Source of the DNA: an uncultured virus (IMG/VR IMGVR_UViG_3300030102_004953) | Lineage: Duplodnaviria > Heunggongvirae > Uroviricota > Caudoviricetes | Length of the DNA: 20,000 bases | Reading direction: 5' to 3' (one strand) | Virus record (IMG/VR): IMGVR_UViG_3300030102_004953 | Shown: positions 1 to 20,000 of the stretch, in pieces | How positions within the stretch are numbered: the stretch's first letter is position 1 | Layout: each line of letters begins with the position of its first letter | Notes under the pieces: model-generated | The model's database searches: none | What the model was told of the DNA's origin: nothing | What the model saw: the letters and a program-made list of their open reading frames with translations, nothing else | Program-made: the position numbers and the translations under genes

Positions 1-83
1 TTATCTTCAGGAACTTCATTATACTTATCATCAAGTGATGATGTTTGTGGACTGTCTATAGGTTTATCCCACAGTATAGCCAT
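1..83 (-). CDS. hypothetical protein, 5' part (MAILWDKPIDSPQ...), runs off the window
   Basis: ATG at 83 overlaps the TAA of the upstream ORF (TAATG); open to the window edge. Confidence 0.6.
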   Translation of the reverse strand, partial: MAILWDKPIDSPQTSSLDDKYNEVPED

Positions 84-307
84 TAATACTCATCTCCATA
101 CAAGCTATATTTCTTTACAGGTTTAGGTGCTATCACACCATCCTCAGTATAAACTTTTCCATCTTTTGCATCTACTACAAATTCTGTAGCTGATGTTTCC
201 ATAAAAATAGCATTTAGAGCATCAGTTAGCGTAGTGTGAATTGTATCATCATTCTCTAACATCCATCTATCACCTGGTGGTACTCTTGTAGCAGCTAGTT
301 GTTTCAT
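83..307 (-). CDS. hypothetical phage protein (74 aa)
   Basis: ORF track; ATGA overlap with upstream gene, GGAGG upstream. Confidence 0.8.
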   Translation of the reverse strand: MKQLAATRVPPGDRWMLENDDTIHTTLTDALNAIFMETSATEFVVDAKDGKVYTEDGVIAPKPVKKYSLYGDEY

Positions 308-1098
308 TTTCTTCCTCCATCAATCATATGTTTAGGTAGTTGGTCATCAAAGTGTCTTTTTATTATTACAACTGGTAAATTAGGATTCATATTACTATAT
401 GCATAAATATCAAATGAGATTACTATTCTCATATCATCGCCAGTTGGTTCCACTCCGTGTTTTAAGTGTGATGGAAATAATACAACATCACCCTCTATTG
501 GTTTTATCTTAACTGATTCTACTCCTACATCACCTGTATTATATTCTTCTTCTATTCTCCTATCGTTTCTCCACAAGTAATCAAATACGTTTAAGTGATT
601 TCTATAAAAACTTAGATTAGGATTATTATTCTTTGGTAACTTAACATAATATATGCCAGATACGCAACCTCCTGTATGGTCGTGTATTGGTATCGCTGTC
701 TTAGCTGATTGTACATTGAACCACGATTTACCTATTACAAAATCTTGATTAATTAAATCAATGTTTAAATCGTATAGATATTTTTCTAAGTGAACATTTA
801 AATTTGAAAACAATTCTAAAAATAATGGGGTTTCTATATTATGTAGTCCACGCACATCTTTGTTATGTTCCATAGGATGTGATGATGAGTATCCAAAGCC
901 AGAAGAGTTGGATAATTGCATATTAGGATTAGCCTCATCTTGTTGGTATATATTATGTAACTCTACTTCTAACTTACTATTTAAATCTGATATAGCTTGT
1001 GGATTAGCTATAGGTTTTCTGTATATAGGATAATCAAATATCTTTGTGTAGACATTTTCATCCAAAGCATCTCTCTCTCCATATTCAAATGTAGGCAT
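304..1098 (-). CDS. 2OG-Fe(II) oxygenase (TIGR02466-like); likely start MPTFEY at 1098
   Basis: SWFN...HDH...SGIYYV...GDVVLFPSHLKHGV...RIVISFD motifs; TAATG coupling at 1098. Confidence 0.85.
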   Translation of the reverse strand: MPTFEYGERDALDENVYTKIFDYPIYRKPIANPQAISDLNSKLEVELHNIYQQDEANPNMQLSNSSGFGYSSSHPMEHNKDVRGLHNIETPLFLELFSNLNVHLEKYLYDLNIDLINQDFVIGKSWFNVQSAKTAIPIHDHTGGCVSGIYYVKLPKNNNPNLSFYRNHLNVFDYLWRNDRRIEEEYNTGDVGVESVKIKPIEGDVVLFPSHLKHGVEPTGDDMRIVISFDIYAYSNMNPNLPVVIIKRHFDDQLPKHMIDGGRK

Positions 1099-1826
1099 TA
1101 GTATATACTCTCTGGTTTCCAATTCCAATTATGTAAAATATAATCCATTTTCCAAAACTTATTTTCTGACATATACCTTAACATATCTTCATTATAATAT
1201 TCCATCAATGGCTTTTTACCAAATCTTTCTTTTGAAGAAAATATATTTTTCTGTTTATCACTATTAGAAAATGAACGAATGTTATCAATATTAAAACTCA
1301 AGTGTGGTAACCCTTTTTGTATTTCAATAAAATCTTCTTTTAGGTACTCTGCCCTTAATAAATAGTTTGGATTTCTGAACCAATTAGATTTTTCTTTACA
1401 AGCATCATAGTAAAATGATATAGGTGAAGCTAGTTCAAATCCAACCGAGAAATCATCCCACTTATCAAGTTCCATATGTATCTCAAAGAACTCAGAAAAC
1501 TCTAAGAACTTTCCTTTACTCCAAGTAAATGTTTTGTAATCTTGTCTATCGTGAAAAACTAAAAAGTAATGTGATAGTAGTCTAGCAGCTGGATGTCTTG
1601 TTGAACACACTATAGTAAAATCCTCAGCACCATCAGGACACAAGTAACCGTGATTAAATTGTCCTACACTATCATTGTATGTAAACATAGTGCCAGCATC
1701 GTAGAATATCTTATGACAATACCTTGAAGCGCACCTATCTGTAGCCCACCATAATAATTTATTAGAGTAGTCTACATTTGTGGGAATCTTGTAATCAGTT
1801 CCCTCTCTTAGAAGAAGAACCGCCAC
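1098..1826 (-). CDS. sulfotransferase family 2-like protein
   Basis: STRHPAARLLSHY matches the R-x-P-x-x-R-x-x-S 3'-phosphate-binding motif; LLRAEYLKEDF downstream motif. Confidence 0.65.
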   Translation of the reverse strand: MAVLLLREGTDYKIPTNVDYSNKLLWWATDRCASRYCHKIFYDAGTMFTYNDSVGQFNHGYLCPDGAEDFTIVCSTRHPAARLLSHYFLVFHDRQDYKTFTWSKGKFLEFSEFFEIHMELDKWDDFSVGFELASPISFYYDACKEKSNWFRNPNYLLRAEYLKEDFIEIQKGLPHLSFNIDNIRSFSNSDKQKNIFSSKERFGKKPLMEYYNEDMLRYMSENKFWKMDYILHNWNWKPESIY

Positions 1827-2106
1827 TCTTTTTTAATCCTGCTTGTTTTATTAATGTTTCTAAATCAACTGATTTTTTGAACTCTTCTATTTCATCTTCA
1901 TCCAACTCATCTTCATACTCAAATTGTTCCTCGAAGTCAAGTAAAGCATCTTCAAGACTCTCTAAGTTATATAGGTCCTGTAGTAAGTCTGCTAACTTAG
2001 AGTTAGACATAGTGTTATCAGTTTTCATAACTGCTCTTATCAGAGATTTTATTTTTGTAACGAGTCTATCTGTTATTAGATATAATGGTTCTCTTTGTTC
2101 ATTCAT
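1795..2106 (-). CDS. hypothetical acidic protein (103 aa)
   Basis: ORF track, coupled to neighbours. Confidence 0.75.
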   Translation of the reverse strand: MNEQREPLYLITDRLVTKIKSLIRAVMKTDNTMSNSKLADLLQDLYNLESLEDALLDFEEQFEYEDELDEDEIEEFKKSVDLETLIKQAGLKKSGGSSSKRGN

Positions 2107-2396
2107 TATGGTGTCATACTCACGGGACCATCATATGGTATATACTTTTTAACAGGCTTATCATCATCATCTACCTTTTCTATAGGATACTCTAAGTAGG
2201 TTTCTACTTCTTCTTTAAACTCATCTTCGTAGGTAAGTTGCTTTACTGATTCCTCTCCTACCTCAGGAAAATGTGTATCTATTATATCTTGCACGTGAAG
2301 TTGTACTCTTCTTATAGAAGTAGCAGTTAGTAGTGCTAGATTCTTAAAGGTAGTTATCATCATCTTCAAAATCATCCCAATCTCCTGCATCATCAC
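2106..2396 (-). CDS. hypothetical protein; true start probably downstream of 2344
   Basis: ORF track; its 5' part overlaps another ORF (2344-2502) in a different frame. Confidence 0.6.
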   Translation of the reverse strand: MMMQEIGMILKMMITTFKNLALLTATSIRRVQLHVQDIIDTHFPEVGEESVKQLTYEDEFKEEVETYLEYPIEKVDDDDKPVKKYIPYDGPVSMTP

Positions 2397-2502
2397 CTAT
2401 GGTGATTATTGTATCTAATGATGATATTACATCCTCAATAATATCCCAATCTTCGGTGTTGTAAGCCTCTTCTAATTTCTTTTTTATCTCGTTTAAAGTC
2501 AT
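2344..2502 (-). CDS. small acidic protein, 52 aa (MTLNEIKKKLEEAYNTEDWDIIEDVISSLDTIITIGDDAGDWDDFEDDDNYL)
   Basis: translated by hand; AAGGGAG RBS upstream; below ORF track cutoff. Confidence 0.7.
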   Translation of the reverse strand: MTLNEIKKKLEEAYNTEDWDIIEDVISSLDTIITIGDDAGDWDDFEDDDNYL

Positions 2503-2599
2503 CAAAAACTCCCTTAAATTAATAACTTAGGTATTAGTTTCTCTTTTTATTTTCTTAACTTTTTAAAGTAAATAGTATACAAGTTAAGTTTTATGTTTG

Positions 2600-2671
2600 T
2601 AGCCCGTAGGGGAATCGAACCCCTGTTGCAGGAATGAAAATCCTGAGTCCTAACCACTAGACGAACGGGCC
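2600..2671 (-). tRNA. tRNA-Glu (TTC), CCA not encoded
   Basis: GGCCCGT/ACGGGCT acceptor, CAGGA-TTTTCAT-TCCTG anticodon arm, GGTTCGATTCC T-arm. Confidence 0.96.
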
Positions 2672-2676
2672 AGTAG

Positions 2677-3090
2677 TGGAGCTGGTGGGAATCGAACCCA
2701 CGTCCAAACGCTTTCTCGATGAAGTCATTTACAGCTTAGTTAGTTTCAAATCGGTAGTAACTAACAACCCACCATATCCCCATTTACTCAGATAGGTTTA
2801 ACTGGTAGGGTTTATTGTCTCCCTACATTGACGATCGTGTCTAACTTGTTTTATGACCGAGTGTTAAACAAACTCAGTATCTTATGCAGCGTGTGCGTAA
2901 GATGGTTGAGAAGTACGAGCTGGTTCAATAAATGTATCAAACATACGCTCTGAATTAGCTAGATGCCAATCCACTTTCAACCCTTGTAGCGATTTATCGC
3001 CATTTAGGTTTTGTGAGTCTTATTAAAGAGTCTACTCATACTCTGCTGCACTTCATTGTCAAATAACGCCTGTCGAAACCAGTCAGCCCC
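2677..3090 (-). ncRNA. ssrA: tmRNA (one-piece, 414 nt)
   Basis: 5' GGGGCTGACTGGTTTCGACAGG, 3' GGACGTGGGTTCGATTCCCACCAGCTCCA, G3-U70 alanine determinant, pk1 (AGAGT/ACTCT plus TGAGT/ACTCA), tag frame ending YAHAA-stop. Confidence 0.95.
2882..3001 (-). other. tmRNA tag reading frame: (A)GDKSLQGLKVDWHLANSERMFDTFIEPARTSQPSYAHAA*
   Basis: GGC resume codon 12 nt after pk1, preceded by TAAAT; open 39 codons to TAA. Confidence 0.8.
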
Positions 3091-3094
3091 ATAG

Positions 3095-3167
3095 AGCCAG
3101 AGATAGGATTCGAACCTACGACCTAGTGATTACAAATCACTTGCTCTACCAACTGAGCTACTCTGGC
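3095..3167 (-). tRNA. tRNA-Thr (TGT), CCA not encoded
   Basis: GCCAGAG/CTCTGGC acceptor, AGTGA-TTTGTAA-TCACT anticodon arm, GGTTCGAATCC. Confidence 0.96.
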
Positions 3168-3245
3168 ATAAAGTAGTGGGGAAGTCCTCACGCCCTATTG
3201 TTTGATATTATCGCTCGCCAGTTTGTGGTGTTTATCCACTACTTG

Positions 3246-3318
3246 TGGAGCTGACAGGAGTCGAACCTGCGACCTCCTCCGTGCAAGGGAGGCGCTCTCC
3301 CAACTGAGCTACAGCCCC
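3246..3318 (-). tRNA. tRNA-Ala (TGC), CCA not encoded
   Basis: GGGGCTG/CAGCTCC acceptor with G3-U70, CCTCC-CTTGCAC-GGAGG anticodon arm. Confidence 0.96.
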
Positions 3319-3388
3319 AAAAATAGGGCTCAAGAGAAAGGAGTAAAAACTTGAGCCCTCACGCCGGTAAACATTTGTAACCGACGTG
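3319..3388 (-). ncRNA. two-hairpin leader or sRNA; second hairpin terminator-like with anti-SD loop
   Basis: CACGTCGGT/ACCGGCGTG stem, then AGGGCTCAAG/CTTGAGCCCT perfect 10-bp stem followed by ATTTTT. Confidence 0.55.
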
Positions 3389-3409
3389 TATAAATATTAA
3401 CTACTCAAT

Positions 3410-4366
3410 CTAAATTACACTTTCTGTTTCAGATATAATTGTAGCTAATTCGATTAACTCGTAAGTGTAACCTGCAGGAACTAAAAACGTATCAAGTAAC
3501 TTAGTGTGCATTGGCTTCACGTCGTTTATCCATTTAGATTCTGCATCAGGTGTTGGATGATGAATTAGAATACGAAGATTCTTTCTACTACCACCCATAT
3601 TAGCAAACACCTTATCCATAATCTTACGCCAATCAAACAACTTAGAAGTCATCATCCAAGTAATTGATTTAGAATCAGAAAATGCATCTATAGTTTCTTG
3701 ACTTTCAATACTTCTTGGATCCCACTTCTTCCAAACACCGCCTAACATTTTACCAACGTTTATCTTATCCACAGCATCTTTAGCTTTTGAAATAATCGCT
3801 GTACACTCTCTACTTGAACATCCAGCCTGCATTAAGAATATGAGGTTATGAGGATCTTCAATTAGAATACCATCGGTTTCAAAGTTGTTAACAAGTGTCT
3901 TAACAAAGTCATCATTTGAACTTGGGTTTCTACGCTTCTTTGGTTTTGGGTTAAGTAATATACCTAACATCCTAACCTCTGCATCACTCCAACCTTCATC
4001 ATACAAGTTACCTAAGTTAATAACTTTAGCTGATGTAGCTTTCTTAGATGAAAGAATACCAGCTCTGGTATGATTACCACCAATGATTACTTTGTTACCT
4101 TCCCTATCAATGAAAACAATAATAGGATCTGTCATATCAAGATTACCATCGTTATCATCTAACTGGTCAGTTATGTAACGAGCTAAATCAGGATCAGTAA
4201 TATACCTAATTTGTTTCATTCTATAAGTTTTTAATTCGTCTTTAGTTATAATTTCTACCTTATAATTACCGTCGTTTATAGAACGTATAACTTCAAGACC
4301 TCTCATCGATGGAGAATCGATTAACATATTGTCATCCTCTCGCATCGCTTGTAGTCTATGTGCCAT
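3410..4366 (-). CDS. ParB/Srx-like N-terminal domain protein
   Basis: DPIIVF...KVIIGGNHTRAG resembles the ParB-N (D/G)G-x-H-R/T motif. Confidence 0.6.
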   Translation of the reverse strand: MAHRLQAMREDDNMLIDSPSMRGLEVIRSINDGNYKVEIITKDELKTYRMKQIRYITDPDLARYITDQLDDNDGNLDMTDPIIVFIDREGNKVIIGGNHTRAGILSSKKATSAKVINLGNLYDEGWSDAEVRMLGILLNPKPKKRRNPSSNDDFVKTLVNNFETDGILIEDPHNLIFLMQAGCSSRECTAIISKAKDAVDKINVGKMLGGVWKKWDPRSIESQETIDAFSDSKSITWMMTSKLFDWRKIMDKVFANMGGSRKNLRILIHHPTPDAESKWINDVKPMHTKLLDTFLVPAGYTYELIELATIISETESVI

Positions 4367-4403
4367 AGTTTGTTTTTCCTTGTATTGTTATTTGTGTTAT
4401 TTG

Positions 4404-4901
4404 TCATTTTGCTATTACCAATTTTCCATATTGTTTGATAATTTTTTCTGAAATCGTTACACCTAATCTTGGGTCTTTTCTTTTTAAAGTTGAACCATAA
4501 GATTTCTTTAACTTAGGTAAGAGAATATCTATCACATCTTTGGCATCTAATACATACATCTCAACTATCTTAGTACCCTCGAATCTTGCGTAGTAATGAT
4601 ATGGATACTTACCAATCTTTTCTTCAATGATATACTTCTCTTGTTCTTCCCACGTATCTTGTACAGATATACCATTGTAGGTTGCAGAAATCTTTTTACC
4701 TATAGTAGATTTATATTCTACAGGTGTTCCATCAGGCATTATACCATCTGCGCCAGAATAGTTCTTTGGAACCGTATGTCCTAACTCTGCCGCCATTAAA
4801 ACTTCTTTTACTTTTGAGTAAGAAAATATATCACCCAAATCCATAGCAGCTGTAAGCTTATCTATCTCATTAAGGTGGTATTTTATTTCATTAAGATTCA
4901 T
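4404..4901 (-). CDS. PvuII-like PD-(D/E)xK endonuclease
   Basis: GDIF...LGHTV...GADG...G-x-x-x-EYKS and C-terminal KDPR parallel the PvuII pattern as recalled (NDIF...GNDA...G-x-x-x-ELKS...NNPK); similar length. Confidence 0.7.
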   Translation of the reverse strand: MNLNEIKYHLNEIDKLTAAMDLGDIFSYSKVKEVLMAAELGHTVPKNYSGADGIMPDGTPVEYKSTIGKKISATYNGISVQDTWEEQEKYIIEEKIGKYPYHYYARFEGTKIVEMYVLDAKDVIDILLPKLKKSYGSTLKRKDPRLGVTISEKIIKQYGKLVIAK

Positions 4902-5136
4902 TATATCTCCTTTTATAATTTCTCTCTTGAACTTCTAATATATGTTTACAATATCTTATCTTATGTTTCCTACGAAACTTAAACGCTGGGCAATCACAAG
5001 CCCACTCTATCCTACTTCTATCAAATCTAATATCATAATCTTTACCATCTACCTTATAGTGTTCCCACCCATAATCATCGATGAGAACACCATCAAACAA
5101 ATCCATTACAACATCTACTAATGGATGTTTAGACAT
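4891..5136 (-). CDS. SWIM zinc-finger protein
   Basis: WACDCPAF...YCKHI (CxC...CxH). Confidence 0.85.
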   Translation of the reverse strand: MSKHPLVDVVMDLFDGVLIDDYGWEHYKVDGKDYDIRFDRSRIEWACDCPAFKFRRKHKIRYCKHILEVQERNYKRRYNES

Positions 5137-5254
5137 TACCTAATACCATAAGTAGTCCGAATACAAAAAATATCCATAGAAGTGTTAAGAATTCGGCAAC
5201 GTGATATAACTTTTTTCTAAACATCATTTTTTTGAATGTAAGTTGTTTTTTCAT
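5129..5254 (-). CDS. small membrane protein, 41 aa (MKKQLTFKKMMFRKKLYHVAEFLTLLWIFFVFGLLMVLGNV)
   Basis: translated by hand; GAGG RBS; one hydrophobic helix. Confidence 0.6.
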   Translation of the reverse strand: MKKQLTFKKMMFRKKLYHVAEFLTLLWIFFVFGLLMVLGNV

Positions 5255-5262
5255 ATTTACCT

Positions 5263-5673
5263 CTATTTTAAATACTCAGGACCAGTCCACTCATACCAGT
5301 CAGTTCTCGCTTCGAAAATGTTACCTCTTGCCCACTTAGCTGGCGAAGCCCAAGAAGCTGGTTTGAAAGTATCACCTCTCGTGTAAGGAATGTTTTTGTG
5401 GATTCCATCACTCATAGCAACAAATCCCCAAACACTTGAACCATTTACAACTTTAATAAACTTCTTACCTGGTTTGAAATTTATATCAAACTTATCAATA
5501 TTATATCCACCCCAATTTTTATACTTGAGAAGTATATTATTTTTAAGTGTTTCAAGAGCTATGTTCATATCTCTCGTTGGGTTGTTTGGATCTGTCGTGG
5601 GAGTATTATCCTTTACCTTATCTGTTACAGGTGAAAGCTGTGGAGACACTCCGTTTATAAAACTAAAACTCAT
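5263..5673 (-). CDS. conserved phage hypothetical protein; likely start MSFSF at 5673
   Basis: GKKFIKVV...SVWGFV...GD..KPASW..PAK.ARGNI pattern typical of a widespread myophage family; the ORF-track start at 5715 lies inside the promoter. Confidence 0.75.
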   Translation of the reverse strand: MSFSFINGVSPQLSPVTDKVKDNTPTTDPNNPTRDMNIALETLKNNILLKYKNWGGYNIDKFDINFKPGKKFIKVVNGSSVWGFVAMSDGIHKNIPYTRGDTFKPASWASPAKWARGNIFEARTDWYEWTGPEYLK

Positions 5674-5705
5674 TTCTTTTCCTTTTCCTTTACTTTTCAT
5701 ACTCG

Positions 5706-5745
5706 ATCTTAACACAAAATGACCATATGTGTCAAGTCTTTTTTT
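5706..5745 (-). promoter_or_regulatory. repeated sigma70-like early promoter, copy 1
   Basis: A-tract-GAC-TTGACA-N18-TAAGAT. Confidence 0.8.
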
Positions 5746-6019
5746 AATTAAATGGATTATTTTTTGTTAGGTTTTCCCCTACCCAACCTTTAGATTCAGA
5801 GTATACCATTTTAAAATTACGACCCAATCCACTAACATCTTGAGATACTCTAACCACATCTACCGTATCCCAATCAAAATACTTTTTCATAACCGATGTT
5901 ATATACCAGCTTTTATTTTTATCAGTTGTATGTAAATGGTCTGTAAAGCTCATAGTTTTCCCATTAGCTTTAAACCTAAATAAAAACCTGTATGATTTCA
6001 TAGGTGATTTCCAACTCAT
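5744..6019 (-). CDS. hypothetical protein (91 aa)
   Basis: ORF track; GGAG upstream, ATGA overlap. Confidence 0.75.
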   Translation of the reverse strand: MSWKSPMKSYRFLFRFKANGKTMSFTDHLHTTDKNKSWYITSVMKKYFDWDTVDVVRVSQDVSGLGRNFKMVYSESKGWVGENLTKNNPFN

Positions 6020-6288
6020 ATTAATTCTCCAAACATTATTAATTCTGAAATTAGTTTATCTTCTGCTTCAGTCCAACAAGTAGCGTTCCAATTTTCCCAA
6101 AGTACAAAACCTGTCTCATCAGATATTTTGTGAACCCTAACATCACCAGCATAATCTGTATCATATGTGATGGTGAAAGATTTTGAAGTAGTTACTACAG
6201 GCTCTTCTGAGGTTAACCACTCATTCACAGCCTCACCGACTGTTGATTTGAATAATTCTTTATTTGATGGTAATAATTTTTCTAACAT
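6016..6288 (-). CDS. hypothetical protein (90 aa)
   Basis: ORF track. Confidence 0.7.
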   Translation of the reverse strand: MLEKLLPSNKELFKSTVGEAVNEWLTSEEPVVTTSKSFTITYDTDYAGDVRVHKISDETGFVLWENWNATCWTEAEDKLISELIMFGELI

Positions 6289-6386
6289 CTATTTTCTTTC
6301 GCTGCTTTAACTCTAGCTTCTCTTCCCATCTCTCTTACCCTTTTATCACTTTTTTTTACCAATTTCATATAATCTTCGTAAGTCAT
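6282..6386 (-). CDS. small protein, 34 aa (MTYEDYMKLVKKSDKRVREMGREARVKAAKENRC)
   Basis: translated by hand; first ORF after promoter copy 2, AAGGGA RBS. Confidence 0.6.
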   Translation of the reverse strand: MTYEDYMKLVKKSDKRVREMGREARVKAAKENRC

Positions 6387-6411
6387 TTATATTCCCTTTA
6401 TTAACTGGTAT

Positions 6412-6451
6412 AATATACTAAAAAAAACAATACGTGTCAAGTCTTTTTTTT
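6412..6451 (-). promoter_or_regulatory. repeated sigma70-like early promoter, copy 2
   Basis: A-tract-GAC-TTGACA-N17-TATATT. Confidence 0.8.
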
Positions 6452-6573
6452 ATTTTTTTTCAACCTACTATATATCTTATTATCTATCTTAGTATCACTA
6501 AGCCAGTATTGATATACCCCCTTAGTTTCGGTGAAAAAATTTAGATATTTTAATAACCCAAATTTATTTTTCA

Positions 6574-6870
6574 TTATACTCCCATTGATGTTAATACTTT
6601 GTCCTCAAGCCAATTCGCTTCTTCATCGGACATTAATTCCATATCCCAAGCATCTAACTTAGATTCGTTTAGTTCTGCTTGGTATTGCTCTTCAATCAAC
6701 TGTTTGTTGATTAACTTTACAGTCTTTTCTGGCATCCAACTTAGTTTCCACGGCTTACCATCTGCCCAAACATCAACTACCTTTACGTTATCGGAAACTG
6801 AAGAAAGAACCCATTCTACTTTCAACTCTCCATCAAAGTTTGGAAGATTTATTACTGATACTTTAGTCAT
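6574..6870 (-). CDS. hypothetical protein (98 aa)
   Basis: ORF track; strong AAGGAG RBS directly after promoter copy 3. Confidence 0.85.
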   Translation of the reverse strand: MTKVSVINLPNFDGELKVEWVLSSVSDNVKVVDVWADGKPWKLSWMPEKTVKLINKQLIEEQYQAELNESKLDAWDMELMSDEEANWLEDKVLTSMGV

Positions 6871-6895
6871 TTGATTACTCCTTAATTTCTGTTAG

Positions 6896-6936
6896 ATCTT
6901 AACACAAAATGACCATACAAGTCAAGTCTTTTTTTT
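6896..6936 (-). promoter_or_regulatory. repeated sigma70-like early promoter, copy 3
   Basis: A-tract-GAC-TTGACT-N18-TAAGAT; differs from copy 1 at only 3 positions. Confidence 0.8.
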
Positions 6937-7477
6937 ATGCTTGTTTTATATTAGATATTTGTTCGAATGTTTCGATATCTTCTTTGGTTAGATTTAGCTG
7001 ATGTTGTGTTTCTAACATCTTCCTATCTTCCTCAGGAAAATATCTAAAGTAACCTGAACTCTTTAACTTCTCGTGTGCTTCAGCTAGTGCATTGTGTGTG
7101 GTTATATTAATAAGGAATGTAGGTGCGTGTTCTCTTGTATCAACACCAGCAACCGTGTATTTCTCATAAGGTGAAAAGCATATAGACTTTAAATCAGCTG
7201 TATGATTACGTTTACTAAGTTCACCATTTATATAACTCTGATACTTCTCTCTGTTTATGTTTTCTAGGTTATCACCTCGTTGTATTATTAGTACGCTTGA
7301 GTGTTCTCTCATATGTTGGTAAGCTACATCTAATAACGATAACTTGTCATCAGGATAATAATCTACAATGCTCATCGTATTCAACTCTGACTTTATAAAC
7401 GGGCAAACCGGCATACCACCAAACTTCTCGTGTGGTGTCATTAAGAAGTTAAAATATTTTATTAGTTCTATGTACAC
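6935..7477 (-). CDS. hypothetical protein with N-terminal CPF motif (DUF1415-like, tentative)
   Basis: GGMPVCPFIK motif. Confidence 0.55.
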   Translation of the reverse strand: MYIELIKYFNFLMTPHEKFGGMPVCPFIKSELNTMSIVDYYPDDKLSLLDVAYQHMREHSSVLIIQRGDNLENINREKYQSYINGELSKRNHTADLKSICFSPYEKYTVAGVDTREHAPTFLINITTHNALAEAHEKLKSSGYFRYFPEEDRKMLETQHQLNLTKEDIETFEQISNIKQA

Positions 7478-7827
7478 TAAATCTTTACAACATTAGTAAC
7501 CTGTATTAGAATAATCGCTATAGCCAGTAGAATACAGATTATAGTTTTTATGGTGGGTACTTCATTTAAGAATATGTAACTCATTATACCAAACATAATA
7601 GTTCCTACACCAAAACCTATCAAACGAATATTCCAAGTGAATCCAAAGTGTTCGTAAGATAGTTTACTTGCTATAAAGAATAGAGTACCAATCGGTATAC
7701 CAACTACACCCATCCAATATGGATTATTCCAAAACTTACTATTAGTCATAAATTGTGTGTTAAGCTGAAACCAAGCTAGTATATTACTGAATGCTAAGAT
7801 TATAACTGCTAGAGTTAACTTAGTCAT
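7477..7827 (-). CDS. four-helix membrane protein, SMR/DMT-like
   Basis: 116 aa with 4 hydrophobic segments; 'YIFLNE' before last helix typical of DMT family. Confidence 0.65.
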   Translation of the reverse strand: MTKLTLAVIILAFSNILAWFQLNTQFMTNSKFWNNPYWMGVVGIPIGTLFFIASKLSYEHFGFTWNIRLIGFGVGTIMFGIMSYIFLNEVPTIKTIICILLAIAIILIQVTNVVKI

Positions 7828-7919
7828 CTATAGATTCCTTTTTTTATTTCCTTTAGAAACTTTCTTATATGGTATACGCAAAATGCACCAATTAATATTA
7901 AAGCTATATAATCTATCAT
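7824..7919 (-). CDS. small membrane peptide, 31 aa (MIDYIALILIGAFCVYHIRKFLKEIKKGIYR)
   Basis: translated by hand; ATGA overlaps with both neighbours. Confidence 0.6.
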   Translation of the reverse strand: MIDYIALILIGAFCVYHIRKFLKEIKKGIYR

Positions 7920-8662
7920 TTGTAGTTAATCCCTATATTCCAACTCATACTTAATCTCTCGCCAGGTCCTTTAAATGGATACACCACGTGGTTCAACCAA
8001 GATGGGAATACAGCGAACAAGCCAGGATATGGTACGTGGTGTTGGTTACCATTATAAATAAATTGTCTCATATAATCTGCTGTGCTTGTATCCCATAGTA
8101 GTTCGGTTATACCATCCAGTTTATTCTCATCGAAGTAACCCTTTGGTATCTGCTCAGGTACTTTAAGATGTAAGAAGCCAGATAATGTACTATGGTAGTT
8201 AGAGCTGTGAAAATGTATTGGGTTGTAATCTCCCTCGTATTGATGTACAGTCCACATATCATCGATATGAATATCAAACTTCTCAGGTAATCCACTACCT
8301 AACATCACACCACCACCAAACTCTCTAAAGGAACCTACATACTGATTGGTTGCTTCTATCAATACGTGTACTAGATTCTGTACCATAGGATGTTTCGGGT
8401 CTATCTGTAGTTGTTTACTCTTCGGTGTATCCATCCTACCAACTAAAGCACTATCATAATCCTTACCGTGATTTTCGAAACCACTCCACCTTACAGGATT
8501 TGTTGTGTTCCTCTGCTTACCATCGTGGTAAACATCATCGCACATTTGGATGAGTTCGTTTATAACCTCATCCGTTAAGACTCCCTCTACTATATGGAAT
8601 CGTGGTATGTGTCGTAATGCAAGTTCATCTTTAAGCAAAGACTTCATTTCTACATTCTTCAC
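7916..8662 (-). CDS. 2OG-Fe(II) oxygenase
   Basis: MW...GDYNPIHFH...LSGFLHLKVP...FPSWLNHVVYPF...ERLSMSWN. Confidence 0.88.
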   Translation of the reverse strand: MKNVEMKSLLKDELALRHIPRFHIVEGVLTDEVINELIQMCDDVYHDGKQRNTTNPVRWSGFENHGKDYDSALVGRMDTPKSKQLQIDPKHPMVQNLVHVLIEATNQYVGSFREFGGGVMLGSGLPEKFDIHIDDMWTVHQYEGDYNPIHFHSSNYHSTLSGFLHLKVPEQIPKGYFDENKLDGITELLWDTSTADYMRQFIYNGNQHHVPYPGLFAVFPSWLNHVVYPFKGPGERLSMSWNIGINYK

Positions 8663-8849
8663 AATAGTGGTAGTGAATAGCTCCGTTTACATCTAAACGT
8701 TTCTTCTTCTTACCACCCTTTACATACACTTCGGTTGATTGAGGCATTATACTCTTGGTATAGTCTATTAACCTAACCTTTTCACATACAGTGCATTTTC
8801 TTCGAATTGGCTTACGTACTATCGGTTCTTGTTTTTTTCTTCTTATCAT
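8631..8849 (-). CDS. basic zinc-ribbon protein
   Basis: CTVC...CEEC, K/R-rich; AGGTAGG RBS. Confidence 0.7.
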   Translation of the reverse strand: MIRRKKQEPIVRKPIRRKCTVCEKVRLIDYTKSIMPQSTEVYVKGGKKKKRLDVNGAIHYHYCEECRNEVFA

Positions 8850-8964
8850 AACCTACCTATAATTAGATTGTTAATATTCTTAATTACATTATTTTAATCA
8901 TTAGTAATCAAATGATACACAGCCATCACTATACAAAATATAGCTAAACCAGCGAGTACCCAAA

Positions 8965-9234
8965 TCACCCTAAGTGACCTCCCTTGTACTCAACTGCTTC
9001 CGCCATAGTTGGTGGAAACAATTCAAGTTGGTTAGGGTCTTTCTTATAAGGTGAAAAAAATTCTCCATACTCATCAACCCATAACTCCCACGGCGAATCT
9101 TTACCATCTTCATTCGGTGTGTAAGTCATATTGACTGCTATCGTATCTAACATATCAGGTGTTAACGGGTCTTGTGAAATTAATCTGATTGGTAACTTAC
9201 TGTGTCTAATCTGGTACATAGTGTTTTCTCCCAT
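8965..9234 (-). CDS. hypothetical protein (89 aa)
   Basis: ORF track; contains QLELF. Confidence 0.75.
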   Translation of the reverse strand: MGENTMYQIRHSKLPIRLISQDPLTPDMLDTIAVNMTYTPNEDGKDSPWELWVDEYGEFFSPYKKDPNQLELFPPTMAEAVEYKGGHLG

Positions 9235-9345
9235 AATCCCCTCGTTGTATTATCTTGTTAAAGTATCTACCTAACCATATACAGAACAATGGTAGTAGTA
9301 TGTAGTGAATAGCGAGTATCTCGATTCTTTCCCAAATGGTTAATC

Positions 9346-9570
9346 TCACGGCATCCTCTTCACGGTGTGGACGGGGACGGTGTATGTTCGAGAGGTCGCT
9401 AAATCTTTTACGTAGTATGTGGTAGGGAAGTGGTTTATCTCCATTAGTACAACTATGCTATCCTTTGGTAAATCACCGCTAACCTCGTGATGGTCTTTTA
9501 TAACCTTAAACTTATCACCCGACTTCACGCCGAAGTGTTCCTTACTACGTCGGTTAAACTTCTTCTGCAT
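9346..9570 (-). CDS. hypothetical SH3-like small protein
   Basis: ORF track; 'VKSGDKFKV' start and beta-rich pattern. Confidence 0.65.
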   Translation of the reverse strand: MQKKFNRRSKEHFGVKSGDKFKVIKDHHEVSGDLPKDSIVVLMEINHFPTTYYVKDLATSRTYTVPVHTVKRMP

Positions 9571-9571
9571 C

Positions 9572-9820
9572 TTACAATGGTAACCCGTGACCCGTATTTA
9601 CATAGACGGGTTTCTCTTCTTTCTTCTCTTCTCTCTTCTTATTCATCTCTTCAATAAAGTGGTCGTGTTTAATAACGTGAGGTGGTTTACCTAAAGTCTT
9701 TACGAAGTTATCCCAAGAGCCGTTTGCTATACGTTCCTGCATAAGCTCCTGAATCTCATCCCAACTCATCCGTTTGATAGTATCCTTATACCATCCAAGT
9801 GTATCGTATTCTTCACTCAT
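9572..9820 (-). CDS. hypothetical protein (82 aa)
   Basis: ORF track. Confidence 0.75.
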   Translation of the reverse strand: MSEEYDTLGWYKDTIKRMSWDEIQELMQERIANGSWDNFVKTLGKPPHVIKHDHFIEEMNKKREEKKEEKPVYVNTGHGLPL

Positions 9821-9942
9821 CTTGGCGGCATAAGAATGTTATTCATACCATCCATCACACGTTGCAAGAATATGTTCTTCTCGGTATTACGCTTCTTATA
9901 TTTCCTACGGGTGGTACGCTTAATAATTTTCTTCTGACCCAT
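9817..9942 (-). CDS. small basic protein, 41 aa (MGQKKIIKRTTRRKYKKRNTEKNIFLQRVMDGMNNILMPPR)
   Basis: translated by hand; GAGGG RBS, ATGA overlap with next gene. Confidence 0.7.
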   Translation of the reverse strand: MGQKKIIKRTTRRKYKKRNTEKNIFLQRVMDGMNNILMPPR

Positions 9943-9943
9943 A

Positions 9944-10099
9944 CTAAAACCCTCGTTTCTTCTTTAACTTATTATACTTCTTACGTAAGGAACGCTTCTT
10001 CTCTCTCATACGCACTAACAACTCCATCTGCAACCTCTTTATACCCTTACGCTTCTTACGAGCCCAAAAGCTCCTACGCCTTCTTTCTCCTCTATTCAT
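9944..10099 (-). CDS. very basic protein, 51 aa (MNRGERRRRSFWARKKRKGIKRLQMELLVRMREKKRSLRKKYNKLKKKRGF)
   Basis: translated by hand; AGGGGAG RBS. Confidence 0.75.
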   Translation of the reverse strand: MNRGERRRRSFWARKKRKGIKRLQMELLVRMREKKRSLRKKYNKLKKKRGF

Positions 10100-10262
10100 A
10101 TAACTCCCCTATTGTTATAATAATAAATACTAGATTGAGCTAAAATAAATCTTTATGCGACACTTCCCCAACGCTACTTTGATATGGTATTACCATATAA
10201 ACAATATTAATATTCCCATAGGGATAAATTTTAACCTCGGGTCGTATACACGCTCAGCTCAC

Positions 10263-10307
10263 AAAAAAGGTGGTTAGCCTTTCTACGTTCACGGTTAAAT
10301 GACCACC
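10263..10307 (-). terminator. putative intrinsic terminator after ORF 10311-10493
   Basis: GGTGGT/ACCACC stem followed by TTTTTT on the minus strand; loop is large. Confidence 0.45.
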
Positions 10308-10310
10308 CCC

Positions 10311-10493
10311 CTATGCTCTGCCTATCGGTATCCCCTTATCCTGCCAGTGTCCTATGTTCTCCCACATAGCCATCAGGCTCAGTTGTAGCGTGCTGTCGTC
10401 CATCTCCGTGTAGAAGCTACCATCCATCATATCCGCCAGTAGGTTGCGTATTATCTCCCTATCCACGTTATCTATTATATTGTCTAGTTGCAT
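10311..10493 (-). CDS. hypothetical protein (60 aa)
   Basis: ORF track. Confidence 0.65.
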   Translation of the reverse strand: MQLDNIIDNVDREIIRNLLADMMDGSFYTEMDDSTLQLSLMAMWENIGHWQDKGIPIGRA

Positions 10494-10531
10494 TTGAGCT
10501 CTTTCTTTTTTATATGCCGCTTAAAATCTTG

Positions 10532-10603
10532 AGCGGTGTGTTGGTACTGCCCCAACCCCTCTTCTATGGAATAGAAGCGTATCTCTCTTGATACTTCCAC
10601 CGC
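10532..10603 (-). tRNA. non-canonical tRNA-Gly (TCC)
   Basis: GCGGTGG-AA-GTAT(CAAGAGAG)ATAC-G-CTTCT(ATTCCAT)AGAAG-AGGG-GTTGG(GGCAGTA)CCAAC-ACACCGC-T; full cloverleaf, U73, but no TTC and no D-loop GG. Confidence 0.8.
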
Positions 10604-10609
10604 ATATGT

Positions 10610-10645
10610 AAATAGTATTAGATTATTCAGAATACTATTTTTTTT
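10610..10645. terminator. AT-rich 10-bp inverted repeat, terminator-like
   Basis: AAATAGTATT/AATACTATTT with a T-run on the plus strand. Confidence 0.4.
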
Positions 10646-10647
10646 AT

Positions 10648-10693
10648 CCGAGCCGCTATGATTCGAACATAGCAGTTATATCTCCACTACTCG
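10648..10693 (-). ncRNA. tRNA-like 12-bp minihelix with T-loop
   Basis: CGAG-(TAGTGGAGATATAA)-CTGCTATG-TTCGAAT-CATAGCGG-CTCG-G. Confidence 0.55.
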
Positions 10694-10694
10694 T

Positions 10695-10893
10695 TAAGCG
10701 TGGTGTGGCAATACAACTTCACCAGCAGCTCACCCCATCGTGTTTAGCTGGATTGTTCTTGAACGACACCACGCTCACATTAGGATTTTTCAAAAATCTT
10801 TGGGTGGTTGGTATTCTTACGATTCACTTAGCCCCGAGGGACCACCCTTATTACGATTACCCATTAGAAGTTGTCTGCTTCCACCACGTGGGT
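10695..10893 (-). ncRNA. multi-hairpin structured RNA of unknown class
   Basis: stems TGAGCGTGGTGT/ACACCACGCTTA, GGGTGGT/ACCACCC, GATTTT/AAAATC, ACCCA/TGGGT plus GGAAG/CTTCT; G-U pairs favour the minus strand. Confidence 0.55.
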
Positions 10894-10903
10894 TTCTCTA
10901 TAG

Positions 10904-11024
10904 AGACAAGATAGGGACTCGAACCCTACAGCTCCTCAAACAAAACTCAAGTAATCAGCTCTTTGTTTCTCAGAACACCACTAGACTCAGAGGGTGATTA
11001 GCCCTCATCAACGCCCGTCTTGCC
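10904..11024 (-). ncRNA. 121-nt tRNA mimic with K-turn and complementary loops
   Basis: GGCAAGA/TCTTGTC acceptor, TAGGG-TTCGAGT-CCCTA T-arm, TGATGA/CTGA K-turn, loops CTAATCA and CTGATTA. Confidence 0.75.
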
Positions 11025-11053
11025 TTTCGAATTCTTCAAATAACTTACCCCCT

Positions 11054-11093
11054 AATATACGCATAAAGCCCCATACGTGTCAAGTCTTTTTTT
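11054..11093 (-). promoter_or_regulatory. repeated sigma70-like promoter, copy 4 (drives the ncRNA cluster)
   Basis: A-tract-GAC-TTGACA-N18-TATATT. Confidence 0.8.
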
Positions 11094-11144
11094 GCTTTAA
11101 CCTAAACTTTTTAGATGCCGCCATCGCACGAGCCTAAAATAGTT

Positions 11145-11184
11145 AAGAAAGTGCTTGACTTGTATTGGGTTTATTTCGTAAATT
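11145..11184 (+). promoter_or_regulatory. same promoter class, the only plus-strand copy seen
   Basis: AAGAAAGTGC-TTGACT-TGTAT..(N18)-TAAATT. Confidence 0.65.
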
Positions 11185-11234
11185 ACGGGTTAAGCCTTAA
11201 ACGCAACGGCTATAGCGCGTGGTATACAAGTTGG

Positions 11235-11273
11235 AATATAATACATATAACCTATACAAGTCAAGTCTTTTTT
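11235..11273 (-). promoter_or_regulatory. repeated sigma70-like promoter, copy 5
   Basis: A-tract-GAC-TTGACT-N18-TATATT. Confidence 0.75.
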
Positions 11274-12059
11274 AGCGGCTCGAATCCCGCGCCATATAGG
11301 TTAGCCGCTCTAAACTATTTAGCTAGGAATACCAACCCAACCCATATGTCAAAATGTCATATATATCTCAGGGCTTCGCGCATAGGGATACGCTATACTT
11401 GCGCAAGCGTGTAACACACTTAATTATTCAGAGTTTTATTCATAGTTATATCAATCTGAGGATATTGAGGTATATGAGAGCGCTGAGATATTGTGTTGTA
11501 TCAAACTCCATATATCAGATTAAGTGGGTAGAAGTGGGTTAATGTGGAATACGTATGGATAGTTACGACAAACCCGATTGAGTGTTTTTCGATGCCAGGA
11601 GTACCCATATTACCTTCAAAAAGGGTGCTTCCTGAGGGTGAAATATATCTCATTAGGGTTGTATTGATTAGCACTCAATCATATATTTGATGAGGTATCT
11701 CACGCAGATGACGAATACTATTGCTAGGAATTCATCGGGGTAGGTGGTTATGAAATATTTGAGGCTTTCGATTAAGCCTTTGATGATGTGTGTATAGTCG
11801 ATAATGTATTATATCGATAAGTGTCGTAGCGTGATAATAAATAGTGTTGGGAATGCTGAAAATGGGATTTGGTGAGAACTTAGATTGTGAGAGTGAACTA
11901 TGGGCTAGAGGATACGGCGTTAGCCGTGTCCATTAGTGTATCTCTTATAAATCTTCTATGTCTCTTTGGAATTTTTGTATTTGCACTAAGCCCCATAGTT
12001 GTATTCCTACTATTAATAACATAATACCTACTAAGGAGCCTAGTACATTTAGTAACATT

Positions 12060-12362
12060 TTAATTAGCAACCGGCTTGTTGGCAGCTTCGTCCTCTTTTG
12101 GCTTACCGCCTGATATAACCACAATCTCTTCCAACTGTTGGTGTTCGTAGCAATAAAAGTAGTGCGTGTTAGTCATACGTAACTTATATAGGTCCTGAAC
12201 AAATACGTGTAACCTACCTCGTTCGTCCTTATAGTTGTAGAGTTTAGACTCTACCTTACTCCTATAATCTATATTCATACCGCTGAATGCTTGTATCGGT
12301 TGAGGAAATGATGAGCAACTGATTGATAGTAATAATGTGAGTGCGATGATAACGTTTTTCAT
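12060..12362 (-). CDS. putative lipoprotein
   Basis: MKN plus hydrophobic core plus SISC lipobox-like; AAGGA RBS. Confidence 0.65.
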   Translation of the reverse strand: MKNVIIALTLLLSISCSSFPQPIQAFSGMNIDYRSKVESKLYNYKDERGRLHVFVQDLYKLRMTNTHYFYCYEHQQLEEIVVISGGKPKEDEAANKPVAN

Positions 12363-12392
12363 AACTAAGTATATCCTTTCTTAATTACGTCG

Positions 12393-12623
12393 TCAAGTGG
12401 TAAACATATCCCATATGTGCTTGAAGAATAACCCTACAAAACCTGTACCGATTACACCTCTCCACCTTGTGGTATTCTTTCTAAACTGAGTGTTGAGCTT
12501 CGTCTCCGCCCAAAGCCCCTCGTGTGGATTGAATAGGTTCTCTTTGATGAACTTGATATCCGCTGTGATAGTATCTATCTTACTATGGATAACTTCAAAT
12601 TCTTTTCTATCGGCTTGGTTCAA
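12393..12623 (-). CDS. small coiled-coil protein with C-terminal membrane helix
   Basis: TTG start with AGGAG RBS; heptad pattern then GVIGTGFVGLFF. Confidence 0.7.
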   Translation of the reverse strand: MNQADRKEFEVIHSKIDTITADIKFIKENLFNPHEGLWAETKLNTQFRKNTTRWRGVIGTGFVGLFFKHIWDMFTT

Positions 12624-12687
12624 TTTACTCTCCTAATGGGTTTCATACATAAATAGAATTTAGTCCAAAAAAATTTTTAGCCTACCA

Positions 12688-13392
12688 TCATTTATACCAA
12701 AAAACTTGTGCCAGAGTATACCTTGAGTCTAAATAGTCGTCCGATGGAGCGTTCCCACAATGAGGTATGATAGATTTAAACAAGGCTATTCTGCCTGGCT
12801 TTGGCGTTATACTTTTTATGAGCTTAGCGTCCCTATCATATAAATCCAAGTTCCCCCCATACCAATCTTCCCAATAGTCATTAGCGAAGTAGATTAGCGT
12901 CCATACATTATCATTCTGACTATCTGTATGTGGGTAGCTATGCATTCCTCTAGCTTGTGAGTTTACAACCTGAGAACGTAGGAATACTAAGTCCTCTGAT
13001 ATATTAAAGTGTTCTAGTACCCTACTATAGATGTAGTTACAGGCAAATCTTTTTTCTATGCCGCTATCGTATCTCTCATTGTGTTCACCCTCTTCCCAAG
13101 TTTTAGTCTTTGGATTGACTGAATAGTCCTTGAAGAATGAGTGAACATAACAGGCTACATCTTGTAACCCTAACTCATCGTATACTCTGTCTGGCCATAT
13201 CCTATCCGTTGATTTGTTATAGGATAATCTATTGTACTGCCAATTTATATTATTTCTGATGTGTTCGTAGAAGTTATGGATGAATGTATCATCAAACAAA
13301 TCATCCACTACATAGCAGTCATCTTCTACGTTACCTTGATATGGTGCGTTATCACCTATTTCATTCTGATTGAGTCTCATCATCTTCCTCAT
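12688..13392 (-). CDS. 2OG-Fe(II) oxygenase (prolyl-hydroxylase-like)
   Basis: HTD...TLIYF..W...GG.L...PKPGRIALF...PHCG...RYTLA. Confidence 0.88.
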   Translation of the reverse strand: MRKMMRLNQNEIGDNAPYQGNVEDDCYVVDDLFDDTFIHNFYEHIRNNINWQYNRLSYNKSTDRIWPDRVYDELGLQDVACYVHSFFKDYSVNPKTKTWEEGEHNERYDSGIEKRFACNYIYSRVLEHFNISEDLVFLRSQVVNSQARGMHSYPHTDSQNDNVWTLIYFANDYWEDWYGGNLDLYDRDAKLIKSITPKPGRIALFKSIIPHCGNAPSDDYLDSRYTLAQVFWYK

Positions 13393-13897
13393 CGTAGATT
13401 TCTAATAACTTTCTACGAAGTACGCCTACGTTAGCTGGTGTAGTAATCGTTCTACCAGGACGTTTCATTAGGAAGAAACAATTATAACAAATTAGTGTGA
13501 TGTTATCTCTACTCATATTTTTATAGTCCCCATCGAGAAAGTTGAGTAGGTAGGGACCTTTTAAATCTTTATCTCTTACCTCATCGTATCCACAATTACT
13601 ACAGGCTTGTAACAATAATCCGTTTTTGATAAGCCTCTCTTGTAGTTTGTAGTGTGGATAGTTTGGATGTTTGCCATCGAAGATATCATTTATGTTAACC
13701 GCATACATATCTTCTCTGTATCTTGGTATTCCTACACCTGATGGATTCTTTTGTTCCTCAAACACTCCGTATAGCTTAGCATACTTTTTGTAAGTGTTAT
13801 AGGACACACCAAGTAGTTTAGCAGCTTGTCTACAACTTAAAGTTTGTTTGTTAGCCCATTCTAACTGAGCTTTGTTGAATTTTGGTTTATAACCCAT
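13361..13897 (-). CDS. HTH plus HNH-like zinc-finger protein (catalytic His apparently lost); likely start MGYKPKF at 13897
   Basis: SCRQAAKLLGVSYNTYKKY HTH; CSNC...LNFLDGD..N....N...ICYNC. Confidence 0.7.
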   Translation of the reverse strand: MGYKPKFNKAQLEWANKQTLSCRQAAKLLGVSYNTYKKYAKLYGVFEEQKNPSGVGIPRYREDMYAVNINDIFDGKHPNYPHYKLQERLIKNGLLLQACSNCGYDEVRDKDLKGPYLLNFLDGDYKNMSRDNITLICYNCFFLMKRPGRTITTPANVGVLRRKLLEIYDEEDDETQSE

Positions 13898-14180
13898 CTG
13901 GCGTTGTATTTTCCTCTTCCCACCACTTGTACTCACCCATAGAGTGAGGACCTTTCCATCTTGTAGCATCAGCATCTGAATCTAATGAAGTTACAGTACC
14001 CTCATCTAAATTTAATCTCCATTGTCGTATGCCTGTAATATCTTTTAGTGCGTTCATTAGATTATCAAGTGACCAACTATGTAAATAATCACCTTTTAAA
14101 TCTTTAACAACGTCTGATACCCATTTACCATCTTCATTTCTACTGGCTACCACAACACCTAACTTCACATCTTTACTCAT
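13887..14180 (-). CDS. hypothetical protein (97 aa)
   Basis: ORF track; AGGTGA RBS. Confidence 0.75.
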   Translation of the reverse strand: MSKDVKLGVVVASRNEDGKWVSDVVKDLKGDYLHSWSLDNLMNALKDITGIRQWRLNLDEGTVTSLDSDADATRWKGPHSMGEYKWWEEENTTPDGL

Positions 14181-14184
14181 ATTA

Positions 14185-14637
14185 TCACCTACAAATTATA
14201 CCAAACACTTTAACTACATCATTACCATCTAAATCATACCAACCAGCATAAATTTCAATAGTATCACCTACCATAGCTTTAGTTGGAGCGAACATAGTAT
14301 TAAATATACCACTAGCATTACTATAACTAGCTGAATTGATTACTGGCACATCACTACCTTGAAAATCCCAAGTTGTGTTGGAACCCCAATAAACTTTTAC
14401 TCCCTCTGCAGGTACTGAATCTCCCTCTATGTCAAACCACAATGAACCTGTAAATCTATGTAACGTTTGAGTTTTACTTCTATCTATCGTTATACTATGG
14501 TAATTATTACTATCAGGATTACCCAACCTTAAATCTACTCTACCCTTTAATTCATATCTATCTCTATCATCAGCTAAGTTATCTTCACAACCTGTTAGTA
14601 CTAAGAATATTAAACACAACCATTTCAAATGTTTCAT
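14185..14637 (-). CDS. putative lipoprotein with beta-sandwich (Ig-like) domain
   Basis: LTGC lipobox; beta-rich body, 'SYSNASG'. Confidence 0.7.
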   Translation of the reverse strand: MKHLKWLCLIFLVLTGCEDNLADDRDRYELKGRVDLRLGNPDSNNYHSITIDRSKTQTLHRFTGSLWFDIEGDSVPAEGVKVYWGSNTTWDFQGSDVPVINSASYSNASGIFNTMFAPTKAMVGDTIEIYAGWYDLDGNDVVKVFGIICR

Positions 14638-14810
14638 TTTTTACTTTTTTCCTTTCGATAAGTAGGTGATAATGTCTTTTGTGGACCTTTCCAACCCCTA
14701 TCCGAGCCCGTCTTTTTATCTGAACCATTTTTTACTTTATGACGAGATACCTCTTCTTCCATCTGCTCTTCTACCTCATCCCAATCTTCCCAATTACGTA
14801 TATTAGGCAT
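14634..14810 (-). CDS. small charged protein, 58 aa (MPNIRNWEDWDEVEEQMEEEVSRHKVKNG...)
   Basis: translated by hand; GGAGG RBS; ATGA overlap with next gene. Confidence 0.7.
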   Translation of the reverse strand: MPNIRNWEDWDEVEEQMEEEVSRHKVKNGSDKKTGSDRGWKGPQKTLSPTYRKEKSKK

Positions 14811-14822
14811 TTTTATCCTCCA

Positions 14823-15749
14823 TTACTCGTGTACAACTGGACATTTACCGTACTTATTATCTTTTGATTTAAACAACTTATAAACACCAAAGAATTTAAG
14901 TAATTTGTGTATTAAAGTCAAGTGTTTTTTGTATTTTTTCCACTTCACTTCTGTTCTTCTCTTTTGCTTGTATATCGTGGAAAATCCACCTCTAAACTCA
15001 TCTAAGTTTAGTTTATTCCAATAATCATCTTCTCCTACCGAATATACCTTCAAATCATAACTTTGTCTCTGAAATACAATAGCCTGTACCATCGGTATTC
15101 CAGCTCTACACCAACCACTCCATCTATCGCCTGATTTCCATACCACAGGAAAATTAACTTCGTGCCACATATCTGTATGAACTAAGCCAGGTAAAACCTC
15201 AAATGGTAAATCAACATCATAGTACGATAGTGGATGAAAGAATAATGTAGATGTGCCAGGTGGTGTTTTGAACGACCAAGGTGAAATAAGCTTAACCGAT
15301 GGTAAACCTGGTGGATTACTAGCAGTTGGTGAACCCCTACCACCCATATAATGTTGTCCTTCAGGATGAATATCTGTTTGAAACCAATGAGCAGAATCAG
15401 CTGCTTTGAATTGGATATGCATCTCTCCAGCATCTTCATTTATAGTTCCCATACTTGGGTCATTGCCACCCTCTTGTCCTATTCCCCAAGCAAAATCAGC
15501 CCAATTTGGTATCATATAGGAATTACCCAATCTAAACAAATCTTGAGCAGCAGGACAAGCTTTTAGTGTCATATCGACACCTTGTACTTTATTCTTACCA
15601 AAACTAAACAAATTATTCTGATAATCTTCTGGCATCCACTTTGGCATCTTATTGAACCATTCTGGTGTTCTAACCTTGTAAGGATGTAGTCCTGCCTTAC
15701 CATATTCCTCACTACATAGGTTATTCCATCTACTATAAAATTCTATCAT
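14823..15749 (-). CDS. conserved aquatic-phage protein (DUF6065-like, tentative)
   Basis: TLKACP...KLISPW..KTPPG.S.LF.HP...LPGLVHTD..HEVNFP...AGIPMVQ pattern. Confidence 0.6.
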   Translation of the reverse strand: MIEFYSRWNNLCSEEYGKAGLHPYKVRTPEWFNKMPKWMPEDYQNNLFSFGKNKVQGVDMTLKACPAAQDLFRLGNSYMIPNWADFAWGIGQEGGNDPSMGTINEDAGEMHIQFKAADSAHWFQTDIHPEGQHYMGGRGSPTASNPPGLPSVKLISPWSFKTPPGTSTLFFHPLSYYDVDLPFEVLPGLVHTDMWHEVNFPVVWKSGDRWSGWCRAGIPMVQAIVFQRQSYDLKVYSVGEDDYWNKLNLDEFRGGFSTIYKQKRRTEVKWKKYKKHLTLIHKLLKFFGVYKLFKSKDNKYGKCPVVHE

Positions 15750-16425
15750 AATCTAACTCTTCATACTCCTTATTCTCATATTTATTCCACCACACATTTC
15801 CATCACCATCATTATAGCACCACGGTAACTTGTCAGTATTAAAAAAGAATACTTGAAACAATCTTTGCTCTGATAATGGGTCTTCCTCTCTTCCCCAATA
15901 GTCTAAACTACTATGGTAGTAAATACCCTCATATACAACACAACGATTGTAAACGTTGCCTAAGAAATCAATTTCTTCCCATTTAGTTTTATCTAACCCA
16001 TCTTTACCAAGTAAATCATCATAATCTTTTTTATTTATGTTTTTGTGATAAAAAGTCTCTAATGATGGTAGCTTATGGGTATTATAACCTTTATGTCTGA
16101 ATATCGATGTACCACCACTCAAAGGAGCGTTTGGTGTTAAATAGACAACAGCAGCACAAGCAGTAGCATCGTGATGTATCCAAGTTCTTTCATCCACATT
16201 AGCGACTTGAAATGCACCATTGTACGTGTTTTCATCATCACCTTTCCGATTCCAATTTTGAATTTTCATTCCAAGTGCTTCTTCAAATTGCTCTTTATGC
16301 TGTTCATTAGCGTATGGTTTAGTTCTTTTGCCCGGATAGTTACCATAAACACTATACGATTGATTTAAGGCAAATTCCCTAACTTCATCTGGATTCTCGT
16401 AAAAATTGTCTATTATTCTAATCAT
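15733..16425 (-). CDS. 2OG-Fe(II) oxygenase (DUF6445-like)
   Basis: IIDNFYENPDEVREFAL...YPGKRT...WIHHD...AAVVYL...GGTS...NVYNR...YHS...RLFQVFF. Confidence 0.85.
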   Translation of the reverse strand: MIRIIDNFYENPDEVREFALNQSYSVYGNYPGKRTKPYANEQHKEQFEEALGMKIQNWNRKGDDENTYNGAFQVANVDERTWIHHDATACAAVVYLTPNAPLSGGTSIFRHKGYNTHKLPSLETFYHKNINKKDYDDLLGKDGLDKTKWEEIDFLGNVYNRCVVYEGIYYHSSLDYWGREEDPLSEQRLFQVFFFNTDKLPWCYNDGDGNVWWNKYENKEYEELDYDRIL

Positions 16426-16643
16426 AACACTAATTTATAGTTTTTCATCTCTTCGTAAAACTCTTCTATAGTATATTTTTCATTGTTTTCTGATACTATT
16501 TTAATTCTTTCTAATATTGGCTCTACTTCGTTTTTAACAAGCTTTTCAAGGTGATACCACCCATCGTAAGCGTAGAATTTCTTAAATGAAACTTCTCCAA
16601 TTTGAATAACGTTATCTTCAGTTAACAATAAATAGTATATCAT
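16422..16643 (-). CDS. hypothetical protein (73 aa)
   Basis: ORF track; ATGA overlaps. Confidence 0.75.
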   Translation of the reverse strand: MIYYLLLTEDNVIQIGEVSFKKFYAYDGWYHLEKLVKNEVEPILERIKIVSENNEKYTIEEFYEEMKNYKLVL

Positions 16644-17845
16644 CGTTCACAAAATATTAAATTTTTAGAATAATCCTCAATTTTGTTTATCTTAAACTTA
16701 AATATATCTAACTCCATAGTTCCAATTTCACCACTATCTTTAATAATATCAGCTAAATTAACTATTATTTGAAAGTTCTCTTGAGTTAATTTTAAAGCAT
16801 CAAACTCCACAGTAATATCATTTGTAAACTCTGAATGATATGCGTGATGTAGTTTCTCTTTCAAATCAAACATCGTGTTAGGTTGTTCGTGTGTTATATA
16901 TGATTCTATCACACCTGTAAATTCACAATACAAATCTGAACACCACGGTTCTAATTCCATCATATGCTTGTAATCACAATTTTTAACTACAAAACCAATA
17001 TCATACTTTGGTGGAACAATAGGCATCATCATAGAATCGTGATTCACATAATGTCCCCATTTACGAATGAAGTTTCGTGTACTTCTCTGATTTTGTTTTA
17101 GCCACTCGTCCGTTTCTCTATTTTTCATAAAAACCTGTCCATCAGGATTTCTGACAGCACCATCCTTAAATCTACTACCACGGCTTGTCATATGATATAC
17201 AAATCCTTGCCAAGTTTGTATCAACTCATAACCATTCAGTAGAAATCTATTAAAGATATCTGAATCTTCCTTTGATTGCGGTGCATACAAAGGATCGTGT
17301 CCGCCTATCTCTTGAAAATCTTTTTTGTATATAGCCCACGGTGCGAATATACCACTTGTTGGTTTTTTAGTTGTATCTGTTTTATTCACGAACTCCATCA
17401 GTTTATGTTCATCAAACTCCTCTGGTTCGATACCACAATCCCAAAGTATTTTTTCAGGACCATCAGGATGTAGTGGTGGCTCTATTCTTGTAGCCGACAC
17501 TACAGTGCCAGGTATCAAGTGTTTTAGAACTTGTCTATCCATATCAGGACAAGCATACATATCAGCGTGATATATCATCACAATATCATTTGTAGCGTAC
17601 TCGTTAACTAACGTATCATATAGAATAGTGTGTCCTAACCTCTCAGGACCTTCGTTTCTGTGTATCTTAACGTTAGGGTCTTTTTTTGCTATCTCTTGCA
17701 TCCATTCCCAAGTACCATCATCTGAAAAATCATCTGCCCAACAAATCTCGTGGTAGTATCCTAAATTCTTTCTGATACTATCATACGACCACTTCAAATA
17801 TTTTAAATTACTTCTACTTGGTTGTATAAAACTAATTGCTTCCAT
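16640..17845 (-). CDS. glycosyltransferase family 2 (GT-A)
   Basis: ADDFSDDGT, HADM (DxD-like), IGGHD, EDSD motifs. Confidence 0.9.
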   Translation of the reverse strand: MEAISFIQPSRSNLKYLKWSYDSIRKNLGYYHEICWADDFSDDGTWEWMQEIAKKDPNVKIHRNEGPERLGHTILYDTLVNEYATNDIVMIYHADMYACPDMDRQVLKHLIPGTVVSATRIEPPLHPDGPEKILWDCGIEPEEFDEHKLMEFVNKTDTTKKPTSGIFAPWAIYKKDFQEIGGHDPLYAPQSKEDSDIFNRFLLNGYELIQTWQGFVYHMTSRGSRFKDGAVRNPDGQVFMKNRETDEWLKQNQRSTRNFIRKWGHYVNHDSMMMPIVPPKYDIGFVVKNCDYKHMMELEPWCSDLYCEFTGVIESYITHEQPNTMFDLKEKLHHAYHSEFTNDITVEFDALKLTQENFQIIVNLADIIKDSGEIGTMELDIFKFKINKIEDYSKNLIFCER

Positions 17846-18540
17846 TACATTACCTCATAATAACCACCAATAGTAAATGGTGTGTTTGTGTTTATGCTAT
17901 TTACTCTTTTATCTTGATGCTCTGACATCAAGTGAACTCTAAAATCAAAACTAACTCGTGTCTTACCAGTCTGATTCTCTACATTTCCGTGCATTCTATT
18001 CATTCCATCCCACTCCCAACAATCTCCGTAGTAACTATCTAAAGAAAATAATGGATTATCTGGTGATGTCAACATATTATCAGAATTATTATGCTCTCTA
18101 AAAGTTTGTTGTATTTTCTCTATCCAAACAGTAGAACTTCCAACTGCATCAGTTAGTGGAACATAATAATTTAGTTCTGGCATCCAGTCATTCTCTCTGT
18201 AATCCTTATCTTTATGCCACTCACCAACACCAACATTATTCGGAAATTGAACTCGTAAAGTCGGAATACTCTGAAAAACTATCTCTTGTCCTTTATATCT
18301 AACTTCTTTTATTACATAACTTACAAAGGACTTATAAAGTTGTTTCCACTCATCAGAACTTCTGACATTATTGTAAAATATTTCGTGCCACTTGGTTTTC
18401 TGGTCAGTTTTTCTTTCAAACACTTCATACGTTTCTTCTTCGTGTAGTAAGTGTAACTCTTTACCAAACCATTTTGTAACGATTTCTTTTAATGGAAAAT
18501 CTTCTATGTTGTATGTAAATAATTCCAATTTTCTTTCCAA
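17845..18540 (-). CDS. 2OG-Fe(II) dioxygenase (StrG/PhyH-like)
   Basis: FQSIPTLRV...WHKD...ELNYYVPLT...HGN..N.TGKTRVSFDFR. Confidence 0.8.
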   Translation of the reverse strand: MERKLELFTYNIEDFPLKEIVTKWFGKELHLLHEEETYEVFERKTDQKTKWHEIFYNNVRSSDEWKQLYKSFVSYVIKEVRYKGQEIVFQSIPTLRVQFPNNVGVGEWHKDKDYRENDWMPELNYYVPLTDAVGSSTVWIEKIQQTFREHNNSDNMLTSPDNPLFSLDSYYGDCWEWDGMNRMHGNVENQTGKTRVSFDFRVHLMSEHQDKRVNSINTNTPFTIGGYYEVM

Positions 18541-19418
18541 GCTTTTTCTGTATAAAGTTCATTAAATCTGTTTTTTGCAGTTTTACTACACTCATCATAA
18601 AAATCCTTATCATCTCTCAACTTAACTGCAATCTCTATTGCTTTCTCTAAATCAGCTACGTTAACTGAAGTTAGTGGATGTAAAAACTCTTGAGTATCTA
18701 AACCATAATATCCAATACAAGGTATTCCGTGAAATGCACAATTCATAGCAAATGTTCCAGCAGCGTGTGTTCTCATCAAGTGAATACCTATATTATATTG
18801 TGATAGATTATCAATCCATTCTCTCCAAGACATATATGGTAAATAATTTATATCTTCTATCGCATCTTCTTGTGATTGTTTTCTTCCCATTGATGGTGAT
18901 GTTATTGGTTTTCCAATCTCTCTTGCAACCATATATGAATCAAATCCACCATACCAACTCACAAAGTTACCACCAATCATAGTTCCATCACCCGATTCAC
19001 TTCTTGGCGTTAATCCCTCAGGTATCATCAAACTTCTCATTACCCTTACATCTTTACATCCTAAACCTTTGTAGTATTGTACATCTGATGTATTATGACA
19101 ATAAACCCAATCTGCGCTCATCAACGTATTATAGTAATGAAATTGTTCCTCTATAGTATAGTCTTGAAAGTACCAATGAGGACCTTCTTGCATTATTGCA
19201 ACCTTATCACAACACTTTCTTATAAAATCTAAATCAACTCTTGGGCGTTCTTTTGGTACTATCACAATACCCAAGTCAAATTGTTCATTAGGTAAAATAC
19301 CTAAACTACACATCGGAGCATCTAATGCCAAACACCAAGCCACCTCTGTGCGAGCATTTGGAAAATCTCTTGGGTATTTTCGATTATTACCTGTCTCTGA
19401 AAAGAATGCTACTTTCAT
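18504..19418 (-). CDS. glycosyltransferase (GT-B / GT4-like)
   Basis: MKVAFFS start; ADWVYCHN; YLPYM...AGTFAMNCAFHGIPCIG. Confidence 0.7.
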   Translation of the reverse strand: MKVAFFSETGNNRKYPRDFPNARTEVAWCLALDAPMCSLGILPNEQFDLGIVIVPKERPRVDLDFIRKCCDKVAIMQEGPHWYFQDYTIEEQFHYYNTLMSADWVYCHNTSDVQYYKGLGCKDVRVMRSLMIPEGLTPRSESGDGTMIGGNFVSWYGGFDSYMVAREIGKPITSPSMGRKQSQEDAIEDINYLPYMSWREWIDNLSQYNIGIHLMRTHAAGTFAMNCAFHGIPCIGYYGLDTQEFLHPLTSVNVADLEKAIEIAVKLRDDKDFYDECSKTAKNRFNELYTEKAWKENWNYLHTT

Positions 19419-19819
19419 TATGCTGTTACTCTCAAATATTCTTGTAATACTAAATCTCTTGGTTTCACGTTACGATTTCTAAGTTGAAATATCTCCCACG
19501 AATCTTTTGCATATTCTCCTATACCATACAATTCAGTAACATCGTTGAATCCATTTACATAACCCTCACTCATCTTTACCAAACGTTCAGCTCTTGTATT
19601 GTATAATCCTAATGGTTTGATTATATCCACTAAATCTGAATGTTCAGCTTCCATCATATCCTCAGGCGTAGGGTATTTACTGAATAATTCATTTCTCACA
19701 GTGTCCACCTGCTTTCTATTAGTTAAGTTAACTAACATACAACACACTAACATCTTCCAACCATCATCTTGATATATCTCTTGTAGTAATGGTCTTATAA
19801 TGTCTCTAATCTTCTCCAT
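19418..19819 (-). CDS. HhH-GPD DNA glycosylase, MBD4-like
   Basis: W.MLVCCMLVNLT...KYPTPE...IKPLGLYN.RA...LYGIGEYAKDSWEIF...P.D. Confidence 0.85.
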   Translation of the reverse strand: MEKIRDIIRPLLQEIYQDDGWKMLVCCMLVNLTNRKQVDTVRNELFSKYPTPEDMMEAEHSDLVDIIKPLGLYNTRAERLVKMSEGYVNGFNDVTELYGIGEYAKDSWEIFQLRNRNVKPRDLVLQEYLRVTA

Positions 19820-20000
19820 CTTTGTAACTCCTAACTGATTTGATGTATTTAGAAATAATGTAAAGACTGGCAGCTATAAAAATCCAACCATCGCCTATTA
19901 TAACTTTCCAATCCATTATTTAGCTCCTATTAGATATGGTATACATAGACCTATTATTAATAATAAGGTAATGTAACCAATCGTCATTAATATATCTTTA

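What the first reader, a model, noticed from the sequence alone, without database searches (positions are those of the whole stretch)
2882..3001. Phage tmRNA with an exceptionally long 39-residue tag peptide
Seen: pk1 is followed by CAAAACCTAAAT and a GGC codon, then an uninterrupted frame GDKSLQGLKVDWHLANSERMFDTFIEPARTSQPSYAHAA-TAA. Known: the resume codon sits about 11-12 nt after pk1, the E. coli tag encodes 10 residues, and C-terminal YALAA-type ends are ClpXP degrons. Here the canonical G-D start and YAHAA end are kept but roughly 30 extra residues lie between them. Inference: the insert may be an adaptor or docking motif that redirects rescued proteins, or it may let the phage alter host trans-translation. 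No smpB is in this window.
Basis: partly seen in the sequence, partly recalled or inferred. Interest (0 to 1): 0.78.

Follow-up and report, generated by a model that had tools for sequence, protein, structure and literature searches.

The report
Marine phage tmRNA with long tag
A marine phage carries its own ribosome-rescue RNA (tmRNA) whose peptide tag is about four times the E. coli length, and dozens of related phages keep the same tag as a peptide, so it is almost certainly made and used, though what reads it is unknown.

Summary
Window 2674-3090 (minus strand) is a full-length one-piece tmRNA (Rfam 107.8 bits), packed between tRNA-Glu and tRNA-Thr in a phage-like gene neighbourhood. After pseudoknot 1 and a 12-nt spacer, GGC (3001-2999) opens 39 sense codons that end at TAA (2884-2882).

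The long frame is not chance. A clade marker taken from outside the tag recovered 78 distinct relatives from viral and metagenome collections. All 78 keep an open frame of 35-43 codons, and none is stop-free in either other frame.
- **Selection:** 39 independent pairs give pN/pS 0.46 (P = 2e-22), against 1.08 and 1.15 in the shifted frames.
- **Where it acts:** selection is seen from codon 5 onward. Codons 1-4 look constrained as an RNA hairpin instead.
- **Shared features:** a motif S-L-x-G-L-x-[IV]-D-W-H-L-A and an end Q-P-x-Y-A-Y-A(A).

A review gives 8-35 residues as the known tag range. ARAGORN misses or mis-starts these genes. No SmpB, ClpP, Lon or SspB was found in five related phage records.

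This scan noted the same family earlier on other DNA (e1-5342295). My literature searches found no published description.

The parts
2674..3090 (-). One-piece tmRNA gene (417 nt)
   Evidence: Rfam RF00023, 107.8 bits, E 1.1e-41, model 1-374 of 374. A near-identical copy at L138 gives the same score and has the same flanking tRNAs.
3072..3090 (-). 5' acceptor strand and D-loop region of the tRNA-like domain (tmRNA nt 1-19); G3 pairs with U411 (the G-U pair that alanyl-tRNA synthetase recognises)
   Evidence: Read directly: 5' GGGGCUG pairs with 3' CAGCUCC, which gives G3-U411. T411 is invariant in the 13-sequence alignment A1.
3014..3044 (-). Pseudoknot 1 (stem 1 AGAGU/ACUCU, stem 2 UGAGU/ACUCA)
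   Evidence: Sequence. Stem 2 is paired in 72-78 of 78 family members at each of its 5 positions, with G-C to A-U exchanges at two positions. My column count for stem 1 is unreliable because loop lengths shift the register.
3002..3013 (-). 12-nt single-stranded spacer CAAAACCUAAAU, with U at -5 and A at -4 from the resume codon
   Evidence: A at -4 in 77 of 78 members; the one exception fits if its tag starts one codon earlier, at AGC. In E. coli the spacer is 11 nt and the frame is set four nucleotides downstream of A86 (PMC2481249, passages).
2885..3001 (-). Tag reading frame: 39 codons, GGC resume codon to GCA
   Evidence: Conserved and under purifying selection.
2882..2884 (-). Tag stop codon TAA
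   Evidence: Family stop codons: TAA 68, TAG 10 of 78.
2989..3000 (-). Mini-hairpin GCGA-UAAA-UCGC overlapping tag codons 1-5
   Evidence: All four pairs are formed in 26 of 27 IMG/VR-plus-window members. It explains the low synonymous change in codons 1-4. A comparable helix around the E. coli resume codon is proposed in PMC2481249.
2957..2992 (-). Conserved peptide motif S-L-Q-G-L-K-V-D-W-H-L-A (tag residues 4-15)
   Evidence: Invariant L5, G7, L8, D11, W12 and nearly invariant S4, H13, A15 in alignment A2. Codons 5-10 give pN/pS 0.34, P = 3.3e-6; codons 1-16 give 0.34, P = 3e-13.
2951..2973 (-). Predicted RNA hairpin over the D-W-H-L-A-N codons (9 bp in the window; 5-bp core at 2955-2969)
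   Evidence: RNAfold. The 5-bp core is paired in 25-27 of 27 members, with one-sided changes only. The outer four pairs hold in only 9-17 of 27.
2885..2908 (-). C-terminal end of the tag, Q-P-S-Y-A-H-A-A (putative protease degron)
   Evidence: Last 10 alignment columns give pN/pS 0.32, P = 2.2e-5. The Ala codons use 3-4 synonymous codons. Among the 58 metagenome tags the last four residues are YAYA in 31 and AYAA in 8.
2839..2878 (-). Pseudoknot 2 (stems ACUGAG/CUCGGU and GUUUAAC/GUUAGAC), starting 3 nt after the stop codon
   Evidence: 69-75 of 75 members are paired at each of the 13 positions, with 2-4 standard pair types per position, i.e. compensatory changes.
2674..2705 (-). T-arm and 3' acceptor strand; the 3' CCA is not encoded (the gene ends ACUA)
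   Evidence: Rfam alignment with posterior '*' throughout; invariant columns.
2599..2671 (-). tRNA-Glu(UUC), 2 nt downstream of the tmRNA
   Evidence: ARAGORN; Rfam tRNA 62.6 bits.
3094..3167 (-). tRNA-Thr(UGU), 3 nt upstream of the tmRNA
   Evidence: ARAGORN; Rfam 75.6 bits.
3245..3318 (-). tRNA-Ala(UGC), same strand, same cluster
   Evidence: ARAGORN; Rfam 69.8 bits.

Best explanation
This is a working one-piece tmRNA of an uncultured marine phage, probably T4-like.

Inferred expression and processing: it is transcribed within a tRNA cluster, cut out by the host's tRNA-processing enzymes, given CCA and charged with alanine.

Inferred action: with the host's SmpB it enters stalled ribosomes. 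Translation resumes at GGC, 12 nt after PK1, and runs through all 39 codons. Rescued chains therefore receive a tag of about 40 residues.

Shown by comparison: the tag is a peptide signal in three parts.
1. A conserved linear motif near the start, S-L-x-G-L-x-[IV]-D-W-H-L-A.
2. A variable, mostly acidic and hydrophobic linker of changing length.
3. A conserved end, Q-P-x-Y-A-Y-A(A).

Inferred function: the Ala-rich end is the degron for a host AAA+ protease. The inner motif is a second recognition site for an adaptor or a different protease, much as SspB assists ClpXP on the E. coli tag or as Lon reads the long Mycoplasma tag.

My odds: the long frame is translated, about 0.9; the tag is a degradation signal, about 0.6; the inner motif is a docking site, about 0.4.
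For: - **tmRNA identity:** full-length Rfam match, G3-U411 pair and T-arm, and PK1 stem 2 and PK2 supported across the family, with compensatory changes in PK2.
- **Resume site:** Rfam aligns GGC to the consensus resume codon. The spacer is 12 nt against 11 nt in E. coli, and A lies at -4 in 77 of 78 members, matching the A86 ruler. In L009 a TAA lies two codons upstream of GGC, so the tag frame there opens only at AAT, the codon just before GGC, and the tag cannot start further upstream.
- **Unbiased frame test:** a marker outside the tag (GGTTTCGAC-N9-TTGAYAA-N4-GTGCA) gave 36 IMG/VR loci. With the window that makes 27 distinct sequences, and 27 of 27 keep the long frame. The metagenome scan gave 80 listed loci. 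Fourteen were too short and were dropped, leaving 66 loci and 59 distinct sequences. All 59 have one frame open across the span, and 58 of 59 carry the motif. The odd one, L151, is not a tmRNA by Rfam.
- **Combined set:** 78 distinct sequences with tags of 35-43 codons. None of the 78 is stop-free in frame +1 or +2.
- **Selection (39 independent pairs):** whole tag pN/pS 0.46 (P = 1.9e-22); codons 5-10 0.34 (P = 3.3e-6); codons 17 to the end 0.53 (P = 2.6e-11); shifted frames 1.08 and 1.15.
- **Codon detail:** between the window and L008, an Arg codon changes from CGT to AGA while staying Arg.
- **Expression:** contigs from RNA libraries of 4 studies carry the tag region with 0-1 differences. 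This fits expression but does not prove it.
- **Peptide type:** AlphaFold gives a disordered peptide with one helical turn at W-H-L, mean pLDDT 58, as expected for a linear motif.
- **Precedent:** the 27-residue M. pneumoniae tag, rich in hydrophobic and aromatic residues, is read mainly by Lon (PMC8403727, passages).
Against: - No tagging, charging or degradation has been measured.
- Codons 1-4 show no peptide-level selection (pN/pS 1.63), so the exact first codon rests on geometry alone.
- Part of the motif's nucleotide conservation could be RNA structure. A mini-hairpin covers codons 1-5 and a 5-bp hairpin core covers the W-H-L-A-N codons. Synonymous change in codons 1-10 is lower than further on.
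- No reader was found. There is no SmpB, ClpP, Lon_C or SspB in 5 related phage records, one of them 100% complete, and no consistently linked neighbour gene.
- The host is unknown, so its proteases cannot be named.
- Of the 14 library proteins I read, P0026 loses the tag frame after about 21 residues and P0001 reads past the usual stop. These may be sequencing errors or real broken copies.
- Rfam was run on only 4 of the 80 metagenome loci. One of them, L118, which is cut by its contig end, was not called although it carries the motif.
Confidence: 0.6

Rival explanations
1. The long tag is translated, but it is not simply a degradation signal. The conserved inner motif gives rescued chains another fate in the infected cell. 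It might shield them from the host's ClpXP, occupy or slow a host protease, or bind them to a phage or host structure. The Ala-rich end would then be an inherited remnant or a secondary signal.
For: The motif is as strongly selected as the C-terminal end (codons 1-16 pN/pS 0.34; last 10 columns 0.32). It matches no known protein family among 1.84 billion proteins. The clade marker was found in only one of the 185,579 species' genomes scanned, on a 7.5-kb MAG contig (L070), so the tag looks like a phage invention. Other phage tmRNAs fetched here also have long tags of different sequence (27 residues in L001, 19 in L011).
Against: The end Y-A-Y-A(A) is conserved and resembles ordinary Ala-rich tag ends. 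The simplest reading of any tmRNA tag is a degron. No candidate partner was found.
Confidence: 0.25
2. Translation resumes at a downstream in-frame codon, as ARAGORN proposes for L019, L025 and L028, and gives an ordinary 14-23 residue tag. The first third of the frame would then be conserved only as RNA structure.
For: ARAGORN chose internal in-frame starts in 3 of 12 loci. Two conserved hairpins lie in the first 50 nt of the frame. Codons 1-4 show no peptide-level selection.
Against: Codons 5-10 give pN/pS 0.34 (P = 3.3e-6) and codons 1-16 give 0.34 (P = 3e-13). Leu5 uses three synonymous codons, and codon 10 stays I or V across four codons. The outer four pairs of the window's hairpin are not conserved. 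A at -4 and the PK1 spacing fit GGC. ARAGORN's internal starts differ from locus to locus and have no PK1 spacing. It fails outright on 9 of those 12 loci and on the window, which looks like a tag-length limit of the program.
Confidence: 0.07
3. The true tag is the short +1 frame that starts at GCG (Ala), for example AINRYKG-stop in the window. The long frame would then be open by accident.
For: GCN is the Rfam consensus resume codon. The +1 frame starts one base after GGC and ends after 7-13 codons in the members examined. A also lies at -4 from GCG in most members, because of the A run in the spacer.
Against: Frame +1 shows no purifying selection: pN/pS 1.08 overall and 1.95 in its first 10 codons. 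Its stop position and its last residues (G, K, I) are not conserved. It cannot explain selection on the 0 frame up to the conserved Y-A-Y-A-stop. In L007/L043 only the long-frame start keeps A at -4.
Confidence: 0.03
4. The phage tmRNA serves only to add ribosome-rescue capacity, or to compete for host SmpB, and the content of the tag is functionally neutral.
For: Reviews and phage papers suggest that extra rescue capacity is the benefit of a phage tmRNA (PMC9004378 and PMC12656738, passages). [quoted passage not shown]
Against: A neutral tag would not show pN/pS 0.46 with P = 2e-22, five invariant motif residues (plus one near the C-terminal end) and only in-frame length changes across 78 sequences.
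Confidence: 0.05

Closest known systems
Canonical bacterial one-piece tmRNA (SsrA, Rfam RF00023), e.g. E. coli
   Same: tRNA-like domain with the G3-U pair, PK1, a short A-rich spacer with A at -4, a tag frame without a start codon, an Ala-rich hydrophobic end, an in-frame stop, and pseudoknots downstream.
   Different: The tag has 39 codons (35-43 in the family), against 10 encoded residues in E. coli and a stated range of 8-35. It has a conserved inner motif with no known counterpart. The stop codon lies 3 nt before PK2. The gene is carried by a phage without SmpB.
Long tmRNA tag of Mycoplasma pneumoniae (27 residues), read by Lon
   Same: An unusually long tag, rich in hydrophobic and aromatic residues, in which more than the last few residues matter. 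It shows that tag length can go with a change of protease (PMC8403727, passages).
   Different: There is no sequence likeness. The Mycoplasma tag is chromosomal, in a host that lacks ClpXP and adaptors. Here the tag is longer, carried by a phage, and the host's proteases are unknown.
Phage-encoded tmRNAs already described (mycobacteriophages such as Bxz1, Bacillus phage G, OM43 phage Melnitz and pelagimyophages)
   Same: A tmRNA gene in a large lytic phage, without SmpB and often among tRNA genes. 402 of 18,146 phage genomes have one (PMC9004378; PMC4131195).
   Different: The passages I read say nothing about tag length or conserved tag motifs. Melnitz has a two-piece tmRNA; this one is one-piece. 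blastn of this tmRNA against 50,697 phage records found no match.
Two-site recognition of the E. coli ssrA tag by the adaptor SspB together with ClpXP
   Same: It is the model for a tag with two separate signals, an inner adaptor site and a C-terminal protease site (PMC8403727 introduction). Phages do interfere here: phage Pf16 encodes an SspB-like protein (PMC5587285).
   Different: No SspB was found in the related phage records. The motif here is unrelated in sequence and lies about 20-28 residues from the end instead of directly beside it.

Membership tests
tmRNA (RF00023) | Covariance-model match over the whole model above the curated score | tested here: met
   107.8 bits against a cut-off of 47, model positions 1-374.
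tmRNA (RF00023) | tRNA-like domain: 7-bp acceptor stem with a G3-U pair, T-arm, discriminator A | tested here: met
   GGGGCUG pairs with CAGCUCC, giving G3-U411 and A414. The T-arm is aligned with top posterior probability. CCA is not encoded.
tmRNA (RF00023) | PK1 followed by a short single-stranded spacer, with the frame-setting A four nucleotides before the resume codon | tested here: met
   12-nt spacer and A at -4 in 77 of 78 members. PK1 stem 2 is paired in 72-78 of 78. The rule comes from PMC2481249. The count for PK1 stem 1 is unreliable.
tmRNA (RF00023) | Tag frame without a start codon, ending in hydrophobic or Ala-rich residues and an in-frame stop, conserved as the best reading frame | tested here: met
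   pN/pS 0.46 against 1.08 and 1.15 in the other frames; ends Y-A-Y-A(A); stops TAA or TAG.
tmRNA (RF00023) | Pseudoknots downstream of the tag | tested here: met
   PK2: 69-75 of 75 paired per position, with compensatory changes. PK3 and PK4 were not examined separately; Rfam aligns that region with low posterior probability.
tmRNA (RF00023) | Tag length within the described range (8-35 residues); a typical feature, not a defining one | tested here: not met
   39 codons here and 35-43 in the family; range from PMC8012679. This makes it a variant, not a non-member.
tmRNA (RF00023) | Works with SmpB, is charged with alanine and tags stalled chains | not testable with these tools
   No SmpB in the window or in 5 related records, so host SmpB would be needed. 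No biochemical data exist.
ClpXP-type ssrA degron | C-terminal hydrophobic-Ala-Ala end recognised by ClpX | tested here: inconclusive
   The window ends H-A-A. Most family members end Y-A-Y-A, some A-Y-A-A, others H-V-Y-A or Y-A-N-A. The ends are Ala-rich but mostly not of the E. coli L-A-A form. The host ClpX is unknown.
Lon-read long tag (Mycoplasma type) | Long tag enriched in hydrophobic and aromatic residues, read by Lon in a host without ClpXP or adaptors | tested here: inconclusive
   Length and aromatic content fit (W12, F21, F24, Y35 in the window). There is no sequence likeness, and the host's protease set is unknown (for the comparison).

The most novel reading that the evidence does not exclude
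The invariant L-x-G-L-x-[IV]-D-W-H-L-A motif is the docking site of a dedicated reader, either a phage protein of unknown family or a host factor other than the usual tag machinery. In infected cells, unfinished proteins rescued by the phage tmRNA would then be routed differently from chains tagged by the host. That would amount to a phage-specific proteolysis or sorting code written into a tmRNA.
Probability: 0.3. Interest if true: 0.8.

Novelty: new variant of a known kind. Interest (0 to 1): 0.62.

Why it matters
tmRNA tags are usually treated as short, simple "destroy me" signals.

Here a whole clade of marine phage tmRNAs, at least 78 distinct sequences, carries a tag above the published length range. 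The tag includes an inner motif under purifying selection that matches no known protein family.

- **If the motif is a second recognition site:** phages would control the fate of unfinished proteins during infection. The tag would also be a ready-made two-signal degron for study and for synthetic biology.
- **Practical point:** the standard annotator, ARAGORN, misses or mis-frames these genes. Phage tmRNAs with long tags are therefore probably under-counted in surveys that rely on it.

Tried and rejected
- **Close relatives in GenBank phages:** blastn of the tmRNA and megablast of the whole window found only tRNA-sized matches.
- **Own genome:** none is held for this window.
- **Lon degron likeness:** I recalled a likeness between L-x-G-L-K-[IV] and the SulA Lon degron. 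I dropped it because that degron depends on a C-terminal His, which these tags lack (PMC11986505, Table 1).
- **A reader encoded by the phage:** no SmpB, ClpP, Lon_C or SspB in 5 related records. These records may be fragments; only one is complete.
- **A linked neighbour gene:** only a small DUF7717 gene recurs near the tmRNA, in 4 of 5 records, and its position and orientation vary.
- **Motif in real proteins:** the profile search of 1.84 billion proteins gave 33 hits. Thirty are 33-81 aa, and all 12 of those that I read are ORFs laid over tmRNA genes. The three longer, weaker hits (149-977 aa) match in several stretches, and the two of them that I read are repeat proteins.
- **Fold of the tag:** the model has mean pLDDT 58 and no fold, so I ran no fold search.
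- **Host via an isolated phage:** the window's glycosyltransferase is 48% identical to one in Flavobacterium phage immuto, but that phage has no tmRNA. The host remains unknown.
- **Promoter and terminator scan around the cluster:** no more sites than in shuffles.
- **RNA-run coverage:** parts of the stretch without cover in the RNA contigs cannot be used as evidence. No molecule ends were detected.
- **PK1 stem 1 pair count:** unreliable because of register shifts.
- **Complex prediction:** not run. No host partner is known, and a stand-in from another host would say little.
- **Papers:** PMC2570983 (Gur and Sauer 2008) is not held, so I used PMC8403727 instead.
- **Searches for a prior description of long phage tmRNA tags:** I judged these from the listings and from passages of five of the listed papers (PMC9004378, PMC4131195, PMC8012679, PMC5587285, PMC12656738). 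None describes such tags. I did not open supplementary files, which might list phage tags.
Full report
**What is in the window**

Rfam finds a full-length tmRNA on the minus strand at 2674-3090. It scores 107.8 bits against a gathering score of 47 and covers model positions 1-374. It lies 3 nt downstream of tRNA-Thr (3094-3167) and 2 nt upstream of tRNA-Glu (2599-2671). tRNA-Ala (3245-3318) lies further upstream, and all four genes are on the minus strand.

The RNA strand shows the expected parts:
- a 7-bp acceptor stem with a G3-U411 pair;
- a T-arm;
- PK1 at tmRNA nt 47-77;
- a 12-nt spacer, CAAAACCUAAAU;
- GGC at nt 90.

From GGC the frame runs for 39 codons, GDKSLQGLKVDWHLANSERMFDTFIEPARTSQPSYAHAA, to TAA. 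ARAGORN finds the three tRNAs but not the tmRNA.

**The setting is a phage**

The window is about 34% G+C. It encodes three proteins with 2OG-Fe(II) oxygenase Pfam domains, a fourth (14823-15749) matching a PHROG of unknown function that may be related, an HNH endonuclease, a family-2 glycosyltransferase, an HhH-GPD protein and several PHROG families. No genome is held for it, and it has no close relative among 50,697 GenBank phage records. No SmpB appears among the 37 ORFs scanned.

**Is the long frame real?**

I first searched IMG/VR with the exact 5' 19-mer. That gave 17 loci, all with Rfam tmRNA matches. Four of them (L007 = L013, L008, L009) carry the same long frame in the same place. 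Their tags are 36-38 codons long and share a G-L-x-[IV]-D-W-H-L core and a Q-P-x-x-A-x-A end.

A second scan required the D-W-H-L codons and is therefore biased. So I chose a clade marker that lies wholly outside the tag, in the helix-2 and PK1 approach: GGTTTCGAC-N9-TTGAYAA-N4-GTGCA.

| Collection | Loci | Distinct sequences | Result |
|---|---|---|---|
| IMG/VR plus the window | 36 + 1 | 27 | 27 of 27 keep the long open frame |
| 185,579 species' genomes | 1 | 1 | one 7.5-kb MAG contig (L070) |

The metagenome exception, L151, is open for 369 nt in one frame and has no tmRNA by Rfam, so it is a chance match. Rfam was run on only 4 of the 80 metagenome loci. It called L138 and L082. It did not call L118, which carries the motif but is cut by its contig end.

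The combined set holds 78 distinct sequences.

| Tag length (codons) | 35 | 36 | 37 | 38 | 39 | 40 | 41 | 42 | 43 |
|---|---|---|---|---|---|---|---|---|---|
| Sequences | 7 | 6 | 11 | 32 | 6 | 1 | 3 | 9 | 3 |

All length differences are whole codons. None of the 78 is free of stops in frame +1 (1-5 stops) or in frame +2 (1-8 stops) over the same span.

**Selection on the peptide**

I chose 39 phylogenetically independent pairs by the similarity of the non-tag RNA.

| Region | pN/pS | P |
|---|---|---|
| Whole tag | 0.46 | 1.9e-22 |
| Codons 1-4 | 1.63 | not significant |
| Codons 5-10 | 0.34 | 3.3e-6 |
| Codons 1-16 | 0.34 | 3e-13 |
| Codons 17 to the end | 0.53 | 2.6e-11 |
| Frame +1 (control) | 1.08 | not significant |
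| Frame +2 (control) | 1.15 | not significant |

A smaller analysis of 13 pairs gave the same picture. Codon by codon:
- Leu5 uses CTA, CTC and CTT, and Leu8 uses TTG and TTA.
- Codon 10 stays I or V across four codons.
- One Arg codon changes from CGT to AGA or AGG while staying Arg.
- The terminal Ala codons use three or four synonymous codons.

In alignment A2 of 25 tags, the invariant residues are L5, G7, L8, D11, W12 and A38. S4, H13, A15 and A36 are nearly invariant.

**Where translation starts**

Four observations point to GGC as the resume codon.
- Rfam aligns GGC to the consensus resume codon.
- In E. coli the spacer after PK1 is 11 nt, and the frame is set four nucleotides downstream of A86 (PMC2481249, passages). 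Here the spacer is 12 nt.
- A lies at -4 in 77 of 78 members. The exception, L043, conforms if its tag starts one codon earlier, at AGC.
- In L009 a TAA lies two codons upstream of GGC, so its tag frame opens only at AAT, the codon just before GGC. The start cannot lie further upstream.

Family resume codons are GGC in 62, AGC in 8, GCC in 6, and GGT and GAA in one each.

Codons 1-4 vary as amino acids but hardly at synonymous sites. They sit in a mini-hairpin, GCGA-loop-UCGC, which is formed in 26 of 27 members. A comparable helix around the E. coli resume codon is proposed in PMC2481249. The exact first codon is therefore inferred from geometry. Translation from codon 5 onward is supported by selection.

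**Rival readings**

- *A +1 frame from GCG.* It would give short tags such as AINRYKG-stop. It shows no selection (1.08 overall, 1.95 in its first ten codons), and its stop position and last residues vary.
- *A downstream in-frame start.* ARAGORN picks one in 3 of 12 loci. This cannot explain selection on codons 5-16.
- *RNA structure alone.* RNAfold predicts a 9-bp hairpin over the D-W-H-L-A-N codons of the window. Its 5-bp core is kept in 25-27 of 27 members, with one-sided changes only. The outer four pairs hold in only 9-17 of 27. RNA structure probably adds constraint in the first third of the tag, which fits the lower synonymous divergence there. It does not replace the peptide signal.

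**Other tmRNA features**

PK1 stem 2 is paired in 72-78 of 78 members. Both PK2 stems are paired in 69-75 of 75, with 2-4 pair types per position. My count for PK1 stem 1 is unreliable because loop lengths shift the alignment register. PK2 begins 3 nt after the stop codon.

**What could read the tag**

- Five related phage records, one of them 216 kb and 100% complete, hold exactly one tmRNA above the Rfam cut-off.
- The same five records have no SmpB, ClpP, Lon_C or SspB. The tmRNA must use the host's SmpB, and any reader is a host factor or an unrecognised phage protein.
- No neighbour gene is consistently linked to the tmRNA.
- A profile of the tags against 1.84 billion proteins gave 33 hits. 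Thirty are 33-81 aa long, and all 12 of those that I read are ORFs laid over tmRNA genes. The three longer, weaker hits (149-977 aa) match in several stretches, and the two of them that I read are unrelated repeat proteins.
- Among the proteins I read, P0026 loses the tag frame after about 21 residues, P0001 reads 18 residues past the usual stop, and P0028 looks like a 52-codon variant with a different end. These are the only exceptions I saw, and I could not check their DNA.
- AlphaFold predicts no fold for the tag (mean pLDDT 58, one helical turn at W-H-L), as expected for a linear motif.

**Expression**

Six RNA-library runs from four studies hold a third to a half of the sampled words of the 720-nt stretch. 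I laid one run from each study. All four have contigs covering the tag region with 0-1 differences: 332 nt in X15, 297 nt in X17, two of 151 nt in X18 and 255 nt in X19. These are contigs, and RNA libraries can contain DNA, so this is compatible with expression but does not prove it.

**Comparison with what is known**

- A review gives tag lengths of 8-35 amino acids (PMC8012679, section 5). This family lies at or above the top of that range.
- The best-known long tag is the 27-residue M. pneumoniae tag, which is rich in hydrophobic and aromatic residues and is read mainly by Lon (PMC8403727, passages).
- Phage tmRNAs are known from mycobacteriophages and Bacillus phage G (PMC4131195). They occur in 402 of 18,146 phage genomes, and phage Melnitz has a two-piece form (PMC9004378).
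- None of the passages I read, and none of the listings, mention long conserved phage tags. I did not open supplementary files.
- This scan noted the same family earlier on other DNA. Finding e1-5342295 shares words with family member L050, and it reached the same conclusion.

**Verdict**

The gene is a member of the tmRNA family with an unusual, conserved, long tag in three parts. The most likely mechanism is a two-site degradation signal, with an Ala-rich end plus an inner docking motif, that works with host SmpB and host proteases. Only the translation of the frame is well supported. The role of the motif is inferred.

Noticed in passing
window 10500-12060: An ORF-poor stretch of about 1.5 kb inside an otherwise tightly packed minus-strand gene array. 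Its G+C is higher (about 38-42% against about 33% nearby). It has no Rfam match at E <= 0.1 and no blastn match in GenBank phages.
   Followed up: partly
window 2599-3318; L001-L033: ARAGORN misses this tmRNA. In the first set it missed 4 of 17 tmRNAs, and in the second set it missed 9 of 12. Where it did call a family member, it chose another frame (L009) or an internal in-frame start (L019, L025, L028). Surveys of phage tmRNAs built on ARAGORN will therefore under-count or mis-describe long-tag forms.
   Followed up: yes
L001:346-719 (-); L011:336-719 (-): Other phage tmRNAs that share the same 5' 19-mer have long tags of unrelated sequence: 27 residues ending AMAA in L001 and 19 residues ending AIAA in L011. 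Long tags may therefore have arisen more than once in phages.
   Followed up: no
L004:191-363 (+); L010:282-454 (+): A manA RNA motif (RF01745, 60.8 and 64.2 bits) lies just upstream of short-tag phage tmRNAs in two viral contigs.
   Followed up: no
L012:505-839 (-): A permuted (two-piece) tmRNA in a viral contig contains the same 19-base 5' sequence as the window's one-piece tmRNA.
   Followed up: no
window 16640-17845 (-): The family-2 glycosyltransferase is 48% identical over its full length to one in Flavobacterium phage vB_FspM_immuto, a 160-kb myovirus. That phage has no tmRNA by Rfam. This is only a weak hint of a Bacteroidota host.
   Followed up: partly
window 304-1128, 7916-8662, 12688-13392, 14823-15749, 15733-16425 (all -): A cluster of 2OG-Fe(II) oxygenase paralogues and related DUF6445 and PHROG proteins, typical of marine T4-like phages.
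   Followed up: no
window about 3011 (run X17, record 10): One RNA-library contig is identical to the window from 2715 to 3011 and then continues with a different PK1 sequence, like that of family member L008. This suggests mosaic variants or recombination at the boundary between PK1 and the tag.
   Followed up: no
P0001, P0026, P0028 (library proteins): Family variants seen only as predicted proteins: one reads 18 residues past the usual stop, one loses the frame after about 21 tag residues, and one has a 52-codon tag with a different end. Their DNA was not examined.
   Followed up: no

What the first reader, a model, noticed from the sequence alone, without database searches (positions are those of the whole stretch)
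10532..11093. Dedicated ncRNA operon of tRNA-like modules, possibly processed by tRNA-style punctuation
Seen: promoter copy 4 (11054-11093) points into ~500 nt with no credible ORF. In transcript order it holds the 121-nt mimic, a ~200-nt multi-hairpin domain, a 46-nt T-loop minihelix, an AT hairpin and a non-canonical tRNA-Gly. None is an ordinary decoding tRNA, unlike the normal cluster at 2600-3318. Inference: the flanking 12-bp acceptor/T units could be RNase P/Z signals that cut out the middle RNA, or the whole ~380 nt could be one ornate phage RNA (GOLLD/ROOL-like context). This is the best candidate for an undescribed system in the window, perhaps together with the basic proteins downstream.
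Basis: partly seen in the sequence, partly recalled or inferred. Interest (0 to 1): 0.8.

Follow-up and report, generated by a model that had tools for sequence, protein, structure and literature searches.

The report
Array of tRNA-shaped phage small RNAs
An uncultured marine T4-like phage carries a promoter-driven string of small structured RNAs that imitate parts of tRNA; the first belongs to a conserved RNA family that matches nothing in the RNA family library searched.

Summary
Window 10494-11093 (minus strand) has no credible ORF and sits behind a strong sigma70-type promoter. It contains separately conserved RNA modules.

1. A 121-nt tRNA-shaped RNA (11024-10904). It was found in 81 held loci from marine viral and metagenome contigs. 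Its structure is 96% paired, and 21 of 42 pairs show compensatory changes. It has an acceptor/T-arm minihelix and two arms with K-turn-like GA motifs. The arms end in invariant, mutually complementary 7-nt loops (UAAUCA/UGAUUA).
2. A middle domain, of which only a 55-nt core is conserved.
3. A 46-nt "elbow" minihelix (16 variants).
4. A 72-nt cloverleaf with a Gly anticodon, bacterial GlyRS determinants and non-canonical D and T loops (3 variants).

None matches Rfam at E<=10, ARAGORN, or T4 RNAC/RNAD. The modules occur in different combinations and orders in relatives, so this is not one ornate RNA.

Most likely this is one transcript that the host's tRNA-processing enzymes cut into tRNA mimics. 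That step is inferred, not shown. The function is unknown, and a decoy role is my best guess.

A small acidic ORF, not the basic ORFs, is the conserved downstream neighbour. I rate this a new variant of a known kind (phage tRNA-like small RNAs) and of fairly high interest.

The parts
11054..11093 (-). Sigma70-type promoter with A-rich upstream block (-35 TTGACA 11083-11078, -10 TATATT 11059-11054)
   Evidence: 11 of 12 consensus positions. (13-mer repeated 5 times exactly). 56 of 61 relatives with enough upstream DNA have a like motif upstream of their module.
11025..11047 (-). Short 5' leader (the transcription start near 11047 is inferred)
   Evidence: Position relative to the -10 box. A 211-nt contig from an RNA library covers 11041-10831. 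Contigs cannot prove ends.
10904..11024 (-). Module A, a 121-nt tRNA-shaped RNA. Acceptor 11024-11018 / 10910-10905, discriminator 10904. P2 11016-11013 / 10986-10983. K-turn-like motif 1: 11012-11008 with 10988-10987. Hairpin 1 11006-10990 (loop CUAAUCA 11001-10995). Linker with invariant UGG 10982-10977. P3 10976-10972 / 10935-10931. K-turn-like motif 2: 10971-10970 with 10941-10936. P4 10969-10967 / 10944-10942. Hairpin 2 10961-10949 (loop CUGAUUA 10958-10952). T arm 10929-10911.
   Evidence: Alignment A1, RNAalifold, pair counts, CM R1 at 134.8 bits.
10694..10903 (-). Middle domain of about 210 nt, closed by a long-range helix in the MFE fold. Only the core is conserved.
   Evidence: z -1.83. 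Apart from L144, the contig identical to the window here, no homologue of the whole domain in held loci.
10794..10853 (-). M1 core: a hairpin with a covarying closing stem (GGGUGG/CCACCC) and an invariant interior CUAAGUGAAUCGUAAGAAUACCAA
   Evidence: present in L108, L139/L140 and L149/L162, with closing stems GGUGGG/CCCACC and GGGUACG/CGUACCC. The 18-mer was not found in viral contigs.
10648..10693 (-). Elbow minihelix: 5-bp terminal stem (CGAGU/GCUCG), single strand AGUGGAGAUAUAAC, 6-bp T stem and UUCGAAU loop
   Evidence: Alignment A2 of 16 variants. 87.5% of cells paired, 6 of 11 pairs with changes on both sides.
10611..10640 (-). AT-rich spacer hairpin (AUAGUAUU / AAUACUAU)
   Evidence: Read from the sequence. 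L139/L140 align at 74% over the 90 nt from the minihelix into this spacer (win 10692-10609). Function unknown; it is not terminator-like by the scan.
10532..10603 (-). Non-canonical tRNA-Gly-like cloverleaf, 72 nt, anticodon UCC. D arm GUAUC-AAGAGA-GAUAC without GG. T loop GGCAGUA without UUC.
   Evidence: Alignment A3. 95.5% of cells paired, 7 of 22 pairs with changes on both sides. MFE is the cloverleaf, z -4.65.
10311..10493 (-). 60-aa acidic ORF, the conserved downstream neighbour of these RNA arrays
   Evidence: Its homologue family lies downstream of module A in 26 (plus 9 in a look-alike cluster with the same C-terminal motif, similarity judged by eye) of 70 distinct loci. It also follows the tRNA-Gly-like RNA in L036. 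No Pfam or PHROG family. Helical model, no fold match.

Best explanation
The stretch is a promoter-driven array of separately evolving, non-coding structured RNA modules in an uncultured marine T4-like myovirus.

Shown:
- Module A (121 nt) belongs to a conserved family that matches no Rfam family and no paper found in the searches listed. It has a 12-bp acceptor/T-arm minihelix, a canonical T loop and an invariant UGG.
- In place of D and anticodon arms it has a 4-bp and a 5-bp helix. Each leads through a GA-motif internal loop to a hairpin with an invariant 7-nt loop.
- The two loops (UAAUCA, UGAUUA) are complementary. The second reads like a tRNA-Ile(GAU) anticodon loop.
- The minihelix is a bare tRNA 'elbow' with a short stem.
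- The last module is a cloverleaf carrying all the bacterial glycine determinants listed in PMC10464925 but non-canonical D and T loops.

Inferred:
- The GA motifs are K-turns that bend the two arms so that their loops kiss.
- The array is one early transcript that host RNase P and 3'-end enzymes cut at the tRNA-like units, as in the T4 tRNA/RNAC/RNAD precursor.
- The products act as tRNA mimics. Module A would be a non-decoding decoy or ligand for a tRNA-binding host factor. The Gly RNA would be chargeable but poorly suited to the ribosome.
For: Family and structure:
- Pattern scans gave 15 family loci of 16 hits in viral contigs and 64 in metagenome contigs.
- CM R1 matches 81 of 91 sources searched. 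The 10 misses are loci fetched for other modules.
- On 54 distinct sequences, 96.1% of cells pair and 21 of 42 pairs change on both sides. 0 of 500 shuffles reach this, and slid controls pair at 40-55%.

GA motifs: G16 U17 U18 G19 A20 and G41 A42 G43 are invariant, as are G58 A59 G60; A106 is invariant and G105 at least 90% conserved (alignment columns; one search lists them in first-sequence numbering).

Loops:
- They are 6-nt complementary in 44 of 54 distinct sequences.
- They are unchanged in divergent copies scoring 71-85 bits.
- They are swapped between the two hairpins in L046.

Own promoter: 56 of 61 loci. In 25 of 62 loci the next feature downstream is another promoter (sequences).

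Independence of modules.

Gly RNA:
- G1:C72, C2:G71, G4:C69, C35, C36 and U73 are invariant.
- These match the determinants named in PMC10464925 (abstract and passages).

Processing analogy:
- A 77-nt non-tRNA hairpin lies flush between tRNA-Ala and tRNA-Thr.
- Its homologue lies inside L006's array.

RNA libraries: a 211-nt contig covering 11041-10831 in one metatranscriptome, and shorter related contigs in others.
Against: - No end-mapped or stranded RNA data exist. The RNA-library evidence is contigs only, which show no strand or ends, and DNA carry-over is possible.
- The loop-loop helix has no covariation. 10 of 54 distinct sequences carry an uncompensated A.A mismatch. The invariance of both loops could instead mean that each binds an outside partner.
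- The K-turn reading rests on sequence pattern only. The second motif has a 4-nt bulge in short forms. The divergent clade replaces the second G.A pair.
- The discriminator base of module A varies and no CCA is encoded, so aminoacylation is unlikely and its target is unknown.
- The single-sequence fold of module A is not significant (z -0.50) and misses the T arm.
- Module A is absent from P-SSM2, P-SSM5, P-TIM68 and a complete 216-kb relative. It is present in only 8 of 80 loci anchored on a neighbouring protein.
Confidence: 0.6

Rival explanations
1. The tRNA-like units are cis-acting parts of the 5' untranslated region of the downstream small acidic ORF. They would stabilise, process or regulate that mRNA and would not be free-standing small RNAs.
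For: The acidic ORF family follows module A in 26 (plus 9 in a look-alike cluster) of 70 distinct loci, as close as 56 nt after the T loop. It also follows the tRNA-Gly-like RNA where module A is absent. No terminator or promoter was found between the array and the ORF in the window.
Against: In 25 of 62 loci the module is followed first by another promoter. In several it is followed by unrelated ORFs. Some loci carry tandem second copies. Many loci end before any ORF could be seen, so the linkage count is uncertain in both directions.
Confidence: 0.15
2. Module A's two loops pair between molecules, or with other RNAs such as the anticodon loop of host tRNA-Ile(GAU), rather than within one molecule. 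The RNA would then be a dimer or scaffold, or a sponge for that tRNA.
For: Both loops are invariant rather than covarying. Loop 1 contains AUCA, complementary to UGAU of a GAU anticodon loop. Loop 2 equals CUGAUAA in 12 of 84 matches; that this is the E. coli tRNA-Ile loop is recalled. The reduced form L044 presents UGAUAA with no partner loop.
Against: The swap of the two loops in L046 keeps them together in one molecule. The two GA motifs flanking the arms are what an intramolecular loop-loop contact would need, as in the lysine riboswitch (recalled).
Confidence: 0.12
3. The modules are decayed ordinary tRNA genes (pseudogenes) left in a hypervariable region.
For: Each has a T arm or cloverleaf remnant. 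ARAGORN and Rfam do not call them.
Against: There are compensatory changes in almost every helix. Long invariant non-tRNA stretches are kept across 54 distinct sequences. They have their own promoters and paralogous second copies that keep the fold.
Confidence: 0.03
4. The whole ~380-500 nt is one large ornate RNA (GOLLD/ROOL-like) or a known RNA such as tmRNA, YrlA, 6S, SRP RNA or RNase P RNA.
For: Dense predicted structure: the whole-region fold has z -2.67.
Against: No Rfam family at E<=10. Modules occur singly and reordered. The middle part is not conserved as a whole.
Confidence: 0.03
5. Module A is a working adaptor in translation: an expanded tRNA-Ile or a mini tmRNA-like molecule that is charged and enters the ribosome.
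For: Acceptor/T minihelix of standard length. The hairpin 2 loop looks like an Ile anticodon loop.
Against: The arm carrying that loop is far longer than an anticodon arm and is interrupted by internal loops. The discriminator varies among U, A, C and G. There is no G3:U70 and no tag ORF. The tRNA and tmRNA models do not match.
Confidence: 0.05

Closest known systems
Phage T4 RNAC and RNAD (species 1 and 2 RNAs)
   Same: Both are small stable non-tRNA RNAs encoded with phage tRNA genes in a T4-type genome. T4 rnaC also folds with a T arm (CCGGG-UUCGAAU-CCCGG) next to long hairpins. Their function is still unknown (passages in PMC3014915 and PMC9697503).
   Different: No detectable homology: CM R1 finds nothing in the T4 locus at E<=1. 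T4 RNAC/RNAD are classed as late RNAs (PMC9697503), whereas these have early-type sigma70 promoters. T4 rnaC shows no complementary loop pair; I did not look for GA motifs in it.
Non-proteogenic tRNA-Gly(UCC) of staphylococci
   Same: Both are glycine tRNAs with a UCC anticodon and a T loop lacking the UUC triplet. The staphylococcal ones have UGC or UGU; the relative L036 has UGCGAUU. The staphylococcal tRNAs are charged by GlyRS but bind EF-Tu weakly (passages in PMC7826273). The phage RNA keeps the GlyRS determinants.
   Different: The phage RNA also lacks the D-loop GG and has a 5-bp D stem. One homologue has anticodon ACC. No Fem-type transferase or other user is known here. Nothing has been tested biochemically.
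K-turn plus loop-loop architectures (lysine riboswitch; T-box Stem I)
   Same: A GA-motif kink at the base of an arm lets a terminal loop reach a partner. T-box Stem I presents a codon to a tRNA anticodon above a K-turn. These comparisons are recalled knowledge, not tested here.
   Different: Here both partners sit in one tRNA-framed molecule with an acceptor/T minihelix. There is no ligand pocket or expression platform. No Rfam riboswitch or T-box model matches.
tRNA-like processing units (mascRNA of MALAT1; mitochondrial tRNA punctuation)
   Same: Minimal tRNA-shaped elements inside longer transcripts that RNase P/Z cut to define RNA ends. The 46-nt elbow minihelix and the flush tRNA-hairpin-tRNA arrangement fit this logic.
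   Different: The known examples are eukaryotic. The minihelix has only a 5-bp terminal stem and no anticodon arm. Cleavage has not been shown.

Membership tests
tRNA (Rfam RF00005) - module A | Acceptor stem plus T arm stacking to 12 bp, with a UUCRANY T loop | tested here: met
   Acceptor 6 bp plus T stem 6 bp (or 7+5 in the window). The T arm is 100% paired and the acceptor 94.4%.
tRNA (Rfam RF00005) - module A | D arm and a 5-bp anticodon stem closed by a 7-nt loop, total length about 72-90 nt | tested here: not met
   Both arms are replaced by helix-GA motif-hairpin units. Length is 121-134 nt.
tRNA (Rfam RF00005) - module A | Recognised by the tRNA covariance model or ARAGORN | tested here: not met
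   No tRNA hit at E<=10 in 10200-11500. ARAGORN calls none.
tRNA-Gly - 72-nt RNA at 10532-10603 | Four-arm cloverleaf with a 7-nt anticodon loop carrying NCC | tested here: met
   95.5% of cells paired, 7 of 22 pairs compensatory. Anticodons are UCC, UCC and ACC. The MFE fold is the cloverleaf.
tRNA-Gly - 72-nt RNA at 10532-10603 | Bacterial GlyRS determinants G1:C72, C2:G71, C35, C36, U73 (and purine 4 : pyrimidine 69) | tested here: met
   All are invariant in 3 of 3 homologues. The determinant list comes from PMC10464925. Charging itself was not tested.
tRNA-Gly - 72-nt RNA at 10532-10603 | Canonical elbow: G18 G19 in the D loop and U54 U55 C56 in the T loop; recognised by tRNA finders | tested here: not met
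   The D loop is AAGAGA. T loops are GGCAGUA or UGCGAUU. There is no Rfam or ARAGORN call, even with ARAGORN's -ps95 and -ps80 settings.
tmRNA | tRNA-like domain with G3:U70, pseudoknots and a tag reading frame | tested here: not met
   No tmRNA hit in the region. The window's real tmRNA is at 2674-3090. Acceptor pair 3:70 varies.
GOLLD, ROOL, YrlA, 6S, SRP RNA, RNase P RNA | Match to the Rfam covariance model | tested here: not met
   All 4227 Rfam models were searched at E<=10. The only hits were two unrelated chance hits on the plus strand.
K-turn (kink-turn) motif | Watson-Crick stem, 3-nt bulge, then tandem G.A / A.G pairs opening the second stem | tested here: met
   Sequence pattern only. 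Motif 1 is C15-[GUU]-G19 A20 opposite G41 A42-G43, all invariant (alignment columns). Motif 2 has a 3-4-nt bulge. Divergent copies change the second G.A.
K-turn (kink-turn) motif | Sharp kink in three dimensions, or binding by L7Ae-type proteins | not testable with these tools
   No RNA 3D prediction or probing data were available. No L7Ae-family domain was found among the 42 window ORFs scanned against Pfam.
T4 RNAC/RNAD | Sequence and structure homology to T4 rnaC or rnaD | tested here: not met
   R1 finds no match in L104 at E<=1.

The most novel reading that the evidence does not exclude
Module A may be a new class of phage tRNA mimic. An Ile-type anticodon loop would be locked by two K-turns into a built-in codon-anticodon-like kissing complex on a normal acceptor/T-arm body. 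That would make it a 'pre-decoded tRNA' serving as decoy or ligand for a host factor that inspects tRNAs, such as a processing or modification enzyme or a tRNA-targeting defence nuclease. The surrounding array would be a phage toolkit of tRNA-punctuated small RNAs: an elbow minihelix, an M1 hairpin and a chargeable but ribosome-shy tRNA-Gly. The modules would be shuffled among marine myoviruses and excised by the host's tRNA-processing machinery.
Probability: 0.25. Interest if true: 0.85.

Novelty: new variant of a known kind. Interest (0 to 1): 0.7.

Why it matters
Phage-encoded tRNA-like small RNAs have been known since T4's RNAC and RNAD. Reviews still state that their role is unknown (PMC3014915, PMC9697503).

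Here a much better constrained example appears in uncultured marine myoviruses distantly related to cyanophages.
- It has a family with dozens of natural variants.
- It has a well-determined secondary structure.
- It has two protein-or-tertiary-contact motifs and an unusual self-complementary loop pair.

That gives a concrete object for structure determination and for pull-downs of the host partner.

The accompanying glycine cloverleaf keeps the synthetase determinants but lacks the elbow consensus. This raises the question of whether phages use charged tRNAs outside the ribosome, or use them to evade tRNA-directed defences.

Practically, tRNA finders and Rfam miss these genes, so such loci are currently annotated as empty intergenic DNA.

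Tried and rejected
Searches of known sequence and families
- blastn of the region and of module A against 50,697 phage records: no match.
- The window's own genome is not held.
- Exact 25-mer of the T arm/acceptor in viral contigs: none.
- M1 18-mer in viral contigs: none.
- Module A pattern and minihelix pattern in 185,579 bacterial and archaeal species genomes: none.
- R1 on P-SSM2, P-SSM5, P-TIM68 and two long viral contigs: only one weak hit, E 0.117.
- Rfam on the reduced form L044: no tRNA hit.
- Earlier findings of this scan: nothing by place, sequence or words.

Flanking ORFs
- The locus fetched with the 60-aa ORF gave one weak relative.
- tblastn of the 60-aa ORF against phages: none.
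- AlphaFold model of the ORF (pLDDT 86.5, helical): no PDB fold match at E<=0.001.
- Pfam and PHROG on flanking ORFs gave no RNA-related enzyme.
- Basic ORFs 9817-9942 and 9944-10099: no homologue in held loci.

Sequences set aside
- L091, one of the 16 viral pattern hits, is an unrelated T-arm-bearing sequence and was dropped.
- L041 was left out of alignment A1 (57 of 58 unique sequences used) because its 5' acceptor strand was unclear. R1 later matched it at 72.8 bits.
- L144 equals the window over 10494-10903 and was not counted as independent.

RNA libraries
- The parts of the stretch without RNA-library cover say nothing.

Literature
- Searches (listings and abstract openings only, apart from the passages cited) found no description of this family.
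- bioRxiv supplements are closed, and subscription journals are not in the library.
Full report
SETTING
All credible genes in the window lie on the minus strand. Three ORFs are 2OG-Fe(II) oxygenase paralogues, and there is a glycosyltransferase and an HNH-like ORF. One ORF's best relatives are in Prochlorococcus phages P-SSM2, P-SSM5 and P-TIM68 at 46-56% identity. So this is an uncultured marine T4-like myovirus, distantly related to cyanomyoviruses. No isolate phage is close at the DNA level. The window also holds three ordinary tRNAs and a one-piece tmRNA at 2600-3318.

THE OBSERVATION
- The promoter at 11083-11054 matches 11 of 12 consensus positions.
- Its upstream block AAAAAGACTTGAC occurs five times exactly on the minus strand. 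Counting up to 2 mismatches there are 7 matches against 1.17 expected by chance, and 0 of 200 shuffles reach 7.
- From 11054 down to the start codon at 10493, the minus strand has only 24- and 38-aa ORFs. The plus-strand ORFs of 47-85 aa have no Pfam match.
- Rfam finds nothing relevant at E<=10. ARAGORN finds nothing, even at lowered thresholds.

MODULE A (11024-10904)
How relatives were found:
- Loci anchored on a neighbouring 76-aa protein gave the first homologues.
- Two degenerate patterns then gave 16 viral loci, one of which (L091) is a chance hit, and 64 metagenome loci.
- 57 unique sequences were aligned as A1. L041 was left out at this stage.

Structure from RNAalifold plus inspection:
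- acceptor of 6-7 bp;
- a 2-nt linker;
- P2, 4 bp (GGGC/GUCU), enclosing hairpin 1 (5 bp, loop YUAAUCA);
- a linker ARUGGN;
- P3, 5 bp, enclosing P4 and hairpin 2 (3 bp, loop NUGAUUA);
- an optional small hairpin in the long forms;
- one nucleotide, then a T arm with UUCRANU.

Support on 54 distinct rows:
- 96.1% of 2100 cells pair.
- 21 of 42 pairs change on both sides.
- No shuffle of 500 reaches the observed values.
- Structures slid by 1-3 columns pair at only 40-55%.

The frame therefore has tRNA's four-way topology and the helix lengths 12 (acceptor+T), 4 and 5. The D and anticodon loops are replaced.

GA MOTIFS
The invariant blocks GUUGA and UGAG recur at both arms. They can be read in two places:
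- C15-[G16 U17 U18]-G19 A20 opposite G41 A42-G43;
- U89-[GUU(U)]-G105 A106 opposite G58 A59-G60.
That is a Watson-Crick stem, a short bulge and tandem G.A/A.G, which is the K-turn pattern. This is inference from sequence. The second bulge has four nucleotides in short forms. A divergent clade (L040, L041, L052) replaces the second G.A in both motifs.

THE TWO LOOPS
- UAAUCA and UGAUUA are perfectly complementary in 44 of 54 distinct rows.
- 10 of 54 rows have UGAUAA, giving an uncompensated A.A.
- Both loops are unchanged even in copies scoring only 71-85 bits, including second copies in tandem in L119 and L113. So there is no covariation for or against pairing.
- One lineage (L046, 46 bits) carries the loops swapped: UGAUAA on hairpin 1 and CUAAUCA on hairpin 2. 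That favours a mutual contact.
- A reduced form (L044, 41.5 bits) lacks hairpin 2. It closes P3 directly with the loop UGAUAA, and its hairpin 1 has no UAAUCA.
- Loop 2 reads like a tRNA-Ile(GAU) anticodon loop and loop 1 contains the codon AUC. This resemblance is recalled knowledge plus reading of the sequence.

GENE STATUS OF MODULE A
- 56 of 61 loci with enough upstream DNA have a promoter-like motif upstream of the module.
- In 25 of 62 loci the next feature downstream is another promoter. For example, in L089, L090, L093 and L097 it follows within about 20 nt. So the module can stand alone as a gene.
- It is present in only 8 of the 80 loci anchored on the 76-aa protein.
- It is absent from three isolate cyanophage genomes and a complete 216-kb relative.
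- It is absent from the pattern scans of bacterial and archaeal genomes.

OTHER MODULES
Minihelix (10693-10648). It consists of a 5-bp stem, the strand AGUGGNGAURUAAN, and a 5-6-bp T stem with UUCGAWU. There are 16 variants, 87.5% of cells pair, and 6 of 11 pairs are compensatory. It is a tRNA elbow without D stem or anticodon arm. It lies in various contexts:
- directly after module A in L140 and L111;
- after other hairpins in the window, L006 and L117;
- or alone.
It is absent from cellular genomes by pattern.

Middle domain. This is weak as a whole (z -1.83). Its core at 10853-10794 recurs in five loci with covarying closing stems.

72-nt RNA (10603-10532). It has homologues in L036/L037 and L170.
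- Seven of 22 pairs are compensatory.
- Anticodons are UCC, UCC and ACC.
- G1:C72, C2:G71, G4:C69, C35, C36 and U73 are invariant. These are the bacterial GlyRS determinants according to PMC10464925 (abstract and passages).
- Its D loop lacks GG and its T loop lacks UUC.
- This resembles the non-proteogenic staphylococcal tRNA-Gly(UCC), which has UGC or UGU in the T loop and low EF-Tu affinity (passages in PMC7826273).

ARCHITECTURE OF THE ARRAY
- The modules recombine freely, so the idea of one ornate RNA is rejected.
- No minus-strand promoter or terminator was found between 11054 and the ORF at 10493. The only terminator-like call on that strand is the T arm itself. One transcription unit is therefore the simplest reading.
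- A 77-nt hairpin RNA at 3244-3168 sits flush between tRNA-Ala and tRNA-Thr. It recurs with compensatory closing-stem changes in five loci, including inside L006's array between module A and the minihelix. This makes excision by tRNA-processing enzymes the natural model, as for the T4 tRNA/RNAC/RNAD cluster. It is not shown.

EXPRESSION
- One metatranscriptome holds a 211-nt contig equal to 11041-10831 at 98%. Its differences include the GC-to-AU change seen in the family.
- Three other RNA-labelled runs hold short contigs of relatives.
- Contigs show neither strand nor ends, and DNA carry-over cannot be excluded. This is a hint only.

NEIGHBOURS
- A 55-67-aa acidic protein ending in ..IIGEA follows module A in 26 of 70 distinct loci. 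A further 9 carry a look-alike cluster with the same C-terminal motif; I judged that similarity by eye.
- It also follows the Gly-like RNA in L036.
- It has no family. Its model is a helical hairpin, and there is no fold match.

COMPARISON AND VERDICT
- No homology to T4 RNAC/RNAD or to any Rfam family.
- Four literature searches found no description of this family.
- In kind it belongs with phage tRNA-like small RNAs.
- In architecture it matches no model or paper I could find: two GA-motif arms and a self-complementary loop pair on a tRNA frame, together with an elbow minihelix and a non-canonical glycine cloverleaf.
- The function is not established. I rate a tRNA-decoy or ligand role after tRNA-type processing as most likely. 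A cis role for the downstream ORF and an intermolecular role for the loops are the main rivals.

Noticed in passing
window 3168-3244 (-): A 77-nt hairpin RNA (closing stem AAGUAGUGG/CCACUACUU) lies flush between tRNA-Ala and tRNA-Thr. It is conserved in L172, L162, L181, L180 and L087 with compensatory closing-stem changes, and it also occurs inside L006's ncRNA array. No Rfam match at gathering score.
   Followed up: partly
window 2674-3090 (-): A one-piece tmRNA gene (Rfam 107.8 bits) sits between tRNA-Thr and tRNA-Glu in a phage. ARAGORN did not report it.
   Followed up: no
window 11095-11945: About 850 nt are free of credible ORFs. The stretch holds a second copy of the promoter (11264-11235, -) and a promoter copy in the opposite orientation (+ strand 11155-11184). 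The part from 11271 to 11945 has no match in held loci.
   Followed up: partly
L119:409-533, L113:217-345, L148:944-1014: Some relatives carry a second, divergent copy of module A (80, 71 and 64 bits) a few hundred nt from the first. Both loop sequences are intact where the copy is complete.
   Followed up: partly
L049 and L034, about 20-200 nt downstream of module A: Another conserved structured stretch (GAGUUGAGUAGCC...GGGGACUUCC...CCCC) is shared by these two loci but absent from the window. It is probably one more RNA module of the same toolkit.
   Followed up: no
window 10851-10858 and 10817-10824; L173/L176/L178/L179 downstream of their minihelices: The short motif AAUCGUAA recurs inside hairpins next to these RNA modules.
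   Followed up: no
window 304-1128, 7916-8662, 12688-13392 (-): Three 2OG-Fe(II) oxygenase paralogues lie in 20 kb, together with an HNH-endonuclease-like ORF at 13361-13975.
   Followed up: no

Follow-up and report, generated by a model that had tools for sequence, protein, structure and literature searches.

The window analysed here, a 20,000-nt stretch of DNA from an uncultured virus (IMG/VR record IMGVR_UViG_3300030102_004953), carries all of its genes on the minus strand, among them genes for 2OG-Fe(II) oxygenases, glycosyltransferases and an HNH endonuclease. Among cultured phages, the proteins match best those of Flavobacterium and Prochlorococcus myoviruses, with roughly 50% identity, and by its gene content and protein matches the carrier looks like an uncultured marine T4-like phage. 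Most of the stretch is present in fifteen DNA runs. A tRNA-shaped element of 121 nt occupies positions 10904–11024 of the minus strand, as a single copy in the window, and is preceded by a candidate promoter. The parts of the locus, read 5′ to 3′ along the minus strand and drawn with the fold of the family described below, are the following.

11054–11083, minus strand: predicted sigma-70-type promoter, TTGACA-18-TATATT, with 11 of 12 consensus matches
11019–11024, minus strand: 5′ strand of the closing (acceptor-like) stem, pairing with 10905–10910
11017–11018, minus strand: unpaired connector of two bases, an invariant A and then A or C
10983–11016, minus strand: arm 1, beginning with the C helix (11013–11016/10983–10986) and the GUU bulge (11010–11012)
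11007–11009/10987–10989, minus strand: G.A, A.G and U.U of arm 1, after the GUU bulge
11003–11006/10990–10993, minus strand: distal stem of arm 1, carrying loop 1, CUAAUCA (10995–11001)
10977–10982, minus strand: junction AGUGGU (A-N-U-G-G-N in the family), with A, U, G and G invariant
10931–10976, minus strand: arm 2, with its outer stem at 10972–10976/10931–10935
10970–10971, minus strand: GA of arm 2, opposite GUUU-GA at 10936–10941, the probable second K-turn-like motif
10967–10969/10942–10944, minus strand: middle 3-bp helix of arm 2, followed by an internal loop (10962–10966/10945–10948)
10959–10961/10949–10951, minus strand: inner 3-bp stem of arm 2, carrying loop 2, CUGAUUA (10952–10958)
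10911–10929, minus strand: T arm, with a 6-bp stem and the 7-nt loop UUCGAGU (family consensus UUCRANU)
10905–10910, minus strand: 3′ strand of the closing stem, followed by a variable discriminator base at 10904; CCA is not encoded

The initial annotation had read this interval as a tRNA mimic in which the D and anticodon arms are replaced by a K-turn arm and a second arm with a complementary loop. The minus-strand letters of 10904–11024 match its parse exactly. The loops CTAATCA and CTGATTA have the complementary cores TAATCA and TGATTA, AGUGG lies between the two arms, the T arm has the loop UUCGAGU, and the K-turn consensus is present as GGGC, a GUU bulge, G.A, A.G and U.U, and a stem, with the return strand ending in CUGA-GUCU. 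Its further claim, that this is a structured RNA outside existing libraries, agrees with two checks that both left the element without a call. ARAGORN called tRNA-Glu, tRNA-Thr and tRNA-Ala at 2599–3318 of the window but not the element at 10904–11024, and a scan of the window against Rfam 15 at the gathering score matched those three tRNAs and a tmRNA, with the element unmatched. When the Rfam search of 10300–11400 was extended to E=10, other families gave two weak plus-strand matches, attributed to chance, and nothing else. One of the two (Plastid-psbI-rps4, 15.2 bits, E=5.2) covers 10904–10958 on the strand opposite to the element; the tRNA model RF00005 had no match in this region to E=10.

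Folding of the single sequence gave no better result than shuffles (z = –0.5). The minimum-energy fold of the window element (–35.5 kcal/mol) is unlike both the structure drawn in the initial annotation (–28.9 kcal/mol) and the family consensus fold (–21.8 kcal/mol). A coding reading of the overlapping plus-strand ORF at 10740–10997 was ruled out because family members differ by indels of 1, 2 and 11–14 nt inside the conserved region.

Pattern scans of IMG/VR and of JGI/ENA metagenomes place the element in a family with 76 or more distinct sequences of 120–135 nt from marine viromes and metagenomes. The first relative, reached via a neighbouring 82-aa protein, carries a copy that is 88% identical; a single metagenome-contig scan yielded 111 stretches, and at one locus (L119) the element is identical to that of the window. 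Several other routes returned nothing: a first scan of IMG/VR by exact 25-mers had no match, no relatives were found via the 234-aa oxygenase, and blastn of 10300–11500 and of the tmRNA against cultured phages had no match. Among 185,579 cellular species genomes 11 pattern stretches were found, none of them matching the family covariance model R1 at E ≤ 1, and no host or prophage copy was found among those genomes.

A total of 93 distinct extended sequences were pooled, and 13 of them, which lacked a T stem with 5/5 pairs together with at least 5/7 closing-stem pairs, were dropped; the 80 that remained collapse to 76 distinct sequences once trimmed. The resulting alignment (A2) has 136 columns, a mean column identity of 77% and three length classes of about 121, 123 and 134–135 nt. 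The metagenome pattern fixed GTTGA, GAGTCTA, TGG and GGGTTC, whose invariance in A2 is thus by construction, and the filter favoured paired T and closing stems; the loops, the identities of the stems and arm 2 were left free in the search patterns. A further sample anchored only on the T arm comprised 20 stretches, 15 of them distinct and 14 full length. Two divergent second copies were recovered with the covariance model, at 81 and 70 bits.

Across the 76 sequences, 87.7% of cells are paired in the structure as drawn from the window alone, with a 7-bp helix in arm 2 unsupported. The refined family structure has 97.0% of cells paired, and 21 of its 41 pairs change on both sides. Its covariation score is 0.376, against 0.162 for shuffles (0 of 500 reach 0.376) and at most 0.132 for slid partners. 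RNAalifold, run blind, recovered the same helices except for one pair of the inner arm-2 stem. The homologue collection and covariation check that the initial annotation had proposed thus yielded a family in which the helices covary above shuffles and the loop pair does not. We conclude that the RNA family is real, under selection and not filed in Rfam.

These data bear directly on whether the element could be debris, either a tRNA gene that has decayed and taken up insertions or a scar left by recombination in a tRNA island, as the tRNA genes and the HNH endonuclease gene of this phage region might suggest. Covariation contradicts this: compensatory changes are found in every helix across 76 variants, and the level of column identity shows that the alignment is not one recent clone. 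The loops are invariant, the element appears to have its own promoter, and length variants differ by whole modules, for example an RYU-GAAG-ARY hairpin. We regard an origin as debris as highly improbable.

The overall layout is a four-way junction, with two arms in place of the D and anticodon arms. In the 6-bp closing stem every pair changes on both sides among the 76 sequences, and 96.3% of cells are paired. The division into a 7-bp acceptor and a 5-bp T arm, proposed from the window sequence, had to be redrawn. Position 7/66 is A.C in 73/76 sequences and A-U only in the close kin of the window, leaving 6 bp in the closing stem, while G111–C129 is paired in 76/76 (G-C in 73, G.U in 3), extending the T stem to 6 bp; the total of 12 bp is equal to the 7+5 of tRNA. 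The two connector columns (7–8) read AA in 57/76 and AC in 19/76, with column 7 opposite C in 73/76. All cells of the T stem (100%) are paired and two of its pairs change on both sides, with GGGTTC fixed by the pattern. The T-loop reads UUCAAAU in 37 sequences, UUCGAGU in 17, UUCGAAU in 15, UUCGAUU in 6 and UUCAACU in 1, the letters belonging to GGGUUC again being set by the search.

The junction A and U-G-G were also fixed by the search pattern, so that their invariance in the alignment is by construction; the GG is kept in divergent copies in which the junction reads AAGAGG or AGUGG. It is placed where equivalents of G18–G19 could reach the T-loop. A Cys-like identity, suggested earlier from the GGC start and U73, turned out to be a trait of one copy. 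The first closing-stem pair is G.U in 25 sequences, C-G in 23, G-C in 19, U-A in 5 and A-U in 4, and the discriminator base is A in 30, U in 27, C in 11 and G in 8; as both vary across the family, the Cys-like reading is a feature of the window copy alone.

Arm 1 has the consensus of a K-turn, with a C helix, a 3-nt bulge and tandem G.A/A.G, the bulge-adjacent pair being C-G or U.G, and a kinked geometry is predicted for it. All four pairs of its distal stem change on both sides among the 76 sequences, and variation of the C helix is confined to G.U/A-U and C-G/U.G. GUU and GA/GA are present in 76/76, which reflects the search pattern (GUUGA, GA-GUCU). Where the search left the 5′ strand or the entire arm free, the tandem GA.AG is found in 10/10 sequences of one sample and in 10/14 of the T-arm-anchored sample, the other four having GA/UA or only one G.A; in one of the divergent second copies, arm 1 shows a plain 3-nt bulge. 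At the 3b.3n position variation is free (G.U 35, A-U 4, G-C 3 and non-standard 34, including U.U, C.U and others).

The motif had been assigned to the box C/D type, and this was too specific: UGAUGA is limited to the variant of the window, and only the bulge and GA/GA hold family-wide. The window has UUGAUGA and CUGA, while the family base after GA is G in 38, U in 22, C in 11 and A in 5, and the box D position reads UGA in 68 and CGA in 8 of the 76. Identity as a box C/D small RNA was considered and rejected, with no conserved box C, no C′/D′ boxes or guide seen and no Rfam match.

In arm 2, pairs changing on both sides are found in the outer stem (3/5), the middle helix (2/3) and the inner stem (2/3). 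The 7-bp AAACAAA/TTTGTTT helix drawn here from the window sequence has 57% of cells paired, and two of the nearest kin of the window (L007 and L114) carry uncompensated A.G and A.A mismatches in it; a covarying 3-bp helix replaces it. In this helix (columns 58–60/85–87) 47/76 sequences have changed on both sides at one pair, and the innermost pair is G-C in 29, U-A in 17, U.G in 14, A-U in 9 and C-G in 7. RNAalifold found two of the three pairs of the inner stem; the third (columns 66/78), paired in 60/76, was added by hand. The second motif is composed of a Y-G pair closing the 3-bp helix, GUU(U), and a 3′-strand GA opposite a 5′-strand GA, the latter position reading GA in 63, UA in 12 and AA in 1 of the 76. 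By this match to the consensus, arm 2 probably carries a second K-turn-like kink, in the orientation opposite to that of arm 1. In the 134-nt class, an extra hairpin RYU-GAAG-ARY with two covarying pairs is found in that loop of arm 2. In 31/76 members arm 2 has the internal loop GAA/AGUA, which we take to be the S-turn consensus; it is not clear in the subtype of the window.

The setting of the element was compared across family members. In the window, the –10 hexamer of the promoter ends 29 nt before the element. Of 74 distinct upstream regions, 49 contain TTGAC-N17-19-TAnnnT at most 150 nt before the element, and leader lengths cluster at 19 and about 47 nt, suggesting that the element is a gene with its own sigma-70-type promoter. 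No terminator was found directly after it. Its 3′ neighbours vary by locus and can be another promoter, a mini tRNA-like module, conserved hairpins, an ORF or a second family copy; in several loci the promoter or a further T-arm module comes immediately after it. The mini module, about 46 nt long and located at 10648–10693 in the window, joins a 5–6-bp stem to a T arm through the linker GUGGAGAUAUAA. The element thus sits in a variable island of promoter-driven small tRNA-like RNA modules. In at least 47 of 98 loci an ORF of 56–60 aa (10311–10493 in the window), which has no Pfam or PHROG family, lies on the same strand no further than 1.2 kb downstream. Among six related loci reached via the 82-aa protein (L001–L006), the element is present in L002 only, and its absence from the other five indicates that it is dispensable. 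Like the element, the tRNA-Ala, tRNA-Thr, tRNA-Glu and tmRNA genes of the window do not encode CCA. Because its neighbours vary, no terminator follows it and CCA is missing, we infer maturation by tRNA-processing enzymes.

One metatranscriptome contains a 211-nt contig over 10831–11041, at a depth of 2.7, which extends 73 nt past the 3′ end of the element. Among the assembled contigs of four RNA or RNA-like runs only this one spans the element, the others being fragments or relatives. Such contigs reveal neither transcript ends nor strand nor levels, and some DNA may have been carried over, so we treat this as a weak hint of expression. The extension of the contig beyond the 3′ end and the absence of a terminator there are what might be expected of a cis-acting leader or processing signal for downstream RNA or genes, as opposed to a free small RNA. 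Against this, the downstream content varies by locus while the element stays constant, and we consider a cis-acting role very unlikely.

No part of the RNA is as constrained as the apical loops, and mutual pairing alone would demand less. The loop 1 core UAAUCA is found in 76/76 sequences and in all 14 full-length sequences of the T-arm-anchored sample. Loop 2 has UGAU in 76/76, followed by UA in 61, AA in 14 and UG in 1; in the T-arm-anchored sample it reads UGAUUA, UGAUAA, UGAUUG or, once, UGAUUC. Both loops are kept in the two divergent second copies, whose K-turn GA is lost or altered. With respect to the proposed kiss between them, the complementarity itself is conserved, but it does not covary and one pair is broken in 14/76. 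Among the six pairs of the proposed kiss, four are constant, one goes from U-A to U.G once, and A27–U74 is the one that becomes A.A in these 14; a T-arm-anchored variant has U.C at the outer kissing pair. By nearest-neighbour rules the isolated 6-bp loop duplex is weak (–2.9 kcal/mol, and –1.6 kcal/mol for the UGAUAA form), and the core that is always complementary, AUCA:UGAU, is 4 bp long. We consider a kiss between loop 1 and loop 2 plausible but unproven.

Two resemblances of the loops were set aside. The strands of a leader hairpin in the 123- and 134-nt subtypes, GUUGAUU/AAUCAAC, resemble both loops, which was taken as coincidence because the hairpin covaries to GUUGGUU/AACCAAC and CUGGUC/GACCGG. 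A likeness of loop 1 and its stem to the 16S 3′ end (AUCACCUCCU in L002) was rejected because the stem strand covaries (AUCAUCUUCU in many).

The invariance of the loops can be explained by a protein or a different RNA that recognises them no less well than by a kiss between them. The loops may then not be paired with each other at all; each would contact a protein or other RNA, and the acceptor/T module would be a handle for processing and stability. Such separate contacts are favoured by the constancy of the loops, which do not covary and persist in divergent copies too, and by the uncompensated loss of one kissing pair in 14 sequences. Two further points in their favour are the richness of the island in T-arm/acceptor minihelix modules, like that at 10648–10693, which suggests a punctuation role, and the recurrent 56–60-aa ORF downstream on the same strand. 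This ORF belongs to no Pfam or PHROG family and has no shown link to the RNA, however, and the loop-1 motif YTAATCA, looked for as a target in trans, is not enriched in the window (7 matches versus 12.9 expected). By our own estimate, 6-base complementarity of two 7-nt loops arises by chance about once in 1000, and two opposed kink motifs are hard to explain unless the tips meet. Taken as a whole we judge separate contacts possible, if rather unlikely.

Pairing of the loops could also occur between molecules and give dimers or closed rings, by analogy with the prohead RNA (pRNA) of phi29. Multimers held together by loop contacts are formed by phi29 pRNA and by ROOL and GOLLD, large RNAs associated with phages; in the prohead RNA of phi29, which is found in small podoviruses, complementary loops of 4 nt link the copies. 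The element likewise has two complementary loops that could link copies, these lie on two separate arms, and its strong predicted promoters would suggest a high copy number. The opposed kinks fit an intramolecular pincer at least as well, and an A/U-rich contact of 4–6 bp would be weak between molecules; multimerisation seems unlikely to us. Phi29 pRNA itself is not tRNA-like, and no similarity of it to the element was found.

The likeness of the element to tRNA lies in the 12-bp coaxial acceptor/T module, the UUCRANU T-loop, a GG positioned so that it may reach this loop, and the lack of an encoded CCA. The element differs from tRNA in its 6+6 split instead of 7+5, in having no D arm, the D loop being replaced by a K-turn hairpin, and in an ‘anticodon’ arm that is much longer and kinked, with only 3 bp under a 7–8-nt loop and two internal loops; neither ARAGORN nor the tRNA model calls it. 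Other tRNA-like structures are known: the tRNA-like domain of tmRNA, plant-virus TLS, mascRNA and bacterial YrlA.

Nearest in kind are T4 rnaC (species 1) and rnaD (species 2), which, like the element, are small RNAs of the tRNA region of a T4-type phage; rnaC also ends in a T arm and an acceptor-like stem. They are part of a tRNA operon, whereas the element appears to be transcribed from a promoter of its own. The T4 sequence showed neither a K-turn arm nor complementary loops, and model R1, run without filters across the T4 tRNA region, scored at most 10.1 bits (E=0.06) on rnaC, in its T-arm half only. We conclude that the T4 RNAs are not homologous to the element.

Two regulatory RNAs share parts of the proposed architecture. 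In the lysine riboswitch, which has a junction of five helices and a pocket for lysine, a K-turn folds an arm so that its loop kisses the loop of the neighbouring arm, and the K-turn arm of the element could likewise bring its loop to that of its neighbour. The element has no match to this riboswitch in Rfam to E=10, and no ligand pocket or expression platform is evident; its setting is a tRNA-like four-way junction and its kiss is putative. T-box Stem I has a K-turn at its base and displays a codon to the anticodon of a tRNA. The K-turn arm loop of the element may be compared with it, showing AUC-A opposite an anticodon-type U-GAU loop. Unlike in the T-box, both partners here are parts of one molecule, the S-turn-like loop (in 31/76) is in the ‘anticodon’ arm, and there is no distal platform, terminator/antiterminator, downstream aminoacyl-tRNA synthetase gene or Rfam match.

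Full-text literature searches found no description of such a tRNA-shaped family. A catalogue of 8,495 candidate structured RNAs from IMG/VR was published in 2023 (PMC10690425); its searchable tables do not list six IMG/VR contigs that carry the element, while its alignment archives lie outside the reach of that search, and the family may be among its unnamed candidates.

We favour the reading in which the element is a separately transcribed, non-coding gene for a tRNA-shaped RNA, a non-decoding mimic matured by tRNA enzymes. This statement as a whole has, in our view, about an even chance of being right; within it, confidence in the fold is much higher and confidence in the role is low. The fold is not a guess, the role as a non-decoding tRNA mimic is. 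The junction GG would dock on the T-loop to give an elbow like that of tRNA. The RNA would be released from its promoter-proximal leader and read-through tail by RNase P, enzymes that trim 3′ ends and the CCA-adding enzyme, as happens with the CCA-less tRNA genes of the same phage. Arm 1 would be kinked by its K-turn and arm 2 by the opposite GUU(U)-GA/GA motif, bringing the tips together so that the invariant AUCA of loop 1 could pair with the invariant UGAU of loop 2. The mimic may engage a host or phage factor that reads tRNA shape or the anticodon, and serving as a decoy for a tRNA-directed defence nuclease would be one such role.

The core AUCA:UGAU can be read as an Ile codon, AUC, plus a purine, set against U33-G34-A35-U36, an observation about the letters that is not evidence of function. 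CUGAUAA, the loop 2 of 12/76 sequences, is also the anticodon loop of E. coli tRNA-Ile(GAU). The RNA might mimic a codon-bound tRNA, with a CCA-tailed body and a preformed Ile codon–anticodon minihelix held by its two kinked arms. Such a molecule could dock in the ribosomal decoding site, or it could present a ‘decoded’ anticodon loop and, in the course of infection, block or titrate an anticodon-directed defence nuclease or a tRNA-modifying enzyme. A precedent for docking exists in eukaryotes, where pseudoknot I of dicistrovirus IGR IRESs docks in the decoding site. We hold this more specific proposal to be quite unlikely.

Non-decoding tRNA-like RNAs are known from a few systems, and most of their functions have been hard-won. 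The family described here is compact (about 121–135 nt) and widespread in marine viromes, and its consensus unites several recurrent elements of RNA architecture: a T-loop, a clear K-turn and a second, probable one, a possible kiss and, in some members, an S-turn-like loop. The covariance model and the alignment provide a handle for probing, structure work and metatranscriptome mapping. The variable island of small RNAs in which the element lies, in large marine phages, points to a phage small-RNA biology without a cultured model. If the loops are a built-in codon–anticodon pair, this would be a new viral imitation of the substrates of the translation machinery; should the RNA serve as a decoy against defences that target tRNA, it would represent a counter-defence made of RNA only.

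The tRNA-shaped RNA, hereafter the main element, is surrounded in the window by a small-RNA island, within which lies a second, much smaller tRNA-like unit:

10494-12060, minus strand: island of ~1.6 kb with hardly any credible ORF, repeated promoters and several hairpins
10648-10693, minus strand: mini tRNA-like module of ~46 nt, made of a 5-bp stem, a linker and a T arm (a tRNA-type stem-loop, as in the main element)

The promoters of the island are strong and follow the pattern AAAAAGACTTGAC...TATATT (11083-11054 and 11264-11235). The mini module has CGAGU/GGCUCG as its 5-bp stem and GUGGAGAUAUAAC as its linker; its T arm, at 10655-10673, is of 6 bp. Across related loci, 11 distinct forms of the motif AGUAGUGG-N-GAU-R-UAA with a covarying T arm were found, and the recurring module is often located immediately after the main element. 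It could serve as a processing (punctuation) signal.

Other T-arm-bearing modules, exemplified by ...GGUGCCGGUGGGGUUGAAAUCCCCAGC... and ...UGGGGUUCGAUUCCCCACCACUC..., stop a few bases 5′ of the element start (loci L054, L090, L091 and L152, and loci L069, L100 and L134). Together with the element they form a layout resembling a polycistronic tRNA operon.

In some contigs the element family is represented twice, with ~150-350 nt between the copies. The stretches concerned are:

L069:909-1028, minus strand
L062:717-840, minus strand
L127:1207-1274, plus strand

The second copies in L069 and L062 are strongly divergent (81 and 70 bits, respectively, against the family covariance model), yet both apical loop sequences are kept.

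Three further minus-strand features were recorded in the window:

10311-10493, minus strand: ORF of 60 aa, with relatives near the main element in related loci
2674-3090, minus strand: phage-encoded tmRNA (Rfam, 107.8 bits)
3170-3245, minus strand: 78-nt tRNA-Ala/tRNA-Thr spacer, which forms a hairpin

At least 47 of 98 related loci have a relative of the ORF (28-43% identity) up to 1.2 kb downstream of the element and on its strand; Pfam and PHROG returned no family for the ORF. The tmRNA gene, which does not encode CCA, is tightly packed between tRNA-Thr and tRNA-Glu, with few bases separating the genes, and blastn against the cultured-phage collection gave zero matches. The spacer hairpin has AGUAGUGG/CCACUACU as its closing helix, and the sequence inside, GGAUAAACACCACAAAC...GUGAGGACUUCCCC, occurs again in L001, directly upstream of a mini tRNA-like module; the hairpin is probably a further conserved small RNA module. 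Islands like the one at 10494-12060 are present in related contigs, with promoter-driven small RNA modules shuffled between phages.
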